Of a DNA stretch of 64,000 bases, positions 1 to 64,000 are shown piece after piece. A program made the position numbers and the translations under genes. Under the pieces are notes generated by a model. The model saw only the letters and a list, made by a program, of their open reading frames with translations. It ran no database searches and was not told the origin of the DNA. How positions within the stretch are numbered: position 1 is the first letter of the stretch; each line of letters starts with the position of its first letter. This DNA comes from Coleofasciculus sp. B1-GNL1-01 (GTDB lineage: Bacteria > Cyanobacteriota > Cyanobacteriia > Cyanobacteriales > Coleofasciculaceae), in assembly GCA_040220235.1 (NCBI GenBank), contig JAVJTO010000051.1; one strand, written 5' to 3'.

Positions 1-266
1 CTGGCGTGACCCAGCTAAAATTGTGGGATAGGTTGTAGGTTGGGTTGACGCCAGGAAACCCAACGGAATCTAGGGCTGAGGTTCCCTTACTAAAAGCCGA
101 ATTTAAGTCATCAAATAAGGTGTGCCACGCCACTACAGGGTTTTGGTGATTTGCTCTCAAAGGGGTAGTTAACCCGGATTTGGTATAATCTCATACCCAC
201 GCCCAAAAACAGTAGGGGCGCACCGACGTGCGCCCGATTTATCGCAGAAGCCAAAGAATGTTCTGA

Positions 267-1760
267 TTAAACCTTCGCTTCTTCTAGCATCAACTTAGAC
301 CGTTTTAGCCTTTCCGGAACTGGAATCGGATAATCCCCAGTAAAACACGCCGAACAGAACGTATTCGCATTATCTTGAGTCGCCAGCATCATGCCTTCCC
401 AACTCACATACGCCAGAGAATCCACGCCAATTTGTTCAGCAATTTCCTCAACCGACTTGGTTGCCGCAATAAGCTGGTCTTGAGAATCAGTATCAATCCC
501 ATAGAAACAGGGATGAGTCACAGGGGGTGCAGACACCCGCATGTGAACCTCACTCGCCCCGGCATCCCGTAACGCTTTGACAATCTTCCGACTCGTGGTT
601 CCCCGGACAATGGAATCGTCCACAATAATCACTCGCTTACCCGTAAGCACATCTTTCAGCGGATTCAGTTTCATCCGAATCCCCGACTCTCGCATACTCT
701 GCGTCGGTTGGATAAACGTGCGCCCCACATAGCGATTTTTAATCAATCCTTCCGCGTAGGGAATTCCCGACTCTTGGGAAAAGCCGATCGCGGCGGGAAC
801 CCCTGAATCCGGCACCGCAATCACAATATCAGCGTCAGTCGCCGCTTCTTTTGCCAATTGACGCCCTAAGCGTAGCCGATAGCTGTAGATGGTTTCATCC
901 TGCATCACGCTATCCGGGCGGGCAAAATAAATCATTTCAAAAATACACAGCTTCCGTTGGGGTTTTTGACTCCAGTGGAAGGATGCCATCCCCTCATCGG
1001 TAATCCAAACCATTTCTCCCGGTTCGACATCCCGCAGGTATTCTGCGCCAATAATATCTAACCCACAGGTTTCTGAGGCGAGGACATAACGCATCGGATT
1101 CGTGCCTAAGGTACCAATCACCAAGGGACGAACGCCATGGGGATCACGCACCCCCATCACTCCTTCCGGCGTGCCAATCACCAAACTATAGGCACCTTCA
1201 CAGAGGTTAAACGCACTAATCGCCGCCTCTAACCAATCCTTACCTTGATCCACTTCCGCACCGATCGCGATCGCAATCATCTCGGAATCCGTTGTGGTCA
1301 AAAATTCATCATAGTTACGGTTCTCTAAATGGGTTCGCAACGCTGAGGCATTGACTAAATTGCCATTATGTGCTAGAGCAAAAGACCCTAAGCGAGTCTG
1401 AACCACAGCAGGTTGGGCGTTAACCACTCGACTTGACCCGGTTGTCGAGTAACGGGTATGACCTACCGCCATAGTCCCCGGTAGCCGTTGCAAAATTTCT
1501 TCGTTAAAGACTTGGGAAACAAGTCCCATATTCTTATAGAGATGCACCTGTTCTCCCTCAAAGGTGGCAATCCCCGCTGATTCTTGACCCCGATGTTGCA
1601 GGGCAAACAGACCGAAGTATGTTAGCTTGGCGACATCTTCTTCTGGCGCATAGATACCAAAAACCCCGCAAGCTTCTTCAGGTTTGTCGGGGCGCTGGCT
1701 AACAATCTGATCAGATTGAGCAGAATTGGGGATAGAGGAGTGGGGTGGCTGGAGAATCAT
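267..1760 (-). CDS. purF: Amidophosphoribosyltransferase
   Basis: Propeptide-Cys motif EEACGVFG, QHRGQESAGI, GHTRYST, PRPP-binding VDDSIVRGTTS, CSACF Fe-S motif; next to purL. Confidence 0.97.
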   Translation of the reverse strand: MILQPPHSSIPNSAQSDQIVSQRPDKPEEACGVFGIYAPEEDVAKLTYFGLFALQHRGQESAGIATFEGEQVHLYKNMGLVSQVFNEEILQRLPGTMAVGHTRYSTTGSSRVVNAQPAVVQTRLGSFALAHNGNLVNASALRTHLENRNYDEFLTTTDSEMIAIAIGAEVDQGKDWLEAAISAFNLCEGAYSLVIGTPEGVMGVRDPHGVRPLVIGTLGTNPMRYVLASETCGLDIIGAEYLRDVEPGEMVWITDEGMASFHWSQKPQRKLCIFEMIYFARPDSVMQDETIYSYRLRLGRQLAKEAATDADIVIAVPDSGVPAAIGFSQESGIPYAEGLIKNRYVGRTFIQPTQSMRESGIRMKLNPLKDVLTGKRVIIVDDSIVRGTTSRKIVKALRDAGASEVHMRVSAPPVTHPCFYGIDTDSQDQLIAATKSVEEIAEQIGVDSLAYVSWEGMMLATQDNANTFCSACFTGDYPIPVPERLKRSKLMLEEAKV

Positions 1761-1928
1761 GGGTATTATTAGCTTACTCCTGATAGTGGCAGTCAGTTCG
1801 ACTTGTATTAACGCAAATCAATCGGGAATCGTTAAGTTTAATTAACGATTCCTTAACGATACCATTAATTTGTAAGTCATGGATCATGCGTCATTAGTCC
1901 TTCATCAGCCGTGACTGCCTCAACACGG

Positions 1929-4271
1929 CTACAAGCGACGTTCTAGGGCGTTAAAGAAGCGATCGCTCATATCTGCGATCGTAGCGTTGATTAAGGGAGG
2001 ATGATCATTCATTAAAATTTTTAATCCTTCCGAGAGAGATTTAACCCTCCCCAACCGTTGCCAATCCTGGGTCGATTCCCCTAGAGACTCCCGCAGGTAA
2101 GCCTCCCAATCCCCTTGGGCTTCCGGCTTCACCGACACCAGAATCCGACTGGCGCTTTCACCGAATAAAATTTCATCCCAGCGCCGTTCCCCAGACGCAT
2201 CGCCCAATTCAATCTCAGCCCCCAATCCGCCAGAAATACAACATTCCGCCAGCGCCACAGCTAATCCACCCTCGGCACAGTCATGGGCTGAATTCAGGAA
2301 GCGGCGGCGAATGCCTTCACGACAAGCCGCTTGCACCCGACGTTCTAACTCAAAATCCACAATAGGCGGTTTTCCAGCAACAACGCCATGAATCGCACTC
2401 AAGTATTCTGAACCACCTAGGGTTAACTGCGGTGTGGTTACAGTTAGTGATAATCCCAATAAATAAATTAAATCCCCTTCACCCTGCCATCCTTGAGAAC
2501 AAATCTGACTTAAATCTGGAATCGCCCCCACCATTCCAATCACCGGAGTCGGATAAATCGGTTGGGGATTTCCCTGACTATCCACGGTTTCGTTATACAG
2601 CGAGACATTTCCCCCCGTCACAGGCGTCGCCAATTCTGCACAAGCCTCAGCGATACCCTGACAAGCCGATGCCAGTTGCCAGTATCCTATCGGCTTTTCT
2701 GGTGAACCAAAATTCAGATTATCGGTGACGGCGACAGGTTCTGCCCCTACACAGCTTAAATTACGGGCGGCTTCGGCGACGACTACCTTTGCGCCTTCGT
2801 AGGGGTCAAGATAGATATAGCGAGAATTACAATCTACCGTAGCCGCGACACCGGATTGGGCATTGCGCCCTGATTCCGGGGGACGTAAGCGGATGATTGC
2901 CGCATCTGCACCACCAGGAAGCATGACCGTGTTATTTTGTACCTGATGGTCATACTGACGATAGACCCAGCATTTTGAAGCAATGGTTGGTGTATCCAGG
3001 AGTTGTAGGAGAATATCACTCCAGGATTTAGCCTCACCCGAAACTTCTATCCCCGTACTGGTACAACTCGGTAATGACTCAACCGCCCATTGCCAAGCCT
3101 CTTTTGCATAATCTGGCGCTTCAGTCAACACATCCCGATAATAAATCGGCGTATTATCCGATAACGCCGTAGCTGGGATTTCCGCCGCCACTCCCCCTTG
3201 GAACAGAATCCGTACAATCGGTTCTTCAATCACCGTACCGGCGACAACGGCATGAAGTTCCCAACGGTGGAAAATATCAATTAACTCCTGTTCTCGTCCC
3301 TTATGTGCCACAAACAGCATCCGTTCCTGGGATTCCGAGAGTAAATATTCATAGGGAACCATCCCGGTTTCGCGGACTGGAATTAAATCTAAATCCAATT
3401 CAATTCCCACACCCCCCTTTGCCGCCATTTCCGAGGTGGAACAAGTAATCCCCGCCGCCCCCATATCCTGTGCCGCGACAACTGCACCAGTTTTAAAGGC
3501 TTCTAGACAGGCTTCAATCAGGCATTTTTCTAAGAAGGGGTCGCCTACTTGCACTGCTGGGCGGTCATCCATGGATTTATCGGTCAGTTCTGCACTAGCA
3601 AAACTCGCACCCCCCATGCCATCGCGCCCAGTTGTAGACCCCACATACAGCACCGGATTCCCAATTCCTGACGCCCCCGATTTAACAATTTCTGGCGTTT
3701 CCATCAATCCCAGCGCCATCACATTGACCAGGGGATTCCCAGTATAGGCAGGGTCAAAGTACACCTCACCGCCAACCGTAGGGACACCAACAGAGTTACC
3801 ATACCCAGAAATACCCGCCACAACCCCCGAAAATAAGCGCCGGGTGCGGGGATTATCCAGGGAACCGAAACGCAGGGAATTCAAAACCGCAATGGGACGT
3901 GCCCCCATGGTAAAGATATCCCGCAGAATTCCACCAACGCCTGTAGCTGCACCTTGATAGGGTTCTACCGCCGAGGGATGGTTATGGGATTCAATTTTAA
4001 ACGCGAGTTGGAGTCCGTCGCCCAAGTCTACCACACCCGCATTTTCCCCCGGACCAACAAGGATACGTTTCCCGGTGGTGGGGAATTGTTTGAGGAGGGG
4101 GCGGGAGTTCTTGTAGCAACAATGTTCTGACCACATGACGCCGAACATCCCCAGTTCCGCTTTATTGGGGTGACGTCCTAGGCGTTTAACAATTTCCGCG
4201 TATTCGTCCGGCTTGAGTCCTTCAGCGGCGATTTCTTCGGGGGAAAAGGGGGCAGAGGATAGAGTAGACAT
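1929..4271 (-). CDS. purL: Phosphoribosylformylglycinamidine synthase subunit PurL
   Basis: [35 protein letters not shown] motifs; ATG at 4271 (MSTLSS) preferred over the upstream TTG. Confidence 0.97.
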
Positions 4272-4453
4272 GGAACCCTTGTACAAATGGCACAGGGATA
4301 ATTGTATCGATTAATGGGCGTCTGGCTAGTAATTCTGAATCAGAGACTGTAGGGGCGGGTTTGACTGCTATCCTTTCTTGGTTGACCCTGATGTGACTAA
4401 ACCCGCCCCGATAAACGTCGCTTGGCAAGGAGATAGTTAACACGGATGGATTC

Positions 4454-4553
4454 ACAGCGCCCCACCAGGGCGAGGGATTGGCTGAAACTGGTCATTGAAA
4501 CAGGACTGACAAGTTCCCTCAAAACCATCAATAAACCGCTTCAACATATCAGT
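4454..4553 (-). pseudogene. Diverged copy of the 3' end of the HNH-type gene fragment at 5799-6065
   Basis: cacagcgccccaccagggcgagggattggctgaaactggtcattgaaacagg...aataaaccgcttcaacatatcagt aligns ungapped with about 5800-5899. Confidence 0.75.
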
Positions 4554-4740
4554 TTGTAGGGTGTGTTAGCGAAGCGTAACGCACCTTTACCATCAGTAGT
4601 GTGTGCTTCCACTATTCTAGCTGTGTCAATCCACTACAACAAATCTCATGTTCATAAAAAATAATGGATTGGATAACCGTAATTTGGTGAATCCAACCCA
4701 TTCATAGTTTATCACTAGAAAGCGTGCAAGGTTATTGTTT

Positions 4741-5476
4741 CTATGACTTGGTCGTGTCTTTCTGGCTCTTTTTCGCTGATTTTTTCTTGAGTAATCTACC
4801 CATTCCCAGAGCAGCCACTGAACCCAGAATAGTTGCGGGTTCAGGAACGGGTTCAGCCTCTACTGAAGTTGTGGTAAAACTCGGACCAAAATAACCCGGG
4901 GTTCTTGAGGAGGAAACATTATCCGGTCGAGTCAGACTGGGAACATTGAACGCTTGACGAGCTTCACCAAATACAACGTCAGGACTGGTCGTGATATTCA
5001 CAAAAGAATTCAAAATAGAGGAACTGGTAACAGTAGCATCAAATCCATCTGCAGGGTTGTAGTAACCAATTACATAAGTTGTGTTGGGATTCAGTTGCAG
5101 ATTAGGCACATCAAGAACGCGCCATATTCCTCGGCTATCTGCACTAGCAAGAGTGGGGTTGCTTGTACCTGCTGAAAAAGTTCCTTGTAAGAGCGGAGTA
5201 GTCGAAGTAGTATCCCAAACTCCCACATCATGATTTCCCGAGAACCCATTACTATCTAGATCAAAAAGCAAGAGTTCATCTAGAGCAACAGTATTATTGA
5301 CGGTAAAACTCCAACCTAAAGTTGAATCTAGACTAGCTGTAGCTATCCCCCCCATTAGGATCTACTGCCCCATTAGGATCTACTGCGATTGTTGACGCTT
5401 GAGCAAAATTAGAACAAATGAGATTGAAGGTTAACACTGTTGCCGCTGTGCCTAATACTTTTCCTAAATTATGCAT
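4741..5476 (-). pseudogene. PEP-CTERM exported protein (DUF4082-like), frameshifted in a G7 tract
   Basis: Signal peptide MHNLGKVLGTAATVL...AQA in one frame, mature domain and PVPEPATILG...KKK tail in another; removing one G from 5347-5353 joins the frames. Confidence 0.8.
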
Positions 5477-5798
5477 TTTATTTGCCTCTGATTTTTGGTT
5501 GTTTTGGCTGTTAAACATAAGCATAACAGGATTTTTGGTGGCTGAAAGGATAAAGCAATAACTTTACATTATTTTTACAAGAATCTGCTTTTTTTTTAAG
5601 ATTTGATGAAGTTGGGAAAAAGGGGTGGGTATTTCAGTAGTGCCACACCGCTATCGTGGGGAGAGCGAAGCGTAACGCACCTTTACCATCAGTAGTGTGT
5701 CCTCCAGCATTGTAAGCTGTTCTATGCCAGTAGTAAGGGAACCTTAGCTCTATATTGTTGGGTTTCCTGTCGTCAACCCAACCTACAACCTGCACGAT

Positions 5799-6065
5799 TT
5801 ACAGCGCCCCACCTGGGCGAGGAATTGGTTGAAACTGGTCATTAAAACAGGTTTTACAAGTTCCCGGAAAAGCATGAATAAACCGCTTTAACATATCAGT
5901 ATCTTCGACGAATACAGTCATCCACACCGACCAAAATCCTCTTGTCTTAGCCGTTTCTACAATCTGTTCTCGCATGAACGATGTATCGTTCTTTTTCAGA
6001 TTATTCAATGACCGTTCAGCAATATCCCAAGCTTTTTGGCGATTAAGCCAGCGTCGGTCTTTCAT
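5799..6065 (-). pseudogene. C-terminal fragment of an HNH endonuclease (type usually paired with an AAA ATPase, Septu PtuB-like)
   Basis: DRRWLNRQKAW...GFWSVWMTVF...FPGT resembles the C-terminus of that family as recalled; no HNH core upstream. Confidence 0.5.
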
Positions 6066-6509
6066 GGCTGGAAGGTCTTGTTCCCTTTTGTACTACATTT
6101 TGAAGTGGACAATTTGGGCTTGAATATCTGCGGAATGGGAATGTCGATTATATATATAGCAACCGCCATAGCGGTTAGGACACATCATTTATGTTCCAGA
6201 CGCGCCATGGCGCGTCTCTACAATGGTGCTTAGCGAGCAAGATGCTCGCACTACAAGGATTTCACAATTCTTGCCAAACCTCTAAAGGATGGTTTGTAAT
6301 CTGGGATAGCGTAGATTCTTTTACTGAAAAATAATACGGTCTACCACCCGCACAACCAATCTATTCTGACCAACTCAATCGCATTTGATTGAAGCCTTAG
6401 TCCCAAACTGGCGGATTGCTTTGTTTTGAGTACCTGCTACTTTTTCCACTTACCTGTTCACCCCAACCTACAAATGGGATCAAATGTGAAATTCTAGATA
6501 GTTGCAGCG

Positions 6510-7322
6510 ATGAAAGATACTGAATGCGTTCGCTTATTACAGTGGGCTTTACCTCAATTAAACCTACGTTGGGCGGGGTTTCGTAAGGTGCGAAAGCAAG
6601 CCTGTAAACGAATCCAACAGCGTATTTTTGAACTTGGACTATCCGATAGTGACGCCTATCAATCTTACCTAAATACCCATCCGGAAGAATGGACAATATT
6701 AGATTGCTACTGTCGAATTACGATTTCCCGATTTTATCGCGATCAACAAATTTTCCAACCGTTACATCAAGAACTATTTCCCCAACTTATCCAACTTGCC
6801 CAAGAACGAGGTGACACAGAATTTGTCTGCTGGAGTGCTGGCTGTGCATCGGGAGAAGAAGCATATACTCTTTCTATTCTCTGGCATTTAGCTAAATTCT
6901 CTCAAATTTATAACCTTTCACTGCGAATTGTTGCGACTGACGCCAATGGCTATCTGTTGGAGAGGGCAAGAATGGGTTGTTATCAATGGGGAAGTTTAAA
7001 AGAACTTCCGTCTGACTGGTTGGCACAGGCTTTCACTAAATCTGATGAATTTTATTGTATTCGTCCTGAGTTTCGTGAAGGAATTGAGTTTAAACAACAG
7101 GATATTCGTACCACTATGCCTTCGGAGTCATTTAATATGATATTGTGTCGAAATCTAGTCTTAACCTATTTCGATGCAGACTTACAACAAAAGGTGTTAT
7201 CACAGATGCTCAAGCGATTGCTTCCTAGAGGCGTATTTGTTGTTGGCAGCCATGAATCTTTACCTGAAAATTTTCGGCAGATGCAAGCTATTCGGCTAGG
7301 ACTTTATCGAAAAGAACACTAA
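6510..7322 (+). CDS. cheR: CheR-type SAM-dependent methyltransferase
   Basis: ISRFYRD, WSAGCASGEEAY, ATD, ILCRNLV, GSHESL motifs; no other che genes adjacent. Confidence 0.85.
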   Translation: MKDTECVRLLQWALPQLNLRWAGFRKVRKQACKRIQQRIFELGLSDSDAYQSYLNTHPEEWTILDCYCRITISRFYRDQQIFQPLHQELFPQLIQLAQERGDTEFVCWSAGCASGEEAYTLSILWHLAKFSQIYNLSLRIVATDANGYLLERARMGCYQWGSLKELPSDWLAQAFTKSDEFYCIRPEFREGIEFKQQDIRTTMPSESFNMILCRNLVLTYFDADLQQKVLSQMLKRLLPRGVFVVGSHESLPENFRQMQAIRLGLYRKEH

Positions 7323-8113
7323 TTTGGGTTAGGATTGACGATTGATGGTTGACGGTGGCTAAGTCACTGGGATTTCTCAAAAGACGTTAACCAACACAAG
7401 CGCTGGCTTTTAAAGGCTGATGAGAGGCTAATGAACGGGGGATTAAGCCCGCAAAGGATAACTCCCCTTGTTGTTTGATTTGAGTATTTTGAGAATTGTT
7501 CTTGGCAATAATAAATTCGAGAATTGACTGGGCTTGTTGGGGATCGTGTAGGTAGTAGATCGCCTGAGATTTAGGCGAGAGCCAGATTTGCAGCTTCCAG
7601 GGCTTAGATGCAGATACAGAGTTAGGTTCGAGGGAAAAGGTAATCATTATCGGCTGGTGTCCTGATTTCAAGGGAGTAAAGTAAATAGATGGAGAACCTG
7701 AAAGTTGAGAGAAAGAAATGCTTTCTTGATTCCCACTTATAACTTTACCGGATTTTCCTACTCTTTAGAGAGAGTTAAATCATACCGAAGTTTTGATTGT
7801 AATCCGCCCTGGGGGTGAGCTACGTAATATAAATTTGCTGAAATCGATCAACTTAATAACGTGATTGAAGTCACAAGCATGGTGGCGCAAAACTCATTCT
7901 TTGGCTGGAGAAAAACTGCCGAGCTGCCATTATTTAGGAGTCATTTGTTATTCGCTCTTTCTCCAGTGAGTCTATTATTGATCAGAAAATGTTGTTTTTG
8001 TCAATCCCACCGAATGCATAGGTAGTCTCAAATATGACCCTATCGGTGCGTTCTGTTGGGAAGCGCCAATACTATTACAATAAGTTAAGCAAGTATAATC
8101 TGAGTTTAAACTT

Positions 8114-8995
8114 ATGGTAAGTAGCCAAGACACGCTTTGGGAGCGATTCTTACAACCCATTGTTGGCGTATTCATCGATCAAGAGAAACTGCGCCAGCTT
8201 TATGAGAGCATTGACTGGCAACGAGAGAGCGATCGCCTTTCTACACCTGACTTAGTTTACCCGGATTACTACAAGAGTCAGAACTTCCACGGGATTGAAG
8301 GGGGTTACTTGAATGGTGGTGCAGCAACCAGCTATGATCCGATTACCCAATACGCTTTACCTCCCAACGAAACCTGGGTACGCCAGGAGTTAATCGATCG
8401 CATCCAGGGAACACCGCGACGGATTCTGGATTTAGGCTGCGGTACGGGTTCAACTACCCTGCTGTTAAAACAGGCATTTCCTGAAGCTGAGGTAATCGGT
8501 TTGGATTTATCCCCTTATATGTTAGTCATGGCAGAGCGCAAAGCTGAAGCCTCTGGGATAGACATTCAATGGCGTCATGGTAAAGCGGAAGAGACAGGCT
8601 TACCAGAAGCGTCTTTTGACCTAGTGACAGCTTCCTTATTATTCCACGAAACCCCCCCAGCCGTGGCGAAGTCGATTTTGCGGGAAAGCTTCCGACTCCT
8701 CAAGGGAGGTGGACAAGTTCTGATCTTAGATGGTAACCAGCGAACCTTGCGTCAAGTAAACTGGTTAACGGAGGTGTTTGAAGAACCCTATATTCAAGAT
8801 TACGCCACCGATAGCGTAGACGCCTGGATGGGTTCGGCTGGGTTTGAAGCGGTGCAGACTCAAGACGTGTGGTGGCTGAATCAGGTTACCCAAGGCATGA
8901 AACCTCTCCCCGTAGACGGACAAGTGTACCAACGGACTCAACGCCGCACAATCGACGACTTAGGTTCCCAAGGTATTTTAGCTCCAGCATATTGA
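8114..8995 (+). CDS. Class I SAM-dependent methyltransferase
   Basis: ILDLGCGTGS, GLDLSPYML, FDLVTASLLFHE. Confidence 0.9.
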   Translation: MVSSQDTLWERFLQPIVGVFIDQEKLRQLYESIDWQRESDRLSTPDLVYPDYYKSQNFHGIEGGYLNGGAATSYDPITQYALPPNETWVRQELIDRIQGTPRRILDLGCGTGSTTLLLKQAFPEAEVIGLDLSPYMLVMAERKAEASGIDIQWRHGKAEETGLPEASFDLVTASLLFHETPPAVAKSILRESFRLLKGGGQVLILDGNQRTLRQVNWLTEVFEEPYIQDYATDSVDAWMGSAGFEAVQTQDVWWLNQVTQGMKPLPVDGQVYQRTQRRTIDDLGSQGILAPAY

Positions 8996-9005
8996 AGAAT
9001 GTGGT

Positions 9006-9713
9006 ATGAGTTTAAAGGCAGTTCTGTTTGATTTCAACGGCGTGATTATCAACGATGAGTCGATTCACCAGCAACTCATCGAAGACATTCTGCTGGGTGA
9101 AAATCTGCGTCCCTCGGCGGCGGATTACTGGGAGGATTGTTTAGGGCGTAGCGATCGCGCTTGCTTAAAAGTGTTATTGGAGAAACGAGGTCGGGTACTG
9201 AGTGAGGAGGAATTAACCCGTTTAATCACCAAAAAAGCCAACGCCTACCGTCGTCAACTGAAAACTCTATCTAAATTACCGATATATCCGGGAGTCGAAG
9301 ATTTAATTTACAAAATCCGCGTGGCTCAACTCCCCATGGGGGTGGTGAGTGGGGCGTTGCGATCAGAAGTTGAGTTAGTCTTGGATCGAGCTGAATTATT
9401 GCAATATTTTCCGGTTATTGTGGCAGGTGATGACATTAAAGTGAGTAAACCGGAACCGGATGGCTATCTGTTAGCAGTGGAACGCCTCAATCAGCAGTTT
9501 CCACAACTTAATGCCAAATCCTCTGATTGTCTCGCCATTGAAGACACCCCGGCGGGTATTGAAGCGGCAAAACGAGCCGGGATGCAAGTCGTCGGCGTTG
9601 CTAATACCTATCCCTTCCACATGCTTCAGCGTCAAGCCGACTGGACGGTTGATTACCTGCATCAGCTTGAACTTGAGCGCGTGCAGGAAGTCTACGCTCA
9701 GGTTGTGGGTTAG
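9006..9713 (+). CDS. HAD family phosphatase/hydrolase
   Basis: FDFNGVI motif I, KPEPD, AIEDTPAGIEAA. Confidence 0.92.
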   Translation: MSLKAVLFDFNGVIINDESIHQQLIEDILLGENLRPSAADYWEDCLGRSDRACLKVLLEKRGRVLSEEELTRLITKKANAYRRQLKTLSKLPIYPGVEDLIYKIRVAQLPMGVVSGALRSEVELVLDRAELLQYFPVIVAGDDIKVSKPEPDGYLLAVERLNQQFPQLNAKSSDCLAIEDTPAGIEAAKRAGMQVVGVANTYPFHMLQRQADWTVDYLHQLELERVQEVYAQVVG

Positions 9714-9775
9714 ATAGCGTAGCCGTGCGATTTGCAGCAACGGTGGAACAATCAAATGCACAAGAAGGAGCAATC

Positions 9776-10312
9776 ATGGAACTCGCTACCGCCGCCAATG
9801 CATGGATCAACACAAAGGACTCCAAGAATCCGGAGGTCATAGAGAAAGCTCGCTACATTATTAACCATAACTACTATTGTGTGCTTTCAACCTGTTCACC
9901 TGATGGATTACCTTGGGGTTCTCCCGTGTTCTTTGCTTATGAATACAACCGGGGTTATCACATTTACTGGTGTTCGGCTGTAGATGCAAAGCATTCGCAA
10001 AATCTTTATCATAATTATGGACGAGTCGCTATCACTATATTTGATTCAAGCGTCGCCGAAGGAACAGGTAGTGGCTTATATTTCTATGGTTCAGCGTCTG
10101 AGCTGGATGTAGACCAAATAGAAAGAGTCGTTAAACTGATGGCGAATCGCGCTGGCAAGGAGATTAATCGGACAGTAACGGATTACTTAGATGGGTCACC
10201 TCGTAGGCTTTACCACTTCCAGCCTGATCAAGTGTGGATAACTGGAGAAAGGCTTCCCGTGGGTAATCAGTTAGTTGACACAAAAATCCAAATTAGTTTG
10301 TCTGAGTTTTGA
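9776..10312 (+). CDS. Pyridoxamine 5'-phosphate oxidase-like FMN-binding protein
   Basis: LSTCSPDGLPWGSPV, KHSQNL, RVAITIFD; AAGGAG SD precedes ATG 9776. Confidence 0.8.
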   Translation: MELATAANAWINTKDSKNPEVIEKARYIINHNYYCVLSTCSPDGLPWGSPVFFAYEYNRGYHIYWCSAVDAKHSQNLYHNYGRVAITIFDSSVAEGTGSGLYFYGSASELDVDQIERVVKLMANRAGKEINRTVTDYLDGSPRRLYHFQPDQVWITGERLPVGNQLVDTKIQISLSEF

Positions 10313-10436
10313 TATAAGTAGGTGGACACAATAAAAGCTAACGGTGGAGAACTCGCTTCCCTTGAGAAGCAAGCTACGTCCTTTGTCAGGGTTTATCGCT
10401 CAGGTGAGCCGCTACAGTATGCTAGACTAGGAGTCT

Positions 10437-10509
10437 GGGGAATTAGCTCAGTTGGTAGAGCGCTGCGATCGCACCGCAGAGGTCACCGGTTCAAATCCGG
10501 TATTCTCCA
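10437..10509 (+). tRNA. tRNA-Ala(CGC)
   Basis: GGGGAAT/ATTCTCC acceptor stem with G3:U70, D arm AGCTCAGTTGGTAGAGC, anticodon arm CTGCG-ATCGCAC-CGCAG, T loop GGTTCAAATCC. Confidence 0.96.
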
Positions 10510-10513
10510 TTTT

Positions 10514-10570
10514 TGTCAATTGCCACATTATTTGTCATCGTTGTTTGATTAGTGTCATCTTGACAAATTG
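10514..10570 (+). mobile_element. Tn7-like / type V-K CAST-like transposon left end
   Basis: Starts TGT 4 nt after the tRNA; tandem TnsB-site-like units (tgccacattatttgtca, tgtttgattagtgtca, tgacaaatt) resembling cyanobacterial CAST ends as recalled; tnsB remnant at the far side of the island. Confidence 0.7.
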
Positions 10571-10766
10571 AATTAACTGGCATCTGTGGTTAGATCGAAT
10601 TCATGCAAAACTTCAGTGAAAGTTGTAGGCGCGTTGGTTGCCCGATCAAAAGCCGATACCGTTGGAGTAAAATACTCAATGGAAGAGTTGCAGATCGGTG
10701 GCGATGATGGTCGTTTGCATCCCAATCCGCGAGAATTGAAATTCTGAGAGATTTAGCGTTAAAGCT

Positions 10767-11756
10767 ATGAATGCAGTCGAAATCGAAGAAGCTGTTTCCC
10801 AACTCGCCGAAGCTCCCTTTGACTCAGAGGAGTTTCCCTTTGCCTTCCTTATAAATCCCTACTTAATCACAGGAGTAAACACAATAATTCAGCCTATTTC
10901 AAAACCCATATCTTCTGTGGATGAGATGAGTTTCGGTAATATGCCGAATGAAGGTGGTTTTTTACTACTGGATCAGATTGAAGCAGAGAATGCCACCAAA
11001 AAGCATCAAGTAAAGTCCCACTTTATACGACACTTTATAGGTTCTCAAGAATTTATTAAGGGTCAGCAACGTCGTTGTATTTGGATCAATGATGACGAAT
11101 ATCCTGAAGCTAAACATAATGCTTGGTTAAGCGACAGGTTTGAATCCGTTCGCATCAAAAGAGAAACTTCCAATCGACAGACAACCAAGCAACTTGCAGA
11201 TACTCCATATCGTTTTGGTGAAGTTCGCCAGCGTGGTGATGAAAGAGTAATTGTAGTTGCTGCCATTAGTTCTGAAAATCGAGACTTTCTTCCCTGTGGA
11301 CTTCTACAACGAGGCACGATTATATCTAACAAATGCTACGCCCTATATGATGCCCCCCTCTGGAACATGGCAATCATCGCCTCGCGCCTCCACTGGGTCT
11401 GGATTGGCACAGTTTGCGTTCGCATGAGAACCGATTTTTCCTACTCCAACACCCTTGGCTGGAATACCTTCCCCGTCCCCACCCTCACTGAAAAAAATAA
11501 AACCGATCTCACCCGTTGCGCTGAAGACATCCTTTTAGCGCGGGAACAGTATTTCCCCGCCACGATTGCGGATATGTACGACCCAGAGCGCATGGACAAA
11601 GAGTTTCCCCTAGTGCGAGAAGCCCACGATCGCAATGATGAAGTATTAGAGCGCATCTACATCGGTCGTCGCTTCAAAAATGACACAGAACGCTTAGAGA
11701 AGCTGTTTGAACTTTATACGAAAATGACCACACCGAAATCTTCCTCAAGGTTGTAG
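10767..11756 (+). pseudogene. MmeI/YeeA-like DNA methyltransferase with large in-frame internal deletion
   Basis: N-terminus MNAVEIEEAVSQLAEAPFDSEEFPFAFL runs directly into the target-recognition/C-terminal region (SSENRDFLP, FSYSNTLGWNTFP, TIADMYDP, ERLEKLFELY); no DPACG or NPPF/Y catalytic motifs. Confidence 0.8.
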
Positions 11757-11793
11757 TATTCGCCCTCATCCCCCAGCCCCTTCTCCCAATCTG

Positions 11794-11952
11794 GATATTG
11801 CTGGCGAATTGGAAAAACCTAACCCCCCAGCCCCCTTCCCTGCGTAGCTTGCTTCCCCGAAGGGGTGGGAAGGGGGAGAATCAAAGCCCCTCCTCGCGTC
11901 GGGGAGGGGTTTGGGGAGGGGTCTGACCCCTCAGTTAATGACCAGCAGTATC
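11794..11952. mobile_element. MITE-like element nested in a REP-like palindrome
   Basis: Imperfect TIRs gatattgctgg / ccagcagtatc flanked by direct repeat aatctg (11788-11793, 11953-11958). Confidence 0.65.
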
Positions 11953-11983
11953 AATCTGAGAGAGGGATTTAGGGTGAGGGAAA

Positions 11984-12550
11984 TCAGAAGGCAATGTCTT
12001 CGTACAGGTTAGTCAACTCAGCTTCAAACTCAAGGCTAGTCAGGTGAAAAGTATTGTGACTGGGGGCATAGAATTGAAATAACCACAGCCCCTCCTCGGT
12101 ACGACGGTAACAATCTACTCGTTGCTGTCTGGTACTAATCAAGACATATTCTTGCAGACTGTCGAGGGTTTGATAGTCGATGAATTTATCCCCTCGGTCA
12201 AAGGCTTCGGTAGAGTCAGAGAGGACTTCAATGATTAGTTTGGGATAACGCTTATAGGTAGTAGTTTCTGCGTCGCGGGGGTCACAAGTCACCATCAAAT
12301 CAGGATAGTAGTAACAGTTGCACTCTTCAAGTCTGGCTTTGACATCGGCAAAATAGACGCGACAGTCTGACCCCCGTAGGTGGCTACGCAGCAGGGTGTA
12401 GAGGTTTCCAGCAATCGTATTATGAGCATCGGTTGTCCCCGCCATAGCATAGGCTTCACCATTGCGATATTCGTGTTTGGTGTCGCTGGTGGCTTCGAGT
12501 TGGAGGTACTCGTCAGGAGAGAGGTAATAATTGTCTGGGGTAGCAATCAT
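11984..12550 (-). CDS. Uma2 family endonuclease
   Basis: KHEYRNGEAYAMAG, YYPDLMV, LIIEVLSDST, DRGDKF, LQEYVLI. Confidence 0.92.
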   Translation of the reverse strand: MIATPDNYYLSPDEYLQLEATSDTKHEYRNGEAYAMAGTTDAHNTIAGNLYTLLRSHLRGSDCRVYFADVKARLEECNCYYYPDLMVTCDPRDAETTTYKRYPKLIIEVLSDSTEAFDRGDKFIDYQTLDSLQEYVLISTRQQRVDCYRRTEEGLWLFQFYAPSHNTFHLTSLEFEAELTNLYEDIAF

Positions 12551-12712
12551 GGATGAGGAAGGGGTGAATTGGGTAGTCCTGTTTTTAATTTAGTTCAAAA
12601 AGTGCAATGCATTCAGCAGGCTACACCTACGCGCCTCCAACAGCAAGTCAAGCCCAATCTCAATCGGGGCAAATGATAAAATTAAACCAGTTTCTTCGCG
12701 TTAAACTAGCCA

Positions 12713-12952
12713 ATGCTGACCCTAGACCAACTCATTGCCGAAGCCACTGCCCTCCCTGATGCTGACAAAGCAATCCTGATTGATAAACTGACAGCAAGCA
12801 TGGACGAACAACGCACGGCTTCAAAAACCGCAACTATTCCCCCTGGTACTCTCACCAAACTTCGAGGTATCGCTAAACGTTCTAGAAAAACCCCCAGCGA
12901 TAAAGAACTGCAAGCAGAGTACACCGATTATTTAGTTCAAAAATATCAGTAA
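12713..12952 (+). CDS. Putative antitoxin of PIN toxin
   Basis: 79 aa, LRGIAK and YTDYLVQKYQ C-terminus, directly upstream of the PIN gene. Confidence 0.75.
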   Translation: MLTLDQLIAEATALPDADKAILIDKLTASMDEQRTASKTATIPPGTLTKLRGIAKRSRKTPSDKELQAEYTDYLVQKYQ

Positions 12953-12960
12953 CCTTTCTC

Positions 12961-13371
12961 GTGAAAATTCTCATTGATACCAATGTTGTCATCGATCTAA
13001 TTTCGGAACGAGAACCCTTTGTGGAAGAGGCAGTGAGACTTTTCCAAAAGATTGAACAAGGTAATTTAGAGGGCTATATTGCAGCTACTACCATCACCAA
13101 TATTTTCTACATCATCCGCAAAATAGAAGGTCGTGCAGTTGCCCTCGAAGCAATCAAGCAACTTTTAAGCGGTCTAAGACTCTGTTCTGTTGACCGTCAG
13201 ACTATCGAAACAGCCCTTAGCTTTGACCTCATTGACTTTGAAGATGGCATTCAACTCGCCTGCGCGACTTTATCTCAACTTGACGGCATTGTAACCCGCG
13301 ATCGCCAAGATTTTCTCAACAGTCCCCTCCCTGTTTATTCCCCCACAGAACTGTTAAACCAACTCCAGTAG
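12961..13371 (+). CDS. PIN domain toxin (VapC-like)
   Basis: ILIDTNVVID, DFEDGIQ, IVTRD. Confidence 0.9.
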   Translation: MKILIDTNVVIDLISEREPFVEEAVRLFQKIEQGNLEGYIAATTITNIFYIIRKIEGRAVALEAIKQLLSGLRLCSVDRQTIETALSFDLIDFEDGIQLACATLSQLDGIVTRDRQDFLNSPLPVYSPTELLNQLQ

Positions 13372-13474
13372 AAAACCGATGAACAACGCGATGCCTACGG
13401 CAGACAATGCTCTCGTCCTAAGCTAAAACGCATTTAAATTGGGAATGGGTAGCGAGCAAGATGCTCGCACTACT

Positions 13475-13552
13475 ATTACACTATACGAACCCAACCCCAA
13501 AAAATGGAATAACAACTTTACGCAAAGGAGACTAAATAGCCATGACGACTAA
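13475..13552 (+). pseudogene. 3' remnant of DUF4258-like toxin gene
   Basis: Reads ITLYEPNPKKWNNNFTQRR directly upstream of the YgiT-type gene; 5' part replaced by REP gcgagcaagatgctcgcactac. Confidence 0.55.
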
Positions 13553-13775
13553 CTCACAAGCAGCTTATGTTGAGAAACAAGTAACCTATACCTTAAATCT
13601 GAATGGTCAAATTATTTTGATCGAAAACGTCCCTGCCCGTGTTAATGAAGAAACAGGGGAACAGTTTTTCTCCCCCTCAACCGTAGAACATTTACAACAG
13701 ACCCTTTTAGATCACCCAGAACCCGACCATTTTATCCGCGTTCCGGTGTACAACTATTCAAAAAATGTAGCATGA
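13542..13775 (+). CDS. YgiT/MqsA-type zinc-finger family antitoxin (Cys ligands missing)
   Basis: VTYTL..NGQIILIENVPARVNEETGEQFFSPSTVE; AAGGAG SD. Confidence 0.75.
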   Translation: MTTNSQAAYVEKQVTYTLNLNGQIILIENVPARVNEETGEQFFSPSTVEHLQQTLLDHPEPDHFIRVPVYNYSKNVA

Positions 13776-13799
13776 ATCCTCTGCCCAAAAATTTCTCCC

Positions 13800-15881
13800 T
13801 TGCCCATGACCCAACCTAACACCATTCCCGCCGTTTCCGTCACCTACACCCAAGCGGGCACTTCTACTCGCCTCAATGAGCTAGGGATGCGCCCGATGCA
13901 GGAACGGGCTTACCAAAAGCGGGGGGAACAATACCTGTTGATTAAATCCCCCCCTGCGTCTGGCAAAAGTCGCGCCCTGATGTTCATCGCCCTGGATAAA
14001 CTCGAAAACCAGGGATTACAACAAGCGATTATTGTTGTTCCTGAAAAGTCCATCGGGGCAAGTTTTCACAATGAACCCCTGAGTCAGTTTGGTTTCTGGG
14101 CAGATTGGTTCGTTGAACCCAAGTGGAACCTCTGCGACGCACCGGGTACTGATGGCGGTAAGGTCGATGCAGTGCGGAAATTCCTTGATAGTGATGCCAA
14201 AGTGCTGGTCTGTACCCATGCCACCTTTCGCTTTGCCGTAGATAAATTTGGGGTGGAAGCCCTGGATAACCGCCTGATTGCCGTCGATGAGTTTCACCAC
14301 ATTTCCGCCAACCCAGACAACAAGCTGGGCGATATTATACGTCAACTGATCAGCCGCGACCAAACCCACATTGTCGCCATGACAGGTTCCTATTTTCGCG
14401 GGGATGCCGAAGCGGTGCTACATCCTGAGGACGAGGCGAGATTTGATACTGTCACCTACACCTATTACGAACAACTCAATGGCTACCAATACCTGAAACA
14501 ACTGGATATTGGCTACTATTTCTATGCAGGAAGCTACACCGACGCCATCATGGAGGTACTCAATCCCCAAGAGAAAACCATTATCCACATCCCCAACGTC
14601 AACTCCCGCGAAAGTACCAAAGATAAAATCCGCGAAGTCGAACACATCATCGAGGAACTAGGGGAATGGCAGGGAACTGACCCGGCAACGGGGTTTCAAC
14701 TGGTACAAACCGCCGATGGTAAAGTCTTGAAGATTGCCGATCTCGTAGACGACGACCCCAGCAAGCGAGATAAAGTCACAGCTACCCTGAAAGACCCCAG
14801 ACAGAAAAATAAGCGCGATCGCGTGGATATCATTATCGCCCTGGGTATGGCAAAGGAAGGCTTCGACTGGATTTGGTGCGAACACGCCCTCACCATCGGT
14901 TATCGTTCCAGCCTCACCGAGATTGTTCAAATCATCGGTCGCGCCACCCGTGATGCCCCCGGGAAAACCCACGCCCGTTTCACCAACCTCATCGCTGAAC
15001 CCGATGCCAGCGAAACTGCCGTGACTGAGGCAGTGAACGACACCCTCAAAGCCATTGCTGCCAGCCTCTTGATGGAACAGGTACTTGCTCCCCGCTTCGA
15101 GTTCAAACCGAAAAACCCCAACAATCAACCCACCCCTGGCTTTGATTACGGAGAAAATGGCTACGATCCCCATGGGTGTAATGTGGGAGTCAATGCAGAA
15201 ACGGGACAAATCCAGCTAGAAATTAAAGGACTCGCTGAACCCAAAAGCCAGGAAGCCCAACGGGTTTGTCGGGAGGACTTAACCGAACTGGTGACAGCTT
15301 TTGTCCAAGACAAGCCTAGCCTTGAGCGGGGTTTGTTCGACGAAGAACTGGTGCCAGAAGAACTAACCCAGGTGCGGATGGGCAAAATTATCACAGAGAA
15401 GTTTCCCGATTTAGAAAAGGAAGATCAAGAAGCAGTTCGTCAACACGCGATCGCGGCGCTTAACCTCGTCCAACAAGCCAAGCAAACCGTAAATGAAAAG
15501 GGTGGGACGTATAATGTGAATTCCAATGATGGCGAAGGGACAAAAAACACCGCCCTTATCGACGGGGTAAGGCAGTTCGCCCTCTCAGTTACAGAACTGG
15601 ATATGGATTTGATCGACCGCATCAATCCCTTTGGGGAAGCCTACGCTATCCTAGCTAAGTCCATGAGCGAAGAACGGCTCAAGCAAGTCGCGGCAGTGAT
15701 TGCTGCCAAGCGAATCAGTCTCTCGGTTGATGAAGCCAGAGAACTCGCCAAACGAGCAAAGCGATTCAAGCAGGAACGGGGACGATTACCCTCCCTCACA
15801 GCAACAGACCCCTGGGAAAAACGCATGGCTGAGGGGGTAGCTTTCCTGCAACGTAAAGTGAAGGAGGAAAAAAATGGTTAA
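13800..15881 (+). CDS. SF2 DEAD/DEAH helicase (YeeB-like)
   Basis: Walker A SPPASGKS, DEFHH, AMTGS, QIIGRATRD. Confidence 0.9.
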   Translation: MPMTQPNTIPAVSVTYTQAGTSTRLNELGMRPMQERAYQKRGEQYLLIKSPPASGKSRALMFIALDKLENQGLQQAIIVVPEKSIGASFHNEPLSQFGFWADWFVEPKWNLCDAPGTDGGKVDAVRKFLDSDAKVLVCTHATFRFAVDKFGVEALDNRLIAVDEFHHISANPDNKLGDIIRQLISRDQTHIVAMTGSYFRGDAEAVLHPEDEARFDTVTYTYYEQLNGYQYLKQLDIGYYFYAGSYTDAIMEVLNPQEKTIIHIPNVNSRESTKDKIREVEHIIEELGEWQGTDPATGFQLVQTADGKVLKIADLVDDDPSKRDKVTATLKDPRQKNKRDRVDIIIALGMAKEGFDWIWCEHALTIGYRSSLTEIVQIIGRATRDAPGKTHARFTNLIAEPDASETAVTEAVNDTLKAIAASLLMEQVLAPRFEFKPKNPNNQPTPGFDYGENGYDPHGCNVGVNAETGQIQLEIKGLAEPKSQEAQRVCREDLTELVTAFVQDKPSLERGLFDEELVPEELTQVRMGKIITEKFPDLEKEDQEAVRQHAIAALNLVQQAKQTVNEKGGTYNVNSNDGEGTKNTALIDGVRQFALSVTELDMDLIDRINPFGEAYAILAKSMSEERLKQVAAVIAAKRISLSVDEARELAKRAKRFKQERGRLPSLTATDPWEKRMAEGVAFLQRKVKEEKNG

Positions 15882-17094
15882 ACACACCACTGATGAGGAT
15901 ATAGACCTACTCGCGGAATTAGGAGTAGATACCGCCCCTCCACCCCAAGTCAAGCGCACCCCCAGAGAAGAACGGATCATCGCTGGATTTGAGGAAATCG
16001 AACGCTTTGTCACCGAACAAGGGCGACTTCCTCAACACGGGGAAGACCGCGATATTTTTGAGCGCATCTACGCCGTGCGCTTAGATCGTCTACGGAACTC
16101 GGAGGAATGTCGCGCCCTCCTCGAACCGTTAGACTCACGGGGTATCCTCAATGCTGACACCGATTTTAACCTCCCTCCAGAAACAGATCTGGATGATGAA
16201 GCTCTGTTAACCTCCCTGGGGGTTGAGGCAACACCAGGGAACGATATTACCCAGCTTACCCATGTGCGATCGCGTAGCGTTGCCGGAGGCAAATCGCGTC
16301 AGGAGATTAAAGCTGCCGAGGAAATTGCCCAACGCACCCCCTGTCAGGACTTTAAACAGTTCAAACCCATCTTTAAAAAAGTGCAACAGGAGTTAGAAAC
16401 TGGGGCTAGAGAAACCCTGAAATATCGGGATGATGCCACTGTCAATCAGGGGGATTTCTTTATTCTGGATGGGCAGAAGTTGATTGTTGCCGATCTCGGT
16501 GAACCGTTTATTAGCGATTATGGTAAGCCAGACCGCAGGTTACGAGTCATTTATGACAACGGGACAGAGAGTAATTTATTGCTGCGATCGCTCCAACGGG
16601 CATTGAATAAAGACAAAACCAGTCGTCGCATCACCAACCCTGATTTTAGTTCCCTGCCCCTGTTTGCCCAAACCGAAGCCGAAGACGATATCACAACGGG
16701 CTACATCTATGTGCTCAGAAGCCAATCCGACGATCCTTTCATTGTTCAGAATTATGAGTTAGTCCACAAAATTGGTGTCACGGTCGGTGATGTCAAAAAG
16801 CGAATTGCTAACGCGGAAAAAGACCCAACCTACCTACTCGCAGAGGTGGAAATCGTCGCTACCTTCAAACTGGCTAATATCAACCCACAGAAACTGGAAG
16901 CACTCCTGCACAAGTTTTTCGACAATGTTCGTTTAGATGTAGAATTGCGCGATCGCTTTGGCATTCCCGTACAGCCGAGAGAATGGTTTCTCGTGCCATT
17001 AGAAGCGATTGAAGAAGCGATTGAAAAAATCAAAGCAGGAACAATCGATCAATTTCGCTACGATCCAGAAACAGCAAGTCTCACCAGCTCGTAA
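15874..17094 (+). CDS. GIY-YIG / T5orf172 nuclease (YeeC-like)
   Basis: GYIYVLRS, HKIGVT, LEALLHKFF, PREWF; overlaps the helicase stop. Confidence 0.88.
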   Translation: MVKHTTDEDIDLLAELGVDTAPPPQVKRTPREERIIAGFEEIERFVTEQGRLPQHGEDRDIFERIYAVRLDRLRNSEECRALLEPLDSRGILNADTDFNLPPETDLDDEALLTSLGVEATPGNDITQLTHVRSRSVAGGKSRQEIKAAEEIAQRTPCQDFKQFKPIFKKVQQELETGARETLKYRDDATVNQGDFFILDGQKLIVADLGEPFISDYGKPDRRLRVIYDNGTESNLLLRSLQRALNKDKTSRRITNPDFSSLPLFAQTEAEDDITTGYIYVLRSQSDDPFIVQNYELVHKIGVTVGDVKKRIANAEKDPTYLLAEVEIVATFKLANINPQKLEALLHKFFDNVRLDVELRDRFGIPVQPREWFLVPLEAIEEAIEKIKAGTIDQFRYDPETASLTSS

Positions 17095-17278
17095 GGTCAT
17101 CCGAGCATCCTTCTCCGCATCCTCTGGACGTTCCTGTATATTTACAGTATAAGCGATGGTGCAGGCTCCCCCGTGTTTCAACCGGGGGAGTGTCAACCGT
17201 GTACCCAGGGAGTGTCGAAAATAGCTCTGTGTTGAATGTCCCGAAAGGACGCTCAACTGCTCCTCCCTCAGAAGGGCG
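17087..17278 (-). pseudogene. tnsB: TnsB (Mu-like DDE transposase) fragment interrupted by a 55-bp insertion
   Basis: RPSEGGAVERPFGTFNTELFSTLPGYT (17198-17278) and NIQERPEDAEKDARMTLR (about 17089-17142) lie in different frames and match cyanobacterial CAST TnsB as recalled. Confidence 0.8.
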
Positions 17279-17556
17279 TAGGCGTAGCCCGTAGCCCGCC
17301 GAAGGCATCGCCCAGCCAATCGACGTAGCTGGTCAGTTTTACAAAGTAATTTTTCAGTTTGTTAAGGCTTTGGTAACTCTTGTATCAACATCACTACAAT
17401 CGTGAGTTGGTGGAGCCAGATGAGTTATGGTAAAAAAAACAAGCAATCCTTAAGTAATTCTTAAAGGAGTCGTGTTCTTGCTCAGATCGCGACACAGCGC
17501 TGGAAAACCAGCTTTATTTCTCGGCTGCTGCCACTTTACCTAAGGAAGGAGATTGT

Positions 17557-17790
17557 ATGACTCCCACAATGCTGCGTCAGTTGTGGTCTTTAATTGAAAC
17601 GACTCAAACGAATCTGCTACTGAAACTCGATGATGCTAGTCTGGTTCAGTGGATACTCAAGCAATTCAAACAAGAGCGAGGTCTTAACTCAGAGGAAATG
17701 CATATTTTGAATGACTATCTCTATAATCGCTTGTCTCTGATCCGGGATCTGGCAGAACAACGGTACACGGCGAGTAATCCGTCATCCTAG
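17557..17790 (+). CDS. Conserved cyanobacterial hypothetical protein
   Basis: Strong SD AAGGAAGGAG; MTPTMLRQLWSLIE...RLSLIRDLAE. Confidence 0.75.
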   Translation: MTPTMLRQLWSLIETTQTNLLLKLDDASLVQWILKQFKQERGLNSEEMHILNDYLYNRLSLIRDLAEQRYTASNPSS

Positions 17791-18249
17791 GGTAATTTGG
17801 GGGTAATTTGGGGGTAAATACCCATCCGGAACAAAAGAAAGAGGGGGGATGGGGTGATGGAGTGAGTAACGGTGACAGGCAGCAAGAAGATTGAGGTGGG
17901 CAATAGCACGCTCTGGATAACTTGAGTATTTCCTTATTGGAGGACTCTTGCCCACCTTATTTTTAATTAAATCGGCTGATTCTTAACGTTTATTAAAAAA
18001 TATTGCGATAAATTACTAACTGTTTCGTGTCTAGCCAACACCACGTTGCGACTAATCCCTAGTACAGTAAAGGGAATTTGTTTCAACGTTTATCCATCTT
18101 GTCAGACTGAGACAATAGGTTTAAACTTTTATCAGGACAGGGAAAAAGACTTCCGGTTATTGGAGCTCAGCTGAGAGAGGTTCCTCTTACCCTGCTTAAA
18201 TATTAAGCTTTCTTAAAAGGTAGACCTGATACAGAAACCTAGGTCATTA

Positions 18250-18280
18250 TTGACTACACTTAATGAGAATTACTTTTAAC
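18250..18280 (+). promoter_or_regulatory. Putative Fur box overlapping the feoB promoter
   Basis: TTGACT then taatgagaattactttta (Fur-like AATGAGAAT) upstream of an iron uptake operon. Confidence 0.5.
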
Positions 18281-18321
18281 AAGTTGGAGAATTTGCTTTC
18301 CATCATTGGAGTCAAAACGAT

Positions 18322-18942
18322 ATGGAATGTCACAAATGTCAGAACACCTGCCACCGCAAGCCTAACAGAAGGAGGGGCTGGAAGTGGTGGAGCAAACCGC
18401 CGCAACCCTCACCCCTGAACACTGAACCGATTCCCCAAGTCGCGTTGGTGGGGACGCCCAATGTGGGTAAAAGTGTTCTGTTTAATGCCCTGACGGGTAC
18501 GTATGTCACCGTCTCCAACTATCCTGGTACAACGGTGGAAGTCTCCAGAGGTCAGATGACGGTTGGGGATCGCCTGTTTGCGGTGGTGGATACGCCAGGA
18601 ATGTATTCCCTACTCCCGATTACCGAAGAGGAAAAAGTGTCGCGGGATTTATTACTCCGCGAATCCGTAGACGTGGTGATTCATGTCGTCGATGCCAAAA
18701 ACTTAGGGCGGATGCTTCCCTTGACGTTTCAGCTTATTGAAGCAGGTTTGCCTGTGCTGTTAGCCGTGAACATGATCGATGAAGCCGAACAACTGGGGAT
18801 TCAGATTCACCGGGATCATCTGGAGATGGAATTAGGGATTCCGGTTGTCACTATGGCAGCGGCACTGAATGTTGGTTTACGAGACTTGAAATATAAGGTG
18901 GATGATTATGTTAAGTCAGGTTGCTTATCCGGAACCTATTGA
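18322..18942 (+). CDS. feoB: FeoB N-terminal GTPase domain protein
   Basis: GTPNVGKS, NYPGTTV, DTPG, NMID. Confidence 0.92.
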   Translation: MECHKCQNTCHRKPNRRRGWKWWSKPPQPSPLNTEPIPQVALVGTPNVGKSVLFNALTGTYVTVSNYPGTTVEVSRGQMTVGDRLFAVVDTPGMYSLLPITEEEKVSRDLLLRESVDVVIHVVDAKNLGRMLPLTFQLIEAGLPVLLAVNMIDEAEQLGIQIHRDHLEMELGIPVVTMAAALNVGLRDLKYKVDDYVKSGCLSGTY

Positions 18943-20359
18943 GGGGGCGATCGCGAAACTGGAGTCTTTGTTATCACGATTGTCGCTATCCCAGGATTAT
19001 CCCCTATCTCGGCGTAGTATTGCCCTACTCTTATTGCAAAAAGATCCGGCATTGTGGCAACAGCTTCAGCTTCAGGGGACAGAAGCCGAAATTCAAGCCG
19101 CGATCGCCGATGCTGAGAGTCAGTTGGATGAACCGTTAATTTCTGTCATTGCTAAGGCGCGTCAGCAACGGGCGTGGGTGATCGAACAAACGGTTCTCAG
19201 CGAATCCAGTCAAGGCAAAACCCCGTTAGCGGAACGACTGCACCAACTCACGGTGAATCCGTGGACAGGATTTCCGATTTTGCTGGCGATTCTCTATTAC
19301 GGGGTTTACAAATTTGTCGGCGAATTCGGGGCGGGGACGATGGTGGATACCATTGAAACCTTCTTTGAGACATATATTAATCCCGTTGTCAACCAAACGG
19401 TAGCGGTCATTTTACCCTGGCAACCCCTACAGGATTTAATTGCCCACGATTACGGGATTATTACCTTAGGGATTCGCTATGCGGTGGCGATTGTCTTACC
19501 CGTGGTTGCTACATTCTTTTTAATGTTTTCCTTCCTGGAAGACAGTGGCTATCTGCCGCGACTATCCCTAATGCTAGATAACCTGTTCAAAGCGATCGGG
19601 TTATCGGGGCGGGCGGTAATTCCGATTGTGTTGGGATTGGGATGTGATACGATGGCAACCTTAGTCACGCGAACCCTGGAAACGACACGGGAACGACTGA
19701 TTGCCACATTTTTACTCTCCTTAGCCATTCCCTGTGCGGCACAGTGGGGGGTAATTGTGGGATTGTTAGCTCAAAAACCTGCCGCGTTGTTGATTTGGGG
19801 AGGAGTGATTGGGGCGATTTTTATGATTACGGGCTATTTAAGCGCCCGCATGCTTCCGGGAAACCCAGCTAGTTTTTACATGGAAATTCCCCCCTTGCGC
19901 TTTCCCAAACTGCAAAACATTCTGGTGAAAACCTATCTCAGAATGAAGTGGTATTTCTTGGAAATTATGCCCCTATTTATTTGGGCATCAGTGATTATTT
20001 GGTTTGGGCGTTTGACCGGGTTGTTTGGCTGGATTATTCGGGGGATTGAGCCGATTGCCTTAGGATTAGGATTGCCCAGAGAAGCTGCACCTATCTTTTT
20101 ATATGGCTTCTTCCGGCGGGATTACGGCGCAGCTGGGTTGTTTGATATGCAGCAAGAGGGGATTTTTACGGGGAATCAGTTGGTGGTGACAGCGATTGTG
20201 TTGACGCTGTTTTTACCTTGTATTGCCCAACTGCAAGTCATGTTGAAAGAGCGCGGGGCGAAAATAACCTGGGCGATTGTGGCATTTATTTTTCCCTTTG
20301 CCTTTTTTGTGGGATATCTGGTCAATAGTTTGTTAAATGTATTAGGAGTGACGATTTAA
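18902..20359 (+). CDS. feoB: FeoB membrane (gate) domain protein
   Basis: LEDSGYLPR, GLGCD, IPCAAQ, FYMEIPP, LFLPCIA. Confidence 0.92.
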   Translation: MIMLSQVAYPEPIEGAIAKLESLLSRLSLSQDYPLSRRSIALLLLQKDPALWQQLQLQGTEAEIQAAIADAESQLDEPLISVIAKARQQRAWVIEQTVLSESSQGKTPLAERLHQLTVNPWTGFPILLAILYYGVYKFVGEFGAGTMVDTIETFFETYINPVVNQTVAVILPWQPLQDLIAHDYGIITLGIRYAVAIVLPVVATFFLMFSFLEDSGYLPRLSLMLDNLFKAIGLSGRAVIPIVLGLGCDTMATLVTRTLETTRERLIATFLLSLAIPCAAQWGVIVGLLAQKPAALLIWGGVIGAIFMITGYLSARMLPGNPASFYMEIPPLRFPKLQNILVKTYLRMKWYFLEIMPLFIWASVIIWFGRLTGLFGWIIRGIEPIALGLGLPREAAPIFLYGFFRRDYGAAGLFDMQQEGIFTGNQLVVTAIVLTLFLPCIAQLQVMLKERGAKITWAIVAFIFPFAFFVGYLVNSLLNVLGVTI

Positions 20360-20578
20360 ATGATTGCACTAGCATCAGTCAAACGAGGAAATAGCGGCAC
20401 CGTTGCTGCGTTGAAGACAAAGGATGAGATGACGTTGCAGAAGTTAATGGCGATGGGGATTAGTCCCGGAATGCCGATTCTGTTGGAGCAACGGTTTCCT
20501 TCTTATATTATTAAGGTGGGCAGAACTCGGGCGGCGTTGGATCGGGAAATGGCAAAGATTATTTATTTGCATCGCTAA
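20360..20578 (+). CDS. feoA: Ferrous iron transport protein A
   Basis: KLMAMGISPG, RAALDREMA; abuts feoB. Confidence 0.9.
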   Translation: MIALASVKRGNSGTVAALKTKDEMTLQKLMAMGISPGMPILLEQRFPSYIIKVGRTRAALDREMAKIIYLHR

Positions 20579-20908
20579 GGGGTAAAGGTTATCGGGTTTA
20601 GGGTGATTTTGGCTAGGGTTAGATTGACGACAAGTGGAGGGTTAGGCAATGCTGTGTCTTTACCCTAGACAAACCCCTCCCTAACCCTCCCCTGCAAGGG
20701 GAGGGAACTGGAATTGATTGAGAACGGGCAATTAAAGAGATTTCTGTGGGATTGGATTTAGGATCTATATTGATGATGAGAGGGTGTGGCAGTGCCATGC
20801 CCCTACCGTAATTCAAAAGATGGTTGATGGGGTAGGGGTACGATACTATCGTGCCCTTATGATTGTGATGTCAACCGCCCAGTTGACGGCAAGAGATTGG
20901 TTGAAAAT

Positions 20909-21170
20909 GCAAGCATCTGTGTCTGTTCAGGTTTGGAAGGCTGGGGAATGGGGTGCAAATCCATACAGGGCTTGGGTTTGCGGCTAGTTCAAGGAGGAGG
21001 GAGATGCTTGCAAAATGCTGGAATTCCTTGTATAGTAAGGGCTGTAGCGTTTTGGATTTTGGGAATTTTGCCCCGATTTGACCCGATTTTGGCGTGAGGA
21101 GAGTTGGATTTTGGAGATGCTTGCAAAATCGATTGGCAGCCATTATGATTTAAGGGGTCTAGCGATCGCG
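20909..21170 (+). promoter_or_regulatory. CRISPR leader 1
   Basis: Colinear with leader 2; GCAAGCATCT at -262, GAGATGCTTGCAAAA at -170 and -57; TTGCAA-17-TATGAT promoter (21121-21149); HIP1 next to the first repeat. Confidence 0.9.
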
Positions 21171-22136
21171 GTGCTATTACCTTTGATGCCGTAAGGCGTT
21201 GAGCACGCTCGCAAAAAAACGGTTTCTGACGTGATACGTGAGTGCTATTACCTTTGATGCCGTAAGGCGTTGAGCACAAAACTTAGTGTTCGACAAAGAT
21301 AACACTGTATCGTGCTATTACCTTTGATGCCGTAAGGCGTTGAGCACGATAGATTTTTATTCAGCCTATCGTGGATTTTTTGGGTGCTATTACCTTTGAT
21401 GCCGTAAGGCGTTGAGCACAGAGCATTTAGACCTACGGCGCTACCCAAGCCAGTTGTGCTATTACCTTTGATGCCGTAAGGCGTTGAGCACCCTTCCTAG
21501 AGGGTAAATACTATACTTTATCTTTAGAGTGCTATTACCTTTGATGCCGTAAGGCGTTGAGCACTGAACCGTATTCTCTTTCAAATCCATCGTGACTGTA
21601 GTGCTATTACCTTTGATGCCGTAAGGCGTTGAGCACGTTCTCAGCCGTGTTTAAGATTGTTTGATTTCCCTGGTGCTATTACCTTTGATGCCGTAAGGCG
21701 TTGAGCACTAGTAAACGAGCCTGGTCAAAAGGGCTGTCCTGCTGTTGTGCTATTACCTTTGATGCCGTAAGGCGTTGAGCACTTAGTTTAAGCTGTCAGC
21801 AAGCAACTGAGAATAAGTGCTATTACCTTTGATGCCGTAAGGCGTTGAGCACGATACAGTGTTCTTGGGAAAAGAGCACCTAGAGATCTGTGCTATTACC
21901 TTTGATGCCGTAAGGCGTTGAGCACCTCCTTTTCGGAAAGAGGTATTGTTCGAGCCTCTGTGCTATTACCTTTGATGCCGTAAGGCGTTGAGCACAGACT
22001 AATAACACACAACAAGACACTCGGTTAAATGTGCTATTACCTTTGATGCCGTAAGGCGTTGAGCACGAAGAATCCTTAGATGCGATCGCGAATAGTTCTC
22101 GTGCGATTACCTCAGATGCCAATCGGCGTGTTCAAC
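21171..22136 (+). CRISPR. CRISPR array 1: 13 identical 36-bp repeats plus 1 degenerate terminal repeat, 13 spacers (34-38 bp)
   Basis: Repeat GTGCTATTACCTTTGATGCCGTAAGGCGTTGAGCAC; terminal repeat gtgcgattacctcagatgccaatcggcgtgttcaac at 22101-22136. Confidence 0.99.
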
Positions 22137-22156
22137 TCTAACCAAAGGTATCTTTT

Positions 22157-23809
22157 ATGCAAACACTTGATTCGACCCAAGACACGATTCGTGTGTCTGC
22201 CCTCCACGCCCTCGCTTATTGTCCGCGCCTATTCTATCTAGAAGAAGTCGAAGAACTCTACACCCAAGACGCCGCCGTTTTTGCAGGGCGCCGACTCCAT
22301 GTCGAACTGGAAAAACAAGAGGATGAAGACTGGGAAGACTTATTCCTAGAAAGCCCAGAACTCGGATTACGCGGTCGAGTGGACGCCCTCCGCACCCGCG
22401 ATGGACAAACCATTCCCTACGAACATAAACGCGGACGCTGTTACCGAGACGAGAACAATCAACCCCAAGCCTGGGACAGTGATAAACTGCAAATTCTCGC
22501 CTACGCTTACCTGATTGAATCGGCTTTGGGTATCCCAATTTCAGAAGGACGAATTCGTTACCACGCCGATAACGTCTTAGTTCATGTTCCCCTAGATGAT
22601 CTCGGACGCGCCACGGTGCGAGATGCTATCCAACAAGCGCGAATTCTGCGACAATCCAGTCATCGTCCCCCCGTCACCGACAACGAGAGGATGTGTGTCC
22701 GTTGTTCCCTCTCCCCCGTCTGTTTACCCGAAGAAGCCCGACTCGCCCATAATCGGGAATGGCAACCGATGCGCCTCTTTCCCCCGGATGATGAACGCCA
22801 GGTGATTCATGTCTTGGAACCCGGAACAGCCGTTGGGCGTACCGGGGAACAACTGAAACTCAGCCGCCGGGGTCAACCTGTGGAAACGGTTCCCGTGCGT
22901 CAGGTGGGACAACTCGTCCTCCATAGTTTCTCCCAAATCTCCACCCAAGCGCTGCATTTTTGTGTGACTCAAGGAATTGGTGTGCATTTTATTTCTGGGG
23001 GTGGACGTTATATCGGTAGTTTTGATACCCGACAAGGCAGTATTCAGCGGCGCATCCATCAATATCAAGCCTTGAGTCAGCCGGATACTTGTCTGGAATT
23101 AGCCCGAAAATTAGTCACCTGTCGCGGTCAAGTACAGCGCAAATTCCTGATGCGGGGAAAGCGTGGCAGTCAGGGAAAATCGGCTAAACTAAAACGTGCG
23201 ATCGCGCAGATGAAAGCGGTACTAAAAAATGTCTCTTCTGCCCCATCTCGTGAATCGTTATTGGGATTGGAAGGGAATTTAGCCGCGTCCTATTTTGCCG
23301 CGTTACCCTGTTTAATTGCCGCCACAGTTCCGCCTGAATTACGCTTTGACCATCGCAATCGCCGCCCCCCCAAAGACCGATTTAATGCTTTGTTGAGTTT
23401 TGGCTATGCCTTATTAATTAAGGATGTGATGAATGCCATCCTCACCGTGGGACTAGAACCCGCATTGGGATTTTACCACCAACCTCGTTCTCAAGCTTCA
23501 CCATTGGCACTGGATTTAATGGAAATTTTCCGAGTTCCGTTGGTGGATATGGTGGTTATGGCTTCGATTAATAAAGGTCAGTGGGATGTACAAGCTGACT
23601 TTGACGTGCGAGGAGTACAGGTGTGGTTAAGTGATACGGGACGACGAAAGTTCGTGGGTTTATATGAACGCCGGAAACAGGAAACCTGGAAGCATCCTGT
23701 TACGGGTTATTCTCTCACCTATCGCCGTTTGTTGGAACTTGAAGTCCGTTTGCTGGAAAAAGAATGGTTCGGTGAAGGCGGTTTATTTGGTCAATTAATA
23801 GTGCGTTGA
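22157..23809 (+). CDS. cas1: Cas4-Cas1 fusion (type I-B/MYXAN)
   Basis: Cas4 YCPR, GRVD, YEHKRG, CVRCSLSPVC; Cas1 LGLEG, RNRRPPKDRFNALLSFGY, LALDLMEIFR. Confidence 0.96.
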   Translation: MQTLDSTQDTIRVSALHALAYCPRLFYLEEVEELYTQDAAVFAGRRLHVELEKQEDEDWEDLFLESPELGLRGRVDALRTRDGQTIPYEHKRGRCYRDENNQPQAWDSDKLQILAYAYLIESALGIPISEGRIRYHADNVLVHVPLDDLGRATVRDAIQQARILRQSSHRPPVTDNERMCVRCSLSPVCLPEEARLAHNREWQPMRLFPPDDERQVIHVLEPGTAVGRTGEQLKLSRRGQPVETVPVRQVGQLVLHSFSQISTQALHFCVTQGIGVHFISGGGRYIGSFDTRQGSIQRRIHQYQALSQPDTCLELARKLVTCRGQVQRKFLMRGKRGSQGKSAKLKRAIAQMKAVLKNVSSAPSRESLLGLEGNLAASYFAALPCLIAATVPPELRFDHRNRRPPKDRFNALLSFGYALLIKDVMNAILTVGLEPALGFYHQPRSQASPLALDLMEIFRVPLVDMVVMASINKGQWDVQADFDVRGVQVWLSDTGRRKFVGLYERRKQETWKHPVTGYSLTYRRLLELEVRLLEKEWFGEGGLFGQLIVR

Positions 23810-23817
23810 GGTGGGAT

Positions 23818-24111
23818 ATGGGTGAACAAAAAAACTGGTACTTAATTTGTTACGATATCCGCTGTCCCAAGCGCTGGCGCAAGGCGTATAAGTTACTTCA
23901 GGGATACGGTGAGCGGATTCAATACTCTATTTTCCGCTGTTTTTTGACCTTGCGGGGACGGGAAAAGTTGCGATGGGAGTTGGAGAGGGTATTAAAGGCG
24001 GAGGATAGTTTATTGCTAATTCGTCTTTCCGATCAATGTGTAAGTGGACTTCGCGCTTATAATCGTCCTGAGGCTTGGTCTGAGGTTCAAGCGGGATATC
24101 GGATTGTTTGA
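23818..24111 (+). CDS. cas2: CRISPR-associated Cas2
   Basis: YLICYDI, RIQYSIF, EDSLLLI. Confidence 0.95.
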   Translation: MGEQKNWYLICYDIRCPKRWRKAYKLLQGYGERIQYSIFRCFLTLRGREKLRWELERVLKAEDSLLLIRLSDQCVSGLRAYNRPEAWSEVQAGYRIV

Positions 24112-24119
24112 TGCAACAC

Positions 24120-24155
24120 TTAAGATTACCTCGGATGCCATTAGGTGTTGATTGA
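24120..24155 (+). repeat. Isolated degenerate CRISPR repeat just after cas2
   Basis: ttaagattacctcggatgccattaggtgttgattga keeps ATTACCT and hairpin GATGCC-ATTA-GGTGTT. Confidence 0.75.
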
Positions 24156-24291
24156 TCATGTTTTAACCTCTCTCCTACAAGGAGAGAGTGCTTTTCTACT
24201 CTTGGAAATGGTGTATCACATTGAGTCTGAAAACGCTGTAGCAGCGAGCAAGATGTTAGCAGCGAGCAAGATGCTCGCACTACTATAAGGA

Positions 24292-24357
24292 TGGGTTTGG
24301 GAAAGGCTTGCCAAACCGATTGGCAGTTATTATGATTTAAGAGTTCCTGTGATCGCT
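24292..24357 (+). promoter_or_regulatory. Truncated third leader (promoter part only)
   Basis: Matches the last about 65 bp of leaders 1/2 at identical spacing; TTGCCA(24308)-17-TATGAT(24331). Confidence 0.85.
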
Positions 24358-24542
24358 GTGCCATTACCTTTGATGCTGTAAGCGTTGAGTAGAGTAGAGT
24401 AGAGTACCCATTAGGTGTTGAGCAGAGCAGCGTTGAGCACTATCCCGTAAGTTGGACAGTTGCTGTGAAGCGGGCGGTGAGATTTATTCTTACTTGGGTC
24501 TTGCTGTCCTTGTTCCCTCAGATGCCGTCAGGCGTTTTTCTT
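24358..24542 (+). ncRNA. Degenerate mini-CRISPR / crRNA-like regulatory RNA targeting the cas6 promoter
   Basis: Repeat 5' half gtgccattacctttgatgctg, 49-nt insert, 3' half cagcgttgagcac, guide tatcccgtaagt..., downstream degenerate repeat ccctcagatgccgtcaggcgtttttc. Confidence 0.75.
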
Positions 24543-24558
24543 GAATTTCCTTTTACTG

Positions 24559-24587
24559 TTGACGAGGTGTATAAACCAATGTATCCT
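24559..24587 (+). promoter_or_regulatory. Sigma70-type promoter of the cas6-cas3-cmx8-cas7-cas5 operon
   Basis: TTGACG-17 bp-TATCCT, about 150 nt upstream of the cas6 ATG. Confidence 0.7.
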
Positions 24588-24668
24588 GTAAGTAAGAATA
24601 GAACATCTTAAGCCAGATGGTGCTGAAATTTTGGCTGGTGGGCAATACCCACCCTACGACTGATTTGA

Positions 24669-24714
24669 GTGCCATTCATCCCCACCTCTGATCGCCGTCA
24701 GGCGCTGAAAACAC
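24669..24714 (+). repeat. Degenerate CRISPR repeat in the cas6 5' UTR
   Basis: gtgccattcatccccacctctgatcgccgtcaggcgctgaaaacac; hairpin CGCC-GTCA-GGCG. Confidence 0.7.
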
Positions 24715-24736
24715 CTGGTTTCAACTAGGTTCAACA

Positions 24737-25372
24737 ATGAATTCGACAATAGTAGAACGGCAAACAGGTGCGTCTCCTATCGAACTGTTTGTCAATTTAA
24801 GCTTTAGTATTCAAGGACAAATGCTGCCGGCTGATCACGGCTTTGGCTTGTTTTCGGCTTTATCTAAACTTTGTGCGGCGATTCACCAGCAGAATGAAAT
24901 TCAGATATTGACGATTCCCGGTATTCCCGATCGCCAAGGGAAGATTGCGCTGACGGATAGATCGCGCCTGCTGATTCGTTTACCGATTACCAAGATTCCC
25001 TTGGTTTATGCGATCGCGGGAAAGCGAGTTCACATTGGTAATCATCCCATCCAGATTGGGATTCCCAGGATTGAACCCCTCAACGCCAAGTCAAGGGTGC
25101 GATCGCGGATTGTGACGATTAAAGGTTATACCGAACCCGAATCCTTCCTCCAGGCGGCGCAGCGTCAACTGAATCGGTTGGGGGTGTCGGGAGAGGTGCG
25201 AATTCCTCTAAATCGGGATCAAACACCAAAGCGCAAAGCGATAAAAATTCAGCAGGATACGGTAGTTGGATTTACCACTGAAGTTAGCCATCTTAGTGAA
25301 GAGGATTCCCTGACATTGCAACGGTGGGGATTAGGAGGGCGGCGACACATGGGTTGTGGGGTGTTTTTGTAA
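24737..25372 (+). CDS. cas6: Cas6 (Cmx6) crRNA endoribonuclease
   Basis: LPADHG, C-terminal glycine loop GLGGRRHMGCGVF. Confidence 0.95.
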   Translation: MNSTIVERQTGASPIELFVNLSFSIQGQMLPADHGFGLFSALSKLCAAIHQQNEIQILTIPGIPDRQGKIALTDRSRLLIRLPITKIPLVYAIAGKRVHIGNHPIQIGIPRIEPLNAKSRVRSRIVTIKGYTEPESFLQAAQRQLNRLGVSGEVRIPLNRDQTPKRKAIKIQQDTVVGFTTEVSHLSEEDSLTLQRWGLGGRRHMGCGVFL

Positions 25373-25497
25373 CCACTGATTTGACAGATTTATGGGGGAG
25401 ATGGGGGTGGGGGTGAGAGGTTAGTCACACTGATTACACTGAAACGTTAGTTCTCTCGTCTTGGGATGCTGAATCTGCCGCGAAAATTAGGTTGATT

Positions 25498-27849
25498 ATG
25501 TCTAAATTTAAACGACTTCTGGCTAAATCTATCTCTGATTCTGACTCAATTCGGAGTCAAAATGCGGCAAGATTTATAGGTCATATTGCTTTAGTTAAAC
25601 GAGGGGCTGAGGTATTACTTCAGCGTTTAGATAAACGGATTTTTCAACAACTGGGATTGGATGAGAATGAAGTGGAATTATTTACCAATACGGTGAGATT
25701 GGGGGCGTACTTACATGATTGGGGTAAGGCAAATCAGCATTTTCAAGAGATGGTTTATCTGCATACTGCCAAAAAATCCCAAGATCCGAAAAAACGGGAC
25801 AAGCTTAAACAACTGCGTCAATTATGGAATAAACATCAGGGTAAACAAATGATTCGCCATGAAGTTTTAAGCGGTATCCTCGCCTTGCGTGTTCCTGAAT
25901 TTCGCCATTGGTTAGAACAATGTCCCAATACTAATCTGGTGATAGCTGTTTGGGCGGCGATGGGACATCATTTGAAGATGAGTTCTGACCTGGACTTGAC
26001 AATCCGTAGTGGTACCGGAAGTGGTTTATTTATTTATACCGACCACAATGATTTTAAACAAATGTTAAAAATGGGTCGGCAATTGGGACTCCCGGCTAAT
26101 TTGCCTGCCGTTCCTGGAAAAGTTTGGCAGAAGGAAGAACTAGAACGAGAATTAAAAGAATTATATCAGGAATTTGACCAGATTGAACAGCAGATTATCG
26201 CTGAAAACGATACTAGGCGACTGAGATTTATTGCGGCGGTGAAAGCTACGGTAATCGCGGCGGATTTAGCGGGTTCGGCTTTACCTGTTGTGGACGAGAA
26301 TATTAAGGATTGGATTGAGAACGTTTTATCGATTACCCTATCTGAAAACGACTTAGATCAGGTTCTCCAACAACGACTGCAAGGGAAAAAATTACGCCCG
26401 TTTCAACAGAAAATTGCCGCGACTCCCCATCGAATTACTTTAGTTAAAGCCGGGTGTGGTACGGGAAAAACCGTTGGGGCGTATGCGTGGGCAAAAAAAT
26501 GGGCAGGCGATCGCAAGTTATTTTTTGGCTATCCGACGACGGGAACCGCGACTCAGGGGTTTATTGATTACGCCCATGAGACAAAAATTGAAGCCGATTT
26601 AATGCATTCTCGCGCTGATTTAGACCGAGAGATCTTGTTTTCTGGGGATGAAGATGAAGGGATTGAGGATCGCTTAGCCGCCCTCACCGCTTGGAGACAA
26701 AAGTTGATTGTTTGCACCGTAGATACGGTTTTGGGGCTAATGCAAAATAATCGGCGATCGCTGTATTCCTGGAGTGCGATCGCTCAAGGGGCTTTTGTGT
26801 TTGATGAGGTTCATGCTTATGATAACCGCTTATTTGGGGCTTTATTGCGATTTATAGACACCTTTCGCGGCGCACCCATTCTGTTGATGAGTGCCAGTTT
26901 TACACCAGAACAGATTCAGGCAATTCAAGGAGTAGTTGGCGAATTAGGAGAAGCGACTCAGATTATTGAAGGTCCGAAAAATTTAGAAGTTTTACCGCGA
27001 TATCAGATTGAGTCTATCCCATCAGCCGATAACGCTTGGCAGAAGGTGCGAGAAACCTTAACTCGTCAACACCAGAATAAAGTGTTATGGGTGACAAATT
27101 CGGTTAACACCTGTCGGGAACTGTATCTAGAGGCAAAAAAACAGCTTCCGGATTCAATCCCTATATTAATTTATCACAGTCGCTATCGCTATTTTGACCG
27201 ATTGGAGAAACATAAAGCCGTGATCAACGCCTTTGAACGTGACGGGGCGGTGTTAGCAATTACCACTCAAGTTTGTGAAATGTCCTTAGATTTGAGTGCG
27301 GATTTATTAGTCACGCCCATCGCCCCAGCATCGGCGTTAATTCAGCGATTAGGGCGATTAAATCGGCGGGTGATTACTACAGCAAACTATCGGGTAAAAC
27401 TGGCGTCGGGTCAAATTACCCCAGCCTTAGTTTACCCCTGGGATGATTCACGTCCTTATTCCCAAGACGAATTAGAAACGGGACAGCAGTTGGTTAATAA
27501 ACTAGCCGAAAAAGTGATTTCCCAGCAAGATTTAGCCACGATTGTCGCCCAAATGTCTACTCCAGAACAACAGCCAAGTCAATCGGAATGGTTAGAGGGA
27601 TGTTGGTGTACCCGTCCTAATTTTCTACGGGAACCGGGCTATACGATTACGGTTTTACTAGAGGAAGATTTAGTTAATATTAAAAATGCCGCCAATCAAC
27701 GTCAGGATAAATCCTTTAAAAAAGAACGTCAACGGTGGACAATTCCAATTCGGATTATCCCTGGGTTTGAGAAGTGGCGGCGGAATGGATATTATCCCAT
27801 CGCACCCCCTGATCAAGTGGAATACAGTTCAGAAACAGGGGCAAAATGA
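25498..27849 (+). CDS. cas3: Cas3 HD nuclease-helicase
   Basis: HDWGK, RHE, GHH, AADLAGS; GCGTGKT, DEVH, MSAS, QRLGRLNR. Confidence 0.96.
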   Translation: MSKFKRLLAKSISDSDSIRSQNAARFIGHIALVKRGAEVLLQRLDKRIFQQLGLDENEVELFTNTVRLGAYLHDWGKANQHFQEMVYLHTAKKSQDPKKRDKLKQLRQLWNKHQGKQMIRHEVLSGILALRVPEFRHWLEQCPNTNLVIAVWAAMGHHLKMSSDLDLTIRSGTGSGLFIYTDHNDFKQMLKMGRQLGLPANLPAVPGKVWQKEELERELKELYQEFDQIEQQIIAENDTRRLRFIAAVKATVIAADLAGSALPVVDENIKDWIENVLSITLSENDLDQVLQQRLQGKKLRPFQQKIAATPHRITLVKAGCGTGKTVGAYAWAKKWAGDRKLFFGYPTTGTATQGFIDYAHETKIEADLMHSRADLDREILFSGDEDEGIEDRLAALTAWRQKLIVCTVDTVLGLMQNNRRSLYSWSAIAQGAFVFDEVHAYDNRLFGALLRFIDTFRGAPILLMSASFTPEQIQAIQGVVGELGEATQIIEGPKNLEVLPRYQIESIPSADNAWQKVRETLTRQHQNKVLWVTNSVNTCRELYLEAKKQLPDSIPILIYHSRYRYFDRLEKHKAVINAFERDGAVLAITTQVCEMSLDLSADLLVTPIAPASALIQRLGRLNRRVITTANYRVKLASGQITPALVYPWDDSRPYSQDELETGQQLVNKLAEKVISQQDLATIVAQMSTPEQQPSQSEWLEGCWCTRPNFLREPGYTITVLLEEDLVNIKNAANQRQDKSFKKERQRWTIPIRIIPGFEKWRRNGYYPIAPPDQVEYSSETGAK

Positions 27850-27909
27850 TTTGTAGGGGCGCTATCCTTGCGCCCGAAAAACTCAAGGAAACGCCAATAA
27901 TTTGAATCA

Positions 27910-28080
27910 GGGCGGGTTTTGTTGTTCATTTATCGGTGAGGAGGGCGGGTTTTGTTGTTCATTTATCGGTGAATATCTGAATTTAGTCCCTAAACCCGCC
28001 CCTACAGATTCCCTAAACCCGCCCCGACAATTGATTCCCTAAACCCGCCCCGACAATTGTCCCTAAACCCGCCCCGACAA
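27910..28080. repeat. Compound REP-like palindrome cluster (gggcgggttt ... aaacccgccc x4)
   Basis: Duplicated left arm and four tandem ccctaaacccgcccc right arms between cas3 and cmx8. Confidence 0.8.
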
Positions 28081-28130
28081 TCCGGATTAATCAAAGGTAA
28101 ATTCATAACTAATAGGTCGATTAAACGTTT

Positions 28131-29633
28131 ATGTCAACCCAATTAACTTTAAAATTAAATAATCCTCACTTTACTTTACTCCATCGCGCCGGATTAGCTG
28201 GGTTATGGATGAGTTTAAAGCAACTTGAAGCCGAAACAAATATTCGCGATCGCCCGGGTTATATTACCTGGGAACTAACACAGCGTCAGGTGAGTTTACA
28301 GTGGGAGGGAGAGGATTTTCAAGTCTTAAATTGGCTATTAAACGAATCCTTTCAATTAGACGATGGACGGATATCTTTAAGAGGATTAGTCTCGAAGACA
28401 ATGGACATTCAATCTCAGTTAATCCTGCACCAAGGTATCCTGGGAACATTTTTACAACATAATAAAACCCATACATCTACAGGACTTGTCTCTAAATCCT
28501 TTGTGATTGAAGAAGGTAAACCCGAATTAGTGGCGCGATATAAACATCTCTCTGGATACATCTATCAACAGGCAAAAATACTGTGTGACAAGCAGGGAAA
28601 ATTCCTCACCAAACCGATTAAAGTACCGGGATGGTTAAATCCGGGGACAGTAGTACGACATATTGCCTTTAGTTCCAGTACCAGCTTTGAAGAACCACCA
28701 GACGCCGTATTCGTTTTATTATTTGCCGCCGTAGCCTGTTGTTACTATTCGATTCGGTCTAAATTACGGGATAAACGGGCAGAATATGCTTTAGTAATTC
28801 CCGAAATTACCGACTTAGCCGCTTATGCCAATTGGCGGCGTCATCGGAAATGGCGCGAGGAGGGATACAAGGACTTTTTTGCCTCTGGGTTAGGGGATGC
28901 GGGGTTAAAATTTTTGACTTATATTACTAAGGATATTTTGGCAGAACGTCCCTTACAACGCTGTCAGGTGATTACATTAGGAACAGTTCCTTGGGCAAGT
29001 CAACAAAAAACGCGCACGGATTTGTATTTAGTGGAGGCAAATGAACGAATTGAGCGGAATTATCAGGTTTGCGATAATTATTTAAGTACCCGTGATGTGG
29101 CGGGGAAAGAAGGGTTGTTTATTTCCTGTAGTTTTGCCAGGGAGTTAATTGCAGAAAACTTAGCCAGGGGTAAACATTGGTATGCAGGTTTGGCAGATAA
29201 TGCCACAAGTAACGAGTTATTTCAAAAATTGACCTATGAACGCGGAGGACTAAATCAGATGGTTCAAGAAGTGGAATGGGATCGAGAAAGTGAGAAGCTA
29301 TTTGTCAAGGCTTGTCATGAAGCGATCGCCTATAACCATAAACAACTTTATAAACGAGCAAAAGAGAAGAAGGAAGAGCCGAATTATGAACGGGAGGATA
29401 CCAAATTTCGCACCGGATTAGCACGGTGTAAAACCGCTGTGGCGTTTCGGGAGTTTATTACCGATTACTTGTCGAGGGCGCAATTTATGCCCACCCTGGA
29501 GGAAAATTGGGAAGAGTTTATGGATTTGATTCTGGGGGCAAAGGATTGGAAAAAAGGACGAGATTTAGCGTTATTAGCCTTAGCCAGTTATCAGCGCAGT
29601 AGTCAGAGTCAAGAGGAGGAATTTGATTTTTAA
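28131..29633 (+). CDS. cmx8: Cascade large subunit Cmx8 (Cas8, type I-B/MYXAN)
   Basis: LLHRAGLAGL, GTFLQH, GWLNPG..VRH, QQKTRT, DLALLALASY. Confidence 0.92.
   Translation: MSTQLTLKLNNPHFTLLHRAGLAGLWMSLKQLEAETNIRDRPGYITWELTQRQVSLQWEGEDFQVLNWLLNESFQLDDGRISLRGLVSKTMDIQSQLILHQGILGTFLQHNKTHTSTGLVSKSFVIEEGKPELVARYKHLSGYIYQQAKILCDKQGKFLTKPIKVPGWLNPGTVVRHIAFSSSTSFEEPPDAVFVLLFAAVACCYYSIRSKLRDKRAEYALVIPEITDLAAYANWRRHRKWREEGYKDFFASGLGDAGLKFLTYITKDILAERPLQRCQVITLGTVPWASQQKTRTDLYLVEANERIERNYQVCDNYLSTRDVAGKEGLFISCSFARELIAENLARGKHWYAGLADNATSNELFQKLTYERGGLNQMVQEVEWDRESEKLFVKACHEAIAYNHKQLYKRAKEKKEEPNYEREDTKFRTGLARCKTAVAFREFITDYLSRAQFMPTLEENWEEFMDLILGAKDWKKGRDLALLALASYQRSSQSQEEEFDF
29259..29633 (+). CDS. cas11: Cas11 small subunit from an internal in-frame start in cmx8 (124 aa)
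   Basis: GGAGG at 29244-29248 and in-frame ATG at 29259 (MVQEVEW); internal Cas11 translation is established for I-B/I-C/I-D. Confidence 0.8.
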   Translation: MVQEVEWDRESEKLFVKACHEAIAYNHKQLYKRAKEKKEEPNYEREDTKFRTGLARCKTAVAFREFITDYLSRAQFMPTLEENWEEFMDLILGAKDWKKGRDLALLALASYQRSSQSQEEEFDF

Positions 29634-29728
29634 TAGTAAATGTTGTCAGGGCGTGTAGGGGCGAAGCATTGGTGCCACCATCTTTATCCGAATCCGAATA
29701 ATTTTGGGTTTTAATCATCAATTGAATC

Positions 29729-29792
29729 AGGGCGGGTTTCGTTGTTCAGTTATCAGTCACCCCCTTAATTAAGTCCCTAAACCCGCCCCTAC
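29729..29792. repeat. REP-like palindrome between cmx8 and cas7
   Basis: agggcgggttt...aaacccgcccct. Confidence 0.75.
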
Positions 29793-29846
29793 AGCCCAGA
29801 TCTCAACCCCAAAGTAATCAATTATCAACCATTTGGAGAACAAATC

Positions 29847-30767
29847 ATGACCTTTCATTTATTTGGCAATATCTTAACTAGCTACGGCACCGCCGCCAAT
29901 AACCGTGGCGAAAATGAAGGCAATATTACCACCCTGCAAAAACTCCTCTGGAAAGGAGAGGTTCACACCACCGTATCCGCTGAAGCCATCCGCTGGGCGC
30001 TACGATACTATTGGCAAACTGCTGGGGGTGACTATGCGGTAAATCGCTGTTGGGATGATCAGAAAAATGATAATGTTTTACAGGGGAGTTTTGATGAAAC
30101 CACCTACATTGATGATGATGTCCTCGGTTACATGAAAGCGGAAGGGGCGAAACAAGAATTTAGTGACGAAGAGAAAAAAGGGAAAGGGAAGAAAGCCAAA
30201 GGGACTAATTTAGCAAGGCGGGGAGTCTTAGAAGTCACTCGCGCTGTTTCCACGATTCCTTATGCGGGAGATATTACCTTTAATTCCGCCAGTGGACAAA
30301 AGGGGAGAACCTCTCTTTATGGCACAGAAGTTCACGCCACGCGCTATCAATATGGGTTCGCTTTAACCCCTAATCGATTGAAAGAGACATCTCGGATCAT
30401 TCCAGTGTTAGACGGGTTAGTATCCCTAGGAGAAGTCGCCGGAAACCACGCCCGTTTTCTCTATGATTTTTCGCCAGAAAGTTTAGTCTTGCGGTGGACA
30501 CAGGATTTCTCGCCTCGGATTCTCTATTGTTTCCAGGAAAATGAAGATGGGGAGATATCTTTGCCCAGTTTAATCCATCGTGTGGAAGTGGGAGACATTG
30601 AAGCAACGGAACTTTGGGTAGCCGGTGCAATTGCCAAAACCCCAGAGGGCGATCGCTTGGAGGAATTAGGTGCTAATGTGCTAGCGGGGACAAAAGTAGC
30701 ACTTTCGACGCTAAAACAACGGATTGCTGATGATTTACAGTTACCGCAATTGGAGGGAGTATCATGA
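29847..30767 (+). CDS. cas7: Cas7 (Cst2/DevR)
   Basis: ANNRGENEGN, VSAEAIRWALR, DDDVLGYM, EVHATRYQY, GNHARFLYDFSP. Confidence 0.96.
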   Translation: MTFHLFGNILTSYGTAANNRGENEGNITTLQKLLWKGEVHTTVSAEAIRWALRYYWQTAGGDYAVNRCWDDQKNDNVLQGSFDETTYIDDDVLGYMKAEGAKQEFSDEEKKGKGKKAKGTNLARRGVLEVTRAVSTIPYAGDITFNSASGQKGRTSLYGTEVHATRYQYGFALTPNRLKETSRIIPVLDGLVSLGEVAGNHARFLYDFSPESLVLRWTQDFSPRILYCFQENEDGEISLPSLIHRVEVGDIEATELWVAGAIAKTPEGDRLEELGANVLAGTKVALSTLKQRIADDLQLPQLEGVS

Positions 30768-31396
30768 TTACCGCCCTCAAAGTTGAGGTTCCCATCGCCT
30801 GTTTCCGTGTCTCCCGCGCCAGGGAATATGCCCAAACTTATCCGGTTCCGCCTCCAGCTACGGTTTATGGTATGCTTTTATCCATGGTGGGAGAAATGGA
30901 TCGATATCGGTATTGTGGGACTAAGTTAGCGATCGCACTATTAAATGAGCCGGAAAAATCCACCATCCTCCGCACCTTTCGCCGATTCAAAAAGAAGCAA
31001 ATCTTTGATCCCACGAATGCCCGTCCTGATTATCAAGAGTTACTCAGTGATATTCAGTTTATCGTCTGGGTAGCCTCTGGAAACGACAACGCCCAACCAA
31101 CATTATGCCAACGATTAACCGAGGCGATCGCGAATCCAGAAACGGTGGATCGATTTGGTGGGTTAAGTTTGGGTGAAAGTCGGGATTTAGTCAATGCGAT
31201 TAATTTGTTACCGGAAGACTATCGGGGTGAATCCCTACGCTGGTTAGTGCAGCAGGAGGATGGTTTGTTAACATTACCCTATTGGGTGGATCACGTTGGT
31301 TCAAAAGGAACCCGTTGGCAACGATTTCAGTTACTTCCTCCCCGTGAATGGTGTCAACCGCCGGATAATGCGTGGATAGAGATTCGGGTGGAGTAA
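30764..31396 (+). CDS. cas5: Cas5 (Cmx5/DevS)
   Basis: VPIACFR, TYPVPPPATVYGMLLS, LSLGES, LPYWVDHVGS. Confidence 0.96.
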   Translation: MITALKVEVPIACFRVSRAREYAQTYPVPPPATVYGMLLSMVGEMDRYRYCGTKLAIALLNEPEKSTILRTFRRFKKKQIFDPTNARPDYQELLSDIQFIVWVASGNDNAQPTLCQRLTEAIANPETVDRFGGLSLGESRDLVNAINLLPEDYRGESLRWLVQQEDGLLTLPYWVDHVGSKGTRWQRFQLLPPREWCQPPDNAWIEIRVE

Positions 31397-31399
31397 TTT

Positions 31400-31661
31400 G
31401 CAAGCATCTGTGTCTGTTGAGGGTTTGAAGGCTGGGGAATAGGGTGCAAATCCAGACAGGGCTTGGGTTTGCGGCTAGTTCAAGGGTGGGGGAGATGCTT
31501 GCAAAATGCTGGAATTCCTCTCAGGGTAAGGGTTATAGCGTTTTGGGTTTTGGCAAAATTAGCCAAATTTGAGTCAATTTTGGCGTGAGGAGAGTTGGAT
31601 TAGGGAGATGCTTGCAAAACCGATTGGCAGCCATTATGATTTAAGGGTTCGCGCGATCGCG
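31400..31661 (+). promoter_or_regulatory. CRISPR leader 2
   Basis: Ungapped homolog of leader 1 starting 3 nt after the cas5 stop. Confidence 0.9.
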
Positions 31662-31981
31662 GTGCTATTACCTTTGATGCCGTTAGGCGTTGAGCACAGG
31701 ATATTTTGGCTGATTTATAGCATTTTTGTCTAAGGTGCTATTACCTTTGATGCCGTTAGGCGTTGAGCACGATAAGTACTTTTGTAAGTATCCTCGCTTT
31801 AATTGTGCTATTACCTTTGATGCCGTTAGGCGTTGAGCACATCAATCAGCATGAAGAAAGCAGCCAGCAACTTAATGTGCTATTACCTTTGATGCCGTTA
31901 GGCGTTGAGCACCGTTGTCCAGTGGTACTTGAATCAGTTTCCTGAGTGCTATTACCTTTGATGCCGTTAGGCGTTGAGCAC
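31662..31981 (+). CRISPR. CRISPR array 2: 5 identical repeats, 4 spacers (33-37 bp)
   Basis: Repeat GTGCTATTACCTTTGATGCCGTTAGGCGTTGAGCAC (loop GTTA versus GTAA in array 1). Confidence 0.99.
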
Positions 31982-32000
31982 ACTATCCTCCTTAATATTC

Positions 32001-32080
32001 GTAGGGGCGCACCGACGTGCGCCCTTTTCCCGACGTGCGCCCTTTTCCCGACGTGCGCCCTTTTCCCGACGTGCGCCCTT
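32001..32080. repeat. REP palindrome with tandem 19-bp expansion (ccgacgtgcgcccttttc-type x4)
   Basis: gtaggggcgcaccgacgtgcgccc family, also at 212-235 and 51891-51915. Confidence 0.85.
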
Positions 32081-32091
32081 ACTTATTCACC

Positions 32092-32658
32092 TCAATTTTC
32101 CATAATCCTCCATTCTCTTTCCTTAAGTTCTGCTAATTTCTCCAACAAACTTTCAGCTAAATCAAATAACTTAAACTCATCCTCTTCATCACCCGAATCG
32201 CGGGTCATCTCTCCAACCGCAACCCCACCTGCCAAAATCGCGATCGCTTCATGCAGCCTATCCGATTCATCAGCAATACTCAAACACTCTTCCAACTGGG
32301 CAATAATTTGAGCTAATCCCTCAGTTTCCATTTGCTGCTGCACTCGCATCGCTAAGGGATGATCACTGTCTCGCGCCCAAACTGCGGCGGGATAATCACT
32401 CGCCAAAAAAGCACCGATAAATTCGACAATTGAGGTATCAATAAATGTCTGATCTGATGTTAAGGTGACAGAACTCTCTATCGTTGTTTCATCATCATCC
32501 CATCTGTCTAACCAATCTCCCTCGATATCCTCAATATATAAATTCACAAAATCAAGTCCATGAGTCAGCCAATCCTGCTGCATTTTCCGGGATTTTTCCA
32601 GCGCTTCAGAAAAAGCGCCTAAGTCATCATGACTGTAATTTTGTTGTTTGGTGACCAT
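32092..32658 (-). CDS. Acidic hypothetical protein
   Basis: 188-aa ORF, co-oriented with the upstream 230-aa ORF. Confidence 0.7.
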   Translation of the reverse strand: MVTKQQNYSHDDLGAFSEALEKSRKMQQDWLTHGLDFVNLYIEDIEGDWLDRWDDDETTIESSVTLTSDQTFIDTSIVEFIGAFLASDYPAAVWARDSDHPLAMRVQQQMETEGLAQIIAQLEECLSIADESDRLHEAIAILAGGVAVGEMTRDSGDEEDEFKLFDLAESLLEKLAELKEREWRIMEN

Positions 32659-32720
32659 AAGTTAGATAGGAAATTCCGTTTGTGCTAAAAAAATTCGGTC
32701 GTCAGAACCAATTTGCCCCG

Positions 32721-33413
32721 TTAGGGAAATTGGAGATAACGTCCCAGGGGAAGAAAGTCACTGTTATGAAGTGTTATTGTTACTAACTGCTCCAAAAAAT
32801 CGGGTTTTCCAGGGTTATAACTTAGGAAAAGCCCTCTATCGATTACCCACATTTGTAGCGTATTTTGCCAATTTTCATATTTTTTTTGAGAATAGTTATT
32901 ACTCACGCTAGTCACCTGAAGGCAAAGTGGTTTTCTTTGACGATAACTAACAATCAAATCGGTTGCCATAGAAAAATCGGCGATATAGCATCGCCAAACT
33001 GTACCCCCTCGACTCTCTATAGTTTGAACTATAGATTTAAGAATATCATCGTCTGCTGGACTGAACTCACTTGACATCAACTTTTGTTTCCAAATGTAAA
33101 ACTTTGGATCACTGCTATTTAGCCATTGGGGAAAAAGATAACCATACCAATATTGTTCCGTGGGTGTCATTTGCTCAAAGGCAGACTTCTGCAATTCTGG
33201 AGAGGATAAGCCTTTAAGCTTAAGCCAAACGTCAGCATCTCGAATCACCTCTAACAAAAACGCCATGACAAATTTTTTGGCAGTAAGTGAACCTGGTTTT
33301 ATGTCTTTCACCCAGCGGTTGATCTCATCTAACCGTTTTGCTAAACAGGGTTCTATTGATGATGCCTCTTTCATTAGGGATTTGAGTTGAGCCTTGATTT
33401 CTAGGGAATGCAC
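32721..33413 (-). CDS. Hypothetical protein, possible PD-(D/E)xK-like C-terminal domain
   Basis: 230-aa ORF; ATDLIV...LCLQVT is only suggestive. Confidence 0.65.
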   Translation of the reverse strand: MHSLEIKAQLKSLMKEASSIEPCLAKRLDEINRWVKDIKPGSLTAKKFVMAFLLEVIRDADVWLKLKGLSSPELQKSAFEQMTPTEQYWYGYLFPQWLNSSDPKFYIWKQKLMSSEFSPADDDILKSIVQTIESRGGTVWRCYIADFSMATDLIVSYRQRKPLCLQVTSVSNNYSQKKYENWQNTLQMWVIDRGLFLSYNPGKPDFLEQLVTITLHNSDFLPLGRYLQFP

Positions 33414-33699
33414 ATGATTGCTCTATTTGTTGATAACGGGATGATGGTTGAATTTATTATATCTTACTTCGTCCCAAGTCTCTACTTGATTCGCCATTGA
33501 TTAAATTAACATAAAGAAACGCTGAGTTGTGCAAAAATTGGACTTATCAGGATGGGGTGATTTAGTTAATCAACTTTGTAATTGATTTAAAGGGTGTGAT
33601 GCAAGCGTTGATGGCGCTAAAGCGCAACTACGAACGATCATTTCTGTTGCTTATTCAGATTGCTGGGACTGTAGCCAATTAAGTAAGACTTGAGTGCTA

Positions 33700-33930
33700 C
33701 TAAAATAATGTTTGATCTCGCCGTACTTGACTAATTTGTAAATTTAACTCATTTTCAAAACGTCTGCGATACTTTAGCTCATTTTCCAAGGCTGATAATG
33801 CTTCCATCACGCAAATACTTGGCAGGGCGAATTGTACCGATGGTAAGGTACTCTCTAACAGAGTATTGGCTTGCGGATCACGCCCAGTACAAATACTCAT
33901 CAAAAAATTAGTCTCCAAGTAAAGTATCAC
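33700..33930 (-). pseudogene. Truncated PIN-domain protein
   Basis: VILYLETNFLM...LPSICVMEAL N-terminal PIN motifs; stops after about 76 aa. Confidence 0.6.
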
Positions 33931-34390
33931 CCGCAATCTCCACGTCACTTTTGGTGCTTCCATCTTCTAGCTGCTGCAACAAACCAATAGCCGCTAACTC
34001 CTTAGTTGCTGGCGGTGTGACGGACTTCCAGTGATAGGCTAAGTCTCGCAGCCAAGACTCAATTAATGCTTCTAGATAATCTCCATCAATGGTTTGATTG
34101 TCACAGCTTGGATCATAGTAGTTTACTATATTTGTTGTTTTTAGGGAACAGATAGCCTCAGACCAATTGACGCCATCCCATTGAACAATTTGAATCGTTT
34201 CGGGGTCAACTAGCATCGCGAATGGAACCACGGTTTGTGTGGCTTTTAGGTAGGAGGTAAATTGAGAGAGGGTAAGCTTAACCACACGGCTACCTCTGAC
34301 ATCAGCAACTAGAATAACTCGTCCCTGTTTGTCTAAGGCAATTACATCAGCGGAGATTTGATGACGGAATATCGGATTGGCGGTTTCCAT
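33908..34390 (-). CDS. Hypothetical protein, restriction-endonuclease-like fold
   Basis: ADVIALDKQGRVILVADVRG; WLRDLAYHWKS; overlaps the PIN start. Confidence 0.65.
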   Translation of the reverse strand: METANPIFRHQISADVIALDKQGRVILVADVRGSRVVKLTLSQFTSYLKATQTVVPFAMLVDPETIQIVQWDGVNWSEAICSLKTTNIVNYYDPSCDNQTIDGDYLEALIESWLRDLAYHWKSVTPPATKELAAIGLLQQLEDGSTKSDVEIAGDTLLGD

Positions 34391-34416
34391 AGGGTTGATG
34401 GGTGATGGGTGATTGG

Positions 34417-35013
34417 TTATAGTTTAACAACAATGGGTTGACAATCTAATCCTTTGGCTGCTGTTGATTTTTCTTCACACTCAATCGGATTCGGCTGAAA
34501 TAACAGTTTCAAATTAGTCGTATCTTCAGGAACTTCAAACACAAGCTGTCCCTCTCGTTGATCGCCGGGACTAATTTCACCTGTCGGTGTTTCAATATCA
34601 TCTAATGCACTGGCTAAAAGCGCCACTTCGTAGGTGTTATTGTTGCTATCAATGATTTCAAAGGAAACGACGGAAAAGGTTTGTGATTGTTGTCCTTGAT
34701 TAACAATTGTTGTATCGACTACCACCCACTGATTTCCTTTATTGGGTTGAATCACACCTTTTCCGGGATGCACCCTAGTGCTGTTAACGGTAAATTGGAG
34801 ATTGAGATTGTTTTGACTGATGGAAATGACTTCACCTACCGAATGGGTTGGTGCTGAAATGGGCTTGGTTGCAGGAGATTCAGTCGTTTCCTCAGACGTG
34901 CGATCGCGGCTTTCAATCGTCTCAGGATTTTCTTCTGACGGAGAACATCCGAGGGCGATGGTGAGGAAGGTAATCGACGCGATCGCACCGATTCTTTTTA
35001 GCGTTTTATACAT
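34417..35013 (-). CDS. DUF4352-like lipoprotein
   Basis: Lipobox IALGC; GEISPGDQREGQLVFEVP. Confidence 0.8.
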   Translation of the reverse strand: MYKTLKRIGAIASITFLTIALGCSPSEENPETIESRDRTSEETTESPATKPISAPTHSVGEVISISQNNLNLQFTVNSTRVHPGKGVIQPNKGNQWVVVDTTIVNQGQQSQTFSVVSFEIIDSNNNTYEVALLASALDDIETPTGEISPGDQREGQLVFEVPEDTTNLKLLFQPNPIECEEKSTAAKGLDCQPIVVKL

Positions 35014-35200
35014 ACTTATTCATCTTTGTCAATATGAGCAAGAAGAAGAAACTGGTAGAAGGCAGGAGGTAAAAGTTATACCTTATTGTAGGGGCAGGTT
35101 TAGCCGTTTAATTGATGGGTATACCGATAACTTATCAACAAAACCCGCCCTCTTGTCGTTTCGATTTGAGACAAATGACAAATGACAAATGACGAATCTC

Positions 35201-37048
35201 CTAACTTCCCAACATCTGCAACTTATATAAAGCCGCATACAAACCATTCTGTTGCAACAGGTGTTCATGAGAACCAGATTCTACCAACTCACCCCGTTTA
35301 AGCACCAAAATTCGGTTTACATTGCGAATGGTTGAAAGACGGTGGGCGATAATAATTGCCGTGCGTTTTTCCAATAAATGATCAAGGGCTTGTTGAATTA
35401 ACGCTTCGGTTCCCACATCTAAACTCGCCGTCGCTTCATCTAACACCAAAATTTGCGGATCACGAATCGCCGCCCGGGCAAATGCCAATAACTGCTTTTG
35501 ACCCCCAGAAAGGTTGGTTCCCCTCTCCCGGAGTTGGGTATCATAGCCTTGAGGAAGTTGTTCAATAAATTGATCAACATTTGTGGATTCCGCCGCCGCT
35601 TTCACTTGTTCAATCGAGTAGTCTTCGCCCAAGGTAATATTACTTTTAACATCCCCAGCAAACAAAAATCCCTCTTGCAGAATAACCGCCATCTGACGCC
35701 GTAATTCAGCTTGTGGCAAATCTCGAATATCAATTCCATCCACTAAGATTCGTCCCTTTGTGGGTTCATAGAGGCGACACAACAAGCGAATAATCGAACT
35801 CTTTCCCGCACCTGTGGGACCCACTAACGCCACTTTTTCTCCAGGGCGAATGGTAAAATCTAAGTCCTTGAGAACATAGTCATCTTCTTTATAGGCAAAC
35901 CAGACATCTTCAAAGCGAATTTCACCTCTATGCGCTGTTATTTCTCCCTTACCATTGGTTCTCGATTGTTCTGAAACTAACGCCGCCTGGGATAACTCTG
36001 GATCACGAATTTCAATCGGCTCATGCATAATATCACTCACCCGTTCAAGTGCCGTGAATCCAGCTTGGAACATGGTAAACTTGTCAGCAAACTGACGCAG
36101 CGGATTAAACAAACGCTGGGCGTAGAGAATAAAGGCAGATAAGACCCCAAAACTGAGATTATCTTGCAGAATTAACCAACCACCTAACCATAATACAGCC
36201 GCGATCGCCACTAAAGAAATCCACTCTAATGTGGCGGATACAGCAGAATCGTGAAAGATGGTTTTATCGACTTCCGCCACATAGCGCTGGTTCACCTCCC
36301 GAAACATTTCAGCATTCACTTGTTCCCGGCGAAATAGTTGAACAATATTAATTCCAGCGATATTTTCTTGCAGCATTGAGTTGAGTGTGGAGAGTTCTTC
36401 TCTGGCTATATAATTCGCTTTTCGATATTGTCGCTGAAAGTAGATGATCAGTCCGGTAACTGGAAATAGCATTAAGATCAGAATTAACGCCAATTGCCAT
36501 TGTAGGGAAAACATAAAAATGGCAATAACCAGCATTGTGAAAATATCATTGAGAATGCCAATGGCACCACTGGAAAAGACTAATCCTAATGCTTCTACAT
36601 CGCTGGTGATCCGGGTAATCAGTTTTCCCACCGGGGTTCGGTCAAAAAATCGCACCGCCAGGGAGGTAATATGGTCGAACAAATCATTGCGAATCCCGGC
36701 GGTAATTTGCTGACCTAAGTTTTCTTCCAGGAATTTCTGAAAAATGCTACAGGATAATCGGATAATGATACTCAGTAACAACAGAGTTGCCAGAATATTA
36801 ATGCCTTCTGATAAAGAACGATTATCCAGAAACCACCAGGTTTCTTCTTGACGAATCAAGGAAACCGCTTGCCCAATAATTAAGGGTTGAATAGCGCCTA
36901 GAATGGATACGGGAACGAGTAAAATAATCGCTGTAATCAGTAGGCGCTTTTTAGTCAGCGCGTAAGGAACCAATCTCCGGAAAAGTCGCCAATCGGTTTC
37001 CCCGCGTCGGTTAGTACGTCTAGATGTTGGTGATGATGCCTTAGTCAT
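35201..37048 (-). CDS. ABC transporter, fused permease/ATP-binding
   Basis: TM domain, GPTGAGKS, LSGGQKQ, LVLDEAT, IAHRLST. Confidence 0.96.
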   Translation of the reverse strand: MTKASSPTSRRTNRRGETDWRLFRRLVPYALTKKRLLITAIILLVPVSILGAIQPLIIGQAVSLIRQEETWWFLDNRSLSEGINILATLLLLSIIIRLSCSIFQKFLEENLGQQITAGIRNDLFDHITSLAVRFFDRTPVGKLITRITSDVEALGLVFSSGAIGILNDIFTMLVIAIFMFSLQWQLALILILMLFPVTGLIIYFQRQYRKANYIAREELSTLNSMLQENIAGINIVQLFRREQVNAEMFREVNQRYVAEVDKTIFHDSAVSATLEWISLVAIAAVLWLGGWLILQDNLSFGVLSAFILYAQRLFNPLRQFADKFTMFQAGFTALERVSDIMHEPIEIRDPELSQAALVSEQSRTNGKGEITAHRGEIRFEDVWFAYKEDDYVLKDLDFTIRPGEKVALVGPTGAGKSSIIRLLCRLYEPTKGRILVDGIDIRDLPQAELRRQMAVILQEGFLFAGDVKSNITLGEDYSIEQVKAAAESTNVDQFIEQLPQGYDTQLRERGTNLSGGQKQLLAFARAAIRDPQILVLDEATASLDVGTEALIQQALDHLLEKRTAIIIAHRLSTIRNVNRILVLKRGELVESGSHEHLLQQNGLYAALYKLQMLGS

Positions 37049-37677
37049 AGTAAACCCTGGTTTGTAAAAGTCATACAGTCATACATTTGTACATTCATAC
37101 ATTCGTAGGGGCGAAACCTTCGCACCCCTATTTTTCAGTTCTACCGCTCAATTTTCGCCGCCAATGCTTCGCCCAGTAAAATTATAAAGTTTCGTCGCCA
37201 ATACTTTTTCCATGATAGGATTCTGTCTCTACAATTGGAAATCGTTCTCCCGATAGATACGCCGGAAAAGGCGGCTGAAAATACGTCCAATATATCATTC
37301 TAAATTAAACTATTCAGATAACTTCATACTCATTCCTGATAAAGGATTGACAAAACCCGAACATTGACAGTCAGAGGATTGTTAACTGTTCAAGGTGTGG
37401 GTACCGGGAACCGTCTTCTAGCATACAGGTTAACCTATCTGGGCAGATTCTGGAGGAGTTCGTCGTGGCGCTGTCTTCGCCTTAAAGTCAGACACTGACT
37501 ACAAACGCTGAAGTCAGCAACATTCTCGGTAGGTGTGTCAACCCGCCTCGACAAGCGCCGGATGTATTTCTTTCCAAGATAACGGATCGAGATACACCCG
37601 TACAGTGGAGTCAATTTAGCAATTTAGAGGTAAAATTGAGATGGAATTATCCAGTATTAGAAGCAGGAGAAACAAGA

Positions 37678-37998
37678 ATGGCTCAATCAAAATCCAATCC
37701 TACAGTACATCGTCGAGGCAGAGTATTTTCTGAGATTCAATGGTCTCCGGAAAAAATAGCCCATTGGAAATCGGAAAAGGAAGAATTGTATCAGCGTTGT
37801 CAATTAATTTTTGACCGATTAAAGCCGGAACTATTTAGTAAGTATAACAATGGGTATGTCGTGATTGAGCCAAATAGTGAAACCTATATTATAGACTTCA
37901 ATGAGATTACACTCCTGCAAAAGGTGCTTCAAACTTATCCTCACACCCAAACCTTTATGTTTAAGGTGAATAAAACTGGAGTATTCGGCACAATATGA
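37678..37998 (+). CDS. Small hypothetical protein coupled to aspartyl protease
   Basis: SD GGAG, RRGRVF...VVIEPNSETY...GVFGTI; ATGA overlap with the next gene. Confidence 0.75.
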   Translation: MAQSKSNPTVHRRGRVFSEIQWSPEKIAHWKSEKEELYQRCQLIFDRLKPELFSKYNNGYVVIEPNSETYIIDFNEITLLQKVLQTYPHTQTFMFKVNKTGVFGTI

Positions 37999-38366
37999 TT
38001 GAGGGGAAATTTGGAGATAATGAGGAGTTGATTTTTCAAATCGAGATCATTGCGGCTGAAGGATTAGAATTCGAGATCGATGCTATTTTAGACACAGGCT
38101 TTTCCGAGTGGCTGGCAATTGATAAGCAGGATGTAGATGAGCTAGGTTGGCTTTATGTTACAAACCAGTCAATGCAGACAGCACGCAGCTTTGATAAGTT
38201 TGACATCTATTTAGGGAAAGTTCGCATAGACAAACAAGAGTTTGATATTCCTGTTCATGCAGCTATCGGAGTTACGGATATTTTGCTGGGTCGTAAGTGG
38301 TTAAGAAATCGGCAGTTATTAGTGGATATGGCTTCAGGAGTGTTGACTTTGGGAGAAAATCAATGA
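37995..38366 (+). CDS. Clan AA (retropepsin-like) aspartyl protease
   Basis: AILDTGF, ILLGRKWL. Confidence 0.88.
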   Translation: MIEGKFGDNEELIFQIEIIAAEGLEFEIDAILDTGFSEWLAIDKQDVDELGWLYVTNQSMQTARSFDKFDIYLGKVRIDKQEFDIPVHAAIGVTDILLGRKWLRNRQLLVDMASGVLTLGENQ

Positions 38367-38417
38367 TTATCCTCACAACTTATGCTGACGAACTCAAACA
38401 AATTTTCTTCAGTCTGA

Positions 38418-39284
38418 TTACTCATGAATTCTGCCATCGGGTAAAATAGCGCCTGATAAAATAGCCCCTGTTAATTTTACTAACAATCGGTCGCCTGTCC
38501 CCACTTTAGCGCCGCGTAAATCTGCACCACTTAAATCCGCACCACTCAAATCCGCACCAATTAAATTCGCATCCCGTAAATTTGCCTGAACTAAACAGGC
38601 TTGAAATAAGTTAGCGCGAAACAAATTTGCTCCTTCTAAATTCGCACCTGTGAGATTCACATTATGTAAAAATGCGTCCGTCAGGTTAGCTTGACTGAGA
38701 TTGGCATTACTAAGATTACGTCCAGATAAGTCTTTTTCTTTCAGATCAACCCCCTGAAAATTACTACCACTGAGATCAGGCTGCGATCGCGGGCGCTGGG
38801 ATTGCGATCGCGTTCTGGGTTGGTAGTAGTTCCTGGATGAGGAGGGCGGTTGCTTCGGTTCTCTGGGTTGGTAGTAGTTCCTAGATGAGGAGGGCGGTTG
38901 CTTCGGTTCTCTGGGTTGGTAGTAGTTCCTGGATGAGGAGGGCGGTTGCTTCGGTTCTCTGGATTGGTAGTAACGCCGTGATTGAGTGGGTTCTCGTCGG
39001 GGCGATTTAGCACGGTAATAATAAGTATTAGACGCCGATTTGCGCGGCGGTGAGGATGGGGGTTTGGGGGTTTTGGGTTTTTGCGATCGCAGTTCGTCTC
39101 GCGCTTGGTTAATTTCCTTGAGTTTGGCTTCAGCTTTCTGGCGCAAGCGCTGATTGTCCTCGGGGACGCGATCCGGGTGCCAAATAAATGCCAAGTCTTT
39201 ATAGGCTTGGTTCACGTCTTCTAGGGAAGCTCCGGGTTCTAGTCCCAGTATTCTGTAGTAGTGGTCTAAGTTGTTAGATGACAT
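38418..39284 (-). CDS. DnaJ-domain pentapeptide repeat protein
   Basis: J domain with HPD, C-terminal A(D/N)Lxx pentapeptides. Confidence 0.92.
   Translation of the reverse strand: MSSNNLDHYYRILGLEPGASLEDVNQAYKDLAFIWHPDRVPEDNQRLRQKAEAKLKEINQARDELRSQKPKTPKPPSSPPRKSASNTYYYRAKSPRREPTQSRRYYQSREPKQPPSSSRNYYQPREPKQPPSSSRNYYQPREPKQPPSSSRNYYQPRTRSQSQRPRSQPDLSGSNFQGVDLKEKDLSGRNLSNANLSQANLTDAFLHNVNLTGANLEGANLFRANLFQACLVQANLRDANLIGADLSGADLSGADLRGAKVGTGDRLLVKLTGAILSGAILPDGRIHE
38813..38972. repeat. 48-bp coding tandem repeat x3 (REPKQPPSSSRNYYQP)
   Basis: Near-identical units starting at 38821, 38869, 38917. Confidence 0.92.
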
Positions 39285-39870
39285 TGCCGTTTAGCACCTG
39301 TTGAGCCGTTAGCACAAGGTTGGGGAATCAATCAGAGTGAATGCGATCGCTCCTCTTATATTCTGTCGGGTCATACCAACCTTCGACCAAGGTGAGGCGC
39401 GTGACTTTGGGAGCATGTCACCTTTGTAGGTTGGGTTGAGGAACGTAGGCTCTCGCCTTCTCGTACTCCGGAGGAGAACCCGAAGGGTAGAGTAACCCAA
39501 CGAGAGCAGACTAACTTGGACATGGCAGGTTAGGAGCTTGGTGGATAGTTCTAGTGTATGGGGTTATTGCCCAAATCTTCACGACCGATGAGTTGAACAT
39601 AAACCTCCATGGTATTACCGTAAGGGAGTTCAGAGTCACCAACGATAATAGAAGCGTTTCCAGGTTTATCAGTCTTGCCCTCCCGACATTCTGCCTTTTC
39701 CTATCGTTTAAGGGACTAACCAATTCTTAAGTTGTAAGTTTTGGATATTGACAAAGTGTCCACACAGGCTAATTCGGGGATAGTTAGCTTCAATGAGAAT
39801 AAGTGGTCAGATTTTTTGCTCCTTTTTCCCTGAACTCACTACAATAAATACATGATGTAGGAGTGAAGAC

Positions 39871-42800
39871 TTGAACGATTTTACTCTAGCCAATCAGGAG
39901 TCTTTAGATGAATTAGCCTGGGCAATGGAAGCCTGTCAGGGACAGTTTTGCCTGATGTTGGCGCGTTGTAACTATGGGTATTTGCAACAACGCCTGATCC
40001 AGCAACTGCAAGACGAATGCACCTTCGACATCCGACTTATTCACCTGAAGCCAGACGACAAAACCCTATTTAGCACCGTGCGATCGCAACTCGGACAGGA
40101 GATGCCTTCTGCCCTTATGGTATCTGGCTTTGCCACTTTAGACAATCTGGACGATATGTTCGCGGCGATGAATCAGGTGCGGGAGGAGTTTCGCAAGAAT
40201 TTCCCCTTTCCTTTTATCCTATGGATGAATGATCTGGTTTATATTCGACTAATGAGAATTGCACCAGATTTCGAGAGTTGGGCAACAACAACCGCGTTTG
40301 CGATACCAACGGATGAGTTAATTAATAGTCTCCAGCAGGCTGTAAAGTCCCTATTTTCTAAAGCTTTAGCCGTCAATTCCCCTCAATCTTTATCTCAGTT
40401 AACCAAAAATTTAGACCTCGGTTACTTAACTCGTTCAGAATTCGAGTTAGCCTTAAAAGAATTATCCCAGCGCGAGATCGAGTTAACCCCCCAGTTTGCA
40501 GCCGATTTAGCATTTCTACGAGGAATAAATGCGGGGGATAGTCCAGAAGCCTTAGATTATCTTCAAAAAAGCCTAGAATTTTGGCAACAACAAACCGATG
40601 GCGGGGCGGGTTTTACCTTAAAAGTAGGGTTAGTATTATTTCAAATTGGACTCTACCACTATCACACCGTTAACCGCAAAAAACACCGCCAAGCAAATTG
40701 GCAAACCGCCAAGATCCCTTTACAGCAATGTCTAGAACTATTTGAACGAGAAAATCGTCCCGATTTAGTGGCAAAATGCATTACCCAACTCGAACGAGTT
40801 TTGCAACGGATGCAATCTTGGGATGAATTAGAACAAGTGGTACAAAAGGCGTTATCGTTGCATCAACGGTATAGCAGTATCAGTAGATTAGCCCAAGATT
40901 ATAGCTTTTTAGCCGAAGTCACCTTACAACAACAACGCTGGGAAGATAGTCGTCAAGCCGCACAACAAGCTGAGGATATTTTAGCCCAACTCCCCGAACA
41001 GAAGCGATGGTTTCAGGGATTAAACTTGCTATTTCTAGCCCAAGCGGAACGCCAGTTAGGGAATAAACAGGACGCGATCGCGCATTTGGTGCAAGCCAGA
41101 GATTTAGGTGATAAAGGACATCCTTTAGTTTATATCCGAATTTTAGCCGAATTACGCGATCTTTACTTTGAAGAAAAGCACTATTTAGAAGCTTTTGCTA
41201 TAAAGCAACTACGGCGTTCTATTGAACAACAATATAGTATTTGCGCCTTTATTGGTGCGGGAAGACTACAACCACACCGACAAGAAGCGTCAGCCAAAAC
41301 CGATAATCAAGAAACAGTTGCACCGGAAATTATCGCATCAGGGCGACAGCGGGATTTAGAGCGATTATTGGAACGAATTGGACGGAATGACTGTAAGCTA
41401 ATCGTGATTCATGGACTATCTGGTGTGGGCAAAAGTTCCCTCGTGAATGCGGGATTAATACCAGCGTTGAAGCACAGAGTTATTGGTATTCAAAATAATT
41501 TACCTCTTTTAATCCGAGTTTATACCAATTGGCTAGAGGACTTGAGCAAGCAATTAGCAACAAATTTCGTAACGGATGAGTTAGAGGAAGGAAAAACGGC
41601 AAATAATCCTGTAGAGGCGGGTTTAGACGATAACCTTTCTAGAAAACCACTAACCTCTCAACAAAACCCGCCCTCACCTTTTCAGGATGTAGACAATAAC
41701 ATCTCCAGAAAAACACCAACCTCCTTCCAAAACCCGTCCTACGCCAAAATACTGGAACAATTACGGCAAAATGAACAGCACAATATCAGGACGGTGCTAA
41801 TTTTTGACCAGTTTGAAGAATTCTTCTTTGTTTATCCCAATTTAGCGCAACGGCGACCTTTTTGGGACTTTTTAGGAGACTGTCTAAATATTTTATCAGT
41901 TAAAGTAATTCTATCGCTGCGGGAGGATTACCTGCATTATCTTTTGGAGTGCAATCGCCTCGATAGCATGAACGTCATTGGTCATGACATTTTAGGTAAA
42001 AATGTGCTATATGGATTAGGGAATTTTTCACCCGCAGATGCTCGATCAATTATAGAAGATTTAACCACGCGATCGCGCTTTTACCTAGAACCTGCCTTAA
42101 TTGATCAACTGGTCAAGGATTTAGCGGGTCAAACGGGGGAAATATTACCCATTGAGTTACAGATTGTTGGGGCGCAACTGCAAGCGGAAAACATTAAAAC
42201 TTTGGCTGACTATCGAGAGGTAGGAACGAAAGGGGAATTAGTCAAGCACTATGTCGAAGCTGTGATTGAGGATTGTGGTATTGAGAATCGACAAGCAGCG
42301 GAATTAGTGCTGTATTTACTGACGGATGAAAAGGGAACTCGCCCGCTAAAGACTCGCGCTGAATTAGAACGGGATTTAAAGGAGTTAGTTGATGAGTTAA
42401 CGGCAGACGCGAGTAAATTAGATTTGGTACTCAGGATTTTTGTTGAATCGGGATTAGTGTTTCTATTACCAGAGATTCCGGCGGATCGCTATCAATTAGT
42501 TCATGATTATCTAGCCGCGTTTATTCGTCAGCAGCAACAACTCGGATTATTAGTGGAATTGGCAGAAGCAAGGGAAAAGCAGAAGTTAACCGAAGCTCAA
42601 TTAAGGCAAGCACTAAAAGAGAAAGAAGCGGCATTACATAAAGAACAACAGGAACGTCAACGGGCAAAACTGGCAGAATATGAAGCATTAAATTCCTTAT
42701 CTCAGCTACTCTGGTCATCTCATGATCAGCTAGGAACTTTATTGGCTCTTGTCAAAGCGGGTAAAAAATTACAAGAGATAGCCGATTTGGTGTCATCAGA

Positions 42801-44739
42801 GGAACAAGCTTTGACATTGAGTCGTTTATATCAAATCATCCAACAAATACATGAGTACAATCGCTTGGAGGGGCATAATGGTTTAGTTTATAGTGTTAAC
42901 TTCAGTCCCGATGGTCAAATGATTGTCTCCGCTAGCCTTGATGGTACAGTAAAACTGTGGAAAGCGGATGGTACTCTAGTACAGACATTTATCGCTCATC
43001 CCAGCGGCGTTAAAAGTGCCACCTTTAGTCCAAATGGTCAAATGATTGCTTCGGCTGGTAGCAATGATCCAAATATCAAGCTATGGAACACTGATGGCAC
43101 TCTAAAACAAAAATTTCCGGGACATCATAAGGGGGTTCAAACCATTAGCTTCAGTCCGGATGGACAAAGGATTGTCTCTGGAGGTGGAGACGGTACATTA
43201 AAACTTTGGAAAATAGATGGCACTCTAGATCAAACATTTCAGGGACATAGTAATGTCGTGACAAGTGTTAGTTTCAGTCCGGATGGACGGATAATTGCTT
43301 CCGCCAGCCTTGATAAAACTGTGAAACTTTGGAATATTGATGGTTCATTAGTAGGAACCTGCCCCAATAACTCAGAACCTAGCACTACGTTAGATTCAAC
43401 TAATTCAACTGACAATAGCTATCGCCGTTTGGTTTTCAGTGTTAGCTTCAGTCCGGATGGTCAAATGATTGCCTCTGCCGAAAATAGTGGTACAGTAAAA
43501 ATTTGGAGTCTCGATGGTTCATTAATAAAAAAATGCCGGGGACATAAGAATTCCGTCCGTAGTACCAGCTTTAGTCCACATGGGCAAATGATTGCATCAG
43601 CTAGTGAGGATGGGACTGTGAAACTCTGGAATCTAAATGCTATGGAATTGCAAACTTTTCAGGGAGATAGCAATGAACTCTATAGTGTCAGTTTCAGTCC
43701 GGATGAGCAGATGATTGCCTCCGCCGATAACCATGCAGTTAAAATGTTGCGTATTAGTCGGAATACATTAGTAAAAACATTTCAGGAACATACTGGAAGA
43801 GTAACCAGTGTCAGTTTTAGTCCAGATGGACAAATAATTGCTTCGGCTAGCGAAGACGGTACAGTAAAACTAATTAATCTGAGTGGTGCATTAGTGCAAA
43901 CCTACCCAGCGCATAGTAGCGGAGTCACTAATGTCAGTTTCAGCCCGGATGGGCAAATAATTGCTTCGGCTAGCGAAGATTATACAATAAAACTTTGGAG
44001 AATTGATGGTACTCTATTGCAAATCCTAAAGGGACATAGCGGTGGAGTTAATAGTAATAGCTTTAGTCCGGATGGACAAATGATTACCTCGGCTAGCCGT
44101 GACTACACAGTAAAACTTTGGACAACCAATGGTACTCTATTGCACACAATGAAGGGACATAGAAGCGGAGTTAATAGTGTTAGCTTCAGCCCGGATGGAC
44201 AAATGATTGCTTCGGCTAGCTGTGACAATACAGTCAAACTGTGGCGTATTGATGGTTCTTTAGAACGAACATTTTATGGTCATAACAGTTCAGTCTTTTG
44301 TGTCAGCTTCAGTCCAGATGGGCAGATGATTGCTTCGGCTAGCTATGACTGCACGGTAAAGTTATGGCGTATTGATGGTTCATTAGAACGAACATTCACC
44401 AGACAAAATGAGTCGGTTTACAGTGTCAGCTTTAGTCCAGATGGACAAATGATTATCTCCGCTAGCTTTGACGGTACAGTGAAACTGTGGAGAATAGATG
44501 GCACTCTCGTACAAACATTCCAAGGACATAGTGGAGGAGTCGCAAGTGCTAGCTTTAGTCCGGATGGACAGAGGATTGCTTCTGCTAGTCATGACCATAC
44601 GGTAAAACTATGGAAGTTGGAGTCGTTAGATAATTTAATAGTACGTGGTTGTAATTGGCTGCGAGACTATTTGAAGACTAATCCAAATGTGAGTGAGAGC
44701 GATCGCAAACTCTGTGAGGGTATTGAGAAAAGTCGTTAA
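39871..44739 (+). CDS. TPR + STAND-type NTPase + WD40 repeat protein
   Basis: HGLSGVGKSS, IFDQFEEFF, LSLREDYL, LVHDYL; about 14 SFSPDGQ WD40 repeats. Confidence 0.92.
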   Translation: MNDFTLANQESLDELAWAMEACQGQFCLMLARCNYGYLQQRLIQQLQDECTFDIRLIHLKPDDKTLFSTVRSQLGQEMPSALMVSGFATLDNLDDMFAAMNQVREEFRKNFPFPFILWMNDLVYIRLMRIAPDFESWATTTAFAIPTDELINSLQQAVKSLFSKALAVNSPQSLSQLTKNLDLGYLTRSEFELALKELSQREIELTPQFAADLAFLRGINAGDSPEALDYLQKSLEFWQQQTDGGAGFTLKVGLVLFQIGLYHYHTVNRKKHRQANWQTAKIPLQQCLELFERENRPDLVAKCITQLERVLQRMQSWDELEQVVQKALSLHQRYSSISRLAQDYSFLAEVTLQQQRWEDSRQAAQQAEDILAQLPEQKRWFQGLNLLFLAQAERQLGNKQDAIAHLVQARDLGDKGHPLVYIRILAELRDLYFEEKHYLEAFAIKQLRRSIEQQYSICAFIGAGRLQPHRQEASAKTDNQETVAPEIIASGRQRDLERLLERIGRNDCKLIVIHGLSGVGKSSLVNAGLIPALKHRVIGIQNNLPLLIRVYTNWLEDLSKQLATNFVTDELEEGKTANNPVEAGLDDNLSRKPLTSQQNPPSPFQDVDNNISRKTPTSFQNPSYAKILEQLRQNEQHNIRTVLIFDQFEEFFFVYPNLAQRRPFWDFLGDCLNILSVKVILSLREDYLHYLLECNRLDSMNVIGHDILGKNVLYGLGNFSPADARSIIEDLTTRSRFYLEPALIDQLVKDLAGQTGEILPIELQIVGAQLQAENIKTLADYREVGTKGELVKHYVEAVIEDCGIENRQAAELVLYLLTDEKGTRPLKTRAELERDLKELVDELTADASKLDLVLRIFVESGLVFLLPEIPADRYQLVHDYLAAFIRQQQQLGLLVELAEAREKQKLTEAQLRQALKEKEAALHKEQQERQRAKLAEYEALNSLSQLLWSSHDQLGTLLALVKAGKKLQEIADLVSSEEQALTLSRLYQIIQQIHEYNRLEGHNGLVYSVNFSPDGQMIVSASLDGTVKLWKADGTLVQTFIAHPSGVKSATFSPNGQMIASAGSNDPNIKLWNTDGTLKQKFPGHHKGVQTISFSPDGQRIVSGGGDGTLKLWKIDGTLDQTFQGHSNVVTSVSFSPDGRIIASASLDKTVKLWNIDGSLVGTCPNNSEPSTTLDSTNSTDNSYRRLVFSVSFSPDGQMIASAENSGTVKIWSLDGSLIKKCRGHKNSVRSTSFSPHGQMIASASEDGTVKLWNLNAMELQTFQGDSNELYSVSFSPDEQMIASADNHAVKMLRISRNTLVKTFQEHTGRVTSVSFSPDGQIIASASEDGTVKLINLSGALVQTYPAHSSGVTNVSFSPDGQIIASASEDYTIKLWRIDGTLLQILKGHSGGVNSNSFSPDGQMITSASRDYTVKLWTTNGTLLHTMKGHRSGVNSVSFSPDGQMIASASCDNTVKLWRIDGSLERTFYGHNSSVFCVSFSPDGQMIASASYDCTVKLWRIDGSLERTFTRQNESVYSVSFSPDGQMIISASFDGTVKLWRIDGTLVQTFQGHSGGVASASFSPDGQRIASASHDHTVKLWKLESLDNLIVRGCNWLRDYLKTNPNVSESDRKLCEGIEKSR

Positions 44740-44877
44740 GTTACCCTCTTTTTGCCACGGCGATTGAAATCGCTGCTACACAAACATAGGCAAAGCCTTC
44801 CCGAAGGGTAGGCCGCCTACGCGGACTGGGTTATAACGGGGGTAGGGACACCCGGATTTAGTATGAAACTAAAGTCT

Positions 44878-45226
44878 AAGACGACTGGATAAGAATTTTA
44901 GTCCATTTTAATGGACTTGGGCTATTAGCCCGGAGTTTGAACTCCGGGCTGGTTTTCGGGTCTACTTTATACCCTTAAATCGTTCTTTAGCCGACTGAAA
45001 CGCTTCTTGCATCACCGATTGAATTTTCTGGGGATCGGGTTTTTTCCCACCCATTAAATCCCCAAAATAAACACAAGCCCCCTCACCCAACGCCCACGTA
45101 TACGCCGCCGCCCAAGACGCCGCGATCGCACTCCCTAAACCGGGCAAAAATTTGATTAATTCTCGTCCCACAGCTTGGGCGACAAATCCTCCCGCGATCG
45201 CACTCACGACTCCCCTAACTTGAGAA
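44878..45226. repeat. Direct duplicate of 45778-46126 (3' end of the GTPase gene plus downstream palindrome)
   Basis: About 349 bp, offset exactly 900 bp, few substitutions. Confidence 0.95.
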
Positions 45227-45267
45227 AATGTGCAACAGCTTCCTTCTGTTTCGCTGTTAACTTTGGC

Positions 45268-45678
45268 TCAGACATAGGCAGGGGCTTTAATGCCTAATTC
45301 CTGCATGAGTGTCTCCAATGAGGTGTTTCGCAAACTTGCCAGTTCAATTAAATACTGAATTCGACAAGCATTGGCTTGTTCAATTTGGTCGGAGATCTCA
45401 ATTAATGTTACCTGTTCCTCAGGTGTTAAGATTTCAGCACGGCGTTTAGCCAGCAGGGCATGATACTGTTCCCATCTTTGTGGTGGTAAACCCAGATTAA
45501 TGTTTTGCAATAAGTCAGCTTCAGCCTTTGACAGGCGGGAAATAGGATGCGGAATTGGGCGCAAGCGCTCTTTCAATGCATTCACAATGTAATGATTGGG
45601 ATCAAGACCTTGTTGGGCAGCCTCATCCCGTAACTGTTGTTCGAGTTCTGGCGTAAGCTCAAGTGTGATGGTTGCCAT
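45268..45678 (-). CDS. Putative antitoxin-like protein (usually upstream of an HNH nuclease)
   Basis: MATITLELTPELEQQLR, EADLLQNINLGL, LIELASLR; stop overlaps ATG of truncated MSEPKLTAKQKEAVA. Confidence 0.75.
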   Translation of the reverse strand: MATITLELTPELEQQLRDEAAQQGLDPNHYIVNALKERLRPIPHPISRLSKAEADLLQNINLGLPPQRWEQYHALLAKRRAEILTPEEQVTLIEISDQIEQANACRIQYLIELASLRNTSLETLMQELGIKAPAYV

Positions 45679-45861
45679 CTGAATACCCTTGATTAATATG
45701 TTTCCTTATTTTTATTTGACAATAGTCTCACCAACCGCCTTGGGTTGAAACCCACGGCTGAAAGCTAAAGTCGTCTAAAGACGACTGGATAAGAATTTTA
45801 GTCCATTTTAATGGACTTGGGCTATTAGCCCGGAGTTTGAACTCCGGGCTGGTTTTCGGGT

Positions 45862-47193
45862 CTACTTTATACCCTTAAATCGTTCTTTAGCCGACTGAAA
45901 TGCTTCTTGCATCACCGATTGAATCTTCTGGGGATCGGGTTTTTTCCCGCCCATTAAATCCCCAAAATAAACACAAGCCCCCTCACCCAACGCCCAGGTA
46001 TACGCCGCCGCCCAAGACGCCGCGATCGCACTCCCTAAACCGGGCAAAAATTTGATTAATTCTCGTCCCACAGCTTGGGCGACAAATCCTCCCGCGATCG
46101 CACTCACGACTCCCCCAGCTTGAGAAGGCGTCAGCGTCTGTCCATACAATTTTCCCAACAACCCAACCAGCGAGACTTGTAGCGCCGTTAAAACGGGCAT
46201 TGTGGCAAAAGGTAACGGTACAGCCGCCAGGGTTGCTGCCATAATCGAAAAGGCTAAAATATAACGTCGCCCGACATCCCGATAAAGATTCCCCAGTTGC
46301 TGACCCGCGTCTTTTTCTTCCAATAATTGCGAAATCGCCCTGGATTCGGCTTCCGGTAACAACTCGGCTAAGGCGTCGCTGAGTGCCTCTAAGCCATAAA
46401 ATACAGGATTATATTCATCTTCTTCTAGGGTAAAATCAATCATAACCGCCCGATTATAAAGTCCCTTAAAAGCCTGCTGAATCCCAGCAAAGGCGCGATT
46501 CAACTCTTCATAGTCTGGCGGATAAGCAGGATGATCAACGACATCAGCCGGATAAAGTTCATGTAAACAAGTTACAGCCAGCAAACAGGGAATCTCTGGA
46601 TATTTCTCTTGTAACTGTTCAGCCACCTGTCGCAGCGTATCCGTGGCAAAGTCATTAATTTTCACCGTCAAAATCAGGATTCTGGCACGATGAGTATCCT
46701 GTTCCAATTCACCTGCCAATTCCTGAATAATTATCGGCGTTTCTTGGTTAACATCACCCAAACCCACAGTATCGGTAAAAATCAGCAAGGGTAGGTCATT
46801 TGAGGGATAAGCATAACGCTCAGTATATTGCGTATGGGGACGAAATCCCTGACCCACAATCTCTGCTGAAACCCCTGTCAATCCCCGCACAATAGAACTT
46901 TTCCCTGATTGAGGCTTGCCAATCAGCAGCGCTTGGGTTGTGGGGAGTTCTTTCCGTACCGACGCCAAAATCTCAGCGACTTGCGCCTCATTAACACTAA
47001 ACCAGTCAATCACTGTTTGTGTCACTTGTTCGGTGGGAAGGAGTTTCTGCAAGCGATCGCTAGCTGTAGTCCAGAGTCCAGCCATGCGGTTCGTCCAGGA
47101 GTTATCAACCGACTCCGGATTTGTCTCTTCCGTTGGTTTTTGCACCTGCTGAGAATCAGCCGATGGTACGTCAGCCTTATGTTCGTCAGTCAT
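45862..47193 (-). CDS. GTPase / DUF697 (YcjF-like) protein
   Basis: GKPQSGKSS, DTVGLG, AAVPLPFA C-terminal membrane region. Confidence 0.88.
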   Translation of the reverse strand: MTDEHKADVPSADSQQVQKPTEETNPESVDNSWTNRMAGLWTTASDRLQKLLPTEQVTQTVIDWFSVNEAQVAEILASVRKELPTTQALLIGKPQSGKSSIVRGLTGVSAEIVGQGFRPHTQYTERYAYPSNDLPLLIFTDTVGLGDVNQETPIIIQELAGELEQDTHRARILILTVKINDFATDTLRQVAEQLQEKYPEIPCLLAVTCLHELYPADVVDHPAYPPDYEELNRAFAGIQQAFKGLYNRAVMIDFTLEEDEYNPVFYGLEALSDALAELLPEAESRAISQLLEEKDAGQQLGNLYRDVGRRYILAFSIMAATLAAVPLPFATMPVLTALQVSLVGLLGKLYGQTLTPSQAGGVVSAIAGGFVAQAVGRELIKFLPGLGSAIAASWAAAYTWALGEGACVYFGDLMGGKKPDPQKIQSVMQEAFQSAKERFKGIK

Positions 47194-47211
47194 CCTAATC
47201 GATGAATCCCT

Positions 47212-47769
47212 TCAATCCTGCCTATCTTTAAGATTACAAGTAGAGACGCGCCATGGCGCGTCTCTACCGATTGATTGGTTGAACATTTGCCAGATATCCG
47301 ATTCTGTATCCACTAGATTGACCGAATTCACCGCTAAAAATCCCTCGTTGGTTTGAGGCGGATGATCTCGCAATGCGCGATAAAACTCCTCAATCACCGG
47401 ATCAGGAACTTGACGTTGGCGCTGTCGGTTCCAAGTTTTGCAGGTTTCTAGGGGAGTGGTAAGATACCAAGCTAGCCAGCGCACGGTTTCACCCGATATC
47501 TTAGGCAAAAGCGATCGCCGCCATTCGGGTTTGGCATTGGTTGCATCGTAAATCACTAGGTTTCCATCGGCAATAGATCGATGAATTTGCCGTAATACTT
47601 GCGCCTCAATTAATGACCAATCCCCTTGGATGTTCTCATCCCCAAATAGCTGCGCCCGGATCGCGTCTGTGGACACAATCACGGCTTTGGGTTCAAGTTG
47701 AGTCAGTTTGGCAGCTAGGGTAGACTTGCCAGAACTGGGAGAACCTATGAGAAAATGACAAATCATCAA
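47212..47769 (-). CDS. AAA_33 family P-loop kinase
   Basis: GSPSSGKST, STDAIR, YDATN, RQVPDPVI. Confidence 0.85.
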   Translation of the reverse strand: MMICHFLIGSPSSGKSTLAAKLTQLEPKAVIVSTDAIRAQLFGDENIQGDWSLIEAQVLRQIHRSIADGNLVIYDATNAKPEWRRSLLPKISGETVRWLAWYLTTPLETCKTWNRQRQRQVPDPVIEEFYRALRDHPPQTNEGFLAVNSVNLVDTESDIWQMFNQSIGRDAPWRVSTCNLKDRQD

Positions 47770-47965
47770 TGAATTGTTGTCAAAAGCTATTTACCCGACA
47801 ATCAAGCTATTACGGATCATAATTATAAGTACCTGGACATAAATTATGTCCGCTGTACCAAGAAATGTTCACAAGCCTCAAATCCTTACTGTTCACTGTT
47901 CACTGTTCACTGTTCCCTGTTCCTTCCTAAGCTCAACTGTCAACTTTAATTTTGTCCAACTACTT

Positions 47966-48487
47966 ATGACTTCTGTCAATACAAATTTATACCTAATTTT
48001 AGAAAACCTAGGTTTCTTTATTGTTGCCACTGGATTTACCGCAATTGTCGGCTGGGCGTGGCGGAAGGCAAAACCGTTCACTATTCCTGAACCCTTGCCC
48101 GCATGGTTTAAAATTTGGTTTGGCACAATTCAGGTTATCGGCGTCTTAGTTCCCCTAGTTGTTATGCTCCTGTGGGGTGTGTGGTGGAATTATTCTACCG
48201 TGTTAACTGTTCTTGCCTCCTATTTTTTGATGCTAGGATTACAAATTATATCGGAGATAATCACATTAAAACAGTTTCAATCGGTTGTTTGGGTGATGGT
48301 TCCTTACTTATACCTGCCTTATCGCCTCTGGCAATTATATGAAGGACTGACTATCCTGAATTCTGATAGCGAATTGATGTGGGTAAGGACTCTGTTAATT
48401 GTCGAAATTGTTCTTTGGGCGGGTAACTATCTCCTAGATTTAGCCCAGCTTCCCCGGTTGTTTCGATGGGAGGTGAAGGAAGGTTAA
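47966..48487 (+). CDS. Hypothetical membrane protein
   Basis: Multiple TM segments; ATG 47966 preferred because the upstream extension crosses 7-bp ctgttca repeats. Confidence 0.75.
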   Translation: MTSVNTNLYLILENLGFFIVATGFTAIVGWAWRKAKPFTIPEPLPAWFKIWFGTIQVIGVLVPLVVMLLWGVWWNYSTVLTVLASYFLMLGLQIISEIITLKQFQSVVWVMVPYLYLPYRLWQLYEGLTILNSDSELMWVRTLLIVEIVLWAGNYLLDLAQLPRLFRWEVKEG

Positions 48488-48538
48488 CTCTGTTAATCAG
48501 ATCCCCGACTTCTTGAAGAAGTCAGAGATCTTAGGTTG

Positions 48539-48651
48539 AATGGCACTGACTTTAGTCGTTTGTAGTCAGCGCTTTAGCGCTTCTGGCACTAAAGTGCCTA
48601 CTACAAACCCAGTTGGACTTTGGACAAAACCCAGGTTAAGTCAGTGCTATT
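48539..48651. mobile_element. Small MITE-like element
   Basis: TIRs aatggcactgactt / aagtcagtgctatt flanked by gatcttaggtt direct repeats. Confidence 0.55.
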
Positions 48652-48661
48652 GATCTTAGGT

Positions 48662-49795
48662 TTAGTGATCGTGGTGGTGATGATGATGATGATGATGACT
48701 GGAAGCCAATTCCGGATTAACCGCCATCGCCGTTTCGCTTAATAGTGCCTCAATCTGAGGATTTGCCCAATCTGCTGCCATGGCTAGAAAGTCAGGATGA
48801 TCATTAACACAGGGCATCTGCACATACGCCACATCAGAGTTACGATGCTCTAACCCATGGATGATGTGATGTACATCCAGCAAGGTTTCATGATTTTCTG
48901 TGGCAAAGCCAATCGGCATAAATACGATCGCTTTTGCCCCTAAATCAATCAGATTCTTCGCCGCTAACTCAGTATTGGGCTGTGTCCACTTAATCAAAGG
49001 GGTTTGGTGATTCAGCCAACCCACTGAAATTAACGGATACTTATGAATTAGCTTTTCCCGTACCCGTTCATACAAAGCCTCACTTTCCATGATGCCGGAG
49101 GTAAATCCCTTTGCTTCGTGGGGACAACCATGGTTCATCAGAACAATGCCAATTTGAGAGGGTAAGTAAGCAGAGGCTAAATCAGCCGCAATTTTTTCCT
49201 CTACCATCTGCGCCATCAAGTCAATATAGGCGGATTCGTTGTAAAAGGAAGGGATATACCGTTGTCCTTTGAGCCAATGTTCGTCACCCTCCGTCAACTT
49301 GACTAAGGCATTATTCACCTGTTCGACGGCAATACCACTGGTGAAGATAGAATCAACGACGAGGAGGGGATAAATTAGCAGTTTATCAAAGCCTTGGGCT
49401 TTAATCTGCTCCAACACCTGTTCCGGTAAAAACGGAGCGCAGAAGTTAAACGCCTTAAAGACTTGGACGCGATCGCCCCATTTTTCTTGCAGGTGTTGTT
49501 CAATTCCGGCGCGTTGCTGCTCAAAAATTTGGTTGTGGGGGGAGATGAAATTGTTGTGCTGATGTCCCCACTCATGGAAATCAAAAACGGCTAACAGTTT
49601 GGCTAAGGGGGGATACACCCAAGTAGGTACAGGTGCGAACTTAGCGGTTAATAAGTTTAAGGCTTGCTCATTATAGTTGGCAAAGTCTTCGTAACTTTCG
49701 ACTTCCCCATAACCCATGAGTAAAACGGCAACGCGATCGCCGCCTTCTGGGTTAGATGTGGGTATTGATTGGACTTTTTCAGGAGTGGCAACCAC
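48662..49795 (-). CDS. Ferrochelatase-like chelatase with C-terminal His tract
   Basis: VAVLLMGYGE, LMNHGCP, PIGFATENHETLLD; ends SSHHHHHHHHDH. Confidence 0.8.
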   Translation of the reverse strand: MVATPEKVQSIPTSNPEGGDRVAVLLMGYGEVESYEDFANYNEQALNLLTAKFAPVPTWVYPPLAKLLAVFDFHEWGHQHNNFISPHNQIFEQQRAGIEQHLQEKWGDRVQVFKAFNFCAPFLPEQVLEQIKAQGFDKLLIYPLLVVDSIFTSGIAVEQVNNALVKLTEGDEHWLKGQRYIPSFYNESAYIDLMAQMVEEKIAADLASAYLPSQIGIVLMNHGCPHEAKGFTSGIMESEALYERVREKLIHKYPLISVGWLNHQTPLIKWTQPNTELAAKNLIDLGAKAIVFMPIGFATENHETLLDVHHIIHGLEHRNSDVAYVQMPCVNDHPDFLAMAADWANPQIEALLSETAMAVNPELASSHHHHHHHHHDH

Positions 49796-49964
49796 AAGAC
49801 TATCCTATCAATTGATGGAACATTCACTGGGTCTCTTCCGAGGTTAGGAATTGAGACTCGCCAGTTACCCTTAGGGTAGCATCCCCTGCGGGGGGATGAT
49901 TCACCTGTCTCGCTACAATTAGTTTATTTGAAGCAATACGCCAATCAGGGGTGGCAAAAAACTG

Positions 49965-50126
49965 ATGCATGAGCCAGAGTCGAAAAATTGGCATCAAAAG
50001 ACTTGGGTGAGAGTCCTGTTACTAATCTTTGCTGTGCTGATCGCGGGGGGACTTTACCTGCTTTCTATCCGCATCGCCACTCAAAGACCTCGGAGTGTTC
50101 CGGTTACGCCCGACACCTCAGATTGA
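49965..50126 (+). CDS. Small single-TM protein (53 aa), not in the ORF track
   Basis: MHEPESKNWHQKTWVRVLLLIFAVLIAGGLYLLSIRIATQRPRSVPVTPDTSD. Confidence 0.55.
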   Translation: MHEPESKNWHQKTWVRVLLLIFAVLIAGGLYLLSIRIATQRPRSVPVTPDTSD

Positions 50127-50163
50127 GACGGCTTGACTAATTTTACTCTCTTTTAAATTTAAA

Positions 50164-50250
50164 CGGAGAGGGAGGGATTCGAACCCTCGTTAGAGTTTCC
50201 CCTAAACAGCATTTCCAGTGCTGCGCCTTAAACCACTCGGCCACCTCTCC
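50164..50250 (-). tRNA. tRNA-Ser(GGA)
   Basis: GGAGAGG acceptor, anticodon arm CAGCA-CTGGAAA-TGCTG, long variable arm, GGTTCGAATCC. Confidence 0.96.
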
Positions 50251-50326
50251 TGGGGGTTTATTATGATCTGTGCGGGAGTCAATAGTATTCAACTTAGCAC
50301 ACAGTCTGTAATTATACACGAAACGG

Positions 50327-50695
50327 ATGACTCGATTCTATAAAATTACCATTCACCATCGCCAAACCAATACCAAGCATACTCTAGAAGTCCCAAGCGA
50401 TCGCTATATCCTCCAAGCCGCCGAAGACCAAGGCGTAGAACTGCCATTTTCTTGTCGCAATGGGGCTTGCACCACCTGTGCGGTGCGTGTCCTCTCCGGT
50501 GACATCTATCAACCCGAAGCCATGGGATTGTCTCCAGCGCTGCGCCAAAAAGGGTACGCCCTGTTATGTGTGGGGTATCCCCGTTCTGACATAGAAGTCG
50601 AAACCCAGGATGAGGATGAAGTCTACGAACTCCAATTTGGGCGCTATTTTGGTAAAGGCAAGATTCGGTTTGGATTGCCCTTAGATGAGGATTAG
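50327..50695 (+). CDS. 2Fe-2S ferredoxin
   Basis: LPFSCRNGACTTC...LLCV. Confidence 0.93.
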   Translation: MTRFYKITIHHRQTNTKHTLEVPSDRYILQAAEDQGVELPFSCRNGACTTCAVRVLSGDIYQPEAMGLSPALRQKGYALLCVGYPRSDIEVETQDEDEVYELQFGRYFGKGKIRFGLPLDED

Positions 50696-51338
50696 AACAA
50701 ACAGCAATCACCAATATCAGCATTACTCCCCCCTTCCGAAGGGGGGTTGGGGGGGATGGAAAAGTCTAACACCTAACCTGAACAATACATATCCCAGCCG
50801 CCTTATCGCCCTCCTGATTGGCTGTAGCTTTCTCCTTTTACTGGGAGGATGTCAATCTAAAAACGTTCCTCCTGGTATCCCTGTACAAGTCCAACAAGTT
50901 GTTAGTGGACAAACCATCGAGGTATTAGATACCACTCAACAACCCGCCTTAATTGTTCGGGTACGGTTAATTGGTATAGAAGCACCCGACTTGAGACAAC
51001 AGCCTTGGGGAACGGCGGCTCAAACTCGGATTGAACAACTTATCGGTGAAACCAGGGGTCAACAACTGGTACTCCAATCGGTTTTCTTAGAACCTGATGT
51101 GCAAACTAAAGACAGTTTTGGTCGTTGGTTAGCCTACGTTTGGCATGATGGAGTCATGATTAATGAACAACTGATTAAAGAAGGATATGTTTTAGCGACA
51201 CCGCGATCGCCCAATAATAAATATAATGAACGCCTAACCCGCGCTCAGGAATACGCCCGAATTATGGGATATGGCATCTGGAACTCAGAACAACCCCTCC
51301 GTTTAACCCCGGCTGAATTTCGGCGACGCAATCCTTAG
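50685..51338 (+). CDS. Thermonuclease (SNase) family lipoprotein; start uncertain
   Basis: LLGGC lipobox, VRLIGIEAP, DSFGRWLAYV, NEQLIKEG. Confidence 0.85.
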   Translation: MRIRTNSNHQYQHYSPLPKGGWGGWKSLTPNLNNTYPSRLIALLIGCSFLLLLGGCQSKNVPPGIPVQVQQVVSGQTIEVLDTTQQPALIVRVRLIGIEAPDLRQQPWGTAAQTRIEQLIGETRGQQLVLQSVFLEPDVQTKDSFGRWLAYVWHDGVMINEQLIKEGYVLATPRSPNNKYNERLTRAQEYARIMGYGIWNSEQPLRLTPAEFRRRNP

Positions 51339-51489
51339 AAGAAGGCAGGAAACAAGTTTGTAGTAAGCACTTTAGTGCTTAAACGCCTAGACGGAGTTGG
51401 CTCAGGTTCCCTCACGACAAAACAAATCTGATAGATTTTGCCGATTTTCTGGGCGCACATCGGTTTGGAATTGGGCGCACGTCGGTCAT

Positions 51490-51893
51490 CCGTGTCAACT
51501 TAAGCTCAACCCCTCTCCCCCACTATGCATTACCCACATCTTTCTTAACATTAGCGAGAGCGATCGCTATAGCGCTCTCCAACCCCTAGTCCTACATAGC
51601 CCATTCCCAATAAAACTCGGTCTTTGTCAAGAGTAGTTTGTGGTAATTTGTCAAGTTTAGTGGAATGAATTGAATTTAAAAGCCTTGTTAAACAAGGCTT
51701 TCAGGATTGTTAAGAAAGATGCGTATAAGGGATAGCACGCCGGGGAGAGGGGAGCAAAAAGCAAGCGGTATTCCAGAGTTACTTTGGAAGCGTCTTTATG
51801 TGATGGCTCCCCTTCTCCCTTGATGGGAGAAGGGGTTAGGGGATGAGGGTGAAACACTACCCCTGTATTACTTTTCGCCTTAAGTTGACACGG
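51490..51893. mobile_element. MITE with perfect 15-bp TIRs
   Basis: ccgtgtcaacttaag (51490-51504) / cttaagttgacacgg (51879-51893), no transposase, embedded among gggcgcacgtcggt REP copies. Confidence 0.75.
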
Positions 51894-52431
51894 GCGCACG
51901 TCGGTGCGCCCCTACGATTCTAATCTACCAATTAAGGTGTGCTACTCCACTAGCCATTGTCTACTTATTATAAAAATCGGACTATACGCCAAGCCTCTAT
52001 TCGTAGTGGACTGACCCAGCTAAAATAGGACTTTGTTTGTAGTGAGAATTTTAGTTCTCTAACGCCTAGCTGGAGAGGGCTGAAGCCCTCACTACGAACC
52101 CAATCTATTGCACAATTTTAGCTGCGTCACGCCAGTAGGGTGTGTTAGCGTAGCGTAACGCACCTTTACCCCCACAAGTGGTGTAGCTGCGTAAGTCCTG
52201 AAAAATAATCTTTGATGGTCAGAATTTGATTTTTTAACAGTTCGCCATGAACGTTTTACCTACTCGGTGCAACCCTATAAGAGTTGGAAGGTTTTATCAG
52301 AATTGATTCATCCTGCTAGTCGAATAGCACAATGAATCAAAACTAAATATTGTTTAATTTTATTAAAATAAAACCCAAAACACTCAGAATAAGCGAAACT
52401 ATCAAGCATACGATTACAGGGTGTTGAACCA

Positions 52432-55400
52432 ATGAAATCAGCTCGGTTATGCTGGCGTTGCTTATCCGTCTTGCTGTCTTTGTGCCAAGGTATACTTTTG
52501 GGTATCGCTTCACTGGTGGTTAATTCTCCAGTCTTGGCACAATCAATAACTCCAGCAGCCGATGGTACAGGCACAATTGTCACACCGGATGGGAACCGCA
52601 TCGACATTTCCGGTGGGAGTCTGTCGGCTGATGGCAAAAACCTCTTCCACAGTTTCCAGCAGTTTGGCTTAAATCCCGAAGAAGTCGCTAACTTTTTAGC
52701 CAATCCAGATTTAAACAATATCCTCAGTCGCGTCACAGGCGGTGACGCTTCTGTAATAAACGGGTTAATTCAGGTAACAGGCGGCAATAATACTAACTTA
52801 TATATCATGAATCCGGCGGGGATTATTTTGGGTCCACATACCCAACTCAATGTCCCCGGTGACTTTACCGCCACCACCGCCGACGCCATTGGATTTGGCG
52901 ATGGTAATTGGTTTAATGCTATTGGCGAGAATGATTATCAGAACTTAGTCGGCACACCTAACCAATTTGCCTTTGATGGAACAGAAGCGGGAAGTATTGT
53001 TAATGCAGGGGATTTAGCCGTATCAGACGGGAAAAACTTAACCCTACTGGCTGGCAATGTCGTTAACACCGGGACACTCACCGCACCAGGGGGAAGTATT
53101 ACTGTTGCAGCCGTTCCCGGTTCCAATTTAGTCAAAATTTCTCGTCCTGGGGGATTATTGTCTCTGGAAGTTGAACCCCCCAGAACTCCGGATGGTGAAC
53201 TATTGCCAGTTCAGCCAGGGGATTTAGCCGAATTATTAACGGGTTCGGGTGAGGAAGTTGAAACAGGCGTCGAGGTTAACCAATCAGGGGATGTACAACT
53301 GGCAGAGACTGGAGTCACCTTACCACAAGAGACAGGCTTAGCTATTATATCCGGTAAAATTGATGCTTCTCACACAGAGGCTGTAGGGGAACCCAGCCTT
53401 GCACCCTCATCCTCAACCGGAGGTGAGATTAATGTTATTGGCGATAGAGTAGGTCTAATTGCCGCCAACGTAGACGCATCAGGAACCCATGGTGGTGGGA
53501 TAGTCCAAATAGGAGGCGCTTATCAGGGACAAGGAACGATACCCAACGCCTCAAGAACCTATGTCAGCCCAGATTCAGAGATTAAGGCTGATGCTATCAC
53601 CAATGGAGAAGGTGGAGAAGTCGTAACGTGGTCAAATAACGCTACCCGATTCTACGGCACAATTAGCGCCCAAGGTGGAACAGAAGCAGGAGATGGTGGA
53701 AAAGTTGAAGTATCCGGAAAAGAGTTTTTAGACTATAACGGCAGTGTAAATACCCTAGCGCCTAACGGAAATATCGGCACATTATTATTAGACCCAACCA
53801 ATATAGAAGTGGTTACGGGTAATGGTGACGAGTTTGCAGACGGTTTAGACGATGTAGATAATTCAAATGACCCTAACCTTCCTAATCCTGCAACTCCTCC
53901 AAATAATTCTACTATTGCCAAGATCGATCCAAGTTTAATCAATAGCGCGACCAGCAATGTGACTCTACAAGCTAGCAATAATATTACCTTTACCAATGCC
54001 GTTAATATGACAGGAAACGGCGTGGGACTAACGGCTGACGCTGGAAACCGAATTGAAGTCAATGCCGATATCTCCACAACCAATGGTGCGATTGAACTCA
54101 ACACCAATAACGGCACAGGCGGGATTGTATTAAACGCCAACTTGAATGCCGGAACCAGCACAGTTACCCTAAATTCTTTCAATGGAGCCATTACCCGTGC
54201 AGGGGGAGTAATTACAGCCAATACCCTTGATGCCACAGCCACAGCATTTGGTACAAATGAGAACCCCATTCAAACCGATGTTAAGGAATTGAGTGTAGAT
54301 ACTTCTACTGCCCAAGGGAACCAGTTCATCAGCGAGACAGATGGACTAACAAAATTGGATCTCAACGCCGGACTGAATGGGGGTGAGATTGCCCTCACCA
54401 GTAGTGGTGCAATTACCGACGATGATGGTTCTCGCGATATCCTTGCTGGTTCACTATCTGTGCAGATTAGCGGGACAGGCAATTTTGGTAGTCAACAACG
54501 GGCGATTCGCGCTAACGTCAACGATTTGACCGTGGATACATCGGCAGAAGGGGGCAGTCAATTTATTGAGCTCAGAAGCGGTGTAACTCAACTCAATCTC
54601 GAAGCTGGAGAGGGCGATATAACTCTCAGCGTCAATGAATCAATTACAGACAATGACGCTGACACAGACATCACAGCCAATGCCGCTAATCTAACTCTAG
54701 CTCCTGATGATCCAGATGATGAAAATGCCCCAGAGACCAACTTAGGTACTCTAGATGACCCAATTCAAACCGATGTTAAGGAATTGAGTGTAGACACTTC
54801 CGCAACCCAAGATGACCAATTTATCAGCGAGGAAGATGGACTAACAAAATTGGATCTCAACGCCGGACTGAATGGGGGTGAGATTGCCCTCACCAGTAGT
54901 GGTGCAATTACCGACGATGATGGTTCTCGCGATATCCTTGCTGGTTCACTATCTGTGCAGATTAGTGGGACAGGCAATTTTGGCAGTCAACAACGGGCGA
55001 TTCGCGCTAACGTCAGCGACTTGACCGTGGATACATCGGCAGAAGGGGGTAGTCAGTTTATTGACCTGAGGAGTTCTATCACAAAACTGGATCTCAACGC
55101 CGGATTTAATGGGGGTGAGATTGCCCTCACCAGTGGTGGAGCAATTACGGACAATGATGGTGCTCGCGATATCCTCGCCGATACACTGTCTGTGCAGATT
55201 AGCGGGACAGGAAATTTTGGCAGTCAACAACGGGCGATTCGCGCTAACGTCAACGATTTGACCGTGGATACATCGGCAGAAGGGGGCAGTCAGTTTGTTG
55301 AACTTAGAAGTGGTGTAACTCAACTCAATCTCGAAGCCGGAGAGGGCGATATAGCTCTTACCGTTAATGAGTCAATCACGGACAATGACCCTGACATAGA

Positions 55401-58400
55401 TATCACAGCCAATGTCGCTAACCTGATTTTATCTCCTGATGATCCAGATGATGAAAATGCCCCAGAGACTAACTTGGGTACTCAAACTAACCCGATTCAA
55501 ACTGATGTTAATGAGTTGAGTGTAGACACTTCAACTGCCCAAGGTGACCAGTTCATCAGCGAGGAAGATGGACTAACAAAACTGGATCTCAACGCCGGAC
55601 TGAATGGGGGTGAGATTGCTCTCACTAGTGGTGGTGCAATTACCGACGATGATGGTTCTCGCGACATCCTTGCTGGTCCACTATCTGTGCAGATTAGTGG
55701 GACAGGCAATTTTGGCAGTCAACAACGGGCGATTCGCGCTAACGTCAGCGATTTGACCGTGGATACATCAGGGGGTAATCAATTTATTGACCTGAGAAGT
55801 TCTGTTAGTGCGCTAAATGTGAATACCAATGGTGGCAATGTCGCTCTTATCATAGATGGCGAAATGACTGATACCGCCAATGCTGCCATTATCAATAGTA
55901 ACGGCGGTAATATTTCCGTGACGGCGGATGATATTGACCTGGCTGCTAGTAGTGACTCAACGATTGATGCTGATACGGGAAATATAACTCTCCAACCCAA
56001 TGGCAACACGACAATTGGTATCGGAACTGGTGCAACGGGGAATTTCCATCTCGACACCACAGAATTGACAGAGAAACTCAACTCCTCTGGTATCGTTACC
56101 ATTGGTGGGGGAAATGGAGCCATTGAAATTAACTCAGATACAACAGAACTTGACCTGAGTGGAGAAACCTTTAACCTAAGTATCAGTGGCGGCAATCTTA
56201 CCTTCACGAAGCCTCTAATTTTGCGTGATAATGGCACATTGACCTTAAATACCAGAAGAGTTACCCCCACTGCCACAGGTTCAACCATCACGATAGGTGG
56301 GAACGGAACATTGGCACTGAACACATCCGGTGCAGTGGGTACAAATGCTCAACCATTAACAACAGCGATTATTCAATTAGCAGCAGATTCAACTAACAAT
56401 ATTTTTATCCAAAATAATGCCGCACTAGATTTGGGAACTTCTACTATTAATGGCACATTGGATGTCATGGCTGATGGTGCGATTACCAATAGTGGTCAAT
56501 TGGAGATCAGCGGCATCACCACCCTAGCAGCAGGAACCGCTAACAATATCACCCTAGACAATAGTGAAAACAACTTAAGTACAATTGCCATAACCAGTGG
56601 GAATAATGTCACCCTACAAGACAAAAATGCCATAGATTTAGGAACTTCTGACATAGAGGGCACCCTAAACGTCACAGCCAACGGAGAAATCACCAACAGT
56701 GGTCCATTGGAAGTCAGCGGCATCACCACCCTAGCCGCAGGAGTGGCTAACAATATTACCCTGAATAATGCTGACAACGACTTGAGTACAATTGCCATAA
56801 GCAGTGGCAATAATGTCACCCTACAAGACAAAAATGACATAGTTCTAGGAACTTCAGACATAGAGGGTGCCCTAAACGTCACAGCCAACGGAGAAATTAC
56901 CAACAGTGGCGCTCTCAATGTAATGGGTGATGCAAGCTTTGAAACAACTTTAGCAAACGCTGGCAATGTTCTCATCACCAACAGTAACCCAAATGGCACA
57001 GTTATAGGTGATTCCCTGATTGGCGGTGACTTCACCCTCAACTCAACTGGGGATGTCAATCAAACAGGAGCGCTGAAAGTAGCAGGAACGCCTCAGGTTA
57101 ACGATGCACCCACAGTCACCCTAACTAATGCAAATAATGTCCTACCTTTACTGACAACTTCTAACGGAGATGTAATCATCAGCAAAGTCGGTTCCATTGA
57201 GTTAGGAACTGAACCTGCAACTCAAAATGTGAGTGGGAATCTGACGGTGATAAGTCAGGCTGAAGGAGAGGAATTTATTGGAACACCATTAACAACAGTA
57301 AATGCTATTACTCTCGATCAACCCGGAAACTCTTTTGAGGGTAAGGTGAGCTTGACTACGGCTGCTCCTAATTTACAAAATGTTACAGGCACTCCAGGTA
57401 TTACTCAAAGTGTTCCAATTTCAGTGTCAGGAACAACGACCCTGAACGCGACGGAGAATGGCAATATCACCCTAGACAATAGTGAAAATGACTTAAGTAC
57501 AATTGCCATAAGCAGTGGCAATAATGTTACCCTACAAGACAAAAATGCCATAGACCTAGGAACTTCAGACATAGAGGGTCAACTAACGGTAACAGCCAAC
57601 GGAGAAATTACCAACAGTGGTCAATTGCAAATCAGCGGCATCACCGCCCTAGCCGCAGGAGCAGAGAACAATATCACCCTGAATAATGCTAACAATGACT
57701 TAAATACAGTTTCCATAAGCAGTGGAAATAATGTCACCCTACAAGATCAAAATGCCATAGATTTAGGCAGTTCAGACATTAAGGGTACCCTAGACGTCAC
57801 AGCCAACGGAGAAATTACCAACAGTGGTCAATTAGAAGTAAGCGGCACCACCACCCTAGCGGCAGGAGCGGCTAACAATATCACCCTGAATAATGCTGAC
57901 AACGACTTAAATACAGTTGCCATAACCAGTGGAAATAATGTCACCCTACAAGACCAAAATGCTATAGATTTAGGCAATTCTGACATTGAGGGTCAACTAA
58001 ACGTCACAGCCAACGGAGAAATTACCAACAGTGGTCAATTGCAAGTCAGCGGCATCACCACCCTAGCCGCAGGACTGGCTAACAATATTACCCTGAATAA
58101 TGCTAACAACGACTTAAGTACAATTGCCATAAGCAGTGGAAATAATGTCACCCTACAAGATCAAAATGCCATAGACCTAGGAACTTCAGACATTGAGGGT
58201 CAACTAAACGTCATAGCCAACGGAGAAATTACCAACAGTGGTCAATTGCAAATCAGCGGCATCACCACCCTAGCTGCCGGAACCCCTAACAATATTACCC
58301 TGAATAATGCTGACAATAACTTCAACACAGTCGCCGTTAGCAGTGCCAGAAACGTTACCCTCAACGACACCAATACCATCCAACTGTCATCTTTAACAAT

Positions 58401-61257
58401 TAACGGCAGGTTAGACGTAAATTCAAGTAACACGAGCCTTATCGGAAACATCACCACAGGAAACAACCTTACCTTTAATAGTCCAGTCACTCTAGACAAC
58501 GATGTGACCTTAGATGCTGGACTAACCACTCTGTCTTTTGCCTCCGGCTTAAATGCCAATGGTCACTCATTAACTTTAAAAGCCAGTGAAATTAATAATT
58601 CAGATGCAATCACAAACGGTAATCTCCTTACCTTACAACCTGCCACATCTAACCAAGCCATCACCATTGGCGCAACCAATAACAACACCGCCGCTTTAGA
58701 CTTGACAACCAGTGAATTAAATGCATTCCAATCCAACTTTAATACCCTAACCATCGGACAAGGAAACACAAACCCTGTCACCATCAACCCCATTACATTT
58801 AACAAACCAGTCACCATTCAAGGCGGAACCATTGATGTCAACGGCAGCATAACCGGGTCAGGGAACGCCTCGATTACCCTCAACAGTGCCACCACAAACC
58901 TGAACGCTACCATCGCCACCGATAACCAGACCATTACGATTACAGGGAACACCAATCTGGGAAATTCTGTCCTCCTGAATACCAACAATGGTGCAGGTAA
59001 TATCAATCTTAACGGCGCAATTAATGGCACTCAGACACTCACCCTTGATGCTGGGACAGGTAACATTAACGCCACAGGAAACATCGGTAACATCACTCCC
59101 TTAAATAGCCTGACGATTAATCGTGCTAACACTGTTACCACCCAAAATATTATAGCCACCACCGTTACCGTTACCGCCAATCAAACCATTAATACCGCCA
59201 ACATCAATACCAGTTCAACCCTCAATCCCGGTGGAGACATTACCCTAACCAGCAATAATGGCGTGATTACCACCAACAACCTAACCAGTTCTGGAACCAG
59301 TGGCGGTGATATTTTTATCCAAGCCTTGAACTCAATGACTTTGGGTGAAATTAATAGTAGTGGTAGTTCTGGTGATGGCGGTGATGTTACCCTTGACCCC
59401 ATTGGTGATATTGAAGTCAGTTTTATTAACGCTGAAGGGGGTAACAATGGCAAAGGCGGAAACATTGATATTACCGCAGGTCAATTTTTCCGCGCCACAG
59501 ATACCTTTACAGATGCTAACGGTGAAGAGGTTAGCATTTCTAGCGCGGGTGGGAATGATAATGGTAGTATTACGATTCGCCATGGGGGTAACAGCGAGAC
59601 TCCCTTTATTATTGGTGATGCCACAACCAATGGTACAGTTGGTGCAATTACCGATGGTGATATTACCCTCCTTCCCACCCAATCCTTGCTGTTTACCCAA
59701 ATAGACGGCGACATCGAAATTCTTAGTGTTGATGCACCGACAATTCCCGAAGAAGAACCTGTGGATGATTCACCGATGACACCTGTGGATGAGTCTCAAA
59801 TCAATCCCGTTGATGTCATCCAACCCACTGAAGTTAGCGAACTTCCCGAAGAAGATAACAATCAATTAACCGAAGACGAAGACACCAGCAAACCCGCCGA
59901 ATCAGCATCGGTTCCCACCACCACCAACACCACCACAACCCCAGCCGCCGAAACGGAAGTCGCTCAACAAGAAGGCAACCTCACCAATGCCTATGAAAGT
60001 CATCTCGGAGTTAGAAATACCCGCACCATCACCCCTCAAGAAACCAAAGCCCAGCTTAATCAAATTGAACAACTTACTGGCATCAAACCTGCCCTAATTT
60101 ACGCCTTCTTCAAACCCCAAACCCCCACTCCCGAAAAACCCAATCCCAAAGACGACATCCTCTGGCAATTTAATGCTTCCACGCCTCAACACCAACAATT
60201 TTCAACGAACCCCAATCCCCAACCCACTGACCAACTCGAACTCGTCCTGGTTACCGCTTCTGGAGACATCATTCGTCGTCCGGTTCCCGGTGCAACCCGA
60301 GAGAAAGTCCTGCAACAAGTACAACAATTACGTCGCGCTGTCACCAATGTTCGCATTCCTCGCCCCTATAAATCCTCAGCGCAACAACTTTATAATTGGT
60401 TAATTTCCCCCATCGAAACTGAATTACAAGCCCAAGGAATTAATAATCTTAGCTTTGTGATGGATAGAGGCTTGCGTTCCCTCCCCATCGCCACACTCTA
60501 TGACGGAAATCAATTTATTATCGAGAACTATAGCGTCGGGTTAATGCCCAGTTTTAGCCTCACTGATACCCGATATGTAGATATCCGAGATGCTAATATT
60601 TTAGCCATGGGCGCTTCTCGATTTAAGGAACAAGACCCCTTACCTGCTGTCCCCCAAGAATTATCCTTGATTACCAATCAGTTGTGGTCAGGGGAATCCT
60701 TTCTGAACCAAAACTTCACCCTAGATAATCTCAAAGAAGCCCGCGCTAATCAACCCTTTGGCATTCTCCATCTCGCTACCCATGGAGAGTTTAAAGCAGG
60801 TAAACCTAGTAACTCCTATATTCAGTTTTGGAATACCCGATTAACCCTCGACAAATTGCGAGAGTTACAATTAGATAATCCCCCAGTTGAACTGATGGTA
60901 TTAAGTGCCTGTCGTTCAGCCTTAGGGGATGAACAAGCCGAGTTAGGCTTTACCGGATTAGCCGTACAAGCGGGGGTAAAATCAGCGCTAGGTAGCCTCT
61001 GGTATGTCAGCGATACCGGGACATTAGGACTGATGACCACATTTTATCAACAGTTAAAACAAGCCCCGATTAAAGCTGAAGCCTTGCGACAGGCACAATT
61101 GGCAATGATGCGGGGGGAAGTGCAGTTAGACGGCGATGAATTAGTCACACCATCGGCTAGGATTTCTTTACCTGAGGAATTACTCAACCAGGGAAATATT
61201 AATTTAACTCATCCCTATTATTGGAGTGCGTTTACTTTAGTCGGAAATCCGTGGTAG
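52432..61257 (+). CDS. Filamentous haemagglutinin N-domain, repeat-rich, CHAT (caspase-like) domain protein
   Basis: AQSITPAADGTGT, NLFHSF, NPAGI; internal repeats; HLATHG, VLSAC, SLWYV, HPYYWSAF. Confidence 0.93.
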   Translation: MKSARLCWRCLSVLLSLCQGILLGIASLVVNSPVLAQSITPAADGTGTIVTPDGNRIDISGGSLSADGKNLFHSFQQFGLNPEEVANFLANPDLNNILSRVTGGDASVINGLIQVTGGNNTNLYIMNPAGIILGPHTQLNVPGDFTATTADAIGFGDGNWFNAIGENDYQNLVGTPNQFAFDGTEAGSIVNAGDLAVSDGKNLTLLAGNVVNTGTLTAPGGSITVAAVPGSNLVKISRPGGLLSLEVEPPRTPDGELLPVQPGDLAELLTGSGEEVETGVEVNQSGDVQLAETGVTLPQETGLAIISGKIDASHTEAVGEPSLAPSSSTGGEINVIGDRVGLIAANVDASGTHGGGIVQIGGAYQGQGTIPNASRTYVSPDSEIKADAITNGEGGEVVTWSNNATRFYGTISAQGGTEAGDGGKVEVSGKEFLDYNGSVNTLAPNGNIGTLLLDPTNIEVVTGNGDEFADGLDDVDNSNDPNLPNPATPPNNSTIAKIDPSLINSATSNVTLQASNNITFTNAVNMTGNGVGLTADAGNRIEVNADISTTNGAIELNTNNGTGGIVLNANLNAGTSTVTLNSFNGAITRAGGVITANTLDATATAFGTNENPIQTDVKELSVDTSTAQGNQFISETDGLTKLDLNAGLNGGEIALTSSGAITDDDGSRDILAGSLSVQISGTGNFGSQQRAIRANVNDLTVDTSAEGGSQFIELRSGVTQLNLEAGEGDITLSVNESITDNDADTDITANAANLTLAPDDPDDENAPETNLGTLDDPIQTDVKELSVDTSATQDDQFISEEDGLTKLDLNAGLNGGEIALTSSGAITDDDGSRDILAGSLSVQISGTGNFGSQQRAIRANVSDLTVDTSAEGGSQFIDLRSSITKLDLNAGFNGGEIALTSGGAITDNDGARDILADTLSVQISGTGNFGSQQRAIRANVNDLTVDTSAEGGSQFVELRSGVTQLNLEAGEGDIALTVNESITDNDPDIDITANVANLILSPDDPDDENAPETNLGTQTNPIQTDVNELSVDTSTAQGDQFISEEDGLTKLDLNAGLNGGEIALTSGGAITDDDGSRDILAGPLSVQISGTGNFGSQQRAIRANVSDLTVDTSGGNQFIDLRSSVSALNVNTNGGNVALIIDGEMTDTANAAIINSNGGNISVTADDIDLAASSDSTIDADTGNITLQPNGNTTIGIGTGATGNFHLDTTELTEKLNSSGIVTIGGGNGAIEINSDTTELDLSGETFNLSISGGNLTFTKPLILRDNGTLTLNTRRVTPTATGSTITIGGNGTLALNTSGAVGTNAQPLTTAIIQLAADSTNNIFIQNNAALDLGTSTINGTLDVMADGAITNSGQLEISGITTLAAGTANNITLDNSENNLSTIAITSGNNVTLQDKNAIDLGTSDIEGTLNVTANGEITNSGPLEVSGITTLAAGVANNITLNNADNDLSTIAISSGNNVTLQDKNDIVLGTSDIEGALNVTANGEITNSGALNVMGDASFETTLANAGNVLITNSNPNGTVIGDSLIGGDFTLNSTGDVNQTGALKVAGTPQVNDAPTVTLTNANNVLPLLTTSNGDVIISKVGSIELGTEPATQNVSGNLTVISQAEGEEFIGTPLTTVNAITLDQPGNSFEGKVSLTTAAPNLQNVTGTPGITQSVPISVSGTTTLNATENGNITLDNSENDLSTIAISSGNNVTLQDKNAIDLGTSDIEGQLTVTANGEITNSGQLQISGITALAAGAENNITLNNANNDLNTVSISSGNNVTLQDQNAIDLGSSDIKGTLDVTANGEITNSGQLEVSGTTTLAAGAANNITLNNADNDLNTVAITSGNNVTLQDQNAIDLGNSDIEGQLNVTANGEITNSGQLQVSGITTLAAGLANNITLNNANNDLSTIAISSGNNVTLQDQNAIDLGTSDIEGQLNVIANGEITNSGQLQISGITTLAAGTPNNITLNNADNNFNTVAVSSARNVTLNDTNTIQLSSLTINGRLDVNSSNTSLIGNITTGNNLTFNSPVTLDNDVTLDAGLTTLSFASGLNANGHSLTLKASEINNSDAITNGNLLTLQPATSNQAITIGATNNNTAALDLTTSELNAFQSNFNTLTIGQGNTNPVTINPITFNKPVTIQGGTIDVNGSITGSGNASITLNSATTNLNATIATDNQTITITGNTNLGNSVLLNTNNGAGNINLNGAINGTQTLTLDAGTGNINATGNIGNITPLNSLTINRANTVTTQNIIATTVTVTANQTINTANINTSSTLNPGGDITLTSNNGVITTNNLTSSGTSGGDIFIQALNSMTLGEINSSGSSGDGGDVTLDPIGDIEVSFINAEGGNNGKGGNIDITAGQFFRATDTFTDANGEEVSISSAGGNDNGSITIRHGGNSETPFIIGDATTNGTVGAITDGDITLLPTQSLLFTQIDGDIEILSVDAPTIPEEEPVDDSPMTPVDESQINPVDVIQPTEVSELPEEDNNQLTEDEDTSKPAESASVPTTTNTTTTPAAETEVAQQEGNLTNAYESHLGVRNTRTITPQETKAQLNQIEQLTGIKPALIYAFFKPQTPTPEKPNPKDDILWQFNASTPQHQQFSTNPNPQPTDQLELVLVTASGDIIRRPVPGATREKVLQQVQQLRRAVTNVRIPRPYKSSAQQLYNWLISPIETELQAQGINNLSFVMDRGLRSLPIATLYDGNQFIIENYSVGLMPSFSLTDTRYVDIRDANILAMGASRFKEQDPLPAVPQELSLITNQLWSGESFLNQNFTLDNLKEARANQPFGILHLATHGEFKAGKPSNSYIQFWNTRLTLDKLRELQLDNPPVELMVLSACRSALGDEQAELGFTGLAVQAGVKSALGSLWYVSDTGTLGLMTTFYQQLKQAPIKAEALRQAQLAMMRGEVQLDGDELVTPSARISLPEELLNQGNINLTHPYYWSAFTLVGNPW

Positions 61258-61454
61258 TTAAGAGAAAAAACACAACCAATTAGTTATAAGTAGGTTGATG
61301 GAAATAAACTCAACTCTATTCAGTTATAGCACTACGCAGATACGTTAGGACAAATCAAGAAAAATTCAAAATCGCTCAATCCCTTGTAAGGTAAGCTTTT
61401 TTCTTCACTATTGCCTATTGCCTATTGCCTATTTCCTGGCGCGTAGCGCTATAA

Positions 61455-62726
61455 CTAAAACTGCCCATTCCCCTGAACCACCTGTTTGAGTGTGGTTAAT
61501 GTCTCCAGAGTAATCATCCCGCGACGATACCCTTTCTGATTGGACATCCCCAGAAACACCGAGTCCCCACGTTTGGGATTGCGGGAAAATCTCGGTGAGG
61601 AATTGAGATAAATCGAAGCACTATCCACTTTGAGGGAGAATTGGCGACTTTCTAGGTAAGATTCAGTCACTACACAGTCAGCGTGGCGGCTACTGTATTG
61701 ATTAATCCACGCGATCGCGTCTTCGGTGCTATCGACTAATTTAAAGGCAACAACCTTATCTAAATACGGTTGACTCCATTCTGATTCAGACGCTAAAGTC
61801 AATTGATCGGGAAACTTTGCCACCAACTCAGCATCGGCTTTGAGTTTGAAGCCCTTGTCGCTCAAACTCTTACAGAGATTCATTAACGAAGATGGCTTTT
61901 GATTACGATGGATCAAGACTTTTTCGATCGCATTCACTGGATCAGGGATACTGGCGTGGCTGTCTAAAATAATCGATCGCACTCCATCCCAAGTCCCTGA
62001 TGCCGACCAATAGAGATAGCAGTTCCCCATCGCTGATCTTAAAACGGGTACCGTTGCTTGTTGCAAGACTTGCTGCACTAGCGTCGGGCGTCCATAAGGA
62101 ATCACCAAGTTTAAATAGTCATCCCGTGTGACTAAATCTCGCATAGAAGCCCCCTGTTCTGAAGGGAACAATTCCAAACAACCTGAGGGTAAACCCGCCT
62201 CGTCTAAGGCGTTCTGTAATGCTTGGACAATCACTTGATTCGATTGACTGGCTTCGCTACTTCCTTTTAATATCAAACTGTTTCCGGTTTTAATACAAAA
62301 ACCAGCCGCGATCGCACCTAACTCAGGGAACGCCTCATAAATTAAGGCAATCACGCCCAACGGCATCATTTGACAATAGGTTTGAGAATGGTCAAGTTGA
62401 TAAGACGCATTCATCACCCGACGAATCGGATCAGATAATTCCCCAATCCGCTGCAAAATCCCAATCGCAATCTGAAGTCGTTCTGGCGTTAGCTTCAGCC
62501 AGTCTAATACCAAATCAGGAACTGCCATTTCTCGACTGGCTTCCAAGTCCATGGTATTGGCATCCAAAATATCATCAAACGCATTTTGCAGGGCTTTTAC
62601 CATTGCTTGAACGCCACGCGATCGTTCAACTCCTTTTGTGGTTGCCAACACCACAGATGCCCGATATGATCTGGCAATCACAGGGTTGGACTGAGGCGTA
62701 GGATCAGAGGCTTCCATATCCATCAT
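61455..62726 (-). CDS. proA: Glutamate-5-semialdehyde dehydrogenase-like paralog
   Basis: PLGVIALIYE, KTGNSLILKG, SRHAD; the usual CNA catalytic motif reads VNA. Confidence 0.8.
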   Translation of the reverse strand: MMDMEASDPTPQSNPVIARSYRASVVLATTKGVERSRGVQAMVKALQNAFDDILDANTMDLEASREMAVPDLVLDWLKLTPERLQIAIGILQRIGELSDPIRRVMNASYQLDHSQTYCQMMPLGVIALIYEAFPELGAIAAGFCIKTGNSLILKGSSEASQSNQVIVQALQNALDEAGLPSGCLELFPSEQGASMRDLVTRDDYLNLVIPYGRPTLVQQVLQQATVPVLRSAMGNCYLYWSASGTWDGVRSIILDSHASIPDPVNAIEKVLIHRNQKPSSLMNLCKSLSDKGFKLKADAELVAKFPDQLTLASESEWSQPYLDKVVAFKLVDSTEDAIAWINQYSSRHADCVVTESYLESRQFSLKVDSASIYLNSSPRFSRNPKRGDSVFLGMSNQKGYRRGMITLETLTTLKQVVQGNGQF

Positions 62727-63137
62727 TTACGAACGCCGATAAGCTAACCAAACCATAAGCGCTGGCAAGACGGCTAAAATCACTGCCAGTAATGCCCAAA
62801 GAATTATAGAAGGACCGGTTGGAGATTGCAGCGCTAGGGGTAACCAGACAATCAGCAAAACCAGCACGATTAAGAGGGCTACAGGTAGGTAGCTTTCCCC
62901 AAGATTCCCTTGGGTACTCACCCAGCGATGACCTGTCCAACGCCACGTTTTTTTGTAGGGATAAGTCGTCGATAATTGCTCGATTGTAAGCCCATTTTCT
63001 TCAAGAACGAAAATCTGCTGACAGCGATTACAGCCAAAGGCTTCTGTCAGGGTAATCGGCACTAAACACCCCCGCCGCCGACACGGGCAGGGATATTCCT
63101 TACTTAAATCTATCTTTTGAGCTTTCTGAGGTGGCAC
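62727..63137 (-). CDS. Hypothetical Zn-ribbon membrane protein
   Basis: YPCPC...FGCNRC plus two C-terminal TM helices. Confidence 0.8.
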   Translation of the reverse strand: MPPQKAQKIDLSKEYPCPCRRRGCLVPITLTEAFGCNRCQQIFVLEENGLTIEQLSTTYPYKKTWRWTGHRWVSTQGNLGESYLPVALLIVLVLLIVWLPLALQSPTGPSIILWALLAVILAVLPALMVWLAYRRS

Positions 63138-63428
63138 AAGCGCTATTCAAAACCAAGATTACGTTGATGATTGAGTGTTCCTGATTACACGATTAACTTG
63201 CATAGTAAATCACTATAGCTTAAACTTATCCCCACAAATTCCCAACTGAGATTTTCTTGGAGACGCCCATGCTCTAATATTAGCGCTTTCCTTTCCCTTG
63301 ACCAATTATAGACCTGACTTTTCAGGGGATAGCGGTTAGGACAGATCATTGTAGAGACGTTGCCTGAAATAATGTAGAGACGCTGAAATAATGTAGAGTA
63401 GAGACGCGCCATGGCGCGTCTCTACATA

Positions 63429-63500
63429 AGCGGGTAACGCGATTCGAACGCGCGACATTCACCTTGGCAAGGTGACGCTCTACCACTGAGCTATACCCGC
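63429..63500 (-). tRNA. tRNA-Gly(GCC)
   Basis: GCGGGTA acceptor, anticodon arm TCACC-TTGCCAA-GGTGA, GTTCGAATC. Confidence 0.96.
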
Positions 63501-63619
63501 ATTTATTTTGCTTTTTACAGTGTCTCAGAATAATCCGGGTTTGTCAAGTTATTTGTTATTTGCCATAGCTCCTCTGTTCCGAGACAGGCTTTGGCATGTT
63601 TCCCGATCTGATGAGTGGC

Positions 63620-64000
63620 TCATGAATTCCCAGACTCATTGTATTCAGAAGCGGACTCTGAAGGAAGAGACCGCCCGGATGAAACAGGTAAGGACTGAGT
63701 AGTTCCTGCTGTATCATAAGCATTATAAGAGGTTGAGCCATTTTGCCCCTTGAACTGCTGCATTAAACTCGCCATTTCTAAGGCACTCATGGCATATTCC
63801 CAACCCTTATTACTCTTAATTCCTGCCCGTTCCAAGGCTTGCTGCATCGTATCAGCCGTTAGAATTCCAAAGACTACAGGAATTCCAGTTTGAAAGCTAG
63901 CGGCGGCAATGCCCTTAGAGACTTCAGCCGCCACATAATCAAAATGGGGGGTTTGACCGCGAATGACAGCGCCCAAGCAAATCACCGCATCATAGCGGTG
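63620..64000 (-). CDS. ribH: 6,7-dimethyl-8-ribityllumazine synthase (5' end outside the window)
   Basis: [34 protein letters not shown]. Confidence 0.95.

What the first reader, a model, noticed from the sequence alone, without database searches (positions are those of the whole stretch)
24292..24600. Hidden crRNA-like guide aimed at the cas operon's own -10 box with an ATG PAM
Seen: a truncated leader with TTGCCA-17-TATGAT precedes a degenerate repeat ending in the intact 8-nt handle TTGAGCAC (24433-24440). The next bases TATCCCGTAAGT match TATCCTGTAAGT at 24582-24593 at 11/12 positions, with the only mismatch at position 6. The target begins exactly at the -10 hexamer of TTGACG-17-TATCCT upstream of cas6 and is preceded by ATG (24579-24581). 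Established: type I Cascade does not read every sixth base, cyanobacterial I-B Cmx8 Cascades use a 5'-ATG PAM, and short pairing allows binding without Cas3 cutting, as in CreA/CreR-type regulatory RNAs. Inference: Cascade represses its own operon, sensing crRNA load or anti-CRISPRs. I am not aware of this being described for a cyanobacterial MYXAN-type locus.
Basis: partly seen in the sequence, partly recalled or inferred. Interest (0 to 1): 0.93.

Follow-up and report, generated by a model that had tools for sequence, protein, structure and literature searches.

The report
CRISPR guide that throttles cas genes
In front of a cyanobacterial CRISPR-Cas operon lies a decayed mini-CRISPR whose guide matches the operon's own promoter, so the immune complex very probably turns down its own production; this kind of self-control is known from other microbes.

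Summary
Observation confirmed. Handle 24433-40, guide 24441-52 and target 24582-93 (11/12, mismatch at 6, ATG PAM, starting at the predicted -10 box) are as described; this PAM-plus-seed site is unique in the 8.66 Mb genome. It is the guide of a two-repeat mini-array of the CreR/crlRNA kind. Homologues show selection: 30 of 64 cas3-bearing cyanobacterial I-MYXAN loci carry such a guide and 0 of 26 loci without cas3. There are 22 distinct seeds, each matching its own ATG-flanked target (0 of 462 exact cross-matches); unselected positions 13-17 match far above chance, positions 6/12/18 do not. In Synechocystis PCC 6714 published dRNA-seq lists the equivalent element as an abundant unannotated non-coding RNA with a 5' end exactly at the handle; its target covers -40..-24 of the mapped cas6-operon start. 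Repression itself is untested. Weak point here: a 47-nt insertion in the first repeat leaves no favoured Cas6 hairpin before the working handle. The Cas8 is Cmx1, not Cmx8. Known kind, not found described for this clade in my searches.

The parts
24292..24357 (+). Leader-derived segment with predicted promoter P1 (-35 24308-24313, -10 24331-24336) driving the mini-array
   Evidence: 24292-24382 is 82-84% identical to the leader-repeat junctions of both arrays (D9); promoter scan 10/12; same leader-type segment precedes the intact homologue in another genus (L129 upstream copy). Activity inferred.
24358..24440 (+). First pseudo-repeat, expanded by a 47-nt insertion; local hairpin 24373-24385; handle copies at 24385, 24418 and 24433
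   Evidence: alignment to the unexpanded L129 copy
24433..24440 (+). Intact 8-nt 5' handle, identical to the last 8 nt of the array repeat
   Evidence: the equivalent base is a mapped RNA 5' end in PCC 6714
24441..24471 (+). Guide segment; positions 1-5 and 7-12 match the target
   Evidence: covariation in homologues
24472..24509 (+). 15-bp hairpin in the 3' half of the long (66-nt) spacer; may cap the guide at about 31-32 nt (inferred)
   Evidence: pair probabilities 0.98-1.0; z -3.4; stems of 6-15 pairs at the same place in 15 of 15 long-spacer loci, mean z -1.85; no RNAalifold consensus
24507..24542 (+). Second pseudo-repeat: Cas6-type hairpin kept (24521-24536), handle lost
   Evidence: its GC/CG/CG pairs invariant in 18 of 18 aligned loci
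24559..24587 (+). Predicted cas6-operon promoter P2 (-35 TTGACG, -10 TATCCT)
   Evidence: 9/12; conserved as TTGACT-17-TATCCT in another genus, L129. Start site not mapped.
24579..24581 (+). ATG PAM
   Evidence: ATG precedes the best target in 29 of 31 homologous loci; AYG preferred by the PCC 6714 I-B Cascade (PMC11096372)
24582..24593 (+). Target (protospacer), beginning at the -10 box
   Evidence: unchanged in L130, L134 and in the strain of runs X1/X2/X4/X5 while flanks differ
24669..24713 (+). Third repeat-derived Cas6-type hairpin in the cas6 mRNA leader; possible Cas6 site on its own mRNA (inferred)
   Evidence: a separate third repeat in 11 of 30 guide-positive loci; pattern absent from antisense and coding controls
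24737..25372 (+). cas6 (Cmx6), first gene of cas6-cas3-cas8a1-cas7-cas5
   Evidence: TIGR02807 above cut-off
25492..31396 (+). cas3, cas8a1/cmx1, cas7/devR, cas5/devS: the effector genes predicted to be repressed
   Evidence: Cas8 matches PDB 8FCJ chain I, E 4.8e-71

Best explanation
A CreR-type regulatory mini-CRISPR. P1 makes a short transcript; a 5' end is set at the handle (24433), by Cas6 or otherwise; Cas5/Cas7/Cas8 load on the handle and the ~31-nt guide, with the spacer hairpin and second-repeat hairpin at the 3' end. Cascade reads the ATG PAM and forms an 11-12-nt R-loop over the -10 box of P2: enough to block RNA polymerase, too short to license Cas3. The cas6-cas3-cas8-cas7-cas5 operon is thus repressed by its own product, and repression eases when crRNAs or anti-CRISPRs take Cascade away. 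Shown here: sequence anatomy, uniqueness, covariation, PAM, Cascade-type periodicity. Shown in a relative by published data: expression, 5' end at the handle, target over a mapped promoter. Inferred: processing in this strain, P2 activity, repression, sensing.
For: Unique site in the genome. 30 of 64 cas3-bearing loci guide-positive, 0 of 26 without cas3; 20 of 23 in the window's Cas6 clade. ATG before the best target in 29 of 31. 22 distinct seeds; swaps 0 of 462 exact, 9 of 462 at one mismatch. Unselected positions 13-17 match 69 of 110 vs 34 by permutation (max 54 in 10,000), positions 6/12/18 20 of 66 vs 19. Paired change at position 7 in guide and target in L129. Out of sample: 5 of 9 named plasmid loci (one is the same sequence as L072) and 13 of 45 mostly planctomycete loci. 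PCC 6714 TU6041 41118-41245, mean 19,447 reads, alternative start 41165 = first handle base; TU6042 start 41300, mean 374 reads, target at -40..-24. In Myxococcus, deleting the Cas8a1/Cas7/Cas5 genes raises the dev transcript 10-fold (passages).
Against: No favoured Cas6 hairpin before the working handle in this strain: long-range stem probability 0.0, competing local hairpin 0.92; composite hairpin -0.1 kcal/mol. The handle itself is predicted partly paired. P2 scores only 9/12 and its start is not mapped. Only 12 nt of pairing. The 41165 end was called in a TEX-treated library, so it may be a transcription start, not a Cas6 cut. No expression data for this organism (uninformative). Kin loci are not independent, and seed positions were used to select the set.
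Confidence: 0.8

Rival explanations
1. The family is real but this strain's copy is decaying: the 47-nt insertion makes Cas6 cut at the first hairpin (24385), giving an RNA with the wrong handle and guide, and the target survives only because it is the -10 box.
For: Folding favours the local hairpin, 0.92 vs 0.0; the TAGAG run differs in length between strains; decayed copies exist in kin (L129 truncated copy and mutated second target, L135 target lacking one base, L007).
Against: Handle, seed, PAM and target positions 7-12 are unchanged in L130 and in the strain of the four runs while nearby bases differ; in isolation the 7-bp long-range stem is -4.7 kcal/mol; enlarged first-repeat stems are common in homologues and PCC 6714 has one yet shows the 5' end at the handle.
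Confidence: 0.11
2. CreTA-like addiction module: the guide mainly silences a toxic RNA or peptide made from P2, and cas repression is a side effect.
For: In several homologues a small ORF lies between target and cas6 (L004-6, PCC 6714, PCC 7424 share a 65-74 aa family; L062, L071, L117, L182 other small ORFs); PCC 6714 also has hicB-hicA there; devI sits first in the Myxococcus operon.
Against: In the window only 143 nt separate target and cas6; they hold a genome-wide repeat and the third pseudo-repeat, and relatives have 25- and 30-nt insertions there. No divergent promoter. The small ORFs have no family above cut-off.
Confidence: 0.04
3. Cascade binds the site but the outcome is not repression (for instance activation, or the RNA serves mainly as a Cas6/Cascade decoy).
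For: Target position varies from upstream of -35 to inside cas6 across homologues; nothing here measures direction.
Against: In this locus the target covers the -10 box; tested CreA/CreR cases repress; loss of Cascade genes derepresses the Myxococcus operon.
Confidence: 0.04
4. Chance or array debris: the 'guide' is a worn piece of repeat core (9 of 10 match to the repeat).
For: Resemblance to the repeat core; region is full of repeat fragments.
Against: Covariation with unrelated guides, de novo PAM and 6-nt periodicity; paired change in L129.
Confidence: 0.01

Closest known systems
CreR (Cas-regulating RNA), Liu et al., bioRxiv 10.1101/2023.03.10.532045 (read: parts 1-2 of 6 and a term search; supplements closed)
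   Same: Two degenerate repeats; first keeps the 8-nt handle, second keeps the hairpin side; short seed match with canonical PAM at the cas promoter; no toxin in the window.
   Different: Tested in haloarchaeal I-B, I-E, V-A; 'cyanobact', 'MYXAN' absent from the main text. Here: ATG PAM, 66-nt spacer with an internal hairpin, enlarged first repeat, third repeat in the cas6 leader.
crRNA-like mini-arrays, Shmakov et al., bioRxiv 10.1101/2023.03.03.530964 (read: abstract, Results part 1 of 4, section 22, term search, two PDF supplements searched)
   Same: I-B mini-arrays upstream of cas6 with predicted targets in the cas6 promoter and a free sixth position.
CreTA (CreA antitoxin/CreT toxin), haloarchaeal I-B; PMC9458426 (passages)
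   Same: Degenerate repeats, first more diverged; Cascade used as repressor.
   Different: No CreT-like element found in the window; some homologues have a small ORF in the toxin position.
Myxococcus xanthus dev operon autoregulation by DevTRS; bioRxiv 10.1101/2023.07.26.550624 (passages)
   Same: Same Cas8a1/Cas7/Cas5 families; Cascade genes repress their own operon about 10-fold.
   Different: No guide RNA named in the passages seen; I could not fetch that locus.

Membership tests
CreR / crlRNA mini-array | Degenerate mini-CRISPR outside the array; first repeat keeps the 8-nt 5' handle | tested here: met
CreR / crlRNA mini-array | Second repeat keeps the 3'-handle (hairpin) side | tested here: met
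   24507-24542
CreR / crlRNA mini-array | Partial, seed-anchored match to a target flanked by the system's PAM | tested here: met
   11/12; ATG in 29 of 31 homologues; AYG measured for the PCC 6714 system. PAM not confirmed from this genome's own spacers.
CreR / crlRNA mini-array | Target in or beside the cas promoter | tested here: met
   Predicted -10 box, conserved in L129; mapped start in PCC 6714; not mapped in this organism
CreR / crlRNA mini-array | Expressed and matured with the handle at the 5' end | tested here: inconclusive
   Met in PCC 6714; folding unfavourable and RNA contigs uninformative here
CreR / crlRNA mini-array | Cascade-dependent repression, relieved by crRNA excess or anti-CRISPRs | not testable with these tools
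   needs bench work; indirect support from Myxococcus genetics
CreTA | A toxin RNA or ORF under the targeted promoter | tested here: not met
   No ORF of 25 aa or more between target and cas6 in the window, no divergent promoter; toxicity of an RNA cannot be excluded by sequence
Type I-MYXAN (I-B variant) CRISPR-Cas | Cas6/Cmx6, Cas8a1/Cmx1 or Cmx8, Cas7/DevR, Cas5/DevS, Cas3, Cas4/1 fusion | tested here: met
   Cas8 is Cmx1, Cmx8 below cut-off

The most novel reading that the evidence does not exclude
I-MYXAN systems use a two-layer RNA feedback with its own architecture: a long-spacer guide whose length is set by an internal hairpin and whose first repeat tolerates large insertions represses the promoter (in some relatives acting as a roadblock inside cas6), while Cas6 cuts or binds a repeat in its own mRNA leader. 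In some relatives the same guide silences an unannotated small protein in the position of Myxococcus devI, so this RNA class would be the missing specificity factor of DevTRS autoregulation and a new protein-toxin addiction module.
Probability: 0.25. Interest if true: 0.78.

Novelty: new member of a known kind. Interest (0 to 1): 0.56.

Why it matters
It extends RNA-guided cas autorepression to the I-MYXAN clade of cyanobacteria and planctomycetes with unusually clean covariation, and makes it directly testable: Synechocystis PCC 6714 has the element as an abundant unexplained RNA, a mapped target promoter, and a purified, structurally solved Cascade used for genome editing. It offers a concrete mechanism for the unexplained self-repression of the Myxococcus dev operon by Cascade subunits, and points to small unannotated proteins that may be CRISPR-guarded toxins.

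Tried and rejected
Rfam: only tRNAs in the window. RNA runs: four metatranscriptome runs exist only as contigs with flat depth and records up to 109 kb, so DNA is likely; no statement on expression or ends. PAM from this locus's own spacers: no protospacer in the own genome; a plasmid search returned other arrays only. One long-range stem as the sole form of the first repeat: not supported by folding here. Consensus structure for the spacer hairpin: RNAalifold on 18 loci found only the second-repeat stem, so pair covariation is not shown; only 5 of 15 loci reach z below -2. Leader as relic of an array behind cas2: rejected, the same leader-type segment precedes the homologue in L129, where no cas2 was seen. 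Other targets in the genome: two ATG and four ACG sites at one mismatch, none exact. Trailers of both arrays as guides: no target in the window. Small-ORF function: no Pfam above cut-off, Atlas best score 0.90 to unnamed clusters. PCC 7002 pAQ4 is type I-D, not relevant. Named plasmid loci without the element: UTEX 3055, NIES-970, PCC 7822, Gloeobacter. The Myxococcus locus could not be fetched. Literature searches that found no description for cyanobacterial or MYXAN loci: and term searches; subscription journals and bioRxiv supplements were not searchable.

Full report
Setting. The window holds a complete type I-MYXAN locus: array (13 repeats, 21171-22066), cas4/1, cas2, a 625-nt intergenic region, cas6, cas3, cas8a1, cas7, cas5, second array (5 repeats). 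It is the only such locus found in the genome. The closest named relative is a Coleofasciculus MAG, Cas6 98% identical. Cas8 is of the Cmx1 kind, not Cmx8, and matches PDB 8FCJ.

Observation. ATG plus guide positions 1-5 and 7-11 occurs once in 8.66 Mb, at the target. The full anatomy is: leader-derived promoter, first pseudo-repeat (24358-24440), 66-nt spacer whose first 12 nt are the seed and whose 3' half forms a 15-bp hairpin, second pseudo-repeat (24507-24542), promoter P2 with the target, a genome-wide repeat, a third pseudo-repeat (24669-24713), cas6. One caution was that the seed resembles the repeat core, so homologues had to decide.

Homologue set. I collected 101 cas6 regions: the window, the 10 cyanobacterial loci, 30 loci, and 60 regions fetched from the 95 genomes with a Cas8a1 match. 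Eight duplicates were dropped, leaving 93: 64 with cas3, 26 without (cas6 next to cas8, transposon-like by gene order), 3 other. Some near-copies remain. The scan took any handle-like 11-mer (up to 2 mismatches) within 1 kb upstream of cas6 and listed the best match to the next 11 nt (position 6 free) on either strand without asking for a PAM. Of 64 cas3 loci, 33 had a handle and 31 a candidate target; ATG preceded the best target in 29 of 31. One filter used the PAM (it removed non-ATG tandem copies within 40 nt of the handle). L127 is positive by its other handle, giving 30 of 64; none of 26 loci without cas3 is positive. In the Cas6 clade of the window (23 rows, support 93/95, tree of 90 of 93) 20 are positive; the exceptions are a contig end, a target lacking one base, and a decayed copy. 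Many negatives have cas6 directly behind a long upstream gene, annotated as a WYL regulator where a record was read.

Covariation. The 29 automatic positives fall into 22 distinct seeds. Swapping guides among loci gives 0 of 462 exact and 9 of 462 one-mismatch hits, mostly between similar seeds. Positions not used in selection behave as Cascade predicts: 13-17 match 69 of 110 (permutation mean 34, maximum 54 in 10,000), 6/12/18 match 20 of 66 (mean 19). That type I complexes leave every sixth base unpaired is established; Shmakov et al. state it for I-F1. The nearest other genus (L129) has the same promoter and a paired change at position 7 in guide and target. Out of sample, 5 of 9 named plasmid loci and 13 of 45 mostly planctomycete loci (only the top four hits per locus were printed; two non-ATG chance hits also had a good handle) show handle, guide and ATG target; in the latter the mini-array runs opposite to cas6.

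Expression in a relative. In Synechocystis PCC 6714 (Cmx8 system, AYG PAM measured, PMC11096372, passages) one search placed the handle at pSYLB 41165 and the target at 41260 (converted). Table S1 of Kopf et al. 2015 (PMC5386190; rows searched, methods section read) lists TU6041, 41118-41245, non-coding, no annotation, mean 19,447 reads, the first-listed pSYLB row, with alternative start 41165. TU6042 starts at 41300 and runs into cas6 over the two genes annotated as hicB and hicA, mean 374 reads; the matched stretch covers -40 to -24. The library was TEX-treated, so 41165 may be a start site rather than a Cas6 cut; either gives the right 5' end. This is evidence for the family, not for this strain.

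Against. In the window the first repeat carries a 47-nt insertion relative to the intact L129 copy. Folding favours a local hairpin that would expose the wrong handle (0.92) over the long-range stem (0.0); the composite hairpin before the working handle is marginal. Enlarged stems are well predicted in several homologues (L062, L071, L123, L131, L136 at 0.9-1.0) and poorly in others. Public RNA runs could not settle it, though the strain in them keeps handle, seed, PAM and target unchanged. P2 is only predicted.

Mechanism. Most likely Cascade loaded with this RNA sits on the -10 box and represses the effector operon, as shown for CreA/CreR (Liu et al., parts 1-2 read); relief by crRNA load is from that paper's text and by anti-CRISPRs from its abstract and introduction. 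Targets in homologues lie upstream of -35, over -35 or -10, just past the predicted start, or inside the 5' end of cas6, where the PAM is an in-frame ATG (L118, L119, L121 group, L128, L143, L149); there the mini-array lies in the cas6 leader and a roadblock is the likelier mode (inference). In Myxococcus, loss of the same Cascade families raises the operon transcript 10-fold; an earlier AI note claims a similar element beside devI, which I could not test.

Novelty. The kind is known, including I-B mini-arrays aimed at cas6 promoters, and this scan has found many CreR-like cases in other subtypes. I found no description for cyanobacterial or MYXAN loci, but the data files of Shmakov et al. and the supplementary figures of Liu et al. 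were not visible and may list some. Features I did not see described: long spacer with hairpin (weakly supported), enlarged first repeats, a repeat in the cas6 leader (20 of 30 positive loci have such a hairpin within 260 nt of cas6 counting second repeats, 6 of 33 negative cas3 loci, 0 of 26 without cas3, none antisense or in coding controls), and small ORFs under the targeted promoter.

Verdict. Real, selected regulatory element of the CreR kind; about 0.8 that it represses the cas6 operon in this organism; new member of a known kind; interest 0.56.

Noticed in passing
L177:3912-4353 (Synechocystis PCC 6714 pSYLB 41118-41559): Same element in the model I-B system, matching abundant unannotated ncRNA TU6041; downstream an unannotated 65-68 aa ORF, then hicB-hicA, then cas6.
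   Followed up: yes
L004:3160-3363, L005:9638-9841, L177:4156-4350, L179:2164-2385: Small protein family (weak coiled-coil hits, conserved acidic/cysteine motif near the C end) between target and cas6; candidate CRISPR-guarded toxin in the devI position. In PCC 7424 it is the C-terminal part of an annotated ORF that also spans the mini-array.
   Followed up: partly
L062:2216-2428, L071:2224-2448, L117:7133-7441, L182:2072-2308: Other small ORFs in the same position, some with weak helix-turn-helix hits below cut-off.
   Followed up: partly
L118, L119, L121/L124/L125, L128, L143, L149, 5' end of cas6: The PAM is an in-frame ATG of cas6; L119 and the L121 group have two targets, in the L121 group one inside the first repeat's own loop.
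   Followed up: partly
L011-L056 (mostly Planctomycetota): 13 of 45 loci have a divergent mini-array with an ATG target, mostly 500-660 nt upstream of cas6, two between cas3 and cas8.
   Followed up: partly
L129, about 3.4 kb upstream of cas6: Second, intact copy of the mini-array with a mutated local target; the copy next to cas6 is cut at the handle. It may act in trans.
   Followed up: partly
L157, between cas3 and cas8: Mini-array with ATG target upstream of cas8 instead of cas6.
   Followed up: no
window 24120-24156: Further degenerate repeat right after the cas2 stop; shares a 13-nt piece with the insertion in the first pseudo-repeat.
   Followed up: no
window 24182-24291, 24617-24658: Short genome-wide repeated elements; the first group abuts the leader copy, which runs on upstream in the strain of runs X1/X2/X4/X5.
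   Followed up: partly
window 21171-22066 and 31662-31981: Two arrays with leaders 89% identical over 299 nt and repeats differing by one loop base; no spacer has a full match elsewhere in the genome.
   Followed up: partly

Follow-up and report, generated by a model that had tools for sequence, protein, structure and literature searches.

A split, enlarged first repeat in a putative CreR-type mini-array upstream of cas6 in a Coleofasciculus type I-B CRISPR locus

Organization of the cas locus and mini-array

The window, as we term the whole stretch of 64,000 nucleotides that was analyzed, contains a type I-B (MYXAN) CRISPR locus in which a split repeat lies in the gap between cas2 and cas6 (Table 1). 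The CRISPR arrays comprise 13 and 5 copies of a 36-nt repeat. The nearest named record to the window's Cas6 is from a Coleofasciculus MAG (98% identity), and its Cas7 matches type I-B Cas7 structures at E values of 1e-58 and 2e-19 (PDB 8H67 and 8FCJ). Searching the window against Rfam returned three tRNAs and no other known RNA family. Two single degenerate repeats lie on either side of the mini-array. The one following cas2 has a 14-bp stretch (24138–24151) in common with the second half-copy of the split repeat (24408–24421). The one in the cas6 5′ leader is a possible candidate for a Cas6 site on cas6's own mRNA, and a repeat hairpin of this type past the second repeat is present in 15 of 29 loci checked.

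Table 1. Features of the cas locus and mini-array, with positions in the window
Feature	Position	Strand	Remarks
cas4/cas1 fusion and cas2, type I-B (MYXAN)	22157..24111	+	TIGR03983, 589 bits; TIGR01573
Single degenerate repeat	24120..24155	+	directly 3′ of cas2 stop
Leader-derived mini-array promoter (predicted)	24292..24357	+	−35 at 24308, −10 at 24331–24336
Pseudo-repeat 1, 5′ half (18 nt)	24358..24375	+	aligns to intact first repeat of G396 copy 1
Pseudo-repeat 1, 3′ half copy 1	24376..24407	+	one G lost, giving 3-nt loop; handle changed to GAGTA, slipped to 4 copies
Pseudo-repeat 1, 3′ half copy 2	24408..24429	+	ATTA loop variant; C>T adjoining cut site; plus one slipped GAGCA
Pseudo-repeat 1, 3′ half copy 3 remnant	24430..24440	+	intact 8-nt handle, 24433–24440
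Pseudo-spacer, 66 nt	24441..24506	+	positions 1–12 match cas6 promoter with one mismatch (position 6)
15-bp hairpin, distal spacer	24472..24509	+	starts at guide position 32; z −5.3
Pseudo-repeat 2	24507..24542	+	canonical tetraloop hairpin, decayed 3′ tail
cas6 operon promoter (predicted)	24559..24593	+	−35 at 24559, −10 at 24582–24587
Single degenerate repeat hairpin	24669..24706	+	in cas6 5′ leader
cas6-cas3-cas8-cas7-cas5 operon	24737..31396	+	predicted regulated unit

The stretch upstream of the mini-array is 82–84% like the array leaders. Leader homology extends over ∼70 nt in the window and ∼160 nt in a JGI metagenome contig (L163). The predicted mini-array promoter lies within this leader-like stretch and matches the consensus at 10 of 12 positions; from the sequence, its start site was placed near 24343.

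The protospacer at 24582–24593, behind an ATG PAM at 24579–24581, spans the predicted −10 box of the cas6 operon promoter and matches the guide at 11 of 12 nucleotides. Scored by seed, this is the best ATG-PAM match in the 8.66-Mb genome (10 of 10 counted positions; the next best, 8, occurs at three sites). An earlier sequence-only reading had described the guide after the last handle as promoter-targeting, and this description is borne out. A genome of another genus, G396, has the same guide, in which guide and target are both altered at position 7 relative to the window. The predicted mature RNA would extend from 24433 to 24534 (102 nt). In the spacer hairpin, the two differences found in the same-genus genome G003 lie in the loop or preserve a pair.

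Sequence and reality of the split first repeat

The motifs that the sequence-only reading reported in the first repeat were all present where it had placed them: GATGCTG (24372–24378), AGCGTT (24381–24386), (GAGTA)x4 (24387–24406), an extra copy of the 3′ half (24408–24424), CAGCGTT (24428–24434) and GAGCAC (24435–24440), followed by the guide. The “49-nt insert” of that reading corresponds to the loop of the distal stem (24379–24427), and the 83-nt pseudo-repeat 1 (24358–24440) exceeds the 36-nt array repeat by a net 47 nt. The 5′ half carries the base of the sole repeat-type 5′ stem arm. Applying the rule of an 8-nt handle (given in the available part of PMC9458426), Cas6 is predicted to cut before 24433.

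Perfect pentamer tracts of at least three copies number 14 in the 8.66-Mb genome. The GAGTA tract is the only one of its unit, which rules out a dispersed pentamer family, and the rarity of such tracts makes a chance occurrence unlikely. An assembly artefact is ruled out because the same insert was found in G003, in JGI metagenome contigs and in contigs assembled from runs. G003 has the insert with six pentamers. Of six pattern matches in the JGI metagenome, four are the insert with four pentamers and two are unrelated chance matches. All four runs gave contigs with the insert, carrying three, two, four and four pentamers. The proposed check in relatives thus yielded an insert that is not unique to one strain and a pentamer number that varies between strains (2, 3, 4 or 6). 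Metatranscriptome contigs span 24292–24646; note that contigs carry neither RNA ends nor levels. No RNA contig covered 24674–24800, a gap to which no weight can be given. Between the window and G003, there are no substitutions over 24292–24460 and 16 in the 636 positions compared in cas6. Pentamer tracts recur at the same position in two more loci, L032 and L037.

Origin of the insert

Judged by its sequence, the insert is one 5′ half-repeat and three 3′ half-repeats, with slippage. In the allele from one run, X5 (read by the analyst from difference tables), the junction of copies 2 and 3 consists of two 18-nt halves in tandem, the last of which has exactly the sequence of the 3′ half in the first repeat of G396 copy 1, where that repeat is intact. 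The window allele reads as one in which part of an X5-type junction was lost through GAGCA slippage. On this reading, the 18-nt 3′ half would have been duplicated in tandem twice, after which the handle pentamer slipped. The three halves bear different loop variants, and simple slippage falls short of explaining the route of duplication.

An ordinary array of G140 contains the same 18-nt half duplication, and a decayed array of G188 contains it twice. The junction that marks it was found in 4 of 401 genomes, G000 and G003 among them, as compared with none for a reversed-pattern control. Because half duplication recurs in ordinary arrays, it can be viewed as a recurrent mutation of this repeat family for which no regulatory purpose is needed, and the idea of a purposeful insert is not supported. 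In G140 (L229, near position 1500, minus strand), the half duplication falls exactly at the switch between two repeat variants.

Two further proposals concerned the mutations themselves. The stem changes had been called compensatory; X5 has G, not A, opposite the stem U, and GAGCA slippage produced the distal A, deletion of 1 nt the local one, so within this lineage the label is not supported. Decay by slippage had been offered as a fallback, and slippage does account for the origin of the insert, but not for the retained guide and handle.

Predicted folding of the first repeat

The GATGCTG arm can pair locally with AGCGTT or distally with CAGCGTT, and the sequence-only reading had proposed that folding could set how much regulatory RNA is made. 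Folding was computed with ViennaRNA at 28 and 37°C using Turner 2004 energies only. The predicted ensembles are dominated by the local hairpin, with its 3-nt loop, or by other folds, among them folds that pair with the guide. When RNAs were folded from the predicted start site, the probability of the distal fold was at most 0.002 in every natural allele at both temperatures, and its cost was ∼4–9 kcal/mol in all of them. When the repeat was folded alone, the distal fold reached 0.10 (x4), 0.03 (x3), 0.01 (x6) and 0.006 (X5). The probability of the local fold ranged from 0.09 to 0.95 across alleles and was not monotonic in pentamer number. Folded by ViennaRNA without protein, no natural allele thus showed a productive fold close in energy to a competing one, and these values speak against a bistable fold.

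A switch, in which conditions decide between local and distal folds, or a dial, in which the number of GAGTA units does so and thereby tunes CreR yield and Cas level, is in our estimate highly improbable. The part of the dial proposal that stands is that the tract differs between strains, from two to six pentamers; that such tracts are rare in the genome yet recur here in L032 and L037, and that the local-fold probability swings so widely between alleles, also favor it. Against it, the productive distal fold stays near zero at both temperatures and shows no trend with copy number, and simple mutation explains the structure. Copy number did not vary within any sample, although contigs could not have revealed such variation. 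Very doubtful, too, is the wider conjecture that in cyanobacterial type I-B CreRs the first-repeat loop is a free site for tuning Cas6 yield, and that here the GAGTA tract is a contingency locus setting repression strain by strain. If real, control of CRISPR expression by a pentamer dial would be truly unexpected, but little evidence points to it.

With two other Cas6 enzymes from cyanobacteria, cutting agreed with the stability of the hairpin in 43 of 50 cases, and most poorly folding hairpins remained uncut (PMC5741207, available part). By this rule, the poor predicted fold leads us to expect a low yield from the window allele, which may even escape processing altogether.

Such an escape would make the locus a decayed regulator, with processing ruined, no functional CreR, and a guide-target match that is an ancestral leftover. 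Besides the near-zero distal fold, in competition with the local hairpin and guide-pairing folds, decay is favored by the occurrence of half duplications in arrays without function and by the second CreR copy of G396, where the guide persists beside a decayed first repeat. We nevertheless judge decay unlikely, since all strains seen have the same or almost the same handle, seed, promoter and target but differ in the number of pentamers and at the inner junction, and since the damage is concentrated in the inner copies. Decoy guides released by cuts at the inner copies were considered and rejected: no AYG-PAM site with more than 8 matched positions was found for them in the genome.

Related loci in cyanobacteria

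We screened 91 loci around cyanobacterial cas6 homologues, some of them redundant. A handle and a second repeat were found in 46, of which 40 had an ATG-flanked seed of at least 7 and 31 one of at least 10. When nine other trinucleotides were used in place of the PAM, at most two loci had a seed of at least 7 and none one of at least 10. Removal of near-duplicates and of L194 (an ordinary array) left 28 distinct guides; note that these loci are kin rather than independent samples. The guide mismatches its target at position 6 in 23 of the 28 and at position 12 in 21.

The loop of the first repeat is 9–93 nt in 13 of the 28 and 4–6 nt in 8, with the 5′ arms of these 21 first repeats set partly by hand; the other 7 have no assignable 5′ arm. 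Outside the window lineage, 10 of 12 first repeats with enlarged loops close the basal stem at P≥0.95, as compared with 0.13–0.53 when the enclosed part was shuffled (9 of the 10 tested), and within the whole precursor the 10 stems retain 0.48–1.0. The two relatives with enlarged loops that fold poorly are L034 (0.24) and L032 (0.45). The third pair of the stem is U-A in five relatives and G-C in two, and the 7-bp arms of the distal stem in the window recur unchanged in L120. Inner copies of the 3′ half in L033, L094, L098, L115 and L116 are all altered, and the handle adjacent to the guide is near canonical. All 28 second repeats have 4-nt loops, a result built partly into the screen.

From these comparisons it appears that Cas6 needs the base of the stem at repeat 1 and not its loop; repeat 2 may stay canonical because Cas6 remains bound there. 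The distal stem had been proposed as the Cas6 substrate of the window. It uses the sole repeat-type 5′ arm upstream of the last handle and relatives close the equivalent stem, but this allele folds poorly: the predicted structure is of the right kind, yet among the family's worst folders.

The CreR might instead be functional and mature without the distal stem, by cutting of the local hairpin, by direct reading of the sequence at the last handle, or by host-RNase trimming of the 5′ extension to a handle protected by Cas5. Handle and guide are retained although the distal stem is unfavorable, 7 of 28 relatives lack a clear 5′ arm, and the Cas6 of haloarchaea is believed to act without regard to the structure of the repeat (PMC9458426, available part). 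We consider such maturation quite unlikely, because the family retains the basal stem with changed pairs and because inserts close the stem better than shuffles do.

Leader homology upstream of the CreR was clear only in the window and G003 (z 12–34) and weak in L033 (z 3.8); copy 1 in G396 looks leader-derived by eye. A leader-linked block of spacer uptake was rejected as a general cause of loop expansion, since 16 of the 19 locus pairs whose fetched stretch included an array were without leader homology (in 10 more pairs, no array was detected). G396 carries two copies of one CreR 3 kb apart (L159 and L160), one with an intact first repeat and the other, adjacent to cas6, with a decayed one. 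In L113, L130, L137 and L155, the enlarged loop contains the guide's own target with an ATG PAM, and these CreRs may, by their sequences, repress their own gene. In L126 and L129, the other strand carries the target, directly at the second repeat, and the two strains have different bases at guide position 6.

Spacer classes and small open reading frames

The spacers fall into two classes, of 57–76 nt (16 of 28, including the window) and 20–44 nt (12 of 28). A hairpin begins at guide position 29–45 in the long spacers and ends 6–14 nt before the second stem; z values of −1.6 or lower were obtained for 13 of the 16 long and 3 of the 12 short spacers. RNAalifold gave no consensus structure on a MAFFT (sequence-only) alignment of 15 long-spacer sequences, and covariation for the named long-spacer structure was not above shuffles (61–91 of 500), so the hairpin rests on folding of each sequence individually. 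In the window and 15 relatives (for example L091, L092, L097 and L113) it sits just past one Cas7-backbone length. Several CreRs with long spacers have a common short, pyrimidine-rich loop start.

Small ORFs between the target and cas6 were found at 9 of 11 short-class and 2 of 15 long-class loci. Those under the targeted promoter in L106, L108, L110, L112, L114, L115, L120, L126 and L039 encode 50–124 aa. A Pfam scan of nine small ORFs gave no match at the cut-off, only weak coiled-coil matches. The short-class ORFs are candidates for CRISPR-repressed toxins or regulators, and the distribution suggests CreA-like and stand-alone CreR groups. In the window, no ORF of at least 35 aa is present in the 158 nt before cas6, and the protein toxin characteristic of CrePA was accordingly not found there.

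Comparison with known systems

Statements on published systems refer to the available parts of the sources cited. CreR/crlRNA autoregulators target the cas6 promoter in type I-B systems (10.1101/2023.03.03.530964, 10.1101/2023.03.10.532045). With them the window shares two degenerate repeats, one pseudo-spacer and a mismatch at position 6 (same sources). The two repeat-like units of the window lie outside the main array and within the cas locus, the guide has a seed-only match to a cas promoter behind the canonical PAM (ATG), the first repeat retains the 8-nt 5′ handle and the second the Cas6 hairpin. The window differs in that its first repeat is 83 nt long with three 3′ halves, and in that its spacer is 66 nt with a hairpin, whereas 20–60 bp is typical in the available part of the CreR/crlRNA survey. 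The mini-array has an array-type leader, while the survey ascribes short mini-arrays to absence of a leader. The string “cyanobacter” does not occur in the main text of either 10.1101/2023.03.10.532045 or 10.1101/2023.03.03.530964, and two small supplements of PMC10120712 contain no cyanobacterial names. In the literature searched, neither loop-expanded first repeats nor CreR spacers bearing hairpins were found, although the surveys' large supplementary tables may list such loci.

CreA of CreTA and CrePA likewise has a more degenerate first repeat, which is decisive for processing by Cas6 (PMC9458426, 10.1101/2024.01.05.574328). Haloarchaeal CreA repeats are unstructured (PMC9458426), whereas the cyanobacterial CreR family retains a stem. 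The type I-B (Cmx/MYXAN) Cascade of Synechocystis PCC 6714 has the same Cas families as the window (PMC11096372; PDB 8H67) and uses an ATG-type PAM and a 35-nt spacer with every sixth base flipped (PMC11096372). The window's ATG PAM and position-6 mismatch agree with that PAM and flipped sixth base. In the available text, the account of this Cascade includes no autoregulatory RNA, and Cas6 and the 3′ hairpin are unresolved in the structure (PMC11096372). In a type I-E case, a 1-nt deletion that shrinks the loop is linked to poor Cas6 processing (10.1101/2024.10.29.618823).

Interpretation

The locus very probably belongs by descent to the CreR kind, and a CreR-type self-repression circuit is already known. 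On balance, we incline to a CreR that represses its own cas6 operon, in which the insert is a tolerated mutational scar that leaves a low yield and no regulated switch. A short RNA would be transcribed from the leader-derived promoter. The local hairpin would form first; its loop is shrunken and its handle changed, so Cas6 may cut it poorly. The long-range stem would occasionally be captured, probably by Cas6 itself, and cut before 24433. As in known CreR systems, a second Cas6 cut at pseudo-repeat 2 would release an RNA of about 100 nt, and the type I-B Cascade would load this RNA, bind the match over the −10 box of the cas6 promoter, and block transcription without cutting DNA. The insert would be tolerated because, judging from its relatives, pseudo-repeat 1 seems to require no more than the stem base beside an intact handle. 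Because both inner copies carry damage in the loop or at the cut site, the long-range stem should be the only productive substrate. That stem being rare, CreR output from the window allele is likely low and the resulting repression weak.

The comparison yields a series of naturally occurring alleles for the Cas6 of a type I-B system that is now used in genome editing. The series includes first-repeat loops from 4 to more than 60 nt with the stem base retained, and guides with a 30–45-nt hairpin past the Cas7-bound part. If they are processed, these alleles mark the positions in type I-B guides that accept RNA cargo, and they show how damage to a repeat sets the strength of a regulator. Searches based on repeats will overlook such mini-arrays.

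Additional observations

An 18-nt tandem unit at 24239–24277 is present in two copies in the window and ∼10 in G003; the unit is a dispersed genomic repeat, and the contig of G007 terminates there. In G004 (L006, near 1550–1625), two complete repeats stand in tandem without a spacer at the leader end of an array. The feoB sequence at 18322–20359 is split over two overlapping ORFs, corresponding to the GTPase and membrane parts, which indicates either a frameshift or a split gene.
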